From contig JBOEGF010000024.1 in NCBI GenBank assembly GCA_050633305.1, forward strand, positions 224,001-288,000: a stretch of 64,000 nucleotides of DNA, written 5' to 3'. Made by a program: the position numbers and the translations under genes. The notes under the pieces are model-generated. The model had not been told where the DNA came from, ran no database searches, and worked only from the letters and a program-made list of their open reading frames with translations. This document shows positions 1 to 64,000 of the stretch, piece by piece (the stretch's first letter is position 1; the number at the start of each line of letters is the position of its first letter). Source of the stretch: Nannocystales bacterium (GTDB lineage: Bacteria > Myxococcota_A > Polyangia > Nannocystales > Nannocystaceae).

Positions 1-2
1 TG

Positions 3-263
3 TGTCCCGCCGGGGCGATTTGTGCCGATCTCGAGGTCATGCCGGCCGCGGTCGCGGCCTCGGGACGCCTGTACCTCCGGGCGCAGCAGAGCTGGCTGAC
101 CGCCACGATGGACAGGGGTCCTTGGCGCTTCTGTGCCGAGGACATGGCCGCCACGGTGCTCAGCGCGCTGCAAGGCGCACTGCAACGCTCCCGAGGTGCA
201 CTGAGCCCCGTCCCACTCGAGCGGACGCTGCGGATGCTGCGGGTGCAGCTCGAGCTGGGTTGA
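3..263 (+). CDS. Hypothetical protein, 3' part (probably begins before the window)
   Basis: The frame of ORF 39..263 is open back to the window edge and the composition is protein-like. No family recognised. Confidence 0.4.
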   Translation, partial: CPAGAICADLEVMPAAVAASGRLYLRAQQSWLTATMDRGPWRFCAEDMAATVLSALQGALQRSRGALSPVPLERTLRMLRVQLELG

Positions 264-348
264 GGCCGGCCGGTTCGGGCAACCGTTCCCGTCGGCATGC
301 GTCTGAGTTCGTGTGCCTCGGTTCATGTCCCCGGGCGGAAATCCATCA

Positions 349-363
349 CAGACCCAGGGTCTG
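349..363. promoter_or_regulatory. Perfect inverted repeat CAGACCC-A-GGGTCTG, possible operator
   Basis: 7-bp arms with a 1-nt spacer in intergenic DNA, about 100 bp upstream of ATG 464. Confidence 0.3.
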
Positions 364-463
364 AAAAGTCGGGTTCCGGTTCATGGGTCCCGGGGTGTGT
401 CGTCGTAACGCGGAGGCTTGCGACACCGCGGCCACGGTGGCGTCTAGGTGGGTCGAGGCACTC

Positions 464-1221
464 ATGGCAAACAGCACGATCCTGTCCAAGCTCCAATCCT
501 GTACCGCCGACGAAGCGATCGATTCGCTTCTCGACCTCGACTGGGCGGCCTTCAGTCCCCGCCGCGACCTGCACTCGTTGCAGCGGGCCCTGATGTCGCT
601 GGAGAGACGTGAAGGTCTCGGTGGTGCACACCACATCGCGAGTGAGCGGTTGCTTGAACAGACGGACGCTTCACTCGTTCACAATGATGCTCATCGGGCG
701 GTGATGCAGAAACTTCGCGGTCTCACGTGACGGTCTCCGGCTTGCGGTCGGAAGCGGTACGCCAGCGGCCGACTTTGAGTACGGTGGCGCGTTGGAGACT
801 ATCGACCTGACCACCGGATCGACTGTACGCAACACTCGTCGCCTGAACTGCGGCGTTGGCCATTGGAACGAGGGACGTTGCATCCAGTGGTCGCCCGATG
901 GGTGGTACCTGTTGGCCTCGTTCGACCGCTCGGAGATCGGTTGGTCGTCGCCCGTGTGGGGCGGTATCGGCTGGACCTTTCCCGGGAACGAACCGTCTCC
1001 TTTGCGTGGCTCGGCCGCGTTGCTCGATGGGGTTCCGTACGCTCCTGCGTACTGCTACTCGCAGACCGGAGAATCCGTGGTGTTCGCAGTTCGCGGTCCC
1101 CATGGCGGTCTCCCGGGGGCGCACGTCGCTCAACGCACCCGACCCCTCGACGTTCTACGGGGGCGATGAAGCCGGGTACACGGACTACCCGACGTTCGAC
1201 GAGTCGACTCGCGCTCCGTGA
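464..1221 (+). pseudogene. Probable frameshifted WD40/beta-propeller-like gene remnant
   Basis: ATG 464 is preceded by GAGG. The ORF stops at 730, but a +1 shift at CAGAAAC (~707-713) gives HRAVMQ/NFAVSRDGLRLAVGSG...IQWSPDGWYLLAS, which are WD40/PD40-like motifs. A second shift near 1125 continues to 1221. Confidence 0.4.
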
Positions 1222-1475
1222 GGAGGAACGCGGGTGTCGTGGTGAGTGCGGTCCGGCACGGAGTCGGTCGCCTTCACGGATGAGCTGGGGGGTGTTTCTG
1301 GGGTGGGGCCGGTCGTCATGATGCTGCGCACCCCGGTCGCAACGGATGCAGCGCGAGCACCGGCGTTGGTCCCGGGGAGGGCGGGTCGAGTCGCCGCTTG
1401 ACGCGCGTGGGCCATAAAACGGCCCGTCGGCCCAAATCCGTCGTTGCGCGCGGTGTCGCTCTGTGTCAGGTTACT

Positions 1476-1487
1476 TACCGTTCGGTA
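1476..1487. promoter_or_regulatory. Palindrome TACCG-TT-CGGTA, candidate TetR autoregulatory operator
   Basis: Perfect palindrome ending 1 nt before ATG 1489 of the TetR gene that heads an efflux operon. Confidence 0.5.
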
Positions 1488-1488
1488 T

Positions 1489-2094
1489 ATGACCGTCGGC
1501 GACAAATGCGCAGCTGCGGTGGACCTCCCACAGGACAGTCTAGCCGCCCGAATCCTGGATGAAGCGATCCGCTTGTTCGCGTCGCGGGGCTATGCATCGA
1601 CGTCGGTCCGTGAGGTCGTCGAGGCCTGCGGCTGCACGAAACCGGCGCTGTACTACCACTTCACGAACAAGGTCGGCCTGTACCGCGCGGCGATCGGTGC
1701 GGCAGTGATCCGGCTCGAGGTCGTGCACGAGGAGCTGAGCCACGGAGCATTCGTCGAAGGGCTCCGCGAAGGGATCCGTCGCGTCCGCGCACACGCGGAG
1801 GTTCATCCCGACGACCTCCGTCTGCTGTTCCGCGCGGAGAGCGAGGCGACGATTCACCCGGACCTTCTTGACATCCGGACGCTTCGGGCGCAGGACCTCG
1901 CCCGCACCGAGGCCCTCATCGCCGAGGGGGTCGAGCGTGGGGAACTACGCAAGGATCTTCCCGTCAAGGGCGCTGCCATCGCACTCGTGGGCGCGATGCA
2001 CATGTGGCTTCAGCTGTGGCTGGATGGCCATCCGCTCGACGACGAGTTCGAGCAGAGCACCCTGAGTTTGTACCTGCACGGAGTCATCGCATGA
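1489..2094 (+). CDS. TetR/AcrR family transcriptional regulator
   Basis: N-terminal HTH ILDEAIRLFASRGYASTSVREVVEACGCTKPALYYHFTNK; C-terminal IAEGVERGELR. Start could alternatively be GTG 1519. Confidence 0.93.
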   Translation: MTVGDKCAAAVDLPQDSLAARILDEAIRLFASRGYASTSVREVVEACGCTKPALYYHFTNKVGLYRAAIGAAVIRLEVVHEELSHGAFVEGLREGIRRVRAHAEVHPDDLRLLFRAESEATIHPDLLDIRTLRAQDLARTEALIAEGVERGELRKDLPVKGAAIALVGAMHMWLQLWLDGHPLDDEFEQSTLSLYLHGVIA

Positions 2095-3188
2095 ACCGTC
2101 TTCTTCTCGCGGCAGCCCTCGTGGCCCCCGCTTGTAACTCCACCGCGTCCGCCGAACCTGCTCCCGATGCCGAGGAGGCCGAGTCTCGACAGACGCCCGC
2201 GGCCCGAGCGACATGGGTCGAAGCTGCAACCGTCGAGCGCTCCTCCGCGTCGCTTCACCTCATCCTCCCCGGGGAGGTTGAAGGTGATCGGGACGCGTGG
2301 CTGGCTTCCTCGCAGGGCGGCTACGTCGAGGCGGTCTCAGCCGAGGTCGGGCAATCGGTCAAGGAGGGGGACGTGCTCTTTCGCATCGACCGGTCGCTGT
2401 TTCAGGCCCGCCTCGCTCAGGTCGAGAACGAGGTCAAGGCGGCCCGACGCGAGCTGGCTCGTGTGAAGAAGGCTGGGAGCGCCATTGCGTCGGCGGAGGT
2501 CGATGCGACCCATGACCGGCTCATCGCAGCGCAGGCCTCTCGGCGTGTGGCGCAGATCCAGGCGTCGCGCGCGACCATTCGAGCGCCGTTCGACGGAGCG
2601 CTTGCCGCAGTCGAGCTGGAGAAGGGAGAGGTTGCCGGACCCGGAGCCCCTGCGGCTCGGCTGGTGGTCCTCGACCCGGTCAAGGTTTCGATCTCCGTCG
2701 CCGATCGAGACGTCGGACTCCTCGAAGTCGGTTCGGGTGTACGGGTGTCCGTAGACGCCCTCGCCGAGCCTCGCGACGGGAAAATCGCCCGCATTCTTCC
2801 TGCCGCCGACCTCGACACCCGGACGTTCATCGTCGAGGTGGAGGTCGCCAACAAGGACAAGGCGTTGCTTCCGGGCATGATCGCACGGGTCGAGGTCGAG
2901 CAGAGCTTGCAGCAGGACTCCCTGCTCATCCCGCAGGGCTTCTTGGTCACGCAGCGTGATTCCAACGGCGTCTTTGTCGTTGAAGACGGATTCGCGCGCT
3001 GGCGTACGCTCGAGTTGGGACCGCTGGTCCGAGATCAGGTGGTCATCGATTCCGGTCTGGAAGTCGGGGATAACATCGTCGTCGTTGGACAGCGGTCGCT
3101 GGCCGACGGCGATGCCGTGATTCTCTCCCGCCAGGGAAGCTGCTGTGTGAACGGTCGCCCCACCTTCGTCGTGGACTCGGGCTCATGA
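2091..3188 (+). CDS. RND efflux periplasmic adaptor (membrane fusion protein), probable lipoprotein
   Basis: MNRLLLAAALVAPAC signal; GQSVKEGDVLFRID, TIRAPFDG, TRTFIVEV, LLPGM motifs; ATGA overlap with the TetR stop. Confidence 0.93.
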   Translation: MNRLLLAAALVAPACNSTASAEPAPDAEEAESRQTPAARATWVEAATVERSSASLHLILPGEVEGDRDAWLASSQGGYVEAVSAEVGQSVKEGDVLFRIDRSLFQARLAQVENEVKAARRELARVKKAGSAIASAEVDATHDRLIAAQASRRVAQIQASRATIRAPFDGALAAVELEKGEVAGPGAPAARLVVLDPVKVSISVADRDVGLLEVGSGVRVSVDALAEPRDGKIARILPAADLDTRTFIVEVEVANKDKALLPGMIARVEVEQSLQQDSLLIPQGFLVTQRDSNGVFVVEDGFARWRTLELGPLVRDQVVIDSGLEVGDNIVVVGQRSLADGDAVILSRQGSCCVNGRPTFVVDSGS

Positions 3189-6100
3189 TTGGCGCACTCG
3201 TTCGACGCGGACCCACCGTCTTCCTGGTGACGGTCTGCATCCTGATCTTTGGGCTGTGGACGTACAACACCCTGCCCAGGGAGGCGTCTCCGGACGTCGA
3301 GATCCCGGTTGTCATGGTGACGACGCCCTATATCGGTGTGTCGCCGGAGGACATGGAGTCTCTCGTGACCAACCCGATCGAGGATGAGCTGGCGGGGGTC
3401 AAGGACCTCAAAAAGATGAGCTCCACCTCGGCGGAGGGCATCAGCCTCATCACGCTCGAGTTTGAGCCGGAGGTCGTGATCGACGACGCGCTGCAGAAGG
3501 TCCGGGACCGGGTCAGCCGAGCGCGGCCCGACCTGCCCGAGGATGTCGAGGAGACTTCCGTGACCGAGGTGTCGTTCAGCGACTTCCCGATCGTGATCGT
3601 CACGATCGCAGGTCCGGTGGACCAGGAGGAACTCAAGGACCTCGGCGAGAGACTTCAAGAAGGGGTCAAGGAGATCGGGGGCGTCCTCGACGCCAAGCTG
3701 ACCGGTGGCCGGACCCGAGAGGTGCAGGTGCAGGTCGACCCCGTCCGTCTCAACCACTTCGGGCTCGCGCTCGGGGACGTGATTGGGGCGATCGGCGACG
3801 AGAACGTCAACGTGCCTGGCGGCGATGTCGACGCAGGGGAAGCGAGCGTGCTGCTCCGGATCCCAGGCGAGTTTGAGGACCCCGCCGAGATCGAGAATGT
3901 GGCGATCAAGCGCAAGGGCGATCGCCCGGTTTTCGTTCGCGACGTGGCACGGTTGGTCGATGGGTTCGAAAAACGCGAGACCTATGCACGCATGAACGGT
4001 CAGCCGGCGGTGTCGCTGGCGGTGTCCAAGCGAAGCGGCGCGAACATCCTCGAAGTTGCCGAGGCGGTGAAGGCACTCGCAGCAGAGCACGAGGAAAAGT
4101 GGCCCGAGGGCGTGACCTTCCGCGTGCTTGGCGACCAGTCCGAGATGATCTCATCGATGGTCAGCGACCTCGAGAACGGCATCTTGACGGCGTTGTTGTT
4201 GGTCGTCGGCGTGCTCGTAATCTTCATGGGCGTGCGCAGCAGCCTGTTCGTCGCCGTGTCGATTCCACTGTCGATGCTGCTGGCGATGGTGGTGGTCGAG
4301 GCGTTCGGCATGACGCTGAACATGATCGTTCTCTTCTCCCTGATCCTCGCCTTGGGGATGCTGGTCGACAACGCGATCGTTCTGGTCGAGAACATCTACC
4401 GTCACGCCGAGATGGGAAAACCGCCTCGGCAGGCGGCCATCGACGGCACCAAGGAAATCGCGATCGCGGTGGCCGCATCCACGGCGACGACCGTTGCAGC
4501 GTTCGCCCCGCTGGTCTTCTGGACGGGGATGATGGGCCAGTTCATGGGCTACATGCCCAAGACCGTCATCATCGTGCTGCTCGCCTCGCTGCTCGTCGCG
4601 GTTGGCATCCTCCCGGCGGCAACGGCTCGGCTGATGCCGAAGTCGATGGCCAAGCGGTCCGACCACAAGCAGACGGCCTACGGTCCCTCGATGCGCCTGT
4701 ATCGAAGGGCACTCGGTTGGGCGATCCGGCACCGCTACATCGCGGCCTTCGCCGGCGTGCTCTCCCTGTTTGGCACGATCGCGATCTACGCCGGAAACAA
4801 CCACGGGATGGAGTTCTTCCCGGAGACCGACCCTCCGCGCGCAACGATCAGCGTCCGCGCGCCGGATGGGACCAGTCTCGAGGCGACCGATGCCATCGTT
4901 CGGCAGATCGAGGCCATCTTGGCGACGGAGGCCAACGTCGATGTGTTCGTCGCCGAGACGGGCATCAGCGGCGGCGGCGATCCGATGACCGCCGCGCAGC
5001 CTGCCGCCAACTTCGCTCGAATCACGCTCGACTTCCTTCCCGACGAGGCTTCCGCAGGTGCCGGGGAGACCGTGCGCTTCGAGCCCACCACCGAGACGGT
5101 GGACCGGATTCGCAACGCCGTCCTCCAGATCCCCGGGGCTGAGATCTCGGTGGAGAAGGAGCGCATGGGCCCTCCGGTGGGGTCCCCCATCGCGGTCGAG
5201 GTCTCCGGCGACGACTTCCACGAGGTGGGCGCGCTGGCAGCCTCCGTGCGGCGACAGCTCTCGGAGGTCCCCGGGGCGACGGACCTTGCCGACAACTATC
5301 ACGTAGGCCGGCCGGAGATGCGGCTTCGTATCGATCGCGGTGCGGCGAAGCGGGTGGGCACCAGCACGGTCTCGGTGGCCAATACGGTCCGAACGGCAGT
5401 GGCGGGCACCAAGGCCTCCGCGTTCCGAGACGGCGAGGATGAGTACGACATCACGGTGATGGTCGACCCGCGTTTTCGCGACGACCTCCAATCCGTTCTG
5501 GGGCTGCGCATCCCTGGCAAGCTCGACACCAGCCCGGACACGTTTCCGGTGCCGATCTCCACGGTGGCCTCGTTCGAGCTCGCGGGAGGAAACGGCAGCA
5601 TCTATCACATCGATCAGGACCTGGTTGTCACCATCGAGGGCGACATCGCCGAGGGCTTCGCCGAGACCGACGTCCGCGACGCCGTGATGGCACACATCGG
5701 TACCGTCGACACCAAGCCCGGGTATGGGTTGCGCCTCGGGGGCGCTCAGGACGAGCAAGCTGAGGCGCAGGCGTTCTTGCTCCGGGCGTTCGTCATCGCC
5801 ATCTTCCTCATCGCGGCTGTGCTGGTGACCCAGTTCAACAGCTTCGATTTGCCGCTCATCATCATGGCGTCCGTGGTCTTGTCGCTGGTCGGCGTGCTGT
5901 GGGGCTTGATGATCACCGGGACCCCGTTCGGCTTGATCATGACTGGGCTGGGGGTGATCTCGTTGGCCGGTGTGGTGGTCAACAACGCGATTGTGTTGCT
6001 CGACTACGTACAGCAGCTCAAGGCGACCGGAATCACCACCTATGAAGCGTTGGTCGACGCAGGCTCGGCTCGCTTTCGGCCGGTGATGTTGACGGCGGCC

Positions 6101-6385
6101 ACCACGGTGCTGGGCCTGGTCCCGATGGCGTTGGGCATCTCCCTGGACTTTCGCAACCTCCGGATCCTTTCTGGAACCCAGAGCGCGCAAATGTGGGGGG
6201 CGATGGCGGTGGCCGTGATCTTCGGCCTGGCGTTCGCCACGGTGCTCACCCTGATTCTGGTTCCGACGCTGTACAGCATCCTCGACGACCTGCGGGGTCT
6301 GGGTGCGCGGCTGCGCGGGAAGGCCAGCCGTCCCACCGCATCGTCTGTGACGGCGACGGAACCCGAGCCGAGCGTCGCCGAGTAG
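3185..6385 (+). CDS. RND efflux permease, AcrB/AcrD/AcrF family
   Basis: 1066 aa with RND topology; GMLVDNAIVLVENIYR, GVVVNNAIVLLD and RFRPVMLT motifs; overlaps the MFP stop. Confidence 0.96.
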   Translation: MIGALVRRGPTVFLVTVCILIFGLWTYNTLPREASPDVEIPVVMVTTPYIGVSPEDMESLVTNPIEDELAGVKDLKKMSSTSAEGISLITLEFEPEVVIDDALQKVRDRVSRARPDLPEDVEETSVTEVSFSDFPIVIVTIAGPVDQEELKDLGERLQEGVKEIGGVLDAKLTGGRTREVQVQVDPVRLNHFGLALGDVIGAIGDENVNVPGGDVDAGEASVLLRIPGEFEDPAEIENVAIKRKGDRPVFVRDVARLVDGFEKRETYARMNGQPAVSLAVSKRSGANILEVAEAVKALAAEHEEKWPEGVTFRVLGDQSEMISSMVSDLENGILTALLLVVGVLVIFMGVRSSLFVAVSIPLSMLLAMVVVEAFGMTLNMIVLFSLILALGMLVDNAIVLVENIYRHAEMGKPPRQAAIDGTKEIAIAVAASTATTVAAFAPLVFWTGMMGQFMGYMPKTVIIVLLASLLVAVGILPAATARLMPKSMAKRSDHKQTAYGPSMRLYRRALGWAIRHRYIAAFAGVLSLFGTIAIYAGNNHGMEFFPETDPPRATISVRAPDGTSLEATDAIVRQIEAILATEANVDVFVAETGISGGGDPMTAAQPAANFARITLDFLPDEASAGAGETVRFEPTTETVDRIRNAVLQIPGAEISVEKERMGPPVGSPIAVEVSGDDFHEVGALAASVRRQLSEVPGATDLADNYHVGRPEMRLRIDRGAAKRVGTSTVSVANTVRTAVAGTKASAFRDGEDEYDITVMVDPRFRDDLQSVLGLRIPGKLDTSPDTFPVPISTVASFELAGGNGSIYHIDQDLVVTIEGDIAEGFAETDVRDAVMAHIGTVDTKPGYGLRLGGAQDEQAEAQAFLLRAFVIAIFLIAAVLVTQFNSFDLPLIIMASVVLSLVGVLWGLMITGTPFGLIMTGLGVISLAGVVVNNAIVLLDYVQQLKATGITTYEALVDAGSARFRPVMLTAATTVLGLVPMALGISLDFRNLRILSGTQSAQMWGAMAVAVIFGLAFATVLTLILVPTLYSILDDLRGLGARLRGKASRPTASSVTATEPEPSVAE

Positions 6386-6402
6386 CCGGGCCAGAGCAGG
6401 GG

Positions 6403-6903
6403 TCAGGAGTCGGGGCGGTCGCCGTACACGATGTCTTCGATGGTGAAGAACGTGTCTCCGCGAGGGCGCCGGACTTCGACCTCGGCGCCCACGGTCTTTC
6501 CCATCAGCGCCTTGGCGACAGGTGACTGCATGCTGATGGCACCATTGTCCGCGTCGGATTCGTCGGGACCGACGATTCGGTAGCACTTGCGCTCGCCCTC
6601 GTCGTCCTCGAGAACCACCCAAGCGCCAAAGCCGACCTTGCCCGCGCTTGCCGCTTGCATGTGTGGTGTGATCACCTTCATGCGGTCCAGGCGCTTGGCG
6701 AGAAACCGCAGCCTGCGGTCAATCTCACGGAGCCTCCGCTTCCCGTATTTGTACTCGGCGTTCTCGGACCGGTCGCCGAGGGCAGCGGCGGCCTGGACCT
6801 CGGCCGTGACGCGTGGCCGCTCGACCTTCCAGAGCTCCTCCAGCTCGGTTCTCACTTTCTCGTGTCCTTCTGGAGTGACGAAAATCGGGAGGTCCTCCGG
6901 CAT
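6403..6903 (-). CDS. greB: Transcription elongation factor GreB
   Basis: ERPRVTAEVQAAAALGDRSENAEYKYGKRRLREIDRRLRFL, YRIVGPDE, ISMQSPVAKAL. Real start is ATG 6903; the 504-aa ORF is over-extended. Confidence 0.95.
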   Translation of the reverse strand: MPEDLPIFVTPEGHEKVRTELEELWKVERPRVTAEVQAAAALGDRSENAEYKYGKRRLREIDRRLRFLAKRLDRMKVITPHMQAASAGKVGFGAWVVLEDDEGERKCYRIVGPDESDADNGAISMQSPVAKALMGKTVGAEVEVRRPRGDTFFTIEDIVYGDRPDS

Positions 6904-6960
6904 GATCCGAGCAGTATGGCACCGATTGTCGACGGCGGTTGGGCCGGCTACTCTCCGCGC

Positions 6961-7791
6961 ATGGTTTCGCTCTTCCGCCTTCGCACCCGTGCACCGCTGT
7001 GCCTCTTCACCGTGGCTCTCGCGACCGCCGGCCTGACGGGCTGCGACAGTGGCGACGACAACGGCGAGTCGAGTGGTTCGACCTCGGACGCATCGTCGAC
7101 CACCGACGACCCCTCGACGACCGCCGTGGCGTCCACCGGATCGACCACTGCCGTCGCGTCCTCGAGCAGCACCACGGACGAAGGAACCACCGGGTCGAGC
7201 ACGACCGCGGATGTCTCTTCCTCGACGACCGGTGAAGGGTCTTCCTCCACCGGACCGGTCTGTGAGCCGGGCACCGCGAACTGTCCTTGTGATGGTGATG
7301 TGTGCGAGGGCGACCTCGTTTGCACCGACGGCACCTGCTTCAACCCCGCAGGGTGCCAGGGCAAGCAGCAGGACACTGAGCCCAACGGCACCGAGGCGAC
7401 GGCGCAAGCCCTTGGCAGCGCGAACTGTGGCCAGCTGGCCGAGGTCTCCGGCAGCAGCGAGACCGACGACCTGGACTTCTACACGCTCGATGTCGTCGAC
7501 CTTGGCGCGGACTGTCCGAACAGCGACGGCACGATCTCGATCGTGACCGCGGACGAAGACCTCGAGGTCTGCATGTTCTTCGCGTGCGATGCCGGAGCCG
7601 CCTCGGTCAACTGTGGCGCCGATACGGACGCGACCTCCGAGGATGGCCTCGCAGGGTGTTGCGGCACCAACAGCGTTGAGCCTGGCTTCTTCTGCTCGGG
7701 CGTCAACAACGACAGCGAAGTCGTGTTCCGCGTCGGGGGCCTCGAGGCCAACGTCTGCGTCGACTACGCGCTGGCATACCGCGTCCTGTAG
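6961..7791 (+). CDS. Lipoprotein with Ser/Thr-rich linker, Cys-rich module and EPN/PPC-like C-terminal domain
   Basis: Lipobox LTGC; ~65-aa S/T/D/G linker; CEPGTANCPCDGDVCEGDLVC; DTEPNGT...DDLDFY. Confidence 0.8.
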   Translation: MVSLFRLRTRAPLCLFTVALATAGLTGCDSGDDNGESSGSTSDASSTTDDPSTTAVASTGSTTAVASSSSTTDEGTTGSSTTADVSSSTTGEGSSSTGPVCEPGTANCPCDGDVCEGDLVCTDGTCFNPAGCQGKQQDTEPNGTEATAQALGSANCGQLAEVSGSSETDDLDFYTLDVVDLGADCPNSDGTISIVTADEDLEVCMFFACDAGAASVNCGADTDATSEDGLAGCCGTNSVEPGFFCSGVNNDSEVVFRVGGLEANVCVDYALAYRVL

Positions 7792-7798
7792 CGGCTGA

Positions 7799-7936
7799 TC
7801 AGTCGTCGAGCGTGTCGATGAGATCGCGGAGCAGGTCTTGGATCTGCTCCCGCTTGTCTTCGACGTATGCGTCGTCCTCGTCGGCGTCCCAGGACCACGC
7901 TCCGCCCAGCAGGGCATCGCTGTGCAGCTTGTTCAT
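7799..7936 (-). CDS. Small acidic hypothetical protein (45 aa)
   Basis: MNKLHSDALLGGAWSWDADEDDAYVEDKREQIQDLLRDLIDTLDD; GC3-biased codons; fills the gap between neighbours. Confidence 0.5.
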   Translation of the reverse strand: MNKLHSDALLGGAWSWDADEDDAYVEDKREQIQDLLRDLIDTLDD

Positions 7937-8119
7937 AGCCTTTGGGGTACCCCTGGAGCCCGCCCCGCCGCCATTTCTTGGCAATTTCACGGGGCGAGGC
8001 CCCCCGATCTCGCTGCAGAGTGTTTTTTCCCTTCGGCCGGTTGTGCGATACTCCGCCGGGCCATGGCGCTGCACCTTGGAACGGGCTTGATCGAAACTCG
8101 AGGCGAGCCCCAGCTCAAG

Positions 8120-8836
8120 ATGCCCAAACTCGAGAAGGCCTTGTTGAAGGCCTTGGACGAGTTGGGATGGGAACAAACGTACTCCGGAAAGGCTCCGCCC
8201 GAGGAGATCGACCCCGAGGACACGGCCGTTGAGTTCGTGCTGCTCGCGAATGGGGACGGGGTGTTGGGCGTTCGCATCGCGGAGGTCGCGTGCGTCCGAG
8301 ATGTCGCGAGGCATCTGCACGGCGTCGTCGAATCGCCGCTGATGGTGTTCACCACCAAGGGCACCCTCTTCGGACGCCGGTCGGTGGAAGTCACGTGTCG
8401 GAAGTTCGAGGTCAAGGACGGCGAGGTCGAAGAACTCCCTGTCATGGTCACGCACACCGCTGAAGTGACCGACTTGGAGCACAACGAACTCCGGCAGTCC
8501 CCCAACGCGTTGCGAGCTCGAATCAAGACTGCGAACGACTCGATGCTCGGCGCCGAGGCCAGCGCGGACTTCAAGGACAAGAAGGTCTTCCGCTACAAGC
8601 GGGCGCACAAGAAGGTGAAGTTCAGCTCGCCGCGCCTGGGTCGACTCATGGCGCAGATCGAGACCTGCGAGGCATTTGAAGCCGTGCTCGAGGGCGAGCA
8701 GCCTATCGTCAAGGTCGTGCTCAGCGGTGGGGCCAAGAGCCTCGCGTATCTCAAGCCCGAGGAACTCGCCGAGCTGGAAAAGGCGATCGAGTTGCGACCC
8801 GAGATCGCCCGCCGTCGTGCGGGCGCAGGCGACTGA
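8120..8836 (+). CDS. Hypothetical protein
   Basis: Strong GC3 bias and globular composition from MPKLEKALL. No family recognised; start uncertain. Confidence 0.75.
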   Translation: MPKLEKALLKALDELGWEQTYSGKAPPEEIDPEDTAVEFVLLANGDGVLGVRIAEVACVRDVARHLHGVVESPLMVFTTKGTLFGRRSVEVTCRKFEVKDGEVEELPVMVTHTAEVTDLEHNELRQSPNALRARIKTANDSMLGAEASADFKDKKVFRYKRAHKKVKFSSPRLGRLMAQIETCEAFEAVLEGEQPIVKVVLSGGAKSLAYLKPEELAELEKAIELRPEIARRRAGAGD

Positions 8837-8886
8837 GTTCCTCGATTCCTGAGCCAGCCCGGCGTCGATGGGCTGCGAGGTCAGCG

Positions 8887-9411
8887 CTACGTCGAGCTCG
8901 GCACCACATGCCCTCGGGCGATGTGGTCAACCAGCAAGAGCAGCGTGGGCATCCGGAAACGTCCGTACATCGTGCGGACGTAGTTGCCCGCCTGGCCGTT
9001 GGACAGACCACTGGCCGTGACCCACAGCGGCGTCGTGCTCTCTCCGCGAAGCACGGGCTCGGCAGGCGCGCCCTCGAACTCGGTCTTTGCGACCCCCACG
9101 ATGGCCGGTGTGAGGTTGTCTTCGCCCAGCGCATTCGCGACGTGTCGCCCGAGACCGGCTTTCTCGCCGAGGTCGACGTAGCCGTCGACCACGATCGTGT
9201 CGACGTCGTGCGCGCTCAGAAGCCAGTGCAACATCGGCATCAAACACGGGAGTTCTCGCTCGTAGAACCGCCCTGGGACATAGGGCCCGAACCCCGTCGC
9301 TCGGTCCGCGTACATGGCAACCGGCGACGGGTCGTCCCAATGCTCGAACACAACCGCTGCCGCGCGCGCCTCGACCTCGCTGAGGTAGTGCACGTCTGTG
9401 GCCAGGATCAT
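8887..9411 (-). CDS. nfi: Endonuclease V family protein
   Basis: ATDVHY, PYVPGRFYERELP wedge motif, IVVDGY, IVGVAKT, PLWVT, RMPTLL. Confidence 0.85.
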   Translation of the reverse strand: MILATDVHYLSEVEARAAAVVFEHWDDPSPVAMYADRATGFGPYVPGRFYERELPCLMPMLHWLLSAHDVDTIVVDGYVDLGEKAGLGRHVANALGEDNLTPAIVGVAKTEFEGAPAEPVLRGESTTPLWVTASGLSNGQAGNYVRTMYGRFRMPTLLLLVDHIARGHVVPSST

Positions 9412-9608
9412 CGGTCAACGCTAGCAGCCCATGACGAAGTCGCCACGGCGTCCCCATCTTTTCCTCCTGCGGAGCTCGTCGGCACCTCGGTCTGGGGCCA
9501 GTCGAGCGGCCCTCGGGCGCAAGACGAGACGTGAACGCCCCCGCAAACGGCATACTCCGGTGGGCACGAAGCCGGTGTGCAAGACTCTGTGTTCAGAGGC
9601 TCGACCCC

Positions 9609-10748
9609 GTGCCAACGCATCTCATCTTGGTCCCAGGGTTCCTCGGCTTTCAACGGCTCGGGACGATGTCCTACTTCGTGAAGGTGGAGGAGGTGCTCAC
9701 GCGCTTGGGTGAGCGTCTTCGGGAGGATGTCCAGGTTCAGGCGATGCGGACGCTACCCACTGGAACGCTGGGGGCGCGTGCTGCAAAACTCGCCGAGTTT
9801 GTGGATGGCCTTCCGGACGATGGGGGAGATGTGCATTTGCTCGGTCACTCGACCGGCGGAGTGGATGCCCGCCTCTTTCTCTCACCGGGGGCCTCCTTGC
9901 CGACGACCGTCGACGTCGATGCCGCAGCGTCTCGGGTTCGCAGCGCCGTGTCCATCGCCGCGCCGCACCACGGGACGCCGCTCGCGTTGTTCATGACGGG
10001 CGTCAACGGACATCGGCTGCTGCGCGTGATGTCGTTCGTGCTCACCAAGATGCTCTCCACGGCGCGCGGACCCGTCCGCGCGATCGGCTCGGTCTCGGAG
10101 ACCGTACTTCTGCTCGATGCCCTCTCGGGTCTCGATCGGCACGTTCGCAAGCCGCTGGCGGACAGACTCGGGCCGCTGCTGTCCAAGCCGCTTGACGCGG
10201 ATCTGGATGATGGTGGTGCGCTCCATCCCCTCATCGAGGACATGGGCCATGACAGCGCGCTGCTCGAGCACCTGACCCCGTCGTCGATGGACCTGTTCAA
10301 CACCGCGGTGGGAAACCGCAGGGGGGTCGCGTACGGCTGTATCGTCGCCGCCGCTCCTCCACCGTCTCTCAGAGGCCGGGCGCGTGTTGGGTTCGACCCC
10401 CTCGGCCAGCTTGGATACGCGCTGTTCAGCGCGCTGCATCGGTTGTGCGCCCTGAGCAACCCGCGATTGCATCGGGTTTTGGATCATGCGCAGCGGACTG
10501 CGCTCCTGGCGGGCCTCGGTCGCATTCCCGAGACGGCGGACAGCGACGCCTTCGTTCCCACGCTGTCCCAGGTTTGGGGCGAGGTCATCGACGCTCGCCC
10601 ATGCGACCACCTCGACCTGATGGGCTACTACGGTGAGCACGGAGTCGACCTCCTTCCGTGCGCGGCCGACTTCGGGGCCTCGGAGTTCAAGCGCGTCTGG
10701 CAACGCGCCGGCCTCTTCGCCCTCGACCCCGGCTTCCGAACCCATTGA
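9609..10748 (+). CDS. Alpha/beta hydrolase, triacylglycerol lipase-like
   Basis: LVPGFLG oxyanion region, GHSTGG nucleophile elbow, APHHGT, SDAFVP, DHLD. Start uncertain (9531 or 9609). Confidence 0.85.
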   Translation: MPTHLILVPGFLGFQRLGTMSYFVKVEEVLTRLGERLREDVQVQAMRTLPTGTLGARAAKLAEFVDGLPDDGGDVHLLGHSTGGVDARLFLSPGASLPTTVDVDAAASRVRSAVSIAAPHHGTPLALFMTGVNGHRLLRVMSFVLTKMLSTARGPVRAIGSVSETVLLLDALSGLDRHVRKPLADRLGPLLSKPLDADLDDGGALHPLIEDMGHDSALLEHLTPSSMDLFNTAVGNRRGVAYGCIVAAAPPPSLRGRARVGFDPLGQLGYALFSALHRLCALSNPRLHRVLDHAQRTALLAGLGRIPETADSDAFVPTLSQVWGEVIDARPCDHLDLMGYYGEHGVDLLPCAADFGASEFKRVWQRAGLFALDPGFRTH

Positions 10749-10902
10749 TCCCCGGACCCGCGAGGCCTAAGCCCCACCGCTGACACCGAGCGAAGCAGGA
10801 GGAGCGAAAGCGACGAGCGAGGGCAAGGCCCGACCGCCAGGGGTTGAAACGAAGGGGGCTACGCCCCCGCAGTGAAGGGGACCGCGAGGTCCCCTTAATA
10901 AC
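10749..10902. repeat. Multi-hairpin intergenic element (REP/MITE-like or ncRNA) between convergent genes
   Basis: AAGGGGACC-GCGA-GGTCCCCTT (10875-10896), GGGGGC-TAC-GCCCCC (10854-10868), plus GCGAAGC and GC-GAAA-GC mini-hairpins. Confidence 0.5.
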
Positions 10903-12396
10903 CTAGTACGCCTTCGCCATCAGGACGCGTTGCGCCGACGGTTTGCCCGACTTGATGCAGACGCCGGGCTCCGCGTCGGGTCCCTGACCGGGCAGAGGGA
11001 TACAGCGGATGGTCACCTTGGTCGCGGCCTTGATCGCGGCTTCGGTCTCGGCGGTGCCGTCCCAGTGGCACCAGGCGAAGGTACTGGCGTCGTCCTTGAA
11101 CGTCTTGACGAAGTCGTCCCAGTTGTCGAGCGTGACGGTGCGATCGGCGATGCGCTGTTGGGCAGCCGCGAGAAGCTCGGCTTGATACGCATCGAGGCGA
11201 GCCTTCACGCCTTCGACAAAGGCGCCGGCATCGAGGAACTCCTTCTTGCCGGTGCCGCCGGTCCTCATCTTGACGCAGACTTGGCCCTTGTCGAGATCCT
11301 TGGGACCCAGCTCGATCCGCATGGGAACGCCACGACGCTCCCAGTGATAGAATTTCGCACCGGGTCGCATGTCGCGGTCGTCGATCCGCACCTCGATGAA
11401 GTCTCGGTAGCGGACGCCCTCGGGGGCGATGTCGATCGAGCTGAGCTCCTTCTTGAGGCGCTCGGCCGCCTCCATGACAGCGACGCGCTGCTCGTCGGTC
11501 TTGTAGATCGGGATGACGACCGCGTGAATCGGTGCGAGGGCAGGGGGGAGGACCAGGCCCTCGTCATCGGAGTGCGTCATGATCAAACCGCCGACCAGTC
11601 GCGTCGAGACGCCCCAAGAGGTCTGCCAGACATACTCCAGCTCGCCACTCTCGGACTGGAACTTCACGTCGAACGCCTTGCCGAAGTTCTGCCCCAGGTC
11701 GTGGCTGGTACCGGCTTGCAGCGCCTTGCCGTCCTGCATCATCGCCTCGATGCACAAGCTCTGAACTGCGCCCGCGAACTTCTCGGTCTCGGTCTTGATG
11801 CCTCGCACGACGGGCATGGCCATCGTGCCCTCGGCGAACTCGCTGTAGACGCCGAGCATCTTGCGGACCTCGGCCTTGGACTCTTCGTGGTTGGCGTGGG
11901 CCGTGTGCCCCTCCTGCCACAGGAACTCGGTCGTCCGCAGGAACATGCGTGTTCGCAGCTCCCACCGCATCACGTTTGCCCATTGGTTGATGAGCATGGG
12001 GAGGTCGCGATGGCTGGAGATCCACTTGCCGAAGAAGTGCCCGATGATCGTCTCGGAGGTCGGACGAATGACGTAGGGCTCCTCGAGCTTCTCACCGCCC
12101 GCGTGCGTAACCACGGCGAGCTCGGGTGCGAAGCCCTCGACGTGCTCGGCTTCCTTGGTGATGAAGCTCTGCGGGACCAGCAGCGGGAAGTATGCGTTGT
12201 CGTGCCCCGTGTCCTTGAACCGAGAGTCGAGGCCTCTCTGGATCTTCTCCCAGATGGCGAAGCCGTAGGGCTTGATCACCATGCAGCCCTTCACGACCTT
12301 GGCGGGCTCGGCCAGGTCGGCTTCACGGATCACGTCCTGGTACCACTTCGGGTAGTCCTCGGATCGCGGCGTGATCTTCTCAGGCTTGGAACTCAT
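10903..12396 (-). CDS. proS: Proline--tRNA ligase, archaeal/eukaryote-like type (no editing insertion)
   Basis: [58 protein letters not shown], terminal AKAY. Start ATG 12396. Confidence 0.97.
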
Positions 12397-13982
12397 CGCG
12401 CCGGAGCATGGCCCGTGCTCGTCTCGCCGCGCAAGCGTGAACGGCCCGGCCACAGAGCCAAGGCGAGGCTGCTCACTGCGGCGACGGAGATCCCGAGAAA
12501 GACGCGCGACATCCCTGGGTGGCCGGCTTGCGCGAGCTGATTCGCGCCGACTCGCAGGAGGTCTGGCCGCAGCTGCGCGAAGCCCCAGGCCGGGGTGCCC
12601 TCGAGTGACCAATGGGAGACCCAGAGGTAGCCGGGGTCGTCGGGTGTGCTGCCGTAGAGCACCATCATCCATTCGAAGATCGAGTGCTGCGCGAGGTGGA
12701 TCTGCAGCGCCACGGAGACGCTGAGCAGCAGTACCAGGCCCACACGCAGCCGTTTTGTGCCGCCGTCCCAGGCAGCGGCGATGGGCAGCAGCGCAAAGGG
12801 GATGATCGGGATGAGGAACCGTGGCCCGAGCGCCCAGCCTCCCCACCAGTCGCTTCGCGTCGCCACAAACAACATGCGCGTGACGACGACTGCAAGGCAG
12901 AACCACGCGGCCGCAGGCACGCGCTGCCGAAAACGCCGCCATCCGAGAAGCGCTCCGAGGAGCACGGGCGAGGTCCACCACAGGCTCCGGCCGGGCGAGA
13001 CCAACAGCGCGAGCAGGTTCAGCCCGGGGACGACGACGTGGCTGTACAGGCCATGGCGCCCGGACTCGAAGGGACTTCCGAATCGGAGCGCTTGGCTCAC
13101 GCCCAGCGCGATGAGGCCGGTCGCGCCCAGCAGCAACGCGACGCCCCAGGTTCGCTTCAGGCTCGCACGCTCTGGCCACCTTGGCGCGAACGCGTAGCCC
13201 AAGAATGCGGGGACTGCGATCAGGTTGAGCAAGTGCACGTGGCAGGACCACCCGACCACGAACGCGGCGAACCACAGCCACCGAGGCTCACGCGTACGGT
13301 GATGCCGTTCGAGGCCCAGAGCCGCGCCCAGCAGCAACACCGTCGACAACGGCTCGCTCAAGAACGTGCGGGTGTAGGGCAACAGGAGCGTGCCGAACCC
13401 CAACGCAACCCCCACGAACCATGCCGCGCCGCGGGAGAACCCGAGCCGCCGTGTCCACGCCATGGCGAGCAGGACCGCGAGCGGGGTCAACAGGCAGTTC
13501 GTCAGGCTGACGAGCAGTCGTGTCCAGTCGTCGTGCTGGCTGCGGCGGTGGACAAAGAAATGGTCCGAGCGAATGGTGTGTCGCCAGGCTTCAGGAGCCG
13601 TCGCAGCGGCGGCCTTGCCGAGCCCGTACATGGGCAGCGCGGCGATGGAGAGGCCATGCCCGAAGAAGCCGTACCGTTGGCCTCTGGGCCCAGCCGCCCA
13701 TCCGAACGTGCCTGTGGGTTCGCCCTTGGGTTCGCCGGTTCGCCGAGGGATCCCGGGAATGGAGAGACCACCACGCTCGTAGAGTGCGGCGGTCGTTTGG
13801 TAGACGATCTCGTCGTCTGGAAACGCGATACGGCCCGGTGCGCAGAGCAGGTAGGCGCACACGCAAAACACCAGGAACGCGACGGTCCGTCGTCGTCCCT
13901 GGTGTACAGGCGTGGAGAGCACGCGAAAGCCGGAGCTGTCCTGAGAGCTGTCCTGGTTCAGGCGGCCGAATCGGCCGGCCAA
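12393..13982 (-). CDS. Polytopic membrane protein, GT-C fold (ArnT/PMT/GT39-like) glycosyltransferase candidate
   Basis: Many TM segments; acidic PDDE after TM1; [23 protein letters not shown]. Start uncertain. Confidence 0.7.
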
Positions 13983-13983
13983 A

Positions 13984-14445
13984 TCAGCCGGAGGTGCCGC
14001 CGGAGTCCGACATGCACATGGACGTGTCGAACGTGCACATCATCGGGTCGCAACCAAGGGTGCCGGTTCCGAGACCGAGGGCGGTGCAGTCGAGACCCTG
14101 GAGGTCCGCTCCGTCGCACTGCTCGCCGGGGCTGACAACGCCGTCTCCACAGCCGCCGCCTTCGGTGGCGGTGGTGGGGTCGCCGCTGGTGCTGGTGCTG
14201 CTCGCTGCACCGGAGGTCGTGGTGCCGCTGGGGTCGCCGCTGGAGCCCGAGTCACCGGTGGTCGGGTTGACCGAGGTGCCGCTGGGGTCTTCGCCGCTCG
14301 AGGAGCCGGCGGTGTCGGTGCCAGGAGAATCGGTGGTCTCGGCGCCGTTGGACGCGGTGAACCCCGGATCTTCTACGTCGGTCGTACATCCGACCATGGC
14401 GCCCACCAGCGCGATGCAAGCAACCCCAAACCCAATGCGGAACAT
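13984..14445 (-). CDS. Small lipoprotein with Ser/Thr-rich linker and myxobacterial Cys-rich repeat
   Basis: Lipobox MVGC; S/T/G linker; CGDGVVSPGEQCDG...C...GTLGC...CTFDTSMC. Confidence 0.82.
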   Translation of the reverse strand: MFRIGFGVACIALVGAMVGCTTDVEDPGFTASNGAETTDSPGTDTAGSSSGEDPSGTSVNPTTGDSGSSGDPSGTTTSGAASSTSTSGDPTTATEGGGCGDGVVSPGEQCDGADLQGLDCTALGLGTGTLGCDPMMCTFDTSMCMSDSGGTSG

Positions 14446-14612
14446 GCCCCACCATAGATCGGTGGCGCCGGGTTGGGTCAAGTTTATTCGACTTCGGAAC
14501 TTGACAATCCCGACGCCCCGTCCACATGCGTTCCGCACGCGCTCTGGCGGGCCGTGAACGGACCCTGAGGAACCTTTCCGAGGTCGAAGAAGCGGCTCTA
14601 CATGCCGGATCG

Positions 14613-15839
14613 TTACATCGCGTCCTGGTGCGGAGCGGGCGCGGAGACGTAGCGGTCGGCCTCGACTTCGACGAAACCGGGGGCGGGTCGGGCGAAGAAG
14701 TAGCCCTGCATCCAGCCGCAGCCGGCCTCGAGCAGGGCGTCCCGCTCGTTTTCGTTCTCGACACCCTCGGAGATCGTCATCGATCCGATCTCGGCTGCGA
14801 ACTGATGCATGCGTTGCAGCAACCGGCGCTTCACCGGGTGGAGATGGAGGTCGCGGATGAGCGCCATGTCGAACTTGATGAAGTCCGGATCGAGCTCCGC
14901 GAGCGCGGTGAGACCCGCGTAGCCGCTTCCGAGGTCATCGATCGCGAGTCGGTATCCCCGCTCCCGCAGGGCCGAGAAAAACGTCTTCACGCGCCGGTAG
15001 TCGCCGATCGCGGCCCGTTCGGTGAGTTCGAAGACGATCGAGGAGGCGAACTTGGTGAGCTCGCCGTCGAGCGCTTCCTTGGCAAACAAAGGGTCGTCGA
15101 GATCGCTGGGGTGGATGTTGATGAAGTGCAGGCGCTCTTCGGAGCCGCACACGGAAAGCTCGTCCGCAATGATCTGTCGCAGCACCCGGCTCAACGCGTG
15201 GACCCGGTTGGTCCGCTCGGCCACGCCGAAGATCAGGTCGGGGAACTTCATCCCGTCCATCGTCCCGCGACAGAGCCATTCGTACGCGATGATGCTGGTC
15301 GAGTGGCAATCCACGATCGGCTGGTGGTGGAAATGGAACGCCCGCTCCGAGATCGCTCGGTCGAGCAACGAGGCCGAGCACTCGAGTTGGTAGCCTTTGG
15401 GGTCGGATGCGGCGCGCGCAGCCGCGGCGACCGCTCGCGCAAACGCGCGGGCACGCTGGGCGTCGCCGAGCCTGACCGGTACGCGCGAGATCGAGAGCGT
15501 ACTCGCGTCAACTGTGCAAGGGAGCAGGGGCGAAATCGCCTCGAGAATGGCCGCGTGCAGGATCTCTTGGGAGAGGTCCTCGCCGCCAGCATGTCGCCAC
15601 GCGATGAAGTCGTCGGCCGGCCAATGGCGGACCCCGTACTCGCGGCCGCTGAGACCCAGCACGCCGACGAGGGCGCGACCGACGTGATCGAGGAGCGTTG
15701 CGTGGGCGTCGAAGCCGGCCTCTTGCTCAAACTCGGCCCCGAAGGGCATGCGGACGTAATACAGCTCCAGGGCTTCGTCTGGTGCTCCTAATTGGAGGGA
15801 CGGGGGAATCGTCCAAGCGGCATCGAGGCGGAAGGTCAT
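14613..15839 (-). CDS. EAL-domain c-di-GMP phosphodiesterase-like protein with uncharacterised N-terminus
   Basis: HQPIV, YEWLCR (EAL variant), FINIHP, FELTER, IDDLGSGY, IKFD, EGVE, QGYFFARP. Confidence 0.9.
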   Translation of the reverse strand: MTFRLDAAWTIPPSLQLGAPDEALELYYVRMPFGAEFEQEAGFDAHATLLDHVGRALVGVLGLSGREYGVRHWPADDFIAWRHAGGEDLSQEILHAAILEAISPLLPCTVDASTLSISRVPVRLGDAQRARAFARAVAAAARAASDPKGYQLECSASLLDRAISERAFHFHHQPIVDCHSTSIIAYEWLCRGTMDGMKFPDLIFGVAERTNRVHALSRVLRQIIADELSVCGSEERLHFINIHPSDLDDPLFAKEALDGELTKFASSIVFELTERAAIGDYRRVKTFFSALRERGYRLAIDDLGSGYAGLTALAELDPDFIKFDMALIRDLHLHPVKRRLLQRMHQFAAEIGSMTISEGVENENERDALLEAGCGWMQGYFFARPAPGFVEVEADRYVSAPAPHQDAM

Positions 15840-16051
15840 TGGCGCACCTGGGGCATCGACGCCCACCCTGCCGTCTTGAGCCCCGGATCCGGCCGGTCGG
15901 GTCGGGGGAGGTTGTGTCTGTGCAGGAAGTGGCCTGTATGAAACCGCCCCTGATGTCAGGAAAGGACGCCGGTCAGCGCGATGCCGCGCCGCAGTCTCTT
16001 GATCGACCGCCCTCGAAATCAGTACACTCGTACCCGGTGCAAGGGGTTTCC

Positions 16052-17731
16052 ATGAACTTGCCGGGCGAGCCTTCCGGGACTCGCCTCGGCAAGTATCAGC
16101 TGCTGCGTCGAATCGCGACGGGGGGCATGGCGGAGATTTTTCTCGCCCGCGCGCAAGCGATGCACGGCTTCGAGAAGCAGGTCGTGCTCAAACGGATTCT
16201 TCCGCAGCACGCATCGAGTGACGACTTCATTCGGATGTTCCTCGCTGAAGCCCGCCTCGCCGCGACGCTCCACCACCCCAACATCGTTCAGGTCTACGAC
16301 ATCGGAGAAGAGGCGGGAGCCTACTTCTTTACGATGGAATACATCCAGGGGGAGGACCTTCGCCGCCTGGTCCGCGCTGCGCGTCGCAAGCAGACACCCA
16401 TCCCCCTTGCCCACATCCTGCACATCATCATGGGGATGGCAGGTGGGCTGCACCACGCCCACGAGAAGATCGGAACCGACGGTCTTCCCCTCGGGATCGT
16501 GCACCGCGACGTGTCTCCGTCCAACGTTCTGGTCACTTACGAAGGTGACGTGAAGGTGGTGGACTTCGGGATCGCGAAGGCTGCGGCGGCGCAGAACTCC
16601 ACCATTGCCGGCACTCTCAAGGGCAAGATCCCGTACATGTCCCCGGAGCAATGCCGGGGGGAACTCGTCGATCGACGCAGCGACATCTTCTCGATCGGCA
16701 CGTTGTTGTGGGAGCTGACAACGGGCAAGCGATTGTTCGCTGGGGAGAACGAGTTCGCGATCCTCAACCGTGTGGCCAAGGCCGATGTGCCGCCCCCGAG
16801 CAGTGTGCGGCCGGAATACCCGCCCGAGCTCGAGGCCATCGTGATGCGGGCGCTCTCCGTCGATCCCGAAAACCGGTACCCGACCGCGATCGATCTCCAG
16901 ATCGATCTCGAGGATTTCGCTCGCGAGGCGCGGCTTCCCGTGTCCTCGGCCCGGATGGGCCGGTTCATGCGGGCGCTGTTCGACGAGGAGCTGAAGGCCG
17001 CGGCGGCGGAGAGAATCTCCGCGCCGGCCTCCACCGACGTGCCCGGTGGGACGATGATCGTCTCGCCAAGCAGTCCGCCGGAGGGGATCTCCGATCTCAC
17101 CCCAAGCGAGGTTCGACTGCACGGCGAACCGACGCCGGGTCTTGTCCCTGGCGTCGGGGGATCGGGAACCGACATTTCCATCGTTGAGGCGCCACCCAAA
17201 CGTCGAAACCCGGCGGTCGCACTGGGTGCAGGATTCCTGCTGACGCTCGGCCTCGGTGGGGGGGCGTACATGGCGTTCGGCGGAGACGACCAAGCCAACG
17301 CTGCCTCCGTGAGCGCATCGGAGGGCACTCCCCAGCGCGAGATCGAGGCGGTTCCCGTGGAGCCGGATCCCAGCGAGCTCGCCGGATCGGACCCGGCCCC
17401 GACCGCGGTCGATGAGGTGCCTGCGCAGGCTCTCGGTGATGCGCCGACCCTTGCCCCTGGGAGCGCCCCCGAAGGCGACCCGTCCGCCCCGTCAGGGGAC
17501 GCCGGCACCGAACGACCCGATCCTGCTGCTGAAGCGAAGCCTGTGCCTTCCGCTCCGGTCGCGTCGGCAGCAAAGGAACCCGCCCGATCGGAGCGCACAA
17601 AGCCGCGCCGAACACCGCGCAAGTCCAAGAGGGTGGCGAAGCCGGCGACGGACAAGCCCAAGGACCCGGCACCGGAACCCGCGAAGAAGCCGCGGTACGA
17701 CGAGAACTCGGCACGCCTGCCGGGAATGTGA
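16052..17731 (+). CDS. Membrane-anchored Ser/Thr protein kinase
   Basis: IATGGMAEIF, VVLKRI, HRDVSPSN, DFG, YMSPEQ, SDIFSIG; one TM helix; Pro/Ala/Lys-rich tail. Confidence 0.95.
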   Translation: MNLPGEPSGTRLGKYQLLRRIATGGMAEIFLARAQAMHGFEKQVVLKRILPQHASSDDFIRMFLAEARLAATLHHPNIVQVYDIGEEAGAYFFTMEYIQGEDLRRLVRAARRKQTPIPLAHILHIIMGMAGGLHHAHEKIGTDGLPLGIVHRDVSPSNVLVTYEGDVKVVDFGIAKAAAAQNSTIAGTLKGKIPYMSPEQCRGELVDRRSDIFSIGTLLWELTTGKRLFAGENEFAILNRVAKADVPPPSSVRPEYPPELEAIVMRALSVDPENRYPTAIDLQIDLEDFAREARLPVSSARMGRFMRALFDEELKAAAAERISAPASTDVPGGTMIVSPSSPPEGISDLTPSEVRLHGEPTPGLVPGVGGSGTDISIVEAPPKRRNPAVALGAGFLLTLGLGGGAYMAFGGDDQANAASVSASEGTPQREIEAVPVEPDPSELAGSDPAPTAVDEVPAQALGDAPTLAPGSAPEGDPSAPSGDAGTERPDPAAEAKPVPSAPVASAAKEPARSERTKPRRTPRKSKRVAKPATDKPKDPAPEPAKKPRYDENSARLPGM

Positions 17732-17820
17732 CCGACGTGTGGGCCTCGACGGCGCCCCGGTTCGTTGGGCATGATTGAATCGGATCGAGTCGGATCCAGA
17801 AGGTCCAAACGAGTCCAGCT

Positions 17821-18639
17821 TTGAGACGTATCGGTAGAAGCTCCTTCCTCCGCGTGATCTCGATCGGTGTCGCCCTTAGCTTCACCGGTCCCGTGATGGC
17901 GCACAGCGCCGCCGCTCCGGCGCCCAACGGGTTCGACAACGCTGACGCCGAGGCGCTCTACCTCGAGGGGTTGTCGAAGTTCGATGTCGGCGATTTCGAG
18001 GGGGCGCTCGAGAAAGTCGAGGCTTCGCTGGCGATCGAGAGCACTGCGATGTCGATGTACGCGCAGGCGCAGAGCCTCAACAAGCTCGGGCGCTGCCGAG
18101 AGGCGGTTCCAATCTACAACGAGTTGCTTGGCATGCTGCCGGAGAACAGCGTCGCCCGTCCGGTGGTGGTCGACGCTCTGGTCAGCTGTGCCGCGAGGAT
18201 GGCCGAAGAAGACGAGGCCGTCGTCACGCCGCCTGTGGACCTCGGTGGCTCGGGGGACGCCGAGGGCGGGGATGGGTCCGGTCCCGTGGACGACCAGGCG
18301 CCGAGGTCGGGTGGGAAGAAGTGGTTCGTCGATCCGTACGCACCGGTTCTGATCGGGGTTGGAGCCATCGGCGTGGGCGTCGGGGGCTACTTCCTCGGGC
18401 AGGCATCCCAGGAAAACTCGAAGCCGGCCGAGCAATACGACGAGTTCGAGGCGAAGGGGGAGCGGGTCCGGCAGCTGCGGGTCCAGGGCGGGGTCATCCT
18501 TGGCGTCGGCGGGGCGCTTGTTCTCACAGGCGCGATTCGGTACGCGGTGCTCGGCATCCGCAACCGACGGAGTCGGACGGCGTTTACGCCCCTGGTTGGG
18601 CCGCGGTTGACCGGGGCTTCGTTCTCCGGGCGGTTCTGA
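17821..18639 (+). CDS. Secreted TPR protein with Gly-rich hydrophobic C-terminus (paralog 1)
   Basis: Signal-like N-terminus; TPR-like YAQAQSLNKLGRCREAVPIYNELL; two Gly-rich hydrophobic segments; ends FSGRF. Confidence 0.8.
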   Translation: MRRIGRSSFLRVISIGVALSFTGPVMAHSAAAPAPNGFDNADAEALYLEGLSKFDVGDFEGALEKVEASLAIESTAMSMYAQAQSLNKLGRCREAVPIYNELLGMLPENSVARPVVVDALVSCAARMAEEDEAVVTPPVDLGGSGDAEGGDGSGPVDDQAPRSGGKKWFVDPYAPVLIGVGAIGVGVGGYFLGQASQENSKPAEQYDEFEAKGERVRQLRVQGGVILGVGGALVLTGAIRYAVLGIRNRRSRTAFTPLVGPRLTGASFSGRF

Positions 18640-18678
18640 TCCAAAGTCCAGTCCTTTGGCTTGCAGCGAGAGGTCCGT

Positions 18679-19459
<781 letters not shown>

Positions 19460-19476
<17 letters not shown>

Positions 19477-20965
19477 CGAGCCGCGGCAACAACCACAACC
19501 AGGCACCGAGCAGCGGGACGACGCTGAGGACGCCAGGGAGGCCGAGCAGCAACCCGAGGTTGGTATGTCCGGTGTTGGCCGAAGGTGCGGCTTCGGCAAG
19601 GCGCCCCAGCGCGAACTCCCACAGCGGGTCCCCATGTTGCGCGACTTCGGGGCTGGCGGCGGCCAGCAGGAGGGACTGGAAGACGCTGACTCCCAGCAGC
19701 ACCAAGCCCGCCCGCGGAACGGTACGAAGTACAGGGACGAGGCCGAGCATGAGGAAGCCCAGGGCCGGCACCATGTGGCGCGGACCCGCCGAGGCGCCGC
19801 CGTCCCACATGTAGTAGCCGGCGTTGAGCAGCCAGAAGTACAACGCGACGCAGGCTGCCGCGCCGAATCGAGCTCGATGTGGAGACCGGAGGACTCCCTG
19901 AGCCAAACCCCAGGCCGCGAGCAAGCACACCGGGCTCAGATAGAACAGCCCACGGAAACTCCCGAAGAGGAGTTCCAACGCGACGTGCGGATCGGGAACG
20001 CCAAGGCCGTAGCGCACTGCCATGCCTGCGGCGAATTCCTCTCGATAGACAAAGTCGTATCCCGTTGCGAGCGGGCTCCCGAACGCGATGGTGTGGTAGC
20101 CGGCAAGTATCAGAGCCCACGGCAGTCCTCCAGCGCTGAGCCAAAGGGCGTCCCGCAAGCTCCTCCGCTTCCACGTGAGAAGGACTGCGAGCCCCGCGAC
20201 GACCGCGGCGGGGTACTCGGTGAGGACGGCCGCACCGAGCAGCATCCCTGCCGAGAGCGGGGCCGAGGGGGGAGCGTCCGTAGGCGCCAGCTCCAAGATC
20301 GCGAATGCGGCGAGCAGGGCGGCACCGCACAGCGCATGGCCGTACAGCGAGGTCGAGTAGACCCACACGGGCGTTCCCAATCCCCAGGCCAGCGTGACCC
20401 AGGTCGCGACACGTTCATCGCCTAGGCTCAGTGAGCGTGCGAGTAAGAAGAGCGCGCAACCGCCGAGCAGTGCCGTGGGGAGGACGACGACGAAGAACGT
20501 GCACAGGTACAACGCGAACCTGTACGCAGGGCTGTAGCCGATACGGTCCCCGGGGAGCTTGTCGGCAGGGTCGAGGACGGTGCCGATTTCGCGCACCTTC
20601 GGGTCGAGAGACCGGACCGCGAACGTTGGAGGGTCTGTCCTGACGATCCTGTGGAGGACCGCATACGCGGCGTACGGAAGGACTGCGAAAAACGAAACCC
20701 CCGGCGCCTTGTCGCAATAGAAGTGGCCCTCGCGAAAACTCTTGTCGCCCGTGGTGTGGTGGCTGGCATCGATGACGGCGGTCTGGTCTTCCACCAACGC
20801 CCGGGTCAGCGCGAACCGGGAGTTCTGGTTCCACGCGGGTGCCCCGACGAAGAACGCGTAGGAGAAGACGAGCGCGCCGAGGAGCGGGAGCAGGGTCGCG
20901 CGAGCCGGGCTGAGCAAAGACGTCAGCCATGCGAAGCGACGCATGGGCTGCGCTGGTGCCGGCAT
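19460..20965 (-). CDS. Polytopic membrane protein, second GT-C-like candidate
   Basis: Multi-TM; NQNSRFALTRAL, DKAPG, YSTSLYGH, TEYP; WDGGASAGPRHMVP matches the motif in the 12393 gene. Confidence 0.65.
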
Positions 20966-20992
20966 CGGAGTCTCGGCCGCGGCGGCGCCGGG

Positions 20993-21952
20993 TCAGCCAG
21001 CAGCCGCTTCGATGCGCTGGAGCATGGAAGCGACGGCCTCGCCAAGGGCGGCGCGGCTCTGCTCGGCGAACTGAGCCTCGGGGCTTTGCGCCAAGCGTTG
21101 CAGCATTTGGTACGCGCCCGAGTACCGGCGACCCGGATCGCGGTCCAAGTTCTTTCGAACGATCTCAGAGAGCTTCGGAGAGAGCCCCGAGACTCGCCGG
21201 CTGGCTTGGCTGATGTCGAAACGGGTGATGTTCTCGCGGGTTTGGTCGTCGGTCTCGCCCGCGAGACAGCGTTCGCCGCGCAACATCTCCCACAGCATCA
21301 CGGCCATCGCGAACAGGTCGGTGCTCTGGTTCGCGGTGCCGCCGATACGCTCGGGGGCCATGTACGCCAGGTCGCCCGCGTCCCGCTCATCGTTCTCTTC
21401 GGGGAGCCACGCGCTGCGGGACCGGCCGAACCCGATCAGCACCGCGTCGCCATTGCGGGAGACCATGACGTTGGTCGGGTTGAGGTTGCGATGCACGAGT
21501 GCCAGCGGGGTGGGCCCGTCGTCACCCATGAACTCCATACCGTGCAGATGCCGCAGCGCGTCCGCGAGCTGCCCCATGATGTAGACGGCGACCTCCTTGG
21601 TGAGCTGGCGCGGCCGCCCTTCATCGTGTCCGAGCAAGGTGGACAGCTGGACACCGTCGACGCGGTCCATCACGACGTAGGGGATGCCGTCTTGGTCCCC
21701 CGCTGCATGCACCGTCGGCGAGCACGGGTGGTTGATGGACTGAAGCATCTTCACCTCGTGCTCGAACGCCGCCTGGCGGCGCGCCGCATCGGGGCCCACA
21801 GAGGAGCGAGGCGGCTGGAAGAGCTTGGCGACGTACGTGGGCCGCTCCTCGTTGGGCTCGTCCTCGTGGCGCACGAGGTAGACCCGGCATGACTCACCGG
21901 CGCCGGGGAGCTCGGAGACGAGTCGGTACTTGCCGAGGCTGCGCAGCTCCAT
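20993..21952 (-). CDS. Protein kinase-fold protein, predicted pseudokinase
   Basis: YVAKLF, YVVMD, YMAPE and DLFA are retained, but HRN replaces HRD and GFG replaces DFG. Start ATG 21952. Confidence 0.85.
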   Translation of the reverse strand: MELRSLGKYRLVSELPGAGESCRVYLVRHEDEPNEERPTYVAKLFQPPRSSVGPDAARRQAAFEHEVKMLQSINHPCSPTVHAAGDQDGIPYVVMDRVDGVQLSTLLGHDEGRPRQLTKEVAVYIMGQLADALRHLHGMEFMGDDGPTPLALVHRNLNPTNVMVSRNGDAVLIGFGRSRSAWLPEENDERDAGDLAYMAPERIGGTANQSTDLFAMAVMLWEMLRGERCLAGETDDQTRENITRFDISQASRRVSGLSPKLSEIVRKNLDRDPGRRYSGAYQMLQRLAQSPEAQFAEQSRAALGEAVASMLQRIEAAAG

Positions 21953-22034
21953 CGCTTTGCAGTGTGCATGCGCCCGATCCGCCTGTAAAGCGTCGTGCCG
22001 AGGCCGTTTTGCGCCCTGGCGTGGGGCCGGTATC

Positions 22035-23363
22035 GTGCCGCCCGTGTCCCGCGATGAGACAGCGCCGCACCTCGTCTTGGGTGCCGGACTTACCGGACTC
22101 TCGGCGGCCTTGCATGCGGCGCGCTCCAGCGCGGTGCCCGTGGCGGTTTTCGAACGCGCTGGGGAGGTTGGTGGGAAAGCGAGGAGCCGGCGCCGCGAGG
22201 GGTACACGTTCGACATCACTGGCCACTGGCTGCATCTGCGCGATGATCGGGTGCGCGCGCTGGCTGACACGCTGTTCGAGCCCGGAGATCTCGTTGAAAT
22301 CGAGCGAAGCACGGGGATCTACACCCACGGTCGAATGCTGCCATACCCGTTCCAGGCCAACCTCCACGGCCTTCCGTTGCCCGTTGTGCAGGAGTGTCTT
22401 GCGACGTTCCTCGAGGCTCAGGTCGAGGCGGGAAAACCCGGTGCGCTCGCCCCACGAACCTTCGAGGACTTCGCGGTGCAACGTTTCGGGCGCGGCATCG
22501 CGGAGGAGTTCTTCATCCCCTACAACCGCAAGCTTTGGGGGGCGGCTTACGATGACCTCACTCCGAACTGGATTTCGCGGTTCGTGCCGCTGCCGGACGT
22601 TCGACAGGTGATCGGCGGCGCCATCGGGCTCCGCCAGGACGGTCTCGGGTACAACGCCCGCTATCGGTATCCATCCTCAGGTGGCATCGATGCGCTCCCC
22701 CGTGCGATGGGCCGGGCCGTCGTGGAGGCTGGGATCCCGATCCACACCGAGACCGACGTCGTCCGGATCGATCCCGTCGGCCGCGAGGTGCACATGGCCG
22801 ATGGCCGCGTGCAATCCTACGACCGCCTGGTGTCGACGCTCCCGTTGCCGGAGCTGGTGCGGCGGCTCGACGGCGTTCCGGCGGAACTTCAGGAGGCCGC
22901 CGGCCGTCTGCGGTGGGTTCGCTGGCGCTACCTCGACGTCGGGACGACGGCACCGATCCCGATGGATGAGCACTGGGTCTACGTCCCCGACCCCGCGATC
23001 CCGTTCTTCCGGGTGGGCTGCTACTCCAACGCGCTCCCTGCGATGGCGCCACAGGGGTGCGGATCGCTGTACGTCGAGCTCGCGGACCGCGACAACCCCC
23101 CGGACCTGCCGGCGATCATGGCCGGATTGGTCGAGATGGGCGCGCTATCGGCCCCTGACGACGTCGCGTTCGCCGACGTGCATGACATCGAGTATGCCTA
23201 CGTCGTGTTCGACGAGGGTTATTCGAGCGCCCGAGAGGCGCTGTTCTCCCACCTCGAGGGTCTGGGGATTCGCAGTTGCGGCCGCTATGGCGCGTGGATC
23301 TACAACTCGATGGAGGACAGCATCCTCGCAGGAATGGAGGCCGCACAGTGGCTGAGCAGCTGA
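22035..23363 (+). CDS. FAD-dependent oxidoreductase, HemY/UDP-galactopyranose mutase-like family
   Basis: VLGAGLTGLSAA, ERAGEVGG, GYTFDITGH, PYNRKLW, YAYVV, GRYGAW.Y.SME. Start approximate. Confidence 0.85.
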   Translation: MPPVSRDETAPHLVLGAGLTGLSAALHAARSSAVPVAVFERAGEVGGKARSRRREGYTFDITGHWLHLRDDRVRALADTLFEPGDLVEIERSTGIYTHGRMLPYPFQANLHGLPLPVVQECLATFLEAQVEAGKPGALAPRTFEDFAVQRFGRGIAEEFFIPYNRKLWGAAYDDLTPNWISRFVPLPDVRQVIGGAIGLRQDGLGYNARYRYPSSGGIDALPRAMGRAVVEAGIPIHTETDVVRIDPVGREVHMADGRVQSYDRLVSTLPLPELVRRLDGVPAELQEAAGRLRWVRWRYLDVGTTAPIPMDEHWVYVPDPAIPFFRVGCYSNALPAMAPQGCGSLYVELADRDNPPDLPAIMAGLVEMGALSAPDDVAFADVHDIEYAYVVFDEGYSSAREALFSHLEGLGIRSCGRYGAWIYNSMEDSILAGMEAAQWLSS

Positions 23364-24115
23364 AGGACCCCGAGGTCACGGTCGTCATCCCGGTCTACAA
23401 CGAGGCCGCGATCCTCGCTCAGAGCGTCGAGGGGCTCGTCGCCGGGCTTCGTTCGCTGTTGGGCGAGGGTGCCTTTGAGGTGGTGCTGGCCGAGAACGGA
23501 AGCCGGGATGGCACGCCCGAGCTCGCCGCGGCGCTGGGGGAGCGATTCGAGGAGGTCACGACGTTCTCGTACCCCGAGCCGAACTACGGTGGGGCGCTCC
23601 GCGAAGGCATCTACCGAGCCCGCGGCCGCTTCGTGGTGTGCGAGGAGATCGACCTGTGCGACCTCGACTTCCATGCGCGCGCGCTGGATGTCCTGCGTAG
23701 CGAGCAGGCGCAGATGGTCATCGGGTCCAAGGCCATGCGCGGGGCCAACGACCAGCGCCCGCTCAAGCGACGGGTGGCGACGCTCGCCTACAACGGACTG
23801 CTCCGGGTCACGTTGGGCTTTCGCGGAACGGACACGCACGGCCTCAAGGCCTTTGCGCGGACTCCGTTGCTGCCCATCGTGGCCGGCTGCGTCGTGGAGC
23901 ACGATGTGTTCGCCAGCGAGCTGGTGATCCGTGCCCAGCGAGCCGGACGCGTCTGTCGCGAGATTCCCGTCGAACTCAACGAGAAGCGGGCACCGTCGAT
24001 TCGGTTGGGAGCCCGTGTGCCACGCGTGCTCAAGAACCTCATGCGGCTGATGGTTTCCATCCATCTCACGGCGGAGCACGACGGGCCTCCGCCCGAGTCC
24101 GCGGCGCGCGAGTGA
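23348..24115 (+). CDS. Glycosyltransferase family 2, polyprenol-phosphate (DPM/DPG synthase-like)
   Basis: VVIPVYNE, ENGSRDGT, YGGALREG, IGSK, TDTHGLKAF, EIPV. Confidence 0.9.
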   Translation: MAEQLKDPEVTVVIPVYNEAAILAQSVEGLVAGLRSLLGEGAFEVVLAENGSRDGTPELAAALGERFEEVTTFSYPEPNYGGALREGIYRARGRFVVCEEIDLCDLDFHARALDVLRSEQAQMVIGSKAMRGANDQRPLKRRVATLAYNGLLRVTLGFRGTDTHGLKAFARTPLLPIVAGCVVEHDVFASELVIRAQRAGRVCREIPVELNEKRAPSIRLGARVPRVLKNLMRLMVSIHLTAEHDGPPPESAARE

Positions 24116-25017
24116 TGCCCGAGAAGACCACCGCGGTCAGCGTCGACCTCGACGACCTGGGTTGCTACTACGGCGTCCATGGCGTGCCGGGGCAGGCCCG
24201 TCCCTACGCCCTGACGTGTTGGCTTCCACGGTTTCTCGAGCTGTTCGAAACGTTGCGGATCAAGGCGACGTTCTTCGTCATCGGCCGCGATCTCGAAGCC
24301 GATCTAGAACGGGGCGGTGAAGGGGCGGCCGTGTTGCGGGCCGCTGCGCAGGCGGGGCACGAACTCGCCAGTCACTCTTGGTCACACGCCTACGACATGA
24401 GTGTGTGGGACGAGCCCAGGGTTCTCGAGGACCTACAACGCTGTGACGCGCTTCTTCGGGAGGTTGGCGGCACACCGCGCGGGTTCCGTGCGCCTGGCTA
24501 CACCCACGGGCTGCCCATGCTTCAGGCCGTTGCAGCGATGGGGTACCGCTACGACAGCTCCTGCCTGCCTTCTCCCGTCTACTACGCAGGGAAAGTCGGT
24601 GTGATGGCAGCGATGGCGCTGCGAGGCCGTCGCTCGTCGTCCCAGTTCCGAGGCGCCCGCTCGTTTGTCGGCCCCCTCGAGCCGTATCGGCGGACCGATG
24701 TCGACTTGGTCGAGCTCCCCATGAGCGTGTCACCGGTGTTGCGCCTGCCGATCATTGGGACGACGGTGCTGGGCGGACCGGACTGGGTGCGCCGACGCTT
24801 GAGCGCCGCCGCCAGCGAGCTTCCGCATCTGCACTTGGAGCTGCATGCGATCGACTTGGCCGATGCGATGCGTGATGGCATCGAGGCGCCACTTCCTGAG
24901 CTTCGCGTACCGCTGGCCACTCGCGAGGCACGGCTGACAGCGCTGCTGCGAGGTCGTGGAGAGAGTCTTCGGCTCGACGAACTCGCAGACCGTGTCTGCG
25001 GAGCGGATGGTCGGTAG
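24112..25017 (+). CDS. Polysaccharide deacetylase family (CE4/NodB-like)
   Basis: SVDLDD, ATFFVIG, GHELASHSWSH, GFRAPG, YDSS, LHAID; overlaps the GT2 stop. Confidence 0.9.
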   Translation: MMPEKTTAVSVDLDDLGCYYGVHGVPGQARPYALTCWLPRFLELFETLRIKATFFVIGRDLEADLERGGEGAAVLRAAAQAGHELASHSWSHAYDMSVWDEPRVLEDLQRCDALLREVGGTPRGFRAPGYTHGLPMLQAVAAMGYRYDSSCLPSPVYYAGKVGVMAAMALRGRRSSSQFRGARSFVGPLEPYRRTDVDLVELPMSVSPVLRLPIIGTTVLGGPDWVRRRLSAAASELPHLHLELHAIDLADAMRDGIEAPLPELRVPLATREARLTALLRGRGESLRLDELADRVCGADGR

Positions 25018-25073
25018 GAAAGGAGCCCACCGGAGCATGCATTCTCTGCCGCGTCTCCGTACACTGCGGGCGC

Positions 25074-26057
25074 ATGGCGGGAATCGGGGAACTCGTCGTC
25101 GGCGCCTTGTTGCTGGGACTGGGCCCGACGAGCCAGCCTGCGCGTGACCGAACAGCCTGGGTCGCCGAGACATCGGTCGAGGGCGACGTTCAGCCGGAGG
25201 GCGGGGGCGTGTTCGACCTCGCGTTTCGCGAGGGGCTCTCGCGCGGTGGGTTCGAGCTACGACCCGACCCGGACCCCGAGACCTGCGGTGCAGCTCCTGA
25301 AGCCGGGTGTCATGTGCGGGCAGCACGACGCGCGGAGGCGGACTATGCCGTTGCCCTCTCGGTTTCGGTGACGCGGCGCGACTACGCGATCGCGGTCCTC
25401 GTATTGGATGCGCGGACAGGGGAGAGCATCGCGGAGAGTCGGGAGACCTGCGATGTCTGCGGGGTCGCGGAGGCGACCGCGGTGGTGGACTCCGTCGCCG
25501 GGGCGATCTCAGCCCGCCTCGACGCGCTCGCACTCGAGCCCCCGACGCTCGCGTTCCGAAGTCGTCCGTCGGCGGTGTTGATCCGGGTCGACGGGGATGT
25601 CGTCGGCGAGACGCCGTTCGAACGCTCGGTACCACCAGGAACCCACATCGTCCGCGCCGAGAAGACGGGCTTCGTCCCCGAGGAGCGGAGCATCGAAGCC
25701 GTCCCGGGAGTGTCGTCGTCGGTGATGTTCGAGCTCGAGCCTACGCCCGAGGATCCTGGGATGGCGGCCGCTCGCGACCGGCGGAGGCGCTGGGGCTGGG
25801 GCATGACAGGGGTTGGGGCAGGGTCGGTGCTCACGGGCGCGACGTTGATCGGGGTCCATGGGCTCCCCAATCGCTTGCAGTGCGGTGGCGACGAGGTCGA
25901 CCAGGATGGGGACTGCAAGTTCATCCTCGCCACGCGGGTCCCGGGGATCGTGGTGGGCGTGGTGGGTGTGGGACTGGTCTCCGCAGGCGTAGCGTTGTGG
26001 GTGCGCAACCGTCCCCGGCGTCGTGTCGCCGCAACCGTCGGGGGTATTCGGTTCTAG
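25074..26057 (+). CDS. PEGA-domain secreted protein with Gly-rich C-terminus
   Basis: SRPSAVLIRVDGDVVGETP...PGTHIVRAEKTGF (PEGA); Cys pairs; two hydrophobic segments; ends GGIRF. Confidence 0.85.
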   Translation: MAGIGELVVGALLLGLGPTSQPARDRTAWVAETSVEGDVQPEGGGVFDLAFREGLSRGGFELRPDPDPETCGAAPEAGCHVRAARRAEADYAVALSVSVTRRDYAIAVLVLDARTGESIAESRETCDVCGVAEATAVVDSVAGAISARLDALALEPPTLAFRSRPSAVLIRVDGDVVGETPFERSVPPGTHIVRAEKTGFVPEERSIEAVPGVSSSVMFELEPTPEDPGMAAARDRRRRWGWGMTGVGAGSVLTGATLIGVHGLPNRLQCGGDEVDQDGDCKFILATRVPGIVVGVVGVGLVSAGVALWVRNRPRRRVAATVGGIRF

Positions 26058-28135
26058 TTGCTGGGCGACTGACCAGCATCGCCCAGCATGGCATCGATAC
26101 GTGCGAGCGCCTTGGCGGCGCCGCGAGCACCGAGCTTTTTTGCGGCGGAGTAGGCCTCGCGGGCGTCGTCGTAGCGGTGCACTTTGTACAGGGCGTCCCC
26201 CAGTTCCATGTGCCCGGCGGCAACGCGAGGTGCGTGGCGGGTGGCCTTTCGCGCGTAGTTGACCGCGCGCTGATACTCGCCGCGGTCGAAGGCCAACGCG
26301 CCGAGCTCTCGGAGTGCGCGCGCGTTCTTGCGATCGAAGTTGAGTGCGCGGTGAAACGCTTGTTCCGCGGCTCGGCGATTGCCCGCAGCCAGAGCTGTCA
26401 GTCCTCGCGTGACCTCGGCTTGCGCCCGGGCGCGAGAGTCCTTGGGCTTGGGATTCGGCGCCTCCGGGTCGGCTTCGGTCTCGGTCTCGGTCTCGGTCGA
26501 ACTCGGCGGGTCCGTCTCCGTGGCCCGAGTCGGACGCGGTGCGGGTTGCGGGGCCGCGGTGGCAGGGAACATTCGGTCGAGTCGGGCTTCGGTGCTGGCC
26601 GAGGGGCGGCGGGTCGCCGCACGAACTCGGGAGACATCGGCAGAGCGAGATTGTGGGTCCTCGTCGGCCAGCGCGGCCAAAACGTCGCCCCCGACGAGTT
26701 CCGCCGGCGTGAAGGTCCCTGCCTCGGCACGCGTTCGCAGCGTCGCCAGCTCGCCCGGGGTCAGCGGAGAGTGAGCCCGTGCGGGGGCGTGCCGAGGGTC
26801 GAAGAGCAGCGCCGACGCGTAGTAGTCGGCTGCGAAGGCTTCCCCACCATCGAGTGACGCGTACGCATCTCCCAGCGCGGTCAGGGTGACCGCGAGCTCG
26901 CCGCGCAGCTGTTGTGCACGTTGGGCCGCTTGCCGAGCCCCGTGGCCTTCGACGCCTTCGAGCGCCAGCACAGCGAGGAGCGCAGTGGTGCTGGAGGGGT
27001 CGGACGATGGGGGATAGACGAAGTGTCCATCGGACGCTGCAGTGCGAGCTTGGGCCTCCAGCGCGTTGACCTGTGCGACCACCTCAGGAGGCGAGCGGGG
27101 CTCGAAGGCCGTCGTCGCGGCTGCACCTGCGAGCGCGGAGCCGAGCACGACAGCAACGAGCGCGGTCCGCTGACGTCGGCGCGAGCGCTTGTCCTTGTCG
27201 AGCGCCCACAGCAATGCATCCATGGACTCGAACCGTTGAGCTGCGTTGGGTCGCAGTCCCCGGTGGAGCGCGCGCACGAGCCAGCCCGGGAGGCTGCTGT
27301 TCGGGGGCTGAGGCGGCGTGCCCTCTCGGATGCTCGCGAGCAACGCTCGGGGCTCGCGACTGGGAAAGGGGCGCTTTCCGTAGAAGCACTGCCACGCACT
27401 CACGCAATAACTCCACTGGTCCGACCGAGCGTCAGCGTGTCCGGTGAACTGCTCGGGAGACATGAAGGCCGGCGTCCCCATCACGGTGCCGGCTTCGGTG
27501 AGCGAGCCCGGTCCGGGCTCGAGCGGTGGCTCGGACCGGGAGGGTTCGGTGAGCACAGCCTCAGCCGGTGCTTCACTGGCAGTACGCGACAGACCGAAGT
27601 CCAATACCTTCGCCTTGCCCGAGGGGGTGACCAGGACATTGGAGGGCTTGAAGTCCCGGTGCACCAAGCCCACGGCGTGGGCGGCGGCGAGTCCCCGACC
27701 GGCCTGACACAGAACGTCACGGATCGAGCGCCAGTCCGGGCGGGTCTGTGCCGCCCACTCATTCAAGGGCAGGCCGTCGATGCACTCCATCGCGATGAAA
27801 ACGCCGCCCGCGTGGGTCCCCGTGTCGTGAACGGCGACGACGTTGGGGTGCGCCAGGCGAGCCATCGACTGCGCCTCCCGCTCCATTCGAGGGACCGTAT
27901 CGGGCAGCGGAGACCGTTCGGGATGCAGCAGCTTGAGCGCGACGCGGCGATCGAGTTTCGGATCGTAGGCACCGTAGACGATCCCCAGTCCGCCGGCGCC
28001 GAGCTGGTCGACGATGAGGTAGCGTCCGACCCGGACCGGTTGCGGCGACGCACCGAACAACGAGTCCCGAAGTCGGTTGCGCATGATGTGTTCGCCAGGG
28101 TCGTCATCCCCGGTGCGGCCTACGCTCACGTCCAA
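26054..28135 (-). CDS. Membrane Ser/Thr protein kinase with C-terminal TPR domain
   Basis: LGAGGLG, VALKLL, HRDFKPSN, DFG, GTPAFMSPEQ; TM helix; TPR-like AEQAFHRALNFDRKNARALRELG. Confidence 0.95.
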   Translation of the reverse strand: MDVSVGRTGDDDPGEHIMRNRLRDSLFGASPQPVRVGRYLIVDQLGAGGLGIVYGAYDPKLDRRVALKLLHPERSPLPDTVPRMEREAQSMARLAHPNVVAVHDTGTHAGGVFIAMECIDGLPLNEWAAQTRPDWRSIRDVLCQAGRGLAAAHAVGLVHRDFKPSNVLVTPSGKAKVLDFGLSRTASEAPAEAVLTEPSRSEPPLEPGPGSLTEAGTVMGTPAFMSPEQFTGHADARSDQWSYCVSAWQCFYGKRPFPSREPRALLASIREGTPPQPPNSSLPGWLVRALHRGLRPNAAQRFESMDALLWALDKDKRSRRRQRTALVAVVLGSALAGAAATTAFEPRSPPEVVAQVNALEAQARTAASDGHFVYPPSSDPSSTTALLAVLALEGVEGHGARQAAQRAQQLRGELAVTLTALGDAYASLDGGEAFAADYYASALLFDPRHAPARAHSPLTPGELATLRTRAEAGTFTPAELVGGDVLAALADEDPQSRSADVSRVRAATRRPSASTEARLDRMFPATAAPQPAPRPTRATETDPPSSTETETETEADPEAPNPKPKDSRARAQAEVTRGLTALAAGNRRAAEQAFHRALNFDRKNARALRELGALAFDRGEYQRAVNYARKATRHAPRVAAGHMELGDALYKVHRYDDAREAYSAAKKLGARGAAKALARIDAMLGDAGQSPSN

Positions 28136-28164
28136 CGCTCCTGCTCGATGATAACATTGACCCG

Positions 28165-28779
28165 ATGCGTGCCGACGAGGAACTCCTGGAGGCTTGGCGA
28201 GGCGGTGATGCCGATGCCGGGCGGGAGTTGTTCGAGCGGCACATCGATTCTTTGAGTCGCTTCTTCCGCAGCAAGGTCGGAGACGCTCGCGAGGACCTGA
28301 TTCAGGCGACGTTCTTGTCGTGTGTCGAGGCGCGAGACAAGGTGCGCGACGGGACCAAGTTCCGGGCCTACTTGTTCAGGATCGGCCGCAACAAGCTCTA
28401 CGACTACTTGTTGTCGGCCAAGCGTGGGGTCGAGCGGCCCGACCCGCTGACGCATTCGGTGTTGGACCTCGGCGTATCGCCGAGCAGTATCGTGGCTGCC
28501 GGGCAACGCGAGCAACAGCTCGTCACTGCGCTGCAAACCATCCCGTTGGAGTTCCAGATGCTGCTCGAGCTCCACTACTGGGAGGGGATGTCGACCGCTG
28601 ACCTCGCCGAGGTCTTGGGGATCCCGCGTGGCACCGTGAAGACCCGACTGTTCCGGGCCCGCGCGTTGGTCCGCGACGCGATCGCGAAAGTGCAGCGTCG
28701 CCCGGTGTGCGAGCTCAAGGACGCCGACCTCGCAGGGTGGTTGGCATCGGTCCGGGCAGGCCGGGAAACGCCGGCGTAG
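28165..28779 (+). CDS. ECF-type RNA polymerase sigma-70 factor
   Basis: EDLIQATF, FRAYLFRIGRN (region 2); YWEGMSTADLAEVLGIPRGTVKTRLFRAR (region 4). Confidence 0.93.
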   Translation: MRADEELLEAWRGGDADAGRELFERHIDSLSRFFRSKVGDAREDLIQATFLSCVEARDKVRDGTKFRAYLFRIGRNKLYDYLLSAKRGVERPDPLTHSVLDLGVSPSSIVAAGQREQQLVTALQTIPLEFQMLLELHYWEGMSTADLAEVLGIPRGTVKTRLFRARALVRDAIAKVQRRPVCELKDADLAGWLASVRAGRETPA

Positions 28780-28826
28780 GGGCGGTGGACGCCCCTTGCT
28801 GCGCTCGAGGGAGGGCCCCGATCTGT

Positions 28827-30101
28827 TCACCCCCCGAGGAGACCGGAGAGCTGTTCGGCTTGCGGCACGCCAAGATCAAACTCATCGGCCGCGTCGGTGT
28901 CCTGCACTCCGGCGAACGCTCGCAGCGCCTCGTGGATGTGCTCCGGCCGCATCCGGATCCCCGCCGGGTCCAACGCGAGGGTTTGCGGGTCGACGGTCAG
29001 GGGCCACTGTTCGTGACCGGTCTCGGGATCGACGGTCGTCGCACCCACGACCCGGTTGCCGGAGATCCCCGTACCCATGAGCATCATCGAGCCGACGGAC
29101 CAGTGGTCCTTGCCGTCGTTCTCGTTGTACCAAGGCGTTCGCCCCATCTCCGACTGCATGACGACCACCAGGCGGTCCCGAATCCCAAGCGCCTCGGCGC
29201 GAACCATCAGGTAGTCGATGCCTCGCAGGAGGTTGGGGATCAGGTTCATTTGGTCGGGGTCGTTGTTCGCGTGCGAGTCGAACTGGCCCAAGCCGATGGT
29301 TGCAGCACAGCACGCACCGGACACGAAGCCCGTGAGCGCGACCTCGATGTTGCGACGGAAGTTGTCCGCCGGCGTATCACTGGGGACGTGCTCGAGGACC
29401 CACTCGAGGTTTCGGCTGCTGGCCTGCGCGTCGAGCACTCCGCGCTCGGCCAAGTCCCGGGTCGGTAGCCCTGACGGCTCAGACTCGAGCGCCGCGTCGA
29501 TCTGCGCGATCGTCTCCTGCGGCATGTAGCGTTCATTGCCGGAGTCGCTGGTGTAGTCGGCGTTGGCGAGCGTGAGGAGTGACGGAAAGTCGGTGAGGGT
29601 GTTCTTTGCAGTGAGTCCACCGGTCGTGCCGAACGCGTTCAGTGCCATGAACGACAGCGGCGCCTGCGGTGCAAGTTGGGATGCGACGAGGGCCCCAAAC
29701 GCCGGAAAACGGTCGCTGTCCAGCTTGCCCGACCCCATGTATCGAGTGCAGGGCTCGTGGTTGTTCACGGAGACATCGATGCCGTTGATCACGAGCAACT
29801 CGCTGCCGTAGCGCGAGAAGAACGTCTCGTTGGTGAGACCTTCGCCGTTGAGCAGGCCTTCGGTCGGGGCGAAGGAGTGGGCGCCGACTTGCTGGATGTC
29901 GGATTCGGAGTACAACCGGTTGAGCTCCGGGGTGCCCTTGGGGTCCATCAAGGCGGTCGTGTCCCAACCCCCCGTCGCGTTGATGATGCAGAAGCACAAC
30001 CCTTCATGAGGGGCGGCGACTGCCGAGCGAGAACCGAAGGTGGTGACGAGGCCGACTCCAGTGAGGGCCGTCGTGCCACGGAGGAAAGAACGTCGGTTCA
30101 T
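28827..30101 (-). CDS. Tat-exported DUF1501-family protein
   Basis: MNRRSFLRG Tat motif; GGWD, FDSH, SEMGRTP, GKDHW. Start ATG 30101. Confidence 0.85.
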   Translation of the reverse strand: MNRRSFLRGTTALTGVGLVTTFGSRSAVAAPHEGLCFCIINATGGWDTTALMDPKGTPELNRLYSESDIQQVGAHSFAPTEGLLNGEGLTNETFFSRYGSELLVINGIDVSVNNHEPCTRYMGSGKLDSDRFPAFGALVASQLAPQAPLSFMALNAFGTTGGLTAKNTLTDFPSLLTLANADYTSDSGNERYMPQETIAQIDAALESEPSGLPTRDLAERGVLDAQASSRNLEWVLEHVPSDTPADNFRRNIEVALTGFVSGACCAATIGLGQFDSHANNDPDQMNLIPNLLRGIDYLMVRAEALGIRDRLVVVMQSEMGRTPWYNENDGKDHWSVGSMMLMGTGISGNRVVGATTVDPETGHEQWPLTVDPQTLALDPAGIRMRPEHIHEALRAFAGVQDTDAADEFDLGVPQAEQLSGLLGG

Positions 30102-32425
30102 TGGGTCAGGAACTCCGGGTGGCGCAAGAGGTAGGTCATGACGGCTTGCCAGCTTCGGACCACGAAGTCCGGGTCGGCGTTGTTTCCCTCCACCCTGCAG
30201 GCGTAGGGGAGTTCGGCCTCGCTGGGATCCGCCTCGATGGTGGCCAGGCCCGCCGCACGGACCGCCTCGAACAACGCGAGGGACTTGCCGACCTCTGCAC
30301 TGTCGGCGGCATCGTCTCGCCCGAGCAACAGCCAGTGCAGGTGGACGATGTTGTCGGTGATCGCCGTCGTGTCGGTGGTCTGTGCGTCGACGTACGGGAA
30401 GAGGTCGAGCGGGGTCTCCTGAGTTCCCAAGAGAATCTGCGGGACATGCTCGCAGCCGACCTGGTTGGCCCACTTCCGCATTTTTGCACCCATCACCGCG
30501 TTGGGAACGTCGAGTCGCTCGACGACGCTGCGATAGTCGAGGCCGCCATACAAGATGTCGGACCCGCGAGACAACACGTTCTCGCCGTGGATGTCGTAGC
30601 CGAGCAGGAGCTCGTACTTGCGGTCGAGCTGCTCGGGCGTGAGGAGGGCGTGCGCGCCGGTGAACTCGAGTTCGGCCTCGCGGGACTCGCTGAGCACTTC
30701 ACTGGTGGCCTCGGCCCGGTATGCTTCCGAGAGCGCGAGCGATCGAATCGCCTGCTTGAAGTCACCGCCTGAGCCCTGCATGGCCTCGGCGGCGGCCTCG
30801 ATGACACGTCGCTGTTCCTCGTATGCACGGATGCGCGCCGGGTACAGAGGGTGCTCGGTATCCAGGGGAGGGGTGGCGACCGGGGTCTGGGTCAGCACGT
30901 ACCAAGCGTGCTCCGCCATCGCGACCGGGAACCGGGGGTCGTCGGCGACGCGTTCGCCCAGCCATTGAAGCGCGCGCCAACGCTCGCCCGTTGGGATCGT
31001 CTCGCCCTCGAAGCCGGGCGCAACCATGTCGGTGTGCCAGTCGACTTCCGGGATGTGCACTTGCCCCGTGTCTCCGTAGGCAGCGAAGAGACCGGCGACA
31101 GGGTCGAGCGTGTCGTGACAGGCGACGCATTCCGGCGCCTCCATCGTGGGGTTGTCGTACTGCGCGGTGACGGCGGCTGCATCGGCCACCGAGGGCGCCA
31201 AGGCCATGATGTCGACGCCGAGGAAGTGCTTGTAGAACATCCGCGCGCGGCGGCGGTTTCGATTGGAGTCCGAACTCTCGTAGACGTAGGTGTAGTGGAA
31301 CGTCGAGAGCACGCCCGCATGCGGGTACTGTCCCGTCGGCGAGGTCTGCTGGAGCCCCCCACTGGTGCGGAGCGCCGGCAGTCTCGCCTCGACGAACTCC
31401 TGTGGATCCTCGGGGTCGTCGAAGCTCGCTTGTACGGACGCGAGCATGTCGAACCCGCCGTGCAGGTCGTATCCCCGGGCACTGTAGGGCGAGACCATCA
31501 TGTAGTCTGCGGTGACCACTTCGTGGAACGGACGGTCCTCGCGGAGGACGTGCGCGATGAGTTCGACCGGCTCGTACCGCATGCCCCGCGAGTAGGGCGC
31601 GTTGAACTCCTCGGTGTCTTCCTGATACCAGCCGCGGCTGGGGAACAGGTCGTAGGCGAGCACGTACTCAGGCTCGCTGCTCAATGAGTAGTTCTCGGTC
31701 AGGAGGACGTCTCCAAATGCTTCTTTGACGCGGCTGTAGAATGCTTCCTCGTTCACGAGTGTTTCGAGGACTTCGTCGACGCCGGTGAGGCCTTCGTCTT
31801 GGACGAGCTGGAGCTCGCCTTCGGAGGGGAGCCGGCTGGCAAGGGCGAGGGTCAGCTTGCGAAGCAGTGGAACGGGTTCGGTAGAGATCACCCCTTCGTA
31901 GAAAGGACCGGTGGGCTCCGGGGGGTCGACGTCGTCACAGTCATCGCCATCGACGTGCGTGATGAAGTCGAGGATGACGCTGTGGGGGTACGAGCCCTCG
32001 GCGAAGCGGACCCCACCCGCGTGTTCGACGATGCCCGTCGGCTTGATGTCGAGCAGGGCGCGTCCGTCTTGCAGGCTCGACGCCGCCCAGGTGGCTGCGT
32101 CGTAGCTTTGGTCGAGGTCGTCGGGATCCAGGACGAAACCGCTTCGTGCCGCGCTTCCCTCGGCTCGGTGGCACATCAAGCACTGGGGCTGCAGGACGTT
32201 GGGCCACAACACGGCCTCAAAGTGGGCGGAAGGGTCGCAAGTTCCCTCCCACGACTCTCCAGTCAAGTCGCCGGAGGCATCGGCTTCGGAGGTCTGGGGG
32301 GTGCTGTCCCCTGCGGCGGCTGTCGTGGAGGTGGGATCGGTGTCGCCAGGTGCAGTTGCCGATCCGGCGTAACACGCGGTCAACAGCAGCGCTCCGATCG
32401 CGCCCGGTGCTCTGAAATCCGGCAT
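30098..32425 (-). CDS. Lipoprotein with two c-type heme motifs (DUF1588/DUF1592-like family)
   Basis: Lipobox LTAC; CLMCH and CVACH; HAGVLST, NRNRRRAR, LDPV; ATGA overlap with the DUF1501 gene. Confidence 0.8.
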   Translation of the reverse strand: MPDFRAPGAIGALLLTACYAGSATAPGDTDPTSTTAAAGDSTPQTSEADASGDLTGESWEGTCDPSAHFEAVLWPNVLQPQCLMCHRAEGSAARSGFVLDPDDLDQSYDAATWAASSLQDGRALLDIKPTGIVEHAGGVRFAEGSYPHSVILDFITHVDGDDCDDVDPPEPTGPFYEGVISTEPVPLLRKLTLALASRLPSEGELQLVQDEGLTGVDEVLETLVNEEAFYSRVKEAFGDVLLTENYSLSSEPEYVLAYDLFPSRGWYQEDTEEFNAPYSRGMRYEPVELIAHVLREDRPFHEVVTADYMMVSPYSARGYDLHGGFDMLASVQASFDDPEDPQEFVEARLPALRTSGGLQQTSPTGQYPHAGVLSTFHYTYVYESSDSNRNRRRARMFYKHFLGVDIMALAPSVADAAAVTAQYDNPTMEAPECVACHDTLDPVAGLFAAYGDTGQVHIPEVDWHTDMVAPGFEGETIPTGERWRALQWLGERVADDPRFPVAMAEHAWYVLTQTPVATPPLDTEHPLYPARIRAYEEQRRVIEAAAEAMQGSGGDFKQAIRSLALSEAYRAEATSEVLSESREAELEFTGAHALLTPEQLDRKYELLLGYDIHGENVLSRGSDILYGGLDYRSVVERLDVPNAVMGAKMRKWANQVGCEHVPQILLGTQETPLDLFPYVDAQTTDTTAITDNIVHLHWLLLGRDDAADSAEVGKSLALFEAVRAAGLATIEADPSEAELPYACRVEGNNADPDFVVRSWQAVMTYLLRHPEFLTQ

Positions 32426-32510
32426 CGACCAACCACGACTGACAATCGGCGGTCCGGTTCACCTGTTTTTCCCGGGAGCCCGCCGAAGCTGCGGTTGTAT
32501 GGTGTTGGCG

Positions 32511-33833
32511 ATGGAGCGGGTCCTGGTGGTCATGAGCCTGGTGGTGGGTTCTGGGTGCGTGCTGAATCCCGCGTTCGACCCGATCGAGACCGATGGGGGG
32601 ACCGGCGCGGCTGAGACCGAGGCTGACGCGCCGGGATCGAGCGGTGAGCCGCCGGGCGATGTTCCCGGGTGTGGCGCGTTGGGTCCGGTCCCTGCAGATG
32701 CTCGCGTCGTCGGCCCCGACGAAGCGCCGGTGCTTGCAAACATCCTCAGCGAGGTGACCCCGGGACAAACGATTGCGCTCGAGCCCGGACGGTACCCGCT
32801 CGAGAGCATCCTGAACCTCGAGGTCGACGGCGTCACGCTACGGTCGACGACCGGGGAGGCGGCCGATGTCGTGCTGGCCCCGGCGGCGACCCTCATCGCT
32901 GGGCTTGTCATCAATGCTTCCGAGGTCACGGTGGCTGAGCTGACGTTCGAGGGAGGCGGAGGCTCGCAGCTGGTGGTGTCCGGGAGCACCCGACCAGCCG
33001 ACGATGTCGTGGCATACCGCCTGCGCTTTCTCGACCCGGTCGGTTCTGCCATCCGGACGAATACCGGGCTGGAGGGAACCAGTGCCGACCGAGGCCTGCT
33101 CGCATGCAGTGAGCTGCGCTTCACCGACGCCGCACGCGACGCTCGGGCCGAGGACTGTTCGGCCGGCGGCATCTCCGGATTCGGCGTTTGGGACTGGACC
33201 GTGCGAGACAACCTGTTTGAGGGGTTTTGGTGTCCGAGCGGCTACGCGGGCGTTGCGGTGGCGTTTTCAGAGGGGTCCGCGAGGACGCTCGTGGAGCGCA
33301 ACGTGATCCGTGAGTCCGTACAGGGGGTGGTCCTGGGTCTCAACGAGACGTTCGAGCCCAAACGCCCCACGCCCGCCTGCGGTTCGGGCGTGTACTTCGA
33401 CCATGTCGGCGGGGTCGTCCGAAACAACGCGATCGTTTCGGTCTCCGAAGGCATGGCGGCTTCGCAGTTCGGTCTCGACACCGGGCTGGGCCTGTGGAAC
33501 GTGTGCGACACGAAGGCGGTGCACAACACCGTGCTCACCGCGGTGCCTGCGTTCTCTTCGATCGAATACCGGTTCCCCAATACTCGGGCCACCGTCGCGA
33601 ACAACCTGGTCACACATCCGATCTTCGATCGGGACGATGCTGGTGTGCCGAGTGCCGGGAACCTGGAGGTCGACCTTTCGGTCTTCGTTTCACCGCTCGA
33701 AGGGGACTTCCATCTGCGCGCTGGCAGTGCGGCGGTCGACGCCGGAGCGCAACTTGGCGCAGAGGCCGTGACCCATGACATCGACGGCGACGTTCGGGAC
33801 GAAGCTCCGGACGTCGGCGCCGATGAGTTGTGA
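32511..33833 (+). CDS. Lipoprotein with right-handed parallel beta-helix (pectin lyase-like)
   Basis: GSGC lipobox; PGQTIALEPGRY; repeated VRDN/VERN/VRNN/VHN/ANN strands; DFHLRAGSAAVDAG, DVGADE. Confidence 0.8.
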   Translation: MERVLVVMSLVVGSGCVLNPAFDPIETDGGTGAAETEADAPGSSGEPPGDVPGCGALGPVPADARVVGPDEAPVLANILSEVTPGQTIALEPGRYPLESILNLEVDGVTLRSTTGEAADVVLAPAATLIAGLVINASEVTVAELTFEGGGGSQLVVSGSTRPADDVVAYRLRFLDPVGSAIRTNTGLEGTSADRGLLACSELRFTDAARDARAEDCSAGGISGFGVWDWTVRDNLFEGFWCPSGYAGVAVAFSEGSARTLVERNVIRESVQGVVLGLNETFEPKRPTPACGSGVYFDHVGGVVRNNAIVSVSEGMAASQFGLDTGLGLWNVCDTKAVHNTVLTAVPAFSSIEYRFPNTRATVANNLVTHPIFDRDDAGVPSAGNLEVDLSVFVSPLEGDFHLRAGSAAVDAGAQLGAEAVTHDIDGDVRDEAPDVGADEL

Positions 33834-33867
33834 GCGTCGCTGTGGGAGTGGGGGGCCGGAGCGGGAC

Positions 33868-34563
33868 TCAGCGCCGCTTGGCGCGTTCGCGAGGCTCGGC
33901 TGAACTCTCGCGACGTGCGGCCTGGGTCGCGAGGCGGTCGGCCTCTTCGTTCCCCGGGTGGCCGGCGTGCCCCTTGATCTTCAGGAGTTCCAGCTTGGGC
34001 ATCCGGGTCATCTGCTCTTTGATCGCGTTGATGATCTCGAGGTTGGCCTTGGCCTTCCATCCGCCGATCAACACGCCAAGGCTCCATCCGCTGTCGGTGT
34101 ACAGATGGATGTTCGTCTCCTGCTCTGCCTCGGTGATCTTCTCCAGCGCGCGGAGGATCGCGGTCAGCTCGGCGATGTTGTTGGTGCCGCTGCCGATGTA
34201 CTCGCTGAGCTCGAGCGTCGATTCGGGCCGCTGGATGAACACGCCGACACCCGCGGGCCCTGGGTTCCCCGAGCACGCGCCGTCCGTATAGATGATGATC
34301 GTGTTCTCGTCGGGCGGCGTCTTGGGCTTCTCCTGAAGCGCGGCTTTGCTCGTTGCCGCGGCAGCGGAGCTGCCTCCCATCGCTTCATCGGTCACCACCT
34401 CGCCGCCCGTGTCCGTGATGTTCTCTGGCGCAGCCTTGTAGGACTTCGATGCGCCGAGCCGGTAGCGAAGCTCCACCCGCCCGCGATGCACGATCGGTTT
34501 CCCGGCCGGGAGAACGCGCACGTAGACTTCCTCACCTTTGAATTCGTACTTTTTCCAGGGCAT
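33868..34563 (-). CDS. rnhA: Ribonuclease HI with N-terminal extra domain
   Basis: YTDGACSGNPG, TNNIAEL, YTDS, KIKGHAGHPGNEEADRLA (D-E-D-D catalytic set). Start ATG 34563. Confidence 0.9.
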   Translation of the reverse strand: MPWKKYEFKGEEVYVRVLPAGKPIVHRGRVELRYRLGASKSYKAAPENITDTGGEVVTDEAMGGSSAAAATSKAALQEKPKTPPDENTIIIYTDGACSGNPGPAGVGVFIQRPESTLELSEYIGSGTNNIAELTAILRALEKITEAEQETNIHLYTDSGWSLGVLIGGWKAKANLEIINAIKEQMTRMPKLELLKIKGHAGHPGNEEADRLATQAARRESSAEPRERAKRR

Positions 34564-34751
34564 GGGGGCGCGCAAGCGTACAGATCGGTGACCGATCGGG
34601 CCAGCAGCGATGCCTTTCTCGTGCCGGCTGTGCAACCGGGGCTGAACGGACACGTCTCACCTTGATCGACCGGTTCCAATAACCCCCAATCGGCCTAAAA
34701 CCCCCGATCTTTGTTGTTGCAGACGGTTTAGGGAGCGACTAAGAACCCCGG

Positions 34752-35681
34752 GTGATGAACCGGACGCTCGCCACCACGACTTGCGCTGCTGCCTTCCTGA
34801 CTCTCACCGCCTGCAAGGGCGGCGGAGCGGCGGGAGATGCTGCCAAGCTCATCCCCGATGCAGCCACCGTTGTCGGCGGAGCGAACATCCAGGCCATGAT
34901 GAAGAGCCCGCTGTACGAGGGCAACAAAGAGATGCTCGAGAAGGGCGACCAGAAAGAGGCGATGGAAGCCGCGAAGGCTTGCAACCTCGGTCCCGACACG
35001 TGGCAGTCCGTCGTGTTCGGCGTCGACCCTGAAGGTGGAGACGCCAAGATGGCCGTCGTTCTCGTGGCGACCGGCCTGGGCAAGAAGGAGAACCTCGAGT
35101 GCATCTCCGGCAAGATGAAAGAGAAGAACGACGGCAAGGAGCCGTGGACCATGGAAGAGAAGGACGGAAAGCTCGTCCTCAACATGGACGACGGTGAGGC
35201 CACCGGTTACGTCGTCAACGAGAACACCCTCGCCGTCGCGGGCAAGGACTGGGCCGGCGCGGTCAAGGAGCTGGTCGACGGCAAGGGCAAGCCCGCCATC
35301 GAGAACAGCCTCAAGGACGTCGTGGGCCGTACCGACATGTCGAAAGCTGTCTGGGCCGCCGGCGTCATCCCGGCATCCATGGCTGCAGGCCCCGCCGACG
35401 GCATGAAGGACGGCGCGATGTGGATCGACATGTCCTCCGGCCTCGAGCTCATGGGCTCGGTTGGCGTGAAGGACGCCGACACCGCTACCGCCAAGGCGAA
35501 AGAGCTGTCCGAGCAGTACGACAAGATGAAGGGTATGGCGGGCGGATTCGGCGTCCCCGCTGGTGTCACCGACAGCGTCAAGATCGAAGCCAAGGACGCT
35601 GCGATCAACGTCTCCGCCAAGGCCAGCAAAGAGGACCTCGAGAAGATCAACGAGGCCGTCAAGAAGCAGATGGGCGGCTGA
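34752..35681 (+). CDS. Lipoprotein of unknown function, probably abundant
   Basis: Lipobox LTAC; very strong codon bias; Lys/Ala/Met-rich. Confidence 0.85.
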   Translation: MMNRTLATTTCAAAFLTLTACKGGGAAGDAAKLIPDAATVVGGANIQAMMKSPLYEGNKEMLEKGDQKEAMEAAKACNLGPDTWQSVVFGVDPEGGDAKMAVVLVATGLGKKENLECISGKMKEKNDGKEPWTMEEKDGKLVLNMDDGEATGYVVNENTLAVAGKDWAGAVKELVDGKGKPAIENSLKDVVGRTDMSKAVWAAGVIPASMAAGPADGMKDGAMWIDMSSGLELMGSVGVKDADTATAKAKELSEQYDKMKGMAGGFGVPAGVTDSVKIEAKDAAINVSAKASKEDLEKINEAVKKQMGG

Positions 35682-35734
35682 GATAGCTCACACGGTCTGC
35701 GTTTGCAGCCGGCTGGGAATTCCAGCAACCTTCG

Positions 35735-35763
35735 CGCCCCGGTCCATTCGGCCGGGGCGTTCG
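35735..35763 (+). terminator. GC-rich hairpin after the lipoprotein gene, possible terminator
   Basis: CGCCCCGG...CCGGGGCG followed by a short T tract. Confidence 0.4.
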
Positions 35764-35824
35764 CGTGGGGCTTCGCTCCGCGCCCTTGTAGCCGCTGTTG
35801 GCGGTGAACATCGAGGACAAACCA

Positions 35825-36199
35825 ATGCGAAAAACACCTCTTCAGATCGTCAAGGAGCAGCACGGCTCCAAAGCGGACCTCATCAACAAGCTCGCTGGAC
35901 TCATCGAGTCCGAGGAAGGCGAGTCGGACGACGACCACAAGCGTCGCCTCCGGAACGTCTCCAACGCCAAGCTGTTGCACCTGCTCGACATCGGTGAGCG
36001 GGCCAAGGAAGCTGGAGGCCGCGACGGTCTCGTGGCCAAAGTGCTGGAGCTCAAAGGCCAGTCCAAGGACCACGAGTACGGCGATGCGCTCAAGCGCAAA
36101 GCCCTCGGCGAGCTCCTCGACCTGCACGCCAGCATCAAGCACCGCGTGGACGGCAAGGCCGCCAAGAAGCCCAAGCACCTGCGCACGCGCAAGAACTAG
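35825..36199 (+). CDS. Small charged helical hypothetical protein (124 aa)
   Basis: GAGGA RBS; strong codon bias; basic C-terminal tail; has its own terminator. Confidence 0.85.
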   Translation: MRKTPLQIVKEQHGSKADLINKLAGLIESEEGESDDDHKRRLRNVSNAKLLHLLDIGERAKEAGGRDGLVAKVLELKGQSKDHEYGDALKRKALGELLDLHASIKHRVDGKAAKKPKHLRTRKN

Positions 36200-36253
36200 G
36201 CGAGCTCAGAGCACGGTCCAGGGCGTTCCGCTCGGACCACCGCTCGAGAAGAA

Positions 36254-36288
36254 GGAGTCGGGGCGCAGTGCCCTGGCTCCTTTTTTTT
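36254..36288 (+). terminator. Rho-independent terminator
   Basis: GGAGTCGGGGC-GCAGT-GCCCTGGCTCC followed by T8. Confidence 0.88.
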
Positions 36289-36378
36289 GCGCCTGTCGAT
36301 CCAGGTCAGCTGGGGTGCCGTACCCCTGGCGTGTCGCACTTCACGCCAGCCTCCCTCCGCCGCGCTGCCGGCCACGAC

Positions 36379-36921
36379 ATGTTCTACAGCATCGTCGCGG
36401 AGCTCGACCCGACCAACGCGGTCGCCTGGTTGGAGATGGTGTCGGTGCAGGCCGACTTCGGTGCTGGGGAGGCCGACTACGACCAGCCCACGCGGACCTA
36501 CAGCGAGTCGATGCGTCTGACGCTGCACTACTCGTTGATCCTGACGTTCGAATCGACCGCTCTGCTGCGCGAGGCGACCCGATCCTCGGGTGGGCTGTAT
36601 GGCTACTTCATTCGTTTGCACCCGACCGCATTCAAGGCCAACGGCGCGTGCACGATGAACCCCCGTGGCATGGCTGAGGTCATGTTCAACACCCGCAGCT
36701 CGATGATGAGTGCGCAGAACATCGGCTGGATCATGCAGGGGCTCTCGCAGCGTTACAACATCGCGGTTAGGGCGGCCACCTACGTCCGGAACCAACGCCG
36801 CAGCAAGAAGCTTCCGGTCACTGTGGATGGGTACCGGGAACCTCAGCGCGTGGGCTCCCTCGAGCGGCTGATGTCTCGTCACCGCCGCGGTCGGGGGACG
36901 CACAACGCCATGGCCCACTAA
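36379..36921 (+). CDS. Hypothetical protein
   Basis: ATG 36379; GC3 bias; lies between two terminators. No family recognised. Confidence 0.7.
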   Translation: MFYSIVAELDPTNAVAWLEMVSVQADFGAGEADYDQPTRTYSESMRLTLHYSLILTFESTALLREATRSSGGLYGYFIRLHPTAFKANGACTMNPRGMAEVMFNTRSSMMSAQNIGWIMQGLSQRYNIAVRAATYVRNQRRSKKLPVTVDGYREPQRVGSLERLMSRHRRGRGTHNAMAH

Positions 36922-36923
36922 CG

Positions 36924-36957
36924 AAAAGAGCCGAGGCTGGTGGGCCTCGGCTCTTTC
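36924..36957. terminator. Bidirectional intrinsic terminator between convergent genes
   Basis: AAAAGAGCCGAGGC-TGGTGG-GCCTCGGCTCTTTC. Confidence 0.85.
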
Positions 36958-36984
36958 TAGGGGCGGATACGGCGGGGAGGTTCG

Positions 36985-39141
36985 CTACTTCCTGATCACG
37001 ACGGGGATCGTCGCGAGGTTGCCCGACGCGTCGCGGACCCGCAGCACCACCCGGTGCGCGCCGGGCCTCAGGTCGTCGGGGAGGTCGAACTCGACGACTT
37101 CCTTCGGGCTGTCGAAGACCCCGTCTTGGGCGCTCGCCGTTCGGAACCGACCCCCATCGACGCTGTACGACGCGTCATGAATGTAGCCGCCCTCGTCGGT
37201 GGCGGTGGCGGTGACCCGCTCTCCCGTCACGGCGGGTGTGGAGACCGAGGGACGCTGCCGGTCGACGACGAAGGGGTCACTGACCAACTCGTCGGTTCGA
37301 GCGGCTGCGCTCCCGTTGGCCGGCTCATCACTTGCCCGGACACCGACCTCGTAGACGCCGTCCGGAACCGTCGCCAGGTCGAGGCTCACCTCGAGTCCGG
37401 TCACAGGTTCGCCGTTCTTGGTCACTGCGATCCACTCGCCGCTGGAGCCTCCCTCCGGGCGGATACGGACGTCGTACAGCAGGTCGTCGTCGTCTCGCGA
37501 GTCGACCTTCCACTTGATCTTCACCGACGTGCTGGGCTCGCTCGAGTCCGACTTCTTGAATTTGGGCTCGCCAATCGAGACCTGGGTGAGCAGCGGGGCG
37601 AGGTTCTCGGGGGCGTAGAACGCCTCAAGCGAGCGCAAGGTCGAGTCGGCCGTGTTCAGGCCCACTTCGAACTCCACGTACCGACGCTTCGCCAGTTTCG
37701 CCAGGCTACCGCGCCGACCGTCCTTGCCAGAGGACAAGGTGATGTCGACCCAGTCGCTCCATCGATCGTCGGGCTTGTCGGTGGGCCCCACGCGGGCGCG
37801 TAGGCTGATCTTGCCTGACCCACGCAGGAGGACCGCGCCCCACTTCGAAGGGTGGATCGCGTCGTGAACCTTGGGTCGATACTTCGCCTGCGACGCGCTC
37901 GCAGCTCGCAGCTGGTAGACGGCAGCGCCGTGGGCCGTCGCGGCGAAGGCGGGGCCCTTGGGGAGCTGGCACAGCGCCGTGGTTTGGCGCTCGTCGAAGT
38001 CCGCGACCGTGGCAGCCGACCGAGGACCGGAGACCCGGTAGACCTTGCCACTGTGCGAGGTGCCGACCATCACCGACTCGCCTTGGGACAGTAGGGACGT
38101 GAAGTATTGGTCCGAGCGGTCGAGCCACTGCTCCCATGGCGCTTCGGTGGAACGCGACACATCGAGCTTGGAACCGAGGTCGACCGCATGAAGCTCGCCG
38201 TGGGCCGAGGGGGGGCGCTCGTTGCCCGCGCTCCCGCTTGGGGGTGTTCCGGTGAGACTGGTCCGCTGAAGCGTCTTGCTTAGCGCATCCAGGCTGCCGA
38301 GCTTCCGGTCCTCGAACGTGTTGATCGCGACGACGAGCTTTGTGCCGACCACGGCCAGCGCCCGGACTTCGTCGCCGGAGAAGCTGTGCAGCAGCTCGCC
38401 CTCGACGTCATCGGTGACGCGATAGAGATTGGCCTGCGGTGAGACGCCGACGAGCAGGTCGTCACCCACGGGAAGGATGCTGAGGATGTCCTTCTCCTTG
38501 GCGTCGAAGACGACCTTGGGGCTCTTGCCGTCGAGCGACATCGAGTACAGCTCGCCCTTGGGGCCGGTCGCAGCGTAGAGCTTGCCTTTGTGGACCAGCA
38601 GACCCCAGATCTGCTCAACAGGCAGGGTCGCAAAGTCGGAGACTTTCCCCTTCTTGCTGACCTTGACCAGCTTCCCACCTGGAACGGTCGCAGCGATGAC
38701 GCTTCCGCCGCCCACGTTCACCATGGCGCTCACGAGAACGCCGTCGAGCGAGGCCACCTGCTCGACCTTGAGCGTCGCCTCCGGGGTGACGGTTTGGCCC
38801 TTCTTCCCACGCTTGGACGGCTTGGTTTTCTTTCCTGCCTTCTTCGAGAGGTTGGGGTAGACGCGCAAGATCGATGCCTCGTCGGCGGTGCCGATGAGGA
38901 CCGACTTTCCGTCGGCGACGCAGGAGAACGCGGTGGTCTGCTTGACCTCACCACGCTGCGGCAGGTAGCCGACGGTGACGGTCCCGTCGGACTCGATGGC
39001 CGCGCCCTGGGTCTCGCCGCGGTCGAGCGATGCGTAGTCGGAGACTTTGAGGGTGCGCGTGCCTCCGGCCAACGCCGAAGTCGGCATGGCCCAAGCGGCG
39101 GTCAGCGAGCACAAAAGAAGGGTTCGAAGGGCGCTTGTCAT
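36985..39141 (-). CDS. Secreted beta-propeller protein with C-terminal FN3/Ig-like domains
   Basis: Signal peptide; repeated LYAATG..G.LY / VGTS.SGKVY blades; DLATVPDGVYEVGVRASD. Confidence 0.8.
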   Translation of the reverse strand: MTSALRTLLLCSLTAAWAMPTSALAGGTRTLKVSDYASLDRGETQGAAIESDGTVTVGYLPQRGEVKQTTAFSCVADGKSVLIGTADEASILRVYPNLSKKAGKKTKPSKRGKKGQTVTPEATLKVEQVASLDGVLVSAMVNVGGGSVIAATVPGGKLVKVSKKGKVSDFATLPVEQIWGLLVHKGKLYAATGPKGELYSMSLDGKSPKVVFDAKEKDILSILPVGDDLLVGVSPQANLYRVTDDVEGELLHSFSGDEVRALAVVGTKLVVAINTFEDRKLGSLDALSKTLQRTSLTGTPPSGSAGNERPPSAHGELHAVDLGSKLDVSRSTEAPWEQWLDRSDQYFTSLLSQGESVMVGTSHSGKVYRVSGPRSAATVADFDERQTTALCQLPKGPAFAATAHGAAVYQLRAASASQAKYRPKVHDAIHPSKWGAVLLRGSGKISLRARVGPTDKPDDRWSDWVDITLSSGKDGRRGSLAKLAKRRYVEFEVGLNTADSTLRSLEAFYAPENLAPLLTQVSIGEPKFKKSDSSEPSTSVKIKWKVDSRDDDDLLYDVRIRPEGGSSGEWIAVTKNGEPVTGLEVSLDLATVPDGVYEVGVRASDEPANGSAAARTDELVSDPFVVDRQRPSVSTPAVTGERVTATATDEGGYIHDASYSVDGGRFRTASAQDGVFDSPKEVVEFDLPDDLRPGAHRVVLRVRDASGNLATIPVVIRK

Positions 39142-41060
39142 CGGAACGACTTGGGAGCCTTGACGTCGAGCTTCAGGCGGTGCGTGCCCACGACGATCGA
39201 CTTCGTGGGGATGACCCGCCGGGACATCTGTTTGAGGCGGAGAGAAGGGCGTGTGGCCCCGCGGTCGAGCATGGTCTCGAGCACGCTGTCGGGGAGGGCA
39301 GGCATCAGGCCTTCTCGTGTCGCGAGGCCTTCGCCTTCCCGGTAGATGGTGGCGACGACCGACCGCGAAGGGTAGGACTGGGTCAGCGTCGTGATGAGGT
39401 CGTCCAGATCGTCGGACAGGGGACGGAGTGGGACGACGAGGTCGCCGGCGGCGAGTTCGACGACGATCTGTTCGCCTGCGGCATCGTCGGGGACCCGAAT
39501 CGGGAAGATCTCCGTGCGTGCGTCGCCGTCGTAGTTGCGGAAGGTGACCTCGACCTCGAGCAGGTCGCCTGCACGCACGGTGCTCTGAACAAACCGGACG
39601 TTCTCGATCTGGTCGACCGGGGCGCCGTATTCCATCGTGATGTCGTGCCGGATGTCTTTGATGGCCGCGACCTCGAAGTCGTTGTCGAGCAGTGCAAGGA
39701 CCGAAAGCACGCTGCGGGTTCGCCCGGCGATGCGGCCGACGAGGCCTCCGGAGAAGAACACCTCTTCGTTGACCTCGAGCTCGTGACGTCCCTTGGACGA
39801 CTCGTACTCGATCTCGGTGTGAAGCTTGAAGACCACCTCGGTCGAGTCCCGACCCGCCTCATCCAGCGCCTCGGCGAGAATCGACGCGACCAAGTTGGGC
39901 GTGAGGTCGACGCCAAAGGACACCCGGTTGTTGTAGGTGCGCGGAGGCAGGTCTGCGTCCGGCCCCTGAATGTTGGTGGTCACCGGGATCATCGGCGCCC
40001 GCTTGTCGGTACGCAGAGCGATGGCCGCCTGGCGGTCTTGGTACATCAGCCCATCGATCGACAGCGGGCTGCTGACCTTCACGGAGCGCTGATAGCTGTT
40101 GATGATGGTGTGCACCCGGGCGTGCCCCATGGGGACGTTGGTGGGCCCGGCATCGAACATCGAGTGTCCGAAAGCCAGCAGCCGATCGCCCTTGGGGTTG
40201 ACCCAGGTGACGGTGCCGTTGCCTGCGACGGAGCTGTCTCCGTCGATCAGGATGACGGAGACCGAGTCGCCGCCCGACCACCCTTTTGACTGGCCTTTGG
40301 TCTCGCCTTTGCCTTTGGTGCCGCCGCTAGGGGCAGCCGAGCCTCGGCCTCCTCCGCGGCCTCCTCCGCGGACAGGGGTCATGCCCAGCGCGTCCCCGAG
40401 CATGCGGCTGGCGTCGGCGCCCAAGCCGGAGATCGACAGGGGGACCGACAGCGGTACCAGCGACTCACTGGCGTCGAGGTCGTCGGCGCGGCGACGGGCG
40501 GGCAGGGGAGAGGTCTCCAGGCCCAACATCGCGTCCGCCCAAGCTCGTGTGCCGCGTCGTCGCTTGCCGCGTGCCTTGCCCCCGGTTTCGGGGTGGGGGA
40601 GTACGTCGGGCCGATACGGCAGGTCGCCGACTTGGTGCATGTTGCTGATCGGCGTCAGCGCCCCAAGAGCGTCCTTGTTGAAGGGCCATCCATAGGAGAG
40701 CGCGCCGACGAGTTTGCCCTCGATGAAGATGGGGCTGCCGCTCATGCCGCCGACGATGGAGCTGTGCACCATGCGGGGGTCGTTCGACTTGAAGAGGACG
40801 GCATCCTGCTTCGGGAGGTAGTTGTGGATCACATCCACAATCTCCACCTCGAACTTGTCGGTGTGCTCGCCCTTGAAGACGGTGACGGCGTGGCCTCGCA
40901 TTCCGGGGCGCACGTCGGAGACCGGCATCGTCTCCACCTTGCGCGCAGCCGTGGCCTCGGGCTGAGCGGCGAAGCCCAACCCCACGGCGAGGCCGGCAGC
41001 GGCAAGGGCCCCCAACGAGGTGAGGCGCAGACGCCTACGAGCGGGGTGGGGTTCGTTCAT
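39138..41060 (-). CDS. SpoIVB-like peptidase S55 domain protein
   Basis: VRPGMRG..VTVF.G, GGMSGSPIFIEGKLVGA, GTVT, AFGH; N-terminal signal or anchor. Confidence 0.88.
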   Translation of the reverse strand: MNEPHPARRRLRLTSLGALAAAGLAVGLGFAAQPEATAARKVETMPVSDVRPGMRGHAVTVFKGEHTDKFEVEIVDVIHNYLPKQDAVLFKSNDPRMVHSSIVGGMSGSPIFIEGKLVGALSYGWPFNKDALGALTPISNMHQVGDLPYRPDVLPHPETGGKARGKRRRGTRAWADAMLGLETSPLPARRRADDLDASESLVPLSVPLSISGLGADASRMLGDALGMTPVRGGGRGGGRGSAAPSGGTKGKGETKGQSKGWSGGDSVSVILIDGDSSVAGNGTVTWVNPKGDRLLAFGHSMFDAGPTNVPMGHARVHTIINSYQRSVKVSSPLSIDGLMYQDRQAAIALRTDKRAPMIPVTTNIQGPDADLPPRTYNNRVSFGVDLTPNLVASILAEALDEAGRDSTEVVFKLHTEIEYESSKGRHELEVNEEVFFSGGLVGRIAGRTRSVLSVLALLDNDFEVAAIKDIRHDITMEYGAPVDQIENVRFVQSTVRAGDLLEVEVTFRNYDGDARTEIFPIRVPDDAAGEQIVVELAAGDLVVPLRPLSDDLDDLITTLTQSYPSRSVVATIYREGEGLATREGLMPALPDSVLETMLDRGATRPSLRLKQMSRRVIPTKSIVVGTHRLKLDVKAPKSFR

Positions 41061-41538
41061 GTCGGGAGAGGGCCTTTCGCATCACACCCGCGAGGTCGTC
41101 CCCGGGTGTGTAGAAGTGTCGATGGCGCTCGCGCGCCTCGTTGGTGAGGGTCAAGTCCTGCACGCCCTGCGGGGAGATGAAGACAACCCGCGGGATGTAC
41201 TCCCCATCGGGTGCATACTTGAGCGCCTCGGGTTGCTCGTCTTGGTCCGCATTGACCATGATGAACCGCTGGGAAAGCGTCTCGATCTCGGAATCCGAGA
41301 AGGCGGGCTTGAGCTCTTTGCATCGCTTACACCAGCTGGCGTGCACGACGAGCATGATGGGCATGCCCTCCGCTTTTGCATGAGCGAGCGCGCCCTCGAG
41401 AGGTTCCCACGGAATGCCCTCACCGAACCCATGCGCGTCTGCTGTGGCAGATCGCGGGGGTCCGACGGGGGCGGGGTCCTCCTTGGAGCACGCCCCGACG
41501 AGGAGGACGCCACACAGGCTGACTGCGAGTCGCAACAC
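41035..41538 (-). CDS. Lipoprotein thioredoxin-fold oxidoreductase (WCKRC), ERp18/TXNDC12-like
   Basis: Lipobox VGAC; HASWCKRCKELKP; FIMVN; PDGEYIPRVVF cis-Pro loop. Confidence 0.88.
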   Translation of the reverse strand: MLRLAVSLCGVLLVGACSKEDPAPVGPPRSATADAHGFGEGIPWEPLEGALAHAKAEGMPIMLVVHASWCKRCKELKPAFSDSEIETLSQRFIMVNADQDEQPEALKYAPDGEYIPRVVFISPQGVQDLTLTNEARERHRHFYTPGDDLAGVMRKALSRHERTPPRS

Positions 41539-41704
41539 CGTTCGCGGAAGATATCACGGCAGGAGAGGGGAGCACCGTCTCGCCTGCGCAGTGCCAAACT
41601 GGCCAACCCGTCGCTTGCGTGGCCCGCTGGTGGGACGGGCGCCGTGCGGTCGGTCCCAGATTTCAGCACTCCGGGGTGGCACGGGCGTTGAAACAAGGCC
41701 GGCC

Positions 41705-42379
41705 ATGCTGAACGCGGTTGTCACTTCGCTGCATGTCACCGATCGGCCGCGAGAGCGCCTCTTCCTGCATGGGCCCGCCGCGCTGCGCGACGTGGAGTTG
41801 GTCGCGTTGGTGCTGGGCGGAGGCCGTTCACTCAGCCGAGCGGCGGTGGTCCTGCAGCAGCTCGGTGGGCTTCGCTCGCTGCGCTCGGCGACGGCTCTCG
41901 AGTTGCTGCGTGGCGATGGGCTGGGGGAGGCTGGCGCTTCGGCGTTGTGTGCCGCTTTCGAGCTCGGACGGCGTGCAGCCCAACTCGAGATCCCCCTGGG
42001 AACACCCCTTCGGACCCCTTCGGACGTCGGCACCTATGTTCGTGCCCGGCTCGGCGATGCGCCCTCGGAGCGGTTCGTGGTCCTGGGACTCGACGCTCGG
42101 CAGCGCGTACGGTTGGTGGAGACCGTCGCGATCGGCTCGTTGTCCTCGGTGGAGGTTCACCCCCGGGAGGTTTTTCGGCCGCTCGTGCGAGGCGGTTTGC
42201 ACTCGGTGATCGCGGTGCACAACCATCCGAGTGGTGACCCTACGCCGAGCGAGGCGGACCTGGAGCTCACGAACCGATTGTCCGAGGTTGGGCTTCTGGT
42301 CGGCATCCCGCTGCTCGACCACCTGGTCGTCACCCGAACCGAGTCCGTATCGATGGCGATGCTTGGGCTGCTGCCATGA
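41705..42379 (+). CDS. radC: RadC/JAB-domain protein (UPF0758)
   Basis: RPRERL, VHPREVF, HNHPSGDPTPSEAD, LLDHLVV. Confidence 0.93.
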   Translation: MLNAVVTSLHVTDRPRERLFLHGPAALRDVELVALVLGGGRSLSRAAVVLQQLGGLRSLRSATALELLRGDGLGEAGASALCAAFELGRRAAQLEIPLGTPLRTPSDVGTYVRARLGDAPSERFVVLGLDARQRVRLVETVAIGSLSSVEVHPREVFRPLVRGGLHSVIAVHNHPSGDPTPSEADLELTNRLSEVGLLVGIPLLDHLVVTRTESVSMAMLGLLP

Positions 42380-42499
42380 CGCGTTGCGCGCGCCGACGCT
42401 CCCTGACTGGCGAAGGCCGGCCCTCGGACCCTTGCGGTCGGTTGGGAATAGCTTGGGTGCCGGGCGGTTGGCAGGGGCTACACTCCCTTGGAGTCGCGA

Positions 42500-43627
42500 A
42501 TGAACTGGAAGCGCATCAAGGCCGTCGGCAAGCTTCTGCTGCTCTTCGGCACCCCCTTGCTGGTGGTCCTGGGTCTGTTCGGATCCGGCGTCTACGTTGG
42601 AAACCTCTATCGCCACGGGGTCACGTCGTTCGAGAAAGAGTGGCTGGGGCTCGACATCGAGGTCGCCCCGCCGCATCCCGGCGACGACGACTCCGAGGAG
42701 AAGGACGCCTCGGACGACAGCTCCGATGAGAAGGACGACTCCGAGAAGAAGGACGATCCGGACGACGACTCCGAGAAGAAGGACGACTCGGACGACGACT
42801 CCGAGAAGAAGGACGACTCGGACGACGACTCCGAGAAGAAGGAGGACGATGCGGGGCACGACAAGGACGAGCGTCCCGACGAGCCGGACGTGAAACCGGA
42901 GCCCGTCCCCGAGCCCGCCGCCCTCACGCCTCCTCCGGTCGAGCCCCCATCGCCTCCCCTTGCGCCGCTCGTGGATCCGCTCGAGGGGGCGCTTGCTGGG
43001 AGGTTGGGAGTACCCGTGACGGTCGAGGTGAAGGTCCTCGTCGACGACACCCTCATCGAACAGCACCCGGACTGGATCGACTACGTCCAGCGCACGCTCA
43101 GCGAGGCATCTTCGATCTACGAGAAGCAGTTCGGCGTCACGCTTGAATTGGCCTCGGTCGGTCGATGGGGCGTTCCCACGGCCGGGATGTCCTCCGGCGA
43201 GCTCCTCGAGGATGTCGAGGCAAGGCCGCGCGAAGCGGCACACCTCATCGTTGGCTTCACGGGCCGTCCGCTGGACGACCGAACTTCGGGCAAGGCCTTC
43301 ACGCCCCCCGAGGACGGCCCGTACAACGGCTCTGCGGCGGTTGTCTATGCGACTCGCCAGCGCCGCAACGCACACCTACGGGGTCTGCTTCACGAGGTCG
43401 GCCACTTGTTTGGCGCCCTCGACATCACCGACCCATCTGCGCCCGGCTACAAGTCGGGCAGCTGGATGAGCTACGCGCCGGTCGCTCCGGGTCAGGCTCC
43501 TTGGATTGATCCGAGCAACCGGTCCCGTGTCCTCGCGCGAAAAGACAAACCCTTCGCACCCACGGGCGCGATGACGGTCGCCCCAGAAGCACCGGCCGCG
43601 CGCCCCTCGGAGGAGAACCCGAAATGA
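42500..43627 (+). CDS. Membrane-anchored zinc metalloprotease (metzincin, reprolysin-like) with acidic repeat stalk
   Basis: N-terminal TM helix; HEVGHLFGALD; Met-turn SWMSY. Confidence 0.82.
   Translation: MNWKRIKAVGKLLLLFGTPLLVVLGLFGSGVYVGNLYRHGVTSFEKEWLGLDIEVAPPHPGDDDSEEKDASDDSSDEKDDSEKKDDPDDDSEKKDDSDDDSEKKDDSDDDSEKKEDDAGHDKDERPDEPDVKPEPVPEPAALTPPPVEPPSPPLAPLVDPLEGALAGRLGVPVTVEVKVLVDDTLIEQHPDWIDYVQRTLSEASSIYEKQFGVTLELASVGRWGVPTAGMSSGELLEDVEARPREAAHLIVGFTGRPLDDRTSGKAFTPPEDGPYNGSAAVVYATRQRRNAHLRGLLHEVGHLFGALDITDPSAPGYKSGSWMSYAPVAPGQAPWIDPSNRSRVLARKDKPFAPTGAMTVAPEAPAARPSEENPK
42683..42843 (+). repeat. In-frame 30-bp tandem repeat encoding DDDSEKKDDS
   Basis: GACGACGACTCCGAGAAGAAGGACGACTCG is identical at 42761-42790 and 42791-42820, with degenerate copies flanking. 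Confidence 0.9.
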
Positions 43628-43851
43628 GCAGCGACAAACCGGTCCCCACCAAGGGCGAACTCGAGAAGAAAACCGACTCTGCGGAGGAAGAGTCTGGCGG
43701 ACGCGGTCGGCTCTCGTGGATGCTCGGATGGATCGCGCTTCCGGGCGCGGTCCTCGGCGGTCTGTTCGGCGGAGGAGTCCTCGTCGGGGCGAACTTCCAC
43801 GACAGCTGGTTCACGCGCGCGTTCGTCTGGATCGGCGAGCTGTTCTTCTAG
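43624..43851 (+). CDS. Small membrane protein (75 aa)
   Basis: GGAGGAG RBS; ATGA overlap with the protease stop; one Gly-rich TM segment. Confidence 0.75.
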   Translation: MSSDKPVPTKGELEKKTDSAEEESGGRGRLSWMLGWIALPGAVLGGLFGGGVLVGANFHDSWFTRAFVWIGELFF

Positions 43852-43927
43852 AGCGCCTCACAACGGCGTCGTCGAAGAATACGTCGCGCGCCACCGGGGT
43901 GGCGGTGTCCAACGCTCGGGACGCCCT

Positions 43928-44737
43928 CTAGCGCGTTGGACGGATGAAGGCGTGGATCCGGGCGCCTTTGGGCGTGGGATCGACTGGCGGGTGATCTGCG
44001 ACGAGGCGCTCGATGACGGGGAGCGCTCGCGTGATGGTGGTCTCGGCGTGCAGGGGCGAGAACTCGTCGTCGAAGAGGACGATCAAGCGGTAGATCGCCG
44101 CGAACGGACGCACGATCACGCTCAAGGGGTCTCGGTCCCAGGACCACGCGCCGTTCTGGTTCGAAGCCTGAGCGATGGCCGCCCACGTCGTGAGAAGGAG
44201 GTCCGACCCGATATCCTCGATGGCGTCGGCGATCGTCGCGAGGTGAGGGACGAGCGCCCGGGGCGTGGGCGGGAGCTGTTGGCCGTCGAGCCATCCGAGG
44301 ATCTGTTTTGGCGAGTGCTCGCCGAGGGCTTCGCCGACCCGCCGAGCCTGGTCGGCGTCGCCGAGCCACGCGCCATCTCGCGAAGCGCCCCAGACCATGG
44401 GAGAGCGGTCGTCGACGACCCAAGCACACGATGCGCCGACCCGGTCGACGAGCACATCGAGCATCTGCCGAAGAGGGGCGCCCGCGTCGGATTGGGTTTG
44501 CGGAACGGGTGCCTCTCCAGTGGCTTCGAGCAGGACGCGATCGAAGGACGAGACGAGCTCGTCGAGTTGGGCACGTGCCTCATCGGTCGGCTCGTCGAGG
44601 TCTGCGCAGAGCCGCCAGCCATCCCGAATCGTCGCGGACACGGCGTTGGGCGGCGGTGCGTTGCCGTACTCGACCCACGACCGCGTCGCGCCGAGTTCAC
44701 GGCACACCAGCGCGAGCAATCGATCGAGAGCCTGCAT
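43928..44737 (-). CDS. Hypothetical protein, possible Roadblock/longin-like domain
   Basis: GGAGG RBS before ATG 44737; LDVLVDRVGASCAWVVDD...RPFAAIYRLIVLF pattern. The fold is an inference. Confidence 0.7.
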   Translation of the reverse strand: MQALDRLLALVCRELGATRSWVEYGNAPPPNAVSATIRDGWRLCADLDEPTDEARAQLDELVSSFDRVLLEATGEAPVPQTQSDAGAPLRQMLDVLVDRVGASCAWVVDDRSPMVWGASRDGAWLGDADQARRVGEALGEHSPKQILGWLDGQQLPPTPRALVPHLATIADAIEDIGSDLLLTTWAAIAQASNQNGAWSWDRDPLSVIVRPFAAIYRLIVLFDDEFSPLHAETTITRALPVIERLVADHPPVDPTPKGARIHAFIRPTR

Positions 44738-44750
44738 TCCTCCCGACAGG

Positions 44751-46457
44751 TTAGCGCGCGCTGGGCGAGGATGCGGCGCCGATTCGGGGCGCTCGTCGAG
44801 TCTCCCGGACCATCTCGTCTCGATACCGCTCGACTTCGTCCTCAATCTCGGCGCCGCGGCCACCGCGGGCATCGACCAGAAGGGTGGCGACGTCGCGGGC
44901 GACACTCCCTCCAAGGTCGCTGGCGGTCAGCGCGAGCGGGATGCGTCGCCGCAACACATCCGACACGTGCTGCGCGCCTTCGTGCTGAACAGCGTGTTGG
45001 AGCTCGATTCGGCGGTACGGGAGGTCGGAGACGATTCTCGCTTCGAGCCCGGCCGTACTTCGAGCTTGCGTTGCGAGCCTCCGGGCGGCGGGCCCATGTC
45101 GACCCCAGAGATCTGCGACCAAGGGATCGACTCGCTCCTCCTCCGACAACGGCTCGCTCGGTACGAGCACCGAGGTTGCCGTCGAACAAGCGCTCGGTTT
45201 CGGTCGATCGGCGGGCCACTGGTCGCGGAGCCGGTCGATCACGAGGTCGACGACCTCTTCGGCCATTGCGCGGAACGTGGTGAGTTTGCCCCCGACCAGA
45301 CCGAGCGCGCCGTTGTCCCCTTTGACGATCCGGTGCTTGCGAGAGACTTCGACCGACTCTCCGCTCGCACCCTCGGGCCGCACGAGCGGCCGAACGCCGG
45401 CCCACGTGCTGATGATGTTCTCCGGGCTGAGGCCGGCGCCGGGCATCACGCGTCGCACGGTCTCGAGCAGCTCGAGTTCTTCGTGTTCGAGCACGCCGCA
45501 GCCCGCCGGGTCTCCCTCATAGGGAGTGTCGGTCGTCCCGACGTACGTCCGCGATCCCCAGGGGACGACGAAGAGGATCCGGCGTGCATCGCCGGGGGCC
45601 TGAACGACGACGGGTCGTCGCACCGGCACATCCTCGGACCGAAGGACCAAGTGCACGCCCTTGGACTTCAGGACCAGCTCCGTGCCGGGATCCCCCAGCA
45701 GCGTTCTGCCGGTCCACGGTCCCGTGGCGACAACAACCTCGCGGGCGTGGGCGAGGGAACCGCCATCGAGGTGGACGTCGATGCCCGCTTCGACCCGTTC
45801 GACGCGCTCGACGGCGGTGTACGTCAGCACATCCGCTCCATGGCGCCGGGCATCCTGCAGCACCGTCAGGGTCAGCCGGGCGTCGTCGGTGACTGCGTCT
45901 TCGTACAGCACCGCGCCCCGCAGTCCGTCCTCGGCCAGCAGAGGTTCGAGCTCGAGACACCGCTTCGCATCCGCGGAGTCGTGGCCCTCCCCGCGAAACA
46001 GGTTGAGCGCGTCGTAGAGCGTCAGGCCCATCCGCAGCATCCACGGCCCGAGGCGATCTCCCCGGTAGGCCGGAAAGAGGAACCGCGCGGGCTCCACGAG
46101 GTGGGGCGCCGCGTCGTAGAGGCGGGCGCGCTCCCGGAGGGCCTCATAGACCAGGCCAACCTGGCCCTGTTCGAGGTAGCGGACTCCGCCGTGAATCAGC
46201 CGGCTGGAGCGGGAACTGGTCCCATGGGCGACGTCGGCCGCGTCCACGACGAGAACGCTCAAACCCCGCCGTGCGGCATCTCGGGCCACGCCGGCCCCGC
46301 TGATCCCCGCGCCGACGACTACCAAATCCCACATCTTTCCGTCCGCGATGTGCGAGCGGGCGTCGCGGGACTGCTGGGCTCCCCAGGGCTGCCATGCGTC
46401 GTCCGCGTGGACGGAGACGGGGTCAGAGGGGGACGAGGGGGAAGCTGGGTCGGGCAC
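44751..46457 (-). CDS. glpD: FAD-dependent glycerol-3-phosphate dehydrogenase
   Basis: VVGAGISG, GTSSRSSRLIHGGVRYLE, DDARL, KGVHL, GTTD, AGVRPL, GGKLTTFRAMAE. Confidence 0.95.
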   Translation of the reverse strand: MPDPASPSSPSDPVSVHADDAWQPWGAQQSRDARSHIADGKMWDLVVVGAGISGAGVARDAARRGLSVLVVDAADVAHGTSSRSSRLIHGGVRYLEQGQVGLVYEALRERARLYDAAPHLVEPARFLFPAYRGDRLGPWMLRMGLTLYDALNLFRGEGHDSADAKRCLELEPLLAEDGLRGAVLYEDAVTDDARLTLTVLQDARRHGADVLTYTAVERVERVEAGIDVHLDGGSLAHAREVVVATGPWTGRTLLGDPGTELVLKSKGVHLVLRSEDVPVRRPVVVQAPGDARRILFVVPWGSRTYVGTTDTPYEGDPAGCGVLEHEELELLETVRRVMPGAGLSPENIISTWAGVRPLVRPEGASGESVEVSRKHRIVKGDNGALGLVGGKLTTFRAMAEEVVDLVIDRLRDQWPADRPKPSACSTATSVLVPSEPLSEEERVDPLVADLWGRHGPAARRLATQARSTAGLEARIVSDLPYRRIELQHAVQHEGAQHVSDVLRRRIPLALTASDLGGSVARDVATLLVDARGGRGAEIEDEVERYRDEMVRETRRAPRIGAASSPSAR

Positions 46458-46593
46458 GGACGAGCTCGCGCATGGTGCCTACGTCAGCGGAGGGGGATGG
46501 TCAAACGTTCCCCGCCACGATTGTTGCAACCGTCGGTTGCGCGAAGCGCCACACGTTGTGACACTCCCCTTGCCAACCCGAACAGGAGCCTCG

Positions 46594-48675
46594 ATGGCGC
46601 TGTATACCCTGTACGTTCAGTACGCGGGACGACCCCCCGAAACCAAATCATTCGACAAGGAAACGATCGTCATGGGACGCGATGTCGGCGACATTGCCCT
46701 TCAGGACCCACAGGTCTCTGGGCGACACGCCGAGATGCGGTTCCAAGGCGGACGCCTCGTTTTTCAAGACCTCGGTTCGACCAACGGATCGTTCCTCCCA
46801 ACAGGGGAGCGAATCCAGGCTCCGGTCGAGCTCGGGATCGGCCAGGCTGTCCGTTTGGGACAGTCGGTGATCACGGTTCAGCACATCGACTTTCCCGGCG
46901 CGGTCGGGCAGAGCAAGACGATGTTTGCTGGGGCAGGTGCCGCGCCTCCGCCGGCCAGTGCGCCAGCACCGGCGCCAGGACAGCCGTTTGCTGCACCTGC
47001 GGCTCCGCCGATCCCCGGGGCTTCTCACCAGGTTCGGCCAGGTGGTCCCCCGCCGGGCCCGCCTCGTCCGGGCATGCCTGGCGGTCCTGCGGCCGCCCCT
47101 GCTCCGGCTCCCATGGCTCCGGCTCCAGCACCCATGGCCCCCGCGCCTGCGCCGATGGCCGCACCGCCTCCCGCGGCAGGGCCACCCCCTGGGCAGCCGG
47201 GGTACCCACCACCGGGGGGGCAGCCTCCGGGGCAGCCCCCGATGGGTCAGCCTGCAGGGCAGCCGCCGATGGGTCAGCCTCCAGGGCAGCCGCCGATGGG
47301 TGGACAGCCTCCGATGGGTCAGCCTCCGGGGCAGCCGCCGATGGGTGGACAGCCGCCCATGGGTGGTCAACCCGGCCAGCCGCCGATGGGCGGTCACCCT
47401 GGACAGCCGCCGATGGGGGGTCAACCCGGACAGCCGCCGATGGGTGGTCAGCCCGGTCAGCCTGCGATGGGCGGTCAACCGGGCTACCCCGGCCAGCCCA
47501 ATGCGATGCAGCCCGCGGCTCAAGGCAACGATCCCTTCGGGGCGATCGAGAGCGAGGGCTTCTTCGGTGATGTGAAGGCTGGCTTCGCACTTCTCAAACC
47601 GGTGATGATCCCGGTCGTGCTCGTGCTCGGGTCCGCCGTCCTTCCGCTGGTGGGGCTCGTGTTCCCACTGTTGGCACTCGCCGGTGGGACCATGTTGGTC
47701 CGCTCCCGTCTGGGAATGCCGGTGTCCGCCGGCGCCGCGGTGAAGTACGCCATGCGCGACTTCGTGGGCAACTGGATCAGCGCATTCCTTGCCATCATCG
47801 TGCCGTTCGCTGGGATGTCGGGTGGTCTGCCCTCGATGATCATCGAGCGGCGGGAGAAGATGGACGCGCTCAGCCGCGGCATCGAGGTCCTCAAGTGGGA
47901 CATCGGTCGGATCGTGCTCGCGACCATCGTTGCGAGTATCGGTGGTCAGATCGTCGCGTCGATCGGCTTCACGGTTGGCGGGTTCATCCCCTACGTCGGT
48001 TGGGTTCTGTCGCTCTTGATCGGGATGGCCGGATACGGCTTCTCGCTCGGTTTGGTCCTGGCCACCGGTCTGCATCAGTACTTCTTGCTTCGGAAGCAGA
48101 ACGAAGGCGTCGATGTCGAGGCCGAAGCCCGGGCCGCGATGGAGGCGATGGACGCAGGTGTTCCAGCCGCACCGGCCGCCCCCGCGCAACCGGCCTTCCA
48201 AAACCAGCCGCAGCCCGGCGGGTTCCAACAGCCCGGCGCCGCACCGCAACAGCCTGGCGGCTTCCCGCAGCCTGGTGCACCTCCGCAGCAGCCCGGTGGC
48301 TATCCGCCGCCCGGTGCACCTCCGCAGCAGCCCGGCGGCTATCCGCAGCCCGGCGCAGCACCGCAGCAACCCGGCGGCTACCCGCAGCCCGGCGCAGCAC
48401 CGCAACAACCCGGCGGATATCCGCAACCGGGCGCAGCTCCGCAGCAGCCGGGATATCCAGCCCCCGCCCCGGGTGGGTATCCGCAACCGGGTGCAGCACC
48501 GCAGCAACCCGGCGGTTACCCGCAGCAGCCCGGCGGCTATCCGCAGCAGCCCGGTGCCGCTCCGCAACAGCCTGGCGGCTACCCGCAGCCGGGTGTGGCG
48601 CCACAGCAGCAGCCCGGTGGCTACCCGCCTCCTGGAGGCTACCCGCCGCCAGGCGGTGGATATCCGCAGCAGTAA
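46594..48675 (+). CDS. FHA-domain membrane protein with two long Pro/Gly/Gln low-complexity regions
   Basis: AGGAG RBS; FHA motifs MGR, VSGRHA, DLGSTNG; central TM bundle; PPMGGQPGQ and GGYPQPGAAPQQP repeats. Confidence 0.9.
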   Translation: MALYTLYVQYAGRPPETKSFDKETIVMGRDVGDIALQDPQVSGRHAEMRFQGGRLVFQDLGSTNGSFLPTGERIQAPVELGIGQAVRLGQSVITVQHIDFPGAVGQSKTMFAGAGAAPPPASAPAPAPGQPFAAPAAPPIPGASHQVRPGGPPPGPPRPGMPGGPAAAPAPAPMAPAPAPMAPAPAPMAAPPPAAGPPPGQPGYPPPGGQPPGQPPMGQPAGQPPMGQPPGQPPMGGQPPMGQPPGQPPMGGQPPMGGQPGQPPMGGHPGQPPMGGQPGQPPMGGQPGQPAMGGQPGYPGQPNAMQPAAQGNDPFGAIESEGFFGDVKAGFALLKPVMIPVVLVLGSAVLPLVGLVFPLLALAGGTMLVRSRLGMPVSAGAAVKYAMRDFVGNWISAFLAIIVPFAGMSGGLPSMIIERREKMDALSRGIEVLKWDIGRIVLATIVASIGGQIVASIGFTVGGFIPYVGWVLSLLIGMAGYGFSLGLVLATGLHQYFLLRKQNEGVDVEAEARAAMEAMDAGVPAAPAAPAQPAFQNQPQPGGFQQPGAAPQQPGGFPQPGAPPQQPGGYPPPGAPPQQPGGYPQPGAAPQQPGGYPQPGAAPQQPGGYPQPGAAPQQPGYPAPAPGGYPQPGAAPQQPGGYPQQPGGYPQQPGAAPQQPGGYPQPGVAPQQQPGGYPPPGGYPPPGGGYPQQ
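47206..47495 (+). repeat. Coding tandem repeats (QPPMG[G]QPG)n
   Basis: Recurrent CAGCCGCCGATGGG units. Confidence 0.85.
48208..48672 (+). repeat. Coding ~39-bp tandem repeats (GGYPQPGAAPQQP)n
   Basis: About 11 degenerate units visible in both DNA and protein. Confidence 0.85.
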
Positions 48676-48710
48676 CACCCGGTCCCACGGGTGACCCAAG
48701 CGGGTCCGAC

Positions 48711-48743
48711 AAGGGCGGTGCTCACGCGAGCGCCGCCCTTTTT
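48711..48743 (+). terminator. Rho-independent terminator
   Basis: AAGGGCGGTGCTC-ACGC-GAGCGCCGCCC followed by T5. Confidence 0.85.
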
Positions 48744-48826
48744 CGTGTTCGCTGGTGGTGTCCTGCGTGATGCAGCGCGTGGACCCAATGGCCCGCAATG
48801 CGTAGGGTTCGCGCGGAGTTTCTGCC

Positions 48827-51088
48827 ATGCCCGACGCCCCCAGCACCTCGCCACGGTACGACCTCTCTCGCCTCGGCCAGTTTCCCGAGTTGACGCCCGA
48901 CATCATGCGCGTTGCGTATCGCGAGGCTTGCATGGCTCGCATGCACGTGGAGCGCGTGGTGCAGGAGTGCCTCAAGGGAATCGTGAAGTTCGCGATCTGG
49001 GGTCCGGGCGAGGAGATTCACGGCACCGCGACCGCACTCGCAGCACACAGCGAGCTCGCCTTCGACAAGTTCGCGATCTGCGGCCACTACCGCAGCGCGT
49101 CGCTGTTGGGACTGTGGGCTCGACTGCAGGGCTACGAAGACTTCCACCTCGACCACATGCGCCAGCAGCTCTCGCGGAGCACCGACCCGTGGAGCGGTGG
49201 TCGCCAGATGACGGCCCACTTCAACGACATGCGCTTCGGCATCCTGCCGGTGCAGTCGGCACTTGGCATGCAGGTATCCAAGTCGGTCGGGTACGCCTAC
49301 GGCAACCAACTCAAGGGGCAGACCGACTCCGTCACGATGGCGGTGGTAGGCGATGGAACCTGTGCTGAAGGCGACCTCCACGAGGGCATGACCGGCGCCT
49401 CGATCCTCGGGCTGCCGTGGTTGCTTGTCGTCACCGACAACAACATCGCGATCAGCGTCAAGCCGGAGGACGGTCGCGGCATCCAGGACTTCGAGGCCTA
49501 CGCGAAGGCGTTCGGCTTCGAGTACTTCACCTGCGACGGCAACGACTTTCTCGAGGTGTACGAGACCAACAAGAAGGCGATGGCGTTTTGCCGGGACAAC
49601 CAGAAACCGGCCCTGCTTTGGGTTCGGAACCTGTCGCGCCTCAACGACCACAGCTCGGCGGCTGACGTCACCTTCAAGTTCGACCAACACGACCCGCTGC
49701 TCGACTTCGGCCAAGCGCTTGTCGACCAGGGCGTGCTGCAGGATGGCGACGTCGTGCGTCGCAAGGACGGCCAATCCAAGGACTACTTCCTCCGTCACGA
49801 CCTGGGCACGGTCGCAACCGCGGCCGATGAGTACATCGTAGGGACGATGGCGCAGGCCGAGTCCGAGCCCGAGCCCACCTACGACTCGGTGTTCGAGCAC
49901 ATCCGTGATCCGTTCCCCGAGTCGGTGGAAGCGCCGGTCGAGGGTCGCAACACGGTCATCTCGATCAACGGTGCGATGCGAGCCGCACTTGGGGCCATCC
50001 TCAAGGAGAACCCCATGACGTGGGTCTATGGGCAGGATGTGGGAGCCAAGGGAGGCGTGATGCAGGCCACGCGCGGCTTGTTCGACCAGTTCCCCGGTCA
50101 GGTCAAAGACGCTCCGATCAACGAGCCTCTCATCCTTGGCGCGGCCACAGGGTTCGCGCTTCACGAGGGCTCGACCGCGTTGCCCGAGATTCAGTTCAGC
50201 GACTACAGCCTCAACACGCTGCACTGGCTGGTCTACCTCGGCAACCTCCTGTGGACCTCCGGCGGAACGATTCACGCCAACGTGATCGTCCGGCTGCCCA
50301 CCGAGCCGTTGCATGGCGGAGCCGTGTACCACTCGATGTGCATGGAAGGCCTCTACGGGTCGATCCCTGGCCTGACGATCTGCGCGCCCACCACTTCGCG
50401 TGACATCTACGGGATGCTGCGGAGCGCGGCGGAGTTCACCGGACCGGTCGTGTTCTTCGAGTCCAAGGGCCTGTACCGCATGACGCTCGGCGATGCTTTC
50501 CCCGGGGAGCCCACCGACAAGGCCGAGGTCGCCAAGCTCAAGCGTGCGATCGCGTTCGAGGGCCACGCACCCGACATTCCCGACGACTTCCGGGTCCCCC
50601 TCGGCAAGGCTGCGGTCCGGCGTGAGGGCACCGACCTCAGCATCGTGACCTGGGGTCGCTGCACCTTGTTCGTGCAGACCGCCATCGAAACCCTGTCCGC
50701 TGCAGGCATCGATGTCGAGATGATCGACCTCCGCACGATCGTCCCGCCCGACCTCGAGACGGTGATGGCTTCGGTCTCCAAGACCCGTCGACTGCTCGTT
50801 GTGCACGAAGACCGGGTCTTCGCCAGCCTTGGTCGCGAGCTTCAAGGATCGGTGATCGAGGCGATGGCTGGTCAACCCTTGGCGACCCGGGTTCTGGGTC
50901 AGGACGCGGTCCCGGGCATCCCCCAAAACGCCCGCCTCGAAGAGCAGCTGGTCGTCTCGCCGGAAAAAATCATCAAGGCGGCACACGAGGTCATGGCGTT
51001 GCCGCTCGGCTCCGGTGGTGCCGCCGTGCCCGCTCCGGCTGCCGCTCCGGCGGTGCTCTGGACACCCAACCGCAACTTCGTCGCTTGA
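48827..51088 (+). CDS. 2-oxoacid dehydrogenase E1, fused alpha and beta subunits (branched-chain-like)
   Basis: SGGRQMTAHF, TPP motif GDG...DNN, GQDV, APINE, EIQFSDY, FFESKGLY, IDLRTI.P.D. Confidence 0.92.
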   Translation: MPDAPSTSPRYDLSRLGQFPELTPDIMRVAYREACMARMHVERVVQECLKGIVKFAIWGPGEEIHGTATALAAHSELAFDKFAICGHYRSASLLGLWARLQGYEDFHLDHMRQQLSRSTDPWSGGRQMTAHFNDMRFGILPVQSALGMQVSKSVGYAYGNQLKGQTDSVTMAVVGDGTCAEGDLHEGMTGASILGLPWLLVVTDNNIAISVKPEDGRGIQDFEAYAKAFGFEYFTCDGNDFLEVYETNKKAMAFCRDNQKPALLWVRNLSRLNDHSSAADVTFKFDQHDPLLDFGQALVDQGVLQDGDVVRRKDGQSKDYFLRHDLGTVATAADEYIVGTMAQAESEPEPTYDSVFEHIRDPFPESVEAPVEGRNTVISINGAMRAALGAILKENPMTWVYGQDVGAKGGVMQATRGLFDQFPGQVKDAPINEPLILGAATGFALHEGSTALPEIQFSDYSLNTLHWLVYLGNLLWTSGGTIHANVIVRLPTEPLHGGAVYHSMCMEGLYGSIPGLTICAPTTSRDIYGMLRSAAEFTGPVVFFESKGLYRMTLGDAFPGEPTDKAEVAKLKRAIAFEGHAPDIPDDFRVPLGKAAVRREGTDLSIVTWGRCTLFVQTAIETLSAAGIDVEMIDLRTIVPPDLETVMASVSKTRRLLVVHEDRVFASLGRELQGSVIEAMAGQPLATRVLGQDAVPGIPQNARLEEQLVVSPEKIIKAAHEVMALPLGSGGAAVPAPAAAPAVLWTPNRNFVA

Positions 51089-51106
51089 GGCGCTCAGTAC
51101 GAGCTT

Positions 51107-51943
51107 GTGGACTTCGGTGAAGACACGCTCCAAGTGGGCGGACTGACGCTCACGGGCGTTGCACGTGGGGGGATCGGCACGAGCCTGCGCGTGGCCGAGT
51201 TGGGCGTGCTGTTCGACGTGGGGGTCCCCGTGACTGGGCAGCTCAAGAACGCACGGATTCTGGTGTCACATGGACACCAGGACCATCTTGGTGGGCTGCC
51301 GTATCTCCTCTCGCAGCGCCACATGATGCAACAGGAGCCCTCGAACGTTCACGTGCCGCTCGAGATCCTCGATCCCTTGCAGCGCATCTTCGCCGCGTGG
51401 TCGGAGATTGAGGACTTCGAGATGGAAACGCGGTTGCATGGCCAGAGCCCCGGCGACGTCGTTGAGGTTCGCAAGGGGATCGATGCGGTGGCGGTGCGAT
51501 CGGTGCATCGTGTTCCGTCGCTTGCGTGGGTCATTCGGCGCCGCACGATGCGTCTCACGGCGGAGTTCTCCGAGCTACGGGGCGAGCAGATTCAAGCCCT
51601 CCGCGCCCAGGGGAAGACCGTCACCGAAGCCCATGTGGAGCCGGTGTTGTGCGTTACGGGGGACACGACGATCGAGCTCTTCGATCGGGAGCCATTGGTT
51701 CGCCAGGCCAAGGTCCTCGTGCATGAGGTGACGTCTTGGGACGACCGTCGCGGGGTGGAGCACACCCGAGCGTGGGGACACACCCATGTCGACGAGATCA
51801 TCGAGCGGGCCGAACAGTTCGAGGGGGACGCACTCGTGCTCGTGCACCGCAGCGCTCGGCACTCGAAGGCGCAAGCCGAGCAACTCGTTGCAGAGCGATT
51901 TCCGGCCTCGGTCCGGGACAAGGTTCATGTCTTCGGAAACTGA
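51107..51943 (+). CDS. Metallo-beta-lactamase-fold hydrolase, RNase Z-like (short-arm type)
   Basis: SHGHQDHLGG (HxHxDH), HRVPS, TGDT, HE, GHTH, VHRSAR. Confidence 0.85.
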   Translation: MDFGEDTLQVGGLTLTGVARGGIGTSLRVAELGVLFDVGVPVTGQLKNARILVSHGHQDHLGGLPYLLSQRHMMQQEPSNVHVPLEILDPLQRIFAAWSEIEDFEMETRLHGQSPGDVVEVRKGIDAVAVRSVHRVPSLAWVIRRRTMRLTAEFSELRGEQIQALRAQGKTVTEAHVEPVLCVTGDTTIELFDREPLVRQAKVLVHEVTSWDDRRGVEHTRAWGHTHVDEIIERAEQFEGDALVLVHRSARHSKAQAEQLVAERFPASVRDKVHVFGN

Positions 51944-53135
51944 CGGCGCCATCGTGATCCTCGGAGCCTCGTTCGCGGGCGTCGAGGTCGTCTACCAGCT
52001 GGTCCGAGCCTTCGACGGCAAGCCGCCGCCGCTGATCGTCGTGGACCGGCAGAGCGAGCACGGATACCTCCCTCTCGTGCAAGAGCGGTTGTGCGGCGTC
52101 CTCGACCCTGCCGAGTCTCGCCTCAATACGCGGGCGTTCGTCGAGTCTGTTCCCCAGGCCCGATACGTCCAAGGCGAGGTCGAGTCGTTCGACCCTGCGA
52201 CGAAGACGGTCAAGCTGGCCAACGGCACGAGCGAGTCCGGGCGCTTCGCGGTTGTGGCGCTCGGCTCTGGCTTCGAGGCGCCCGCGGGAATCGACGGGGC
52301 CCAGAATGTCCTTGGCTACAAGGGCGAGGCCGATTTCACGCGGGCTCACGAGGCCCTCCGCGGCCTGCTCGAGGGAGCGGAAGATCGGCCCGAGATCGTG
52401 GTGGTGGGCGGCGGGATCAGTGGATGCGAGCTCGCGGGGGAACTCGCGGCTCTCGCAGGGACGCGGCCGACGGGGTGGTCTGCACCCAAGGTTCGACTGG
52501 CGACCTCTGCGGCCGCTCTCGTAGACAGCATGGGAGCGGGGATCTCGAGCCGGGCGACCCGGGCCCTGGAGGCACAAGGGGTCAGCATCGATGTCTCGAG
52601 CCGCGTGCTCCGGGTCGCAGACGGCGAGGCTCACTTGGAATCCGCAGGGGCGACGAAGACGGTCCGGGCCGACCTCGTATTGTGGGCTGGTGGCATCCGC
52701 CCTGCACCCATTCTCGAGCAACTGGGCCTTCCCCGGACCGACGACGGCTGGCTCAGCGTGGGCCCGACGCTGCAGTGTTTCGCAGAGCCTGAGATGACCA
52801 AGCCCGACATCTTCGCGTGCGGAGACGCCGTGCGGGTGCGCGGCGGGGACGGCGAGTGGCCGACGATGCAGCGCGCGATCGAGTGCATCTGGCAGGCCAA
52901 GGTCGTGGCGCGCAATATTGCGGAGCTTCACGAACAGCCCACCGACTACGACGAGGGCGTTCCGCCGCTACAGCCTCACAAACTGCGCTCGGAGTTCTTC
53001 TACGGGCTCAGCCTGGGTGCGCGTTCGATGGTGCTGTATCGGGGGATGGGTCTCGACATGCCGGGCATCAACCATCGCTTCCGGCGGTGGCTGATGCGTC
53101 AGTACTTCGCTCGCTACGCTCCACTCCCGGGCTGA
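51927..53135 (+). CDS. NAD(P)/FAD-dependent oxidoreductase, NDH-2-like
   Basis: ILGASFAG, VVALGS, VVGGGISGCELAGE, VLWAGG, FACGD; 17-nt overlap with the upstream gene. Confidence 0.85.
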   Translation: MSSETDGAIVILGASFAGVEVVYQLVRAFDGKPPPLIVVDRQSEHGYLPLVQERLCGVLDPAESRLNTRAFVESVPQARYVQGEVESFDPATKTVKLANGTSESGRFAVVALGSGFEAPAGIDGAQNVLGYKGEADFTRAHEALRGLLEGAEDRPEIVVVGGGISGCELAGELAALAGTRPTGWSAPKVRLATSAAALVDSMGAGISSRATRALEAQGVSIDVSSRVLRVADGEAHLESAGATKTVRADLVLWAGGIRPAPILEQLGLPRTDDGWLSVGPTLQCFAEPEMTKPDIFACGDAVRVRGGDGEWPTMQRAIECIWQAKVVARNIAELHEQPTDYDEGVPPLQPHKLRSEFFYGLSLGARSMVLYRGMGLDMPGINHRFRRWLMRQYFARYAPLPG

Positions 53136-53253
53136 GTCCGGCGGGGCGCCGGCGCTGACAGCCGACCGCTGTTGGCTTGTGAGCGGGGGGCGGGCTGTTC
53201 CAGGGGTCGACGGATCGTCGGCAGGCCGAGGCGGCGGGTGCTAGCGTTGGGTT

Positions 53254-54258
53254 GTGAGGGGACGGGCCCGAGCTCGAGTCGGAGCCACGCGTTGCGGGAG
53301 TCCCGGTCCGCTGGCCTACACGCTCGGGTTGGCCTTGGCCGCTTGCGGCGGCCATCCTCGCATCGACCAACCGCCGCTCACGGCACCCGCTGGTTTCGAG
53401 ACGCTTGCGGGAGCGCGAGATGTCCCGCTGCAGTTCTCCGCGAGCATGCCCTCGGGCGAGCCTCGTGGTGTGATCTACTTCGTGCTCGGGCCAGAGATCG
53501 GCAGGCACGCGCCCTATCCCGAGTTCAGGGCCATGGCCCACGACGCGGGGTACGTGGTGGCCAGTCTGCACCCACGGGGCAGCGGATACTCTGCGGGCCT
53601 CCGCGGCGACATTCGCCGCTACCCGCTCGTACTCGATGACCTTCGACTCGGCTGGGAAGAGCTGGCCCGGCGTTTTCCTGACACCCCGCGCTTCCTGTTC
53701 GGCCACAGCGCGGGCGGACCCCTCGCGCTCGAGGTCGCCGCCACCTCCGATGTCGCCCCAACGGGCGTCATCCTCATCAATCCCGCCTACCGTCTTCGGT
53801 TTGCCGAGGGCATGGGTCCCAGCGCTCGCGACTACTTCGTCTACGCGCTCAACTTCATCTTTCGGCCCTGGGCGTTGACGGTCGACATGAACCGCGAGCC
53901 CTCGGCAGTCCGCTTCGAGCCGGACCGCTTGGAGGCCGAGGGCATGCACGCCGATCCGCTGGTGGTGCGCTACTTCAGCCTGCGCTACTTGTCGGCTCAG
54001 CGGAGGGTGATGAAGCGTAGCTCCAAGAACGCTGCGAAGGTCCGCGCCCCGATTCTGGTCGTACAGGGACATCATGACGCCCTGGTCGACCCCGCGGGCA
54101 ACGACGAGATTCTCGACGCCGCGCCGACGACGGACAAGCGGAAGCTCATCGCGGCCGAAGGTGGCCACGGGTCGAGCGCGGTGGAGACGAAGGTCGAGGC
54201 CCTGCTCAACTGGCTCGATGAGCATTCGGGCCATGGGGGAGTCCAGAGCACACGCTGA
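53254..54258 (+). CDS. Alpha/beta hydrolase, lysophospholipase-like (possible lipoprotein)
   Basis: RGSGYS, GHSAGG, QGHHDALV, GGH; LAAC lipobox-like. Start uncertain. Confidence 0.85.
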   Translation: MRGRARARVGATRCGSPGPLAYTLGLALAACGGHPRIDQPPLTAPAGFETLAGARDVPLQFSASMPSGEPRGVIYFVLGPEIGRHAPYPEFRAMAHDAGYVVASLHPRGSGYSAGLRGDIRRYPLVLDDLRLGWEELARRFPDTPRFLFGHSAGGPLALEVAATSDVAPTGVILINPAYRLRFAEGMGPSARDYFVYALNFIFRPWALTVDMNREPSAVRFEPDRLEAEGMHADPLVVRYFSLRYLSAQRRVMKRSSKNAAKVRAPILVVQGHHDALVDPAGNDEILDAAPTTDKRKLIAAEGGHGSSAVETKVEALLNWLDEHSGHGGVQSTR

Positions 54259-54381
54259 GGTCCGCTCGGGAATCCGACCCCGGGCGGCGCTCGAGCAGCA
54301 GCGCGAGCAGGCAAAGCTTAGGGAGGAGCAAGCCCGGGAGGCACGTCCGTACGATGGCGAGGTGCCGAGCGTGGCGCGAGG

Positions 54382-56973
54382 TCAGGCCTTCTCGATACGG
54401 CCGCGGCCGAGCTTGAATGAGAACATCCCGTTGATAGGATCGGTGGTGTTGCTCACCACGTTGTTGGCGGCGGTGTCCAACTCACCAAGGTAGTTGAAGT
54501 ATGCGCAGCTGACCCCTGGCTGCAGTCCGTCGGTGAGTATCGCGACCGCCGAGAACGAACCGTGCGAACCTACGACGCGGACTGGGTCACCGTCGGCAAT
54601 TCCGGCCGCGCCGGCGTCGATGGGATTGAGCTCGAGCGTGTTCTCAGGCATCTGCTCGATGCGATGCGCAATCCGACGGTCCTCGATCATTGCACTCCAT
54701 GTCCGGGAGTCGCGACGGTTGATGACCCAGAGTTCGCCGTCCCGGGGTGCGAGTGACTCGTGGCGATCGATCACGTCGTTCCAATCGCCGATTGCGAACA
54801 CCGCTTTGCCCGACGCGGTCTTGAACGCACCCCGGTCCCCGGCGGTTTGCTCCGCGGTCTCGGCGTCATGGAACCGCGGCGTTTCACGGAGTCTGCCGTC
54901 CTCGACGTAGATCGGGCACTGATACCCTTCGGTGCCTCGCTCGGCCAACAGGTCCCGGGCTGGGCGGCCTTGACGCTGTGCCTCCTCGACCAGGGCGCCG
55001 TAGGCTTGGGTTCCGCCTGACTTCGGTCCAGCCTCTTCGAAGATCTCATCTCCGGTGGCCCAATCGAAGCCGTCGTAGCCCATACGCCGAGCGACATCGG
55101 CAATGATCTGCCAATCGGTTCGCGCCTCGCCGGGCGGGTCGCAGATCTGTGCGTAGTAGCGAAGACGACGCTCGCCCTGCATCCGGGTAAACGCTGCCTC
55201 CCCCCATGACGCGGCGGGCAGGACGATGTCCGCGAGCTCGGTGAGCGCTTGGGGGTAGATGTCCTGTTGCACGAGGATCATGCCGCCCGCGTCGGCTCGG
55301 GCAGCAAGCGTATCGACGACAGTGTCGATGTCGACTCCCGAGGAGCTGATCACATCGGCGGCGAGTTGCGGGCTGCCGACCAGCTCGCGCACGCGTTCGT
55401 GGAGCACGGAGGCGCCCGCGGTGCCGCCTCCGGCCCACGTACAGCCGATCACCCAGGCCATCCGCAGGTTTCCGTCGAGCACCCACTGGTCCAGGTTGAG
55501 CCCCGCCGTTCGGCCTTGCAGACTGTGCGGCGACTTGTCCTTGGGATACGAGGCGGACTTCATCATGCCTCGCTGGTGCCCTCCACCGCGGGAGATGACG
55601 CGGCCAGGACGGTTTCCTGCGCCGAGCACCAAGCCGAGGCTCACCAACGACGCACTGCCGGGGAAGTTGTGCGCCCAGTAGTTGCCCTTCTCCAGCATGA
55701 AGGAGGTTCGAGGCGCCCGCACGGTACCGGTCTCGTCGACGCGCGGCTCGGCCAACAAGGATGCGGCCAGTTCGATCTTTTCCGCCGGGACGCCTGTAAT
55801 CTGCGCGGCCCGTTCGAGGCTGTACGTCTCATCTGCGAGCAGGAACGAGCGATAGGCGTCAAACGTGGCGCCGTAGGCTTCGCGCATCCCATTGGCCTCC
55901 GCTTCGGCCGCAAACTCCGCCTCGGTGACCACGAAGGACTCGATCCATGCGTCGTCCTGCCACCCCCGCTCGACGACGAGTCGGGCGATCGCATTGTTGA
56001 GCACGGTGTCCGTGCCTGGCTTCAGCTGCAGGTGCACGCCGCCGTGGTCTTCGGCCCATTGCGCCGCAACGTCGCGGCGTGGGTTGACCACGACGAGCGC
56101 CTTCTGGGCGTTGCCCTCGTCATCGACAAAGGGCGATGAACTGGGCGTCGCTCGGACCCAGTTGGAGAACAACACGCCTCGCGCTTCGTAGATCGCGACT
56201 CCGGAGACGAACACCACGTCCGCATCACGCCAATCGGGATACCCGGCGCTGAAGGCATCAACCCCAGCGACGGACAGCCCGGGGGTGGAGGAACCATCGC
56301 GCGGCTGATCGTGCGGAGCCCAACACGGGGTCTGCACCTTCTCGAATGCGAGCTTCGTGATCGCGTAGGTGTTCTCGTAGAACTGGTACGAGTACGTCTT
56401 CATGCCCCACGCCAGCTCGGAGTGGGTGTCGATGATGTGGCGGCTGAGCCGGGCTACGATTTCGCTGGCCTCGTCCCAAGAAACCTCGACCAACTCGCCG
56501 GCCACCCGCAGTTGCGGCCGTAGCAGTCGGTCGCTCTTCCGCTCGTCGGCGCGCGAGTAGAGCCGCCGAGCGAGAGTTGCCCCGAGGCTGTAGTCGCCAC
56601 CCACGTTGACCACCTCGGCCTTCCAGTCGGGCACGACCACGACGTGGTGGGGCATGCCGTCGACCTCGACGACGTTGTGCTGGTTGGGCGATATCCACGG
56701 CAACCCGGTCGTTGGGAGGTCGACACCCAGTGCGTTCTCATCCGCACCGAGTCCGCCTGGCTCCGCATCGACCGGCCACCGATAGATGCGGTAGCCGCAG
56801 CCCACAATGCAGAAGGCGCACGCGGACGTGAGCTCCTTCGCCGTGGTGGGGGGAATGTAGTAGTTGGGCTTCGCGGTTTGCTCCGCGCTCGCCGCCGCCG
56901 GCATCGAGACCGCGCCCCCTGTGGCGAGTGCAAGCTTCGCAAAACGCCGTCGACCCAAGCGTTCGCGACTCAT
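54382..56973 (-). CDS. DMSO-reductase-family molybdoenzyme large subunit, arsenite oxidase AioA / iodate reductase IdrA-related
   Basis: CAFCIVGCGY (CX2CX3C, 3Fe-4S-type), WISPNQHN, MKTYSYQFYENTYAITK, EKGNYW, RGGGHQRG, QDIY, ADIVLPAA, GERRLR, C-terminal molydop-binding domain. Confidence 0.9.
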   Translation of the reverse strand: MSRERLGRRRFAKLALATGGAVSMPAAASAEQTAKPNYYIPPTTAKELTSACAFCIVGCGYRIYRWPVDAEPGGLGADENALGVDLPTTGLPWISPNQHNVVEVDGMPHHVVVVPDWKAEVVNVGGDYSLGATLARRLYSRADERKSDRLLRPQLRVAGELVEVSWDEASEIVARLSRHIIDTHSELAWGMKTYSYQFYENTYAITKLAFEKVQTPCWAPHDQPRDGSSTPGLSVAGVDAFSAGYPDWRDADVVFVSGVAIYEARGVLFSNWVRATPSSSPFVDDEGNAQKALVVVNPRRDVAAQWAEDHGGVHLQLKPGTDTVLNNAIARLVVERGWQDDAWIESFVVTEAEFAAEAEANGMREAYGATFDAYRSFLLADETYSLERAAQITGVPAEKIELAASLLAEPRVDETGTVRAPRTSFMLEKGNYWAHNFPGSASLVSLGLVLGAGNRPGRVISRGGGHQRGMMKSASYPKDKSPHSLQGRTAGLNLDQWVLDGNLRMAWVIGCTWAGGGTAGASVLHERVRELVGSPQLAADVISSSGVDIDTVVDTLAARADAGGMILVQQDIYPQALTELADIVLPAASWGEAAFTRMQGERRLRYYAQICDPPGEARTDWQIIADVARRMGYDGFDWATGDEIFEEAGPKSGGTQAYGALVEEAQRQGRPARDLLAERGTEGYQCPIYVEDGRLRETPRFHDAETAEQTAGDRGAFKTASGKAVFAIGDWNDVIDRHESLAPRDGELWVINRRDSRTWSAMIEDRRIAHRIEQMPENTLELNPIDAGAAGIADGDPVRVVGSHGSFSAVAILTDGLQPGVSCAYFNYLGELDTAANNVVSNTTDPINGMFSFKLGRGRIEKA

Positions 56974-57521
56974 GAGCCCGCCTCCTCGACTTGCGCCGCC
57001 GCGTCGACCGTGGCCAGCGCGTCTGCTTCCGACAGAGGGTCACCAAACGCGGGACGGGTCTTCCCCAGCGCGACGACCGTGTTCCCCCGGACCTCGAGTT
57101 CGATCCGCGCAAGGTTGGAGCACGCCCGGCCGTGGACCAGCCGGCCGTCGTTGCGGAGGCTGAACAAACTCTGGTGGCAGGAGCACGGACCGAAGTGTCC
57201 GGTCTCGGGGTCTGCCGCGGAGGGGTCGATCGGACAGCCCATGTGTGGACACAGCGTCGAGTAGGCGACGATGTTCTGGTCGGGGCCGACACCATGCTGC
57301 GCCGGGCCCCGGAGCTTCACGGCGAAACACAGCGGACCGTGCCCGAGGCTGAACGCGATTGGGGTTCCGTCGTCGAGTTCATCGAGTTCTGCAACGCGGA
57401 TGATCTCGTCGGTTGTCCCGTCGGTGCCGCACGCTGCTGCGAGCAGTGCCGAGGGGGCGATGAGCGCCGCTCGGCCGAGGGAACGACGGGAGATGTGTTT
57501 TGACTCGTGAGCCTTGGACAT
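56970..57521 (-). CDS. Rieske 2Fe-2S small subunit, AioB/IdrB-related, Tat lipoprotein-like
   Basis: ISRRSL...LAAAC; GVGPDQNIVAYS; CPHMGC and GPCSCH; ATGA overlap with the large subunit. Start ATG 57521. Confidence 0.9.
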   Translation of the reverse strand: MSKAHESKHISRRSLGRAALIAPSALLAAACGTDGTTDEIIRVAELDELDDGTPIAFSLGHGPLCFAVKLRGPAQHGVGPDQNIVAYSTLCPHMGCPIDPSAADPETGHFGPCSCHQSLFSLRNDGRLVHGRACSNLARIELEVRGNTVVALGKTRPAFGDPLSEADALATVDAAAQVEEAGS

Positions 57522-58268
57522 CGACGCTTCCGACGACGAAGTAAGAGGGAGTTGAGAATGAGGTGCCACTGAACTTCGGGGCCTCGGCTCCATCGCGGCG
57601 GCGGGTTTACAGCATCGGAGACCGAGTCTGGGCGTGCGGATCTCCTGGACGACCGAGCTGCAATACGCTCGGCAGGCCGGGGCCCCTCAGCCCCCGAACC
57701 ACCGCCTACAAGGCCCTAGGTGTACGTGCTCTCGCGCGCAACCGCGCACCGCTCAGCCGCCGATGCGAGACATCTCTCAGACCCCGTCATCGGGAAGGGC
57801 CTGGTGCCGGCGGGCTGGATTGGCCGCGCGTCATTGGCGCGGCCAGGCTCGATGTGGGCTGTGTTTCTCTTTTCATCCGCCGTCGCGCAGGGTCCGCAAC
57901 CGCCGGCCACAGGGCAACCAGGCTCGTAGACAGGTCGTGAACGGCTGTTCGGCTCCCTCGTGGACCCGGGAGGCCCAGGCCCACGACGTGCGGGGGCGTG
58001 CTGTACGCGGTGCGTGATGACCGCGGAACCCGGGCGACCGGTCGAGGTACGGGCCGCCTCAATCGTCGAGCACTGGAGGGAGCCGGCGGAGTGGACGGGC
58101 CATCGGCCGGTGTTGCAGGCAAACCAGCCTTGGCTCTAGGCCGCGCGCTCATCCGGCGCGGGTGTGGGTTTGCGGGCCGACAGGGCCGGCCGACCCCGGG
58201 AGCAACGACCCGACTCACATCGTGCTGGGTTCGAGCGCCTCCGGCATGGCCCAGCCGAGGTCCGGAAC

Positions 58269-58946
58269 TCAATCCGAGTTCGCGGAGAGGTACTCCTCGA
58301 GCGTCACCGGAGACTCGAGGACGAAGGTCTTGCCGCTGCGCTTCATGGCTTGGATGCTGTCGACTCGGAAGTTCCGGAAGTCTCCACGGAGCTCACACCA
58401 CGCGCCCAGGGACCAGTGTCGTCCCCAAAAGAAGAGGCCCAGGGGACGAACGTGGCGGTGCGTGAGCGCATCGGTTCGGTCGAGGTAGCTCAACTCGAGG
58501 ACTTCGCGGCGGTCGATTGCGCTGCGTAGGGGCCCCAGTCGCTTCCGGGCCTCCTTGGGAACGTGGAACGAGATCGCGTGCATCGAGGTCGCGTGCACAC
58601 GGGGTCGCTGGCTTGCCGGGAGGGCGGCCTCGACCTTCTCGAGAGCGCTCCGGGCCGCGCCACGGAGCTCGGCGTCGGCCCAGCTCTCGACCATGCGGGC
58701 ACCCAAGACGAGCGCCTGAACCTCCGCGTGGGTGAACATCATCGGTGGAAGCTCGAAGTCCTTGCCCAGCCGATACCCCACGCCGGCCTCGCCCTGGACC
58801 GGGACGCCCGAGCCGGTCAGGTCCTTGATGTCGCGGTACACGGTGCGCTCGGAAACATCCAAGCGCTCGGCGAGCATGGCGGCCGTGGTGAGGCGGCGGT
58901 GCTGGAGGATCTGAATGATCTGAAAGAGCCGATCCGCGCGGCGCAT
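58269..58946 (-). CDS. HTH-WYL transcriptional regulator (YafY-like)
   Basis: MRRADRLFQII, LAERLDVSERTVYRDI, GEAGVGY, WSLGAWCELRGDFRNFRVD. Start ATG 58946. Confidence 0.93.
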   Translation of the reverse strand: MRRADRLFQIIQILQHRRLTTAAMLAERLDVSERTVYRDIKDLTGSGVPVQGEAGVGYRLGKDFELPPMMFTHAEVQALVLGARMVESWADAELRGAARSALEKVEAALPASQRPRVHATSMHAISFHVPKEARKRLGPLRSAIDRREVLELSYLDRTDALTHRHVRPLGLFFWGRHWSLGAWCELRGDFRNFRVDSIQAMKRSGKTFVLESPVTLEEYLSANSD

Positions 58947-59043
58947 CTGGTCAACCGTTGCGCCGTGGCCGGAAAAAGTCCAGCGGTGGAGCTTGCAGCG
59001 AGCGCGCCGAAAAACCCGGACGAGGGCTGATAGCCTGCTGCGT

Positions 59044-60021
59044 GTGCGGACGTTGACAGCAATCGGAGTCCTTCTGGCTGTGGCGTGCTCGGCCGGCGGT
59101 GCCCCACAACTTGCAACGAGGCCGTCTTCGGCACCCGATGCTGCGCCGGCTTCGTCGGCCCCGCTCGCTCCCCCCACGGCAGGTGCTGCCGCGGAGCCTC
59201 GGCCGCTGCCGGTTGCGAGGAGCCCGGGACAGGGCTTTCGGGCCCCCGTCGTGGAGACGGTCCGGGTGACCACCACGACCGAGGTGCGGGTGATGCTCAA
59301 ACGTGCGGACGCGGTCGCGCCTTGGATGGGCACGGTCCGGTACACGGCCGAGCCCTACAGCCTGACCGGACGCCCGAGGAAGGGCGTGATTCGGGAGCGA
59401 GACGTCTTGGGGTCTCGACACGCCCTCGATCTCAACGGCGACGGTGACACGAAAGACCGGTTCGGCAGCGGGTGTGACGAGGCCGGGTTCTCGCTGGGCA
59501 AGACGCTTCGCCTCGACCCGGTGATGACGGGGCCCGCCGGGCAGCGGCGCTACGCGTACGCGGCCGACGACGGTCAGACTCGTATCGGGAGCTTGGGCAA
59601 TCGCGGTGCGTCGGCGATGCTCTACCTCGCGTGCGCCGACGATGGGACGGTGAGTCTCGGTTGGTCACCCCGGCCCATCGAGGTTCGCGAGATCGCAGGC
59701 CCGGCGCTGATGGTGTTGGCCTTTGGCAATCCCACGCTGGCTCCGTCGATCCCCACCGATGGGGTTTCGCGGACTCCCGAGCGCGACGGGCTGGCCGAGC
59801 AGCGCTTCGACATCGAGGTGTTTGAGCCGGTGGTCCAGCAGGCGCACTGGTATGCGGTCGCGGGCGCCATGGTGCAGGTCGATCCCGATGCCCAAGAACA
59901 AGAGATTCGGGTGTTCTTTGATGGCGACATCGAGCACGTTCAGATCGCGCTCAACGAGGGCAACGACGCAGTGGACCGGGCGCGGAGCTACGTCTCGACG
60001 CAGACCATTGGGTCCCGCTAG
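59044..60021 (+). CDS. Putative lipoprotein of unknown function
   Basis: LLAVAC lipobox; Pro/Ala linker; DLNGDGD Ca-binding-like loop. Start uncertain. Confidence 0.7.
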   Translation: MRTLTAIGVLLAVACSAGGAPQLATRPSSAPDAAPASSAPLAPPTAGAAAEPRPLPVARSPGQGFRAPVVETVRVTTTTEVRVMLKRADAVAPWMGTVRYTAEPYSLTGRPRKGVIRERDVLGSRHALDLNGDGDTKDRFGSGCDEAGFSLGKTLRLDPVMTGPAGQRRYAYAADDGQTRIGSLGNRGASAMLYLACADDGTVSLGWSPRPIEVREIAGPALMVLAFGNPTLAPSIPTDGVSRTPERDGLAEQRFDIEVFEPVVQQAHWYAVAGAMVQVDPDAQEQEIRVFFDGDIEHVQIALNEGNDAVDRARSYVSTQTIGSR

Positions 60022-62444
60022 CGGACGGCGAAGCTGACGCCTTCGAAGGCCGTCGCGAGGTTGGGATCTGCCGGACGGGCGTAGACCTCGTGGTCCCCGG
60101 GCCCCAGGCGAGCCAGGATTCGAAACGGGGCGGGGGACGCTCCGACCGACTCCCCGTCGACGATGAACTCGACCGTCTCAGGCTGCTGTTGCATGGGCCC
60201 TCGCCATGCGGCGGTGAGCTCGACGCGGTCCTCGTCCCGCCCGTCGTGCCCGAGCATGATCACGGCGCCGCGATTCGGGCTGGTCATGCTCAGGGTGGGG
60301 CGGCCGGGTGCCTCCGTGCAGTCGGCGACGTCGTGGGTTCGGACCCACGCAACCCCATGCGGGTCCACGCCCGGCGCTCCGGGACGGAGTGATTCGAGCC
60401 AGCTGTCGTAGGCGGGAGGGAACACGGCGACGACCGTGTCTCCATCCGGGGCGCAATGCAGACCCTCAGAGGTCTCGCGTACAGTCCTGTGGAGGGCGCA
60501 CGGTTCGGTGGGCGTCGCGTCCGAGGCGAAGCGTCGCGCAACCGAGTCTGGGCACGCGTCGGTCGCCACAGCCCCGGACAGCGAGCACACGTGGGCGACG
60601 TGAAGCGCGTCGCCCGGCCACAGGGGCCCCCGAGTTGCGACATCTTGCATGGCGCGGCGCATGAGGTCTGCGAACAGAGGGCCCGCACCGGAGCCGCCGG
60701 TGACCTTGTTCATGGGGGAGCCGTCGGCATTGCCCAGCCACACGACGACCGTGCGCTCGTGGGTGAATCCAGCCGTCCAAGCGTCGCGGTACCCTGAGCT
60801 GGTACCGGTCTTGAGCGCGAGCGGGTAGCCGATGTCGAACGGGCTGTGTCCTTGCAGCAGGCGCAGACGGGCGCCGGGGTCGGAGAGGGCTTCGACGACG
60901 GCCGCGGTTGCGCCCCGTGGGAGGACGCGTTGGGGAGCGGCGGAGGGGTCGCCTTCGCGGAGCCGGAGGTCGATCGCCTCACCGGTTCGGGCGAGCGTGA
61001 CGTAGGCACGGGCGACCTCGAGGGGGGTGACTTCGCCGCTTCCCAGTGCGACCGAGAGACCGTAGTGCTGCGCGGACCGATCGAGACTCTCGAATCCCAG
61101 CGCGAGCAGTCGATCCAGCAACACCCCGTCTCCTTGCGATGCGACGAGCTCCGAGGCCAACCGGACGACGGGGACGTTGAGGCTCGCGGCAAGGGCCTCG
61201 CGGGCGGAGATCGGGCCGAGGTACTCCCCGCTGAAGTTTCGCGGCGCATACACGCTCCCCCCGCCCTCGACGAACTCGGTCGGCACATCCGCGAGCATCT
61301 GTGAGCCATGGTGGCCGTGCTCGAAGGCCAGTCCGTAGATGAAGGGCTTGAGCGAGGACCCGGGCTGGCGGCGAGCACGGAGCATGTCCACCTGGCCCGC
61401 GATCTCGGGGTCGAAGAAGTCCGCGCTTCCGACGTAGGCCAGGACGTCGCCGGTCGAATTGTCGACGACAACGGCCGCCGCGTTGTCGACGGCGCGTTCC
61501 CGCATCTTGGTCATGTGGGTCTCGATGAGGCCTTCGACGTCGCGTTGAAGCGTGGCGTCGAGTGTTGTTCTCGTGCGCTCCCCATCGGCCAAACGTCGCT
61601 CGCCGTGGAGCATCTGAACGAAGTGCGGGGCCTCGAAGGCGTGTGAGAGCGGGCGCAGGACGATCGGCTCGTTGCGGGCCCGAAGCGCTGCGGGACTCGC
61701 CAGCAGCTCGGATTCTTCAAGCTGGTCCAACAGCGCGGCTTGGCGGAACTCCACCCGTTGCGGGTGTTGGTACGGGTCGAGGTACGACGGCGAGCGCGGC
61801 AGGACCGCGAGATAGCTGGCCTGGCCCCAACTCAAGTCCCGCGCATGGACGCCGAAATAGCCCTGCGCCGCAGCCTCGGGCCCAACCCAGCCGTGCCCAT
61901 ACGGGAGGCGGTGGAAGTAGGCTTCGAGAATGGTCTCCTTGGAGGCTTCGTCCTCGAGGTTTTGGGCGCGAGCGGCTTCGCGGAGTTTGACCGCGAGGGT
62001 GCGCTGTGCAGACGTCCCACGGGTGTCGAGGAGCTTGACGAGCTGCTGCGTCACCGTGCTGGCGCCGGAGATGACCTCACCGTGCCGAACGTTCTGTTCC
62101 ACGGCTCGCAGGATCGCGAGGCGGTCCACGCCGTCGTGGTCGATGAAGCGCGCGTCCTCGGCGGCCAACGTGGCGAGCACGAGCCGCTCCCCAACCTGGT
62201 CCAGCGGAATGGGACGGCCCCGTCTTCCATCCGCGGTGGGCAACTCCCGCAGGAGTTCACCGTTTCGGTCCTCGATGCGGTGACCGCTGTACCAGTCGTC
62301 CTCGAGCAACGACCCGGGGTCGCCCGCCTGCTGACGGTAGGTGTGCCAGCCGAGCCACGCCAAGACGGTCGTTAGCAGCATCACCAGGCTCAGTCGCCGT
62401 GCCCAACGACGACTGGGGAGAGGGCGAGCGACCGGGGTGTTCAT
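60018..62444 (-). CDS. pbpC: Penicillin-binding protein 1C
   Basis: Transglycosylase AEDARF..H.GVD and GASTVTQQL; transpeptidase GSSLK, SLN, KTGTS; PBP1C C-terminal domain; directly downstream of alpha-2-macroglobulin. Confidence 0.93.
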   Translation of the reverse strand: MNTPVARPLPSRRWARRLSLVMLLTTVLAWLGWHTYRQQAGDPGSLLEDDWYSGHRIEDRNGELLRELPTADGRRGRPIPLDQVGERLVLATLAAEDARFIDHDGVDRLAILRAVEQNVRHGEVISGASTVTQQLVKLLDTRGTSAQRTLAVKLREAARAQNLEDEASKETILEAYFHRLPYGHGWVGPEAAAQGYFGVHARDLSWGQASYLAVLPRSPSYLDPYQHPQRVEFRQAALLDQLEESELLASPAALRARNEPIVLRPLSHAFEAPHFVQMLHGERRLADGERTRTTLDATLQRDVEGLIETHMTKMRERAVDNAAAVVVDNSTGDVLAYVGSADFFDPEIAGQVDMLRARRQPGSSLKPFIYGLAFEHGHHGSQMLADVPTEFVEGGGSVYAPRNFSGEYLGPISAREALAASLNVPVVRLASELVASQGDGVLLDRLLALGFESLDRSAQHYGLSVALGSGEVTPLEVARAYVTLARTGEAIDLRLREGDPSAAPQRVLPRGATAAVVEALSDPGARLRLLQGHSPFDIGYPLALKTGTSSGYRDAWTAGFTHERTVVVWLGNADGSPMNKVTGGSGAGPLFADLMRRAMQDVATRGPLWPGDALHVAHVCSLSGAVATDACPDSVARRFASDATPTEPCALHRTVRETSEGLHCAPDGDTVVAVFPPAYDSWLESLRPGAPGVDPHGVAWVRTHDVADCTEAPGRPTLSMTSPNRGAVIMLGHDGRDEDRVELTAAWRGPMQQQPETVEFIVDGESVGASPAPFRILARLGPGDHEVYARPADPNLATAFEGVSFAVR

Positions 62445-64000
62445 GGTGTGACCACCACCGTCGCGTCTTTGGAGTACCCCGTGCTGTCGGGCTCGTACAT
62501 CAGCTCCGCCATGGCGGGCGGCACGGTGTATTGGCCGGGCGTCGTGGCTCGCATGGTGTACGTCCCCGCCACGTACTCGCCCCAGAACCGGTCGAAGTAC
62601 AGATGCACTCGGTCGTCGCGCATCTCGACGTAGCTCGCGTCCGCCGAGCCCCACTGCAGCAAGTTGTACATTGGGTGGGCGTCGGTGAGCTCGGCGGGTC
62701 GAGAGACCGTCCACAGATCTGGCTGGATCGGTTCGAATCCGGCTGGCAAGCGGTCGGTCATCGCCAGGTAGCCACGTCGGTCATGTTCGAGCTCGCTGGG
62801 CATGCGGGCCAAGAGCGCGACGCGGACGACCGTGCCCGGAGCGACCCCACTCATGTCGACGGGCTCCCCCTTGGCGGTGGTGTAGAGCCGGTAGACCTCG
62901 GGACCCTTGACGGCGGAGGTCTCCACCTGCGTGTCGCCGGCTGTGAAGGGGCGGCGCCATGCCGCCCCGACTTGGAACGAGACCGGAGTCTCCCCGGTCG
63001 TCTCGAGTCGGAGGACCGCATGGCGGCCGGCCACGTCCGCGAACGGGATGGTGAATGCCCCGGCGCCCGACCCCATGCTGGAAGACCCCTCCATCGTGGA
63101 GGTCAGCGGTACGCCGTCGAGGCGGGCCACAACACGAGCATCCTCGCCCTCATCGCTGACCACCTTCTCACGCAGGGCCAGCAGACCGAACGCCGTGGCT
63201 TGGGTTGTGTACGAACCCGTCTTGCGGACGAGCGCGTCGACCAGGGTTGGAATGAGCGTCGAGGTCGCCCGCAGTCGGACCAATGCGAGCGCGGCTTGGG
63301 CCTGGGTTCGGGTGGTCGAGCCGTAGTAGTAGAAGTCACTGTCCTCGTCCTTCTTCTTCGGGGAACCGTCGGCTTCGAATGCGGCCTCGACGGCGTCGAG
63401 GGCTTGGTTGACCTGGTCCTCGTGTCCTTCGAGGCTCGAGAGCGCCAACGCGACGGTCGCGGATCCAAACGGACCCTGGTTGGGCAGCGTGTCCACCAAC
63501 ATGTCTGCAGCCGACTCGGGGAGGGCCCCCGCTTCTGCGAGTGCGAGCGCGATCGAGGCTCGTTGCTCGACGTCGCGTCGCGCCGTGCTGCTGGTGTCGT
63601 CGAGGCGGCCTGCAAGGTACTCGGTGACCTCGTCGAGCAAGCCGGGGACTTCGATGCCCTGCTTCTTTGCCAGCGCGATCGCTCGTGCTGCGTAGGCTGT
63701 GCCATAGAGGTTGGGTTCGGTGCCGCCGGGCCAGTACGCCAGCCCACCGCTGCTGGTCTTCATGGTGGCCAGCCGCTTGAGACCTGCGAGTGCCATCGCA
63801 TCGATTTCCTCCTCACTGAACCGGAACAGGCCCAGTCGGGGGAGGACGTCACGCGCGGCAAGCAGCGGCAAGGTGGACGAGGTGGTCTGCTCGACACACC
63901 CGTGCGGATAGTCGATGAGGTACTCCAGTCGGCTGCCCAGCTCGGGCCACGCATGGTGCCCCATCGTGATCCTCAGGACGGCGTCGCGCGAGAGGTCGGT
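62441..64000 (-). CDS. Bacterial alpha-2-macroglobulin, C-terminal part (5' truncated by the window)
   Basis: YPHGCVEQ thioester motif, DRLPAGFE, RATTPGQYTVPPA, MYEP; frame open to the window edge. Confidence 0.93.
   Translation of the reverse strand, partial: TDLSRDAVLRITMGHHAWPELGSRLEYLIDYPHGCVEQTTSSTLPLLAARDVLPRLGLFRFSEEEIDAMALAGLKRLATMKTSSGGLAYWPGGTEPNLYGTAYAARAIALAKKQGIEVPGLLDEVTEYLAGRLDDTSSTARRDVEQRASIALALAEAGALPESAADMLVDTLPNQGPFGSATVALALSSLEGHEDQVNQALDAVEAAFEADGSPKKKDEDSDFYYYGSTTRTQAQAALALVRLRATSTLIPTLVDALVRKTGSYTTQATAFGLLALREKVVSDEGEDARVVARLDGVPLTSTMEGSSSMGSGAGAFTIPFADVAGRHAVLRLETTGETPVSFQVGAAWRRPFTAGDTQVETSAVKGPEVYRLYTTAKGEPVDMSGVAPGTVVRVALLARMPSELEHDRRGYLAMTDRLPAGFEPIQPDLWTVSRPAELTDAHPMYNLLQWGSADASYVEMRDDRVHLYFDRFWGEYVAGTYTMRATTPGQYTVPPAMAELMYEPDSTGYSKDATVVVTP

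Follow-up and report, generated by a model that had tools for sequence, protein, structure and literature searches.

A peroxidase-free Rieske and molybdenum-subunit operon beside the IdrA lineage, with predicted export signals on both subunits, in a Nannocystales bacterium

The operon lies on the minus strand of the window, the whole 64-kb stretch of DNA that was analysed, and consists of a Rieske gene followed directly by the gene for a molybdenum-containing large subunit. The two genes and their features are as follows.

56970..57521, minus strand: Rieske [2Fe-2S] small subunit P0002 (AioB/IdrB family), 183 aa, ATG at 57521, PF00355
54382..56973, minus strand: large subunit P0001, Mo-bisPGD/[3Fe-4S], 863 aa, on the IdrA-sister branch in the trees; PF18465, PF00384, PF01568
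56982..56987, minus strand: Shine-Dalgarno-like GAGGAG, 8 nt 5' of the large-subunit ATG
57429..57521, minus strand: predicted Tat-lipoprotein leader of the Rieske protein, SRRSL...LLAAA-C31, inferred from sequence
57174..57251, minus strand: the two Rieske boxes, CPHMGC and CSCH, whose C96 and C115 make up the disulphide pair; the high-potential-type Ser118 follows
56884..56973, minus strand: predicted Tat signal of the large subunit, with GRRRFAKL, an h-region and an A28-S-A30 cleavage site
56797..56820, minus strand: invariant [3Fe-4S] motif C52-x2-C55-x3-C59
56581..56589, minus strand: S129-L-G131, by alignment the S-x-R-G loop minus its Arg (R104 in NT-26)
56368..56391, minus strand: S195-YQFYENT, the IdrA-type short loop in place of D169-HGGAGGG of AioA
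56287..56313, minus strand: H221-DQPRDGS-S229 (AioA H199...R201...E207; IdrA H...K...D)
55567..55590, minus strand: R462-GGG-H466-Q-R468-G, with R468 at the E453 site of AioA, as in IdrA
54712..54717, minus strand: R753-R754, the first of them private to the sub-branch that lacks the Fe-S/pterin Arg and a candidate compensation
53148..59027, no strand: variable segment with a hydrolase, the operon and a WYL regulator; genomes of the same genus lack it or differ there

The earlier note had described a coupled operon, and the Rieske stop and large-subunit start do overlap in ATGA. Since GAGGAG sits 8 nt before this ATG, the large-subunit start includes the twin-arginine (RR) leader, so that the N-terminus reads MSRERLGRRRFAKLALATGG...ASA/E. 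The other motifs, namely SRRSL...LAAAC and CPHMGC/CSCH in the Rieske protein and the RR leader with AxA, CX2CX3C and RGGGHQRG in the large subunit, are all present as described. The CX2CX3C...S motif, the adjoining Rieske gene and an AioA-like modelled fold place the pair in the Aio/Idr family. P0001 scores 385.7 bits against NCBIfam TIGR02693, above the cut-off of 359, and P0002 scores 78.5 bits against TIGR02694, below the cut-off of 95.65; TIGR02693 is uninformative as a test of AioA membership, given that Idr-type proteins also pass it (433 and 459 bits). The Rieske ligands C91, H93, C113 and H116 are invariant in 28 aligned rows. GC3 of the operon (0.79–0.80) is barely below that of its neighbours (0.80–0.85) and gives no compositional sign of recent transfer. 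A promoter scan returned no sigma-70-like site and terminators at chance level. Among sequencing runs, one DNA dataset matched the sequence, a microbial mat metagenome (0.53 of words) that may be the source sample, and no RNA dataset was listed as a match.

A twin-Arg motif and hydrophobic leader occur on the large subunit in all 16 proteins of the closest sub-branch and in 90 of 111 proteins of the whole branch, counted by our own twin-Arg rule and with truncated gene calls among the misses. A similar rule was positive on the large subunit at one of 80 two-peroxidase Idr-type loci, and that one is a spurious upstream extension. R8 and R9 of the large subunit are invariant (29 rows), the RR of the Rieske protein is invariant as well, and most Myxococcota-type Rieske homologues carry the lipobox-like Cys. 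The curated NCBIfam Tat model (TIGR01409) matched neither N-terminus, but it is insensitive, having also missed NCP973 IdrB and scored NT-26 AioB under the cut-off; it passed the Dehalococcoidia homologue L012 (25.2 versus 16.7 bits). Both subunits are predicted to be exported by the Tat system, as first suggested in the earlier note, in a genome that carries tatC, and the complex would be tethered to the membrane through lipid on the Rieske subunit. The Mo subunit of the Aio family is described as having no Tat signal (PMC2500031, PMC13673990), and IdrA has no signal peptide of its own (PMC8692401); the branch would be a natural exception to hitch-hiker export in the Aio/Idr family. No description of a large-subunit Tat signal in this branch was found in the mainly open-access literature searched.

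IQ-TREE analysis united the branch (97/98), IdrA with its CCP peroxidases (100/99) and a single-CCP group under a single 100/100 node. Forced grouping with AioA was rejected (p-AU 1.2e-5), as was forced placement inside IdrA (p-AU 1.4e-4). By these trees the large subunit is neither AioA nor canonical IdrA and belongs to a branch of its own beside IdrA, made up of Myxococcota and Dehalococcoidia proteins, in keeping with the distinct branch that had been proposed; we hold its position and anatomy with high confidence. P0001 is 38–49% identical to 56 Idr-type proteins (39% to NCP973 IdrA) and 30–31% identical to three AioA proteins. Its nearest named homologues are from Nannocystaceae (62–71% identical), which agrees with the myxobacterial host thought likely before. 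The Myxococcota-type Rieske proteins form a separate long branch outside the IdrB group, whereas the Dehalococcoidia Rieskes group with IdrB. The module is patchily distributed (4 of 60 relatives) and is under purifying selection, with dN of 0.15–0.28 against dS of 1.1–1.4 in six pairs. Myxococcota members of the branch were nowhere described in the mainly open-access literature searched. Saunders et al. 2019, Ordonez 2018 and Yamazaki 2020 may already describe part of it.

The eight second-sphere sites named in PMC10448176 (D169, H199, R201, E207, K413, R447, H451 and E453) read DHREKRHE in AioA, SHKDKRHR in IdrA, a consensus derived in the present analysis, and SHQSKRHR in P0001. P0001 therefore retains four of the eight conserved AioA residues (H221, K429, R462 and H466) and matches the Idr consensus at six; in the Dehalococcoidia members every one of the eight agrees with it. 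Where AioA has the acids D169, E207 and E453, P0001 carries Ser, Ser and Arg, and R201 is also substituted. Across the alignment, 15 columns are common to the branch and IdrA against AioA and none to the branch and AioA against IdrA. The IdrA-like YSYQ and HD.P motifs noticed before are upheld. The "altered motif" HDQPRDGSS is, by this comparison, largely the IdrA state: the Glu found in HNRPAYNSE of AioA is indeed absent, but this is no special loss, the site being Asp in 55 of 56 Idr-type proteins and Ala in one. The sub-branch departs from IdrA in Q223 for Lys (19 of the 19 closest proteins) and S229 for Asp (17 of 19); this K/D pair also varies within the Idr clade, being T/A in the Vibrio THAF190c cluster. 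Ten further states are private to the sub-branch, including F198, C511, G516-G517, R753 and loss of the R104 equivalent, and the "GTRN" loop and other insertions of IdrA are absent from the branch.

The earlier note overlooked the junction between the Fe-S cluster and the pterin. S-x-R-G is found in none of 73 Myxococcota-type proteins, in 53 of 53 Idr-type proteins and in 45 of 47 Dehalococcoidia-type proteins, and the deleted Arg of P0001 aligns with the Lys of C-x-K-G in Fdh and Nas. In the Myxococcota-led sub-branch this loss (73/73) is accompanied by the gain of Arg753 (72/73), a candidate for compensation; in the complex model, residues 755–757 and loop 126–133 contact the same Rieske patch. 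Non-basic substitutions of the equivalent K44 in FdhH leave <0.23% activity (PMC12176258), so that the branch would be a naturally occurring departure from the "essential" Lys/Arg that sits between the Fe-S cluster and the pterin.

The model of P0001 (pLDDT 92.3) has a TM of about 0.8 to AioA structures. The A-B complex model reached an ipSAE of 0.91, with 0.00 for the best of three controls; the mark is reached by 116 of 157 solved pairs and 2 of 215 mismatched pairs, and the runs agree 100% with partner pLDDT of at least 89. An AioA-like fold and A-B pairing are predicted on this basis, and the pass of the complex model may stem from likeness to solved AioAB.

No CCP peroxidase was linked to the operon at any of 38 branch loci, including the 19 with at least 3 kb on both sides, and no branch locus has a peroxidase, a chlorite dismutase (Cld) or a quinol-oxidising partner. 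The genome has 16 CCP/MauG matches, none within the window, the best being about 35–36% identical to IdrP and unlinked to the operon. An IdrP search, run without a known-positive control genome, found no match in five of five Dehalococcoidia genomes and in G117. AioX and AioS have no match in the genome at E<=1e-8, and chlorite dismutase was not found in this genome (92% complete). Among the 105 neighbour ORFs scanned of 128 candidates, none belonged to ars/aio families, was related to iodine or hinted at an alternative substrate; the only recurrent functional neighbour was a mobA-like gene (5 of 23 loci). The description of an orphan two-gene module thus stands. The genome itself carries moaA, moeA, a mobA-like gene, a Rieske/cytochrome b complex and, on another contig, acr3.

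Because the active site carries iodate-type residues, signals are predicted on both subunits and no peroxidase genes adjoin, iodate reduction or action on another small anion is more likely than arsenic oxidation. The view that the substrate is wholly open among iodate, antimonite, arsenite and others was overstated, given an IdrA-type large subunit. Tentatively, and short of calling it probable, we favour a tethered, peroxidase-independent iodate reductase. Both subunits would be Tat-exported, pair and be held at the membrane by the Rieske lipid, and electrons would pass from quinol through the bc complex to cytochrome c or a cupredoxin, then to the Rieske cluster, the [3Fe-4S] cluster and Mo. 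The anion would bind in the funnel where the three AioA acids are replaced, and oxygen-atom removal would yield HOI, followed by disproportionation or abiotic scavenging, as has been proposed for IdrAB in the literature. Where iodate flux is low, the general defences against peroxide would substitute for IdrP, the enzyme serving as an auxiliary electron sink or in detoxification under low oxygen and not in full iodate respiration. In PMC8692401, IdrP is given a detoxifying and no catalytic role and cytochrome c is named as the donor, and aerobic marine bacteria reduce iodate through Idr under low oxygen (PMC11445184). Counting against iodate are the missing linked CCP and chlorite dismutase, Q223/S229 and the private states, the separate Rieske branch with disulphide and Ser, the lack of iodine-linked neighbours, and the arsenite-oxidising haloarchaea in a published "unknown clade" (PMC8692401). 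No assay of a branch member was found in the literature searched. Oxidation of iodide to iodate is thermodynamically excluded (+0.72 V, PMC8801600, versus +0.13 to +0.27 V for Aio Fe-S centres, PMC3758308).

It is also quite possible that the same anatomy serves a Myxococcota-type sub-branch shifted to a different anion. Such an enzyme could oxidise a lone-pair pyramidal oxyanion (sulfite, selenite/tellurite, nitrite or phosphite), with a high-potential Fe-S wire carrying the electrons to cytochrome c and on to a terminal oxidase. Alternatively, it could reduce another oxyanion (chlorate, bromate or antimonate). A funnel that keeps cationic R468 but carries Q223/S229, the private residues, a Rieske disulphide and Ser of the kind seen in higher-potential clusters (PMC3758308), the missing peroxidase, Cld and quinol-oxidising partners and a cupredoxin directly upstream in the Dehalococcoidia locus L018 are consistent with this. 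However, the nearest characterised enzyme is IdrA, the Dehalococcoidia members match all of its second-sphere sites, the neighbourhoods give no hint of an alternative substrate, and the Rieske residues shift potential by only tens of mV without fixing direction (PMC3758308). A somewhat less likely, bolder reading is a third functional class of the family, dual-Tat, lipid-tethered and peroxidase-free, which would occur in both Myxococcota and Dehalococcoidia under a mistaken arsenite-oxidase annotation and in which the Myxococcota type has been rewired (loop Arg deleted, domain IV Arg753) for an anion with no known enzyme of this kind; selenite or sulfite oxidation would be candidates, as would non-respiratory iodate reduction that releases reactive iodine outside a predatory bacterium and could contribute to the iodide present in oxygenated settings.

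A divergent arsenite/antimonite oxidase, as in the public annotation, that makes As(III)/Sb(III) harmless on the outer side of the membrane is improbable. The TIGR02693 pass, the retained H221, K429, R462 and H466, the AioA fold, the disulphide-bearing Rieske, acr3 and the arsenite-oxidising Halorubrum in the IdrA outgroup (PMC8692401) would fit it. Yet Idr-type proteins pass the same HMM, the AioA grouping is rejected, aioX/aioS matches and ars/aio neighbours are absent from the sets searched, and D169, R201, E207 and E453 are all replaced, where D169A lowers NT-26 AioA activity by 30% and E453A by 65% (PMC10448176); moreover, no Halorubrum-named protein appears among 120 listed matches to the acidic member P0115, most of them unnamed. 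A decaying or non-catalytic copy, with electron transfer disabled by loss of the Fe-S/pterin Arg, is very improbable: the equivalent Lys is essential in FdhH for activity and cluster retention (PMC12176258) and the distribution is patchy, but the deletion is fixed in all 73 proteins 50–80% identical to P0001, cluster and Mo-site residues are invariant, dN/dS is about 0.14–0.23 and Arg753 has been gained alongside.

How arsenite oxidation gave way to iodate reduction, and what IdrP does, are called open questions, and PMC8692401 calls for study of just this outgroup; with two genes and no IdrP, the branch is a test case supplied by nature. Should it reduce iodate, surveys requiring idrABP1P2 undercount iodate reducers, and "arsenite oxidase" labels in genomes of Myxococcota and Dehalococcoidia are wrongly counted towards arsenic metabolism. 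Otherwise, it represents new chemistry in the Aio/Idr family. Of the earlier interpretation, the branch, dual signals and orphan status hold, while gene order, the Glu, the Rieske cysteines and the breadth of substrates were misread or overstated.

Among known systems, IdrAB (Pseudomonas sp. SCT, Denitromonas IR-12 and Azonexus hydrophilus NCP973) is the nearest characterised enzyme, sharing B-then-A order, the [3Fe-4S] motif, the SYQ.EN loop, HD and an Arg where AioA has E453. The A-then-B order once ascribed to IdrAB is incorrect, since clusters in A. hydrophilus NCP973 and further Idr loci run idrP-idrP-idrB-idrA, the peroxidases preceding idrAB (PMC8801600); B-then-A is as much the Idr order as the Aio order and is ruled out as an Aio marker. 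Throughout the IdrA clade, confirmed iodate respirers included, the idrABP1P2 synteny is kept (PMC8801600, PMC8692401). Unlike IdrAB, the present system has no idrP genes, a large subunit with its own Tat-like leader, a Rieske with a disulphide and lipobox-like Cys, K>Q and D>S changes and a deleted Fe-S/pterin Arg, and unlike IdrA it has no GTRN loop and forms a separate clade. With AioBA (NT-26, Alcaligenes faecalis and Thermus) it shares the fold, the Rieske plus Mo/[3Fe-4S] design, the H/K/R/H core and gene order, but identity is 29–31%, D169, R201, E207 and E453 are replaced and the aioXSR/ars context is missing. The Rieske disulphide, its role taken from PMC3758308, resembles the A. faecalis AioB type; the extra cysteines had been read as Aio-like, but NT-26 AioB lacks the disulphide (PMC3758308) and the Dehalococcoidia Rieskes have it, which rules it out as an Aio marker. 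Dual signals also occur outside the family. TtrAB belongs to an unrelated subfamily, with a 4Fe-4S partner and a membrane anchor, TtrC. It provides the DMSO-reductase-family precedent for Tat signals on both a Mo subunit and the Fe-S protein paired with it (PMC2500031). The branch probably overlaps the "unknown clade" between AioA and IdrA of Reyes-Umana et al. (PMC8692401), a link the earlier note did not make; that clade comprises Halorubrum/Halobiforma and the Dehalococcoidia protein MBT97654.1, and neither this protein nor WP_007141861.1 (supplement file 2) was met in cluster look-ups or among the listed homologues. The accessible account mentions no Myxococcota, large-subunit signal peptide or active-site comparison. 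Compared by that description, the two are alike in being an uncharacterised, peroxidase-less IdrA outgroup with a Dehalococcoidia member.

The operon consists of two overlapping genes on the minus strand of the window, with four further genes recognised in the surrounding intervals:

57521–56970, minus strand: Rieske gene (ORF; P0002, 183 aa)
56973–54382, minus strand: large-subunit gene (ORF; P0001, 863 aa), with an ATGA overlap with the Rieske gene
Within 51107–54258, 58269–58964 and 60018–64000: genes for an RNase Z-like metallo-hydrolase, an NDH-2-like flavoprotein, a serine hydrolase and an HTH-WYL regulator

PBP1C-like and alpha-2-macroglobulin-like genes were also recognised in these three intervals, by eye only. 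A GAGGAG sequence lies 8 nt ahead of the P0001 ATG and the twin-arginine leader is therefore part of P0001, which answers the earlier note's proviso that the true start might lie downstream; every motif quoted there is present in P0001 or P0002. P0001 contains the domains PF18465, PF00384 and PF01568 and passes TIGR02693 (score 385.7, cut-off 359), and P0002 scores below the AioB family cut-off. The solved structure closest to P0001 by sequence is AioA (261 bits), which is also the closest solved fold (TM about 0.8; model pLDDT 92.3). The genome (11 Mb, 92% complete) holds one copy of the operon. Because the closest named homologues of P0001 (62–71% identity) are Nannocystaceae records, the host is likely a myxobacterium, as first proposed.

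The phylogenetic position of P0001 was examined with named references from plasmid records, namely IdrA of A. hydrophilus NCP973, reported to be a confirmed iodate reducer (PMC13455634), a putative Vibrio cluster, and AioA of NT-26, Thermus HB8 and Hydrogenophaga. To these were added 120 listed homologues of 764, 77 genome loci, 76 metagenome loci and 50%-level representatives. FastTree (198 and 95 rows) and IQ-TREE (32 chosen rows) concur on the main points and place AioA distant from P0001. In the IQ-TREE tree, P0001 falls in a 14-row clade (97/98) made up of Dehalococcoidia and Myxococcota-type proteins; a 100/100 node joins this clade, as one of an unordered trio, to the peroxidase-linked Idr-type proteins (100/99) and a small single-peroxidase group. 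AU tests on 20 rows rejected both the grouping of this branch with AioA (p 1.2e-5) and its nesting within IdrA (p 1.4e-4), bearing out the distinct branch that had been proposed. P0001 shares 50–80% identity with its Myxococcota-type sub-branch, 51–55% with Dehalococcoidia members, 38–49% with Idr-type proteins and 30–31% with AioA. The branch is probably the same as, or overlaps, an 'unknown clade' outside IdrA described as haloarchaea plus one Dehalococcoidia protein, without peroxidases (PMC8692401). In the Rieske tree (129 columns), the Dehalococcoidia subunits group with IdrB (97) and the Myxococcota-type Rieskes form a long separate branch.

The single-peroxidase sister group (L017:7117–13225, L112, L113 and L170, with the peroxidase downstream in L017) has a Rieske protein without the disulphide and a large-subunit leader with RR and no hydrophobic stretch; it may represent a stage intermediate between Idr and dual Tat. 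A further AioA/IdrA-family clade of long proteins (1100–2100 aa) without a signal peptide carries the motifs YEYQYLENT, HDRPS and GGHQKG (P0272, P0285, P0291–P0294, P0297, P0300, P0303–P0312, P0315, P0316 and P0320). Its fusions include LodA_N (P0292; P0312 at the cut-off), a flavin amine oxidase (P0272), cytochrome c plus sugar dehydrogenase (P0285) and, by eye, an N-terminal Rieske domain (P0320). No paper matching this clade was found.

Tree position or identity assigned 38 loci to the branch, some of them partial or near-duplicates, and none has a linked peroxidase, even among the 19 that extend at least 3 kb to each side. The 'GTRN' loop, which may be an IdrP contact, occurs in 76/80 two-peroxidase loci versus 0/38 branch loci. 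Among 105 neighbour ORFs scanned of 128 candidates, none belonged to an ars, aio, Cld, CCP or cytochrome c family, in keeping with the orphan module noted earlier; one cupredoxin and one extra Rieske were present. The cupredoxin gene (L018:6762–7175) immediately precedes the Rieske gene in the same orientation and is a candidate electron partner. The B-then-A order, previously read as Aio-like, is uninformative because Idr clusters run P-P-B-A, as also given in PMC8801600. A mobA-like gene follows the operon in 5/23 loci.

The earlier note had proposed searching the genome for idrP and Moco genes. Sixteen CCP/MauG matches were found, none linked to the operon and the best only 35–36% identical to IdrP, together with tatC, moaA, moeA, a mobA-like gene, Rieske/cytochrome b and a NapA-like enzyme; acr3 is on a separate contig from the operon, and a Cld search of this genome found none. 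IdrP searches gave no match in five Dehalococcoidia genomes and G117, and only 31–41% matches in four other carrier genomes. In the window's genome, L091 (contig C10) is a Tat-type NapA-like gene (892 bits, just below cut-off), and L090 (G000:C23:29942–31213) is a formate dehydrogenase-like gene in which a single in-frame TGA probably encodes selenocysteine. In two related Dehalococcoidia genomes (L202:1933–6188 and L205:9447–13726), the operon is flanked by genes for lipoyl synthase, lipoamide dehydrogenase and E1, and a fused E1-like gene, identified by eye at 48827–51088 in the window, lies 3 kb from the operon and also occurs in relatives lacking it. Lipoamide enzymes are classic arsenite targets; their proximity to the operon is probably coincidence.

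The branch is rare, occurring in 4/60 relatives, 2/401 phylum genomes and 5/301 genomes of the Dehalococcoidia class; among the other phylum genomes, four carry Idr-type clusters and two AioA-type genes. The four have an adjacent peroxidase (L189–L192 and L195, in G305, G216, G089 and G397), as does an Idr-type cluster in a Dehalococcoidia record (L085). The Dehalococcoidia genome G586 has two operon copies (L203:10465 and L204:10705), each near a GAF/PAS histidine kinase. Within the genus, the flanks are joined and the whole 53.15–59.0 kb segment is missing in G002 and G004, G006 keeps the WYL gene alone, different DNA of about 6 kb occupies the site in G003, and G005 carries the operon at another location. 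The operon is an accessory module.

RR plus a hydrophobic stretch, our own rule for a leader, was found on 51/63 Myxococcota-type, 31/38 Dehalococcoidia-type and 8/10 other large subunits, and a similar rule gave one spurious positive among 80 two-peroxidase loci. A lipobox-like Cys occurs in 60/90 leader-bearing large subunits; the 16 closest to P0001 lack it there and have the Cys on the Rieske partner instead. The claim of Tat signals on both subunits is supported by RR leaders conserved across the branch, but a curated Tat HMM matched neither window leader; a Dehalococcoidia homologue passes it. Since IdrA is described as having no signal peptide (PMC8692401) and the Aio molybdenum subunit no Tat signal (PMC2500031, PMC13673990), the predicted dual Tat arrangement would be new for the Aio/Idr family in the literature searched, with superfamily precedent in Ttr, where A and B both carry Tat signals (PMC2500031, PMC13673990). 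The close P0001 relatives P0018, P0020, P0022 and L027:7650 have degenerate signals, with RR kept and the hydrophobic region gone. Large subunits of deep AioA-like lineages below AioA (P0299, P0302, P0314, P0317 and P0325) also start with a Tat signal (PF10518 at about cut-off in P0302); no counterpart of H199 is present in P0302 or P0325. The A–B complex model scored 0.91 against 0.00 for the best control (runs agreeing 100%; partner pLDDT at least 89), at a mark reached by 116/157 solved and 2/215 mismatched pairs, although it may pass through likeness to solved AioAB.

At the eight active-site residues named for NT-26 AioA (D169, H199, R201, E207, K413, R447, H451 and E453; PMC10448176), P0001 reads SHQSKRHR against DHREKRHE, and Dehalococcoidia-type proteins read SHKDKRHR in 48/48. 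Idr-type proteins (n = 56) have S169 in 53 (three gaps) and K201, D207 and R453 in 55 each. The AioA Glu is indeed absent, as first noted, but this is not peculiar to P0001: with Asp in 55/56 Idr-type and in the Dehalococcoidia-type proteins, its loss is the Idr state. The P0001 branch and IdrA share 15 columns against AioA, and the Myxococcota-type group and AioA share none against IdrA, AioA being represented by three rows only. With Ser, Ser and Arg in place of the three acids, the site would suit an anion better than neutral As(OH)3. Our best reading, held tentatively, is IdrAB chemistry without IdrP, with iodate reduced. Electrons would pass from the bc complex through a small carrier to the Rieske centre, [3Fe-4S] and Mo, where iodate would yield HOI that then disproportionates abiotically. 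The HOI scheme is taken from an IdrAB model with IdrP solely as detoxifier (PMC8692401); PMC10149662 calls the role of IdrP unclear, and aerobes are reported to use Idr under low oxygen (PMC11445184).

A different anion as substrate is only a little less likely. In the Myxococcota-type group (n = 73), site 201 is Q35, K24, S9, A3 or R2 and site 207 is S37, D34 or P2, a variability that counts against a plain IdrA reading; Idr clade members vary at both sites as well (T/A, T/S and Q/D). Oxidation of As or Sb is unlikely.

Within the Myxococcota-type group, the Arg of the S-x-R-G loop is absent in 73/73 proteins, and it is kept in 53/53 Idr-type and 45/47 Dehalococcoidia-type proteins. In the Fdh/Nas outgroups the aligned residue is the Lys of C-x-K-G, and from this alignment we take the Arg to be the presumed counterpart of FdhH K44. 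Non-basic substitutions of that Lys are reported to leave <0.23% activity (PMC12176258). Arg753 (P0001 numbering) is present in 72/73 Myxococcota-type proteins and in none of the Idr-type and Dehalococcoidia-type groups; across all collected proteins, it occurs in 46/48 Arg-less versus 0/147 Arg-bearing proteins, with 51 more unparsed. Loss of the loop Arg and gain of Arg753 count as one evolutionary event rather than many. Loop 126–133 and residues 755–757 of P0001 contact one Rieske patch (residues 128–132) in the complex model, which makes it plausible that Arg753 compensates for the lost Arg. Decay of the operon is highly improbable, as dN of 0.15–0.28 against dS of 1.1–1.4 in 6/6 pairs speaks against it.

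In the literature searched, we found no earlier report of the loop-Arg deletion in this group, nor any account of members from Myxococcota, of a signal on the large subunit or of how the active sites compare. The operon is not AioBA; it is proposed to work like IdrAB, yet it is not a member of idrABP1P2, from which it departs in three defining features.
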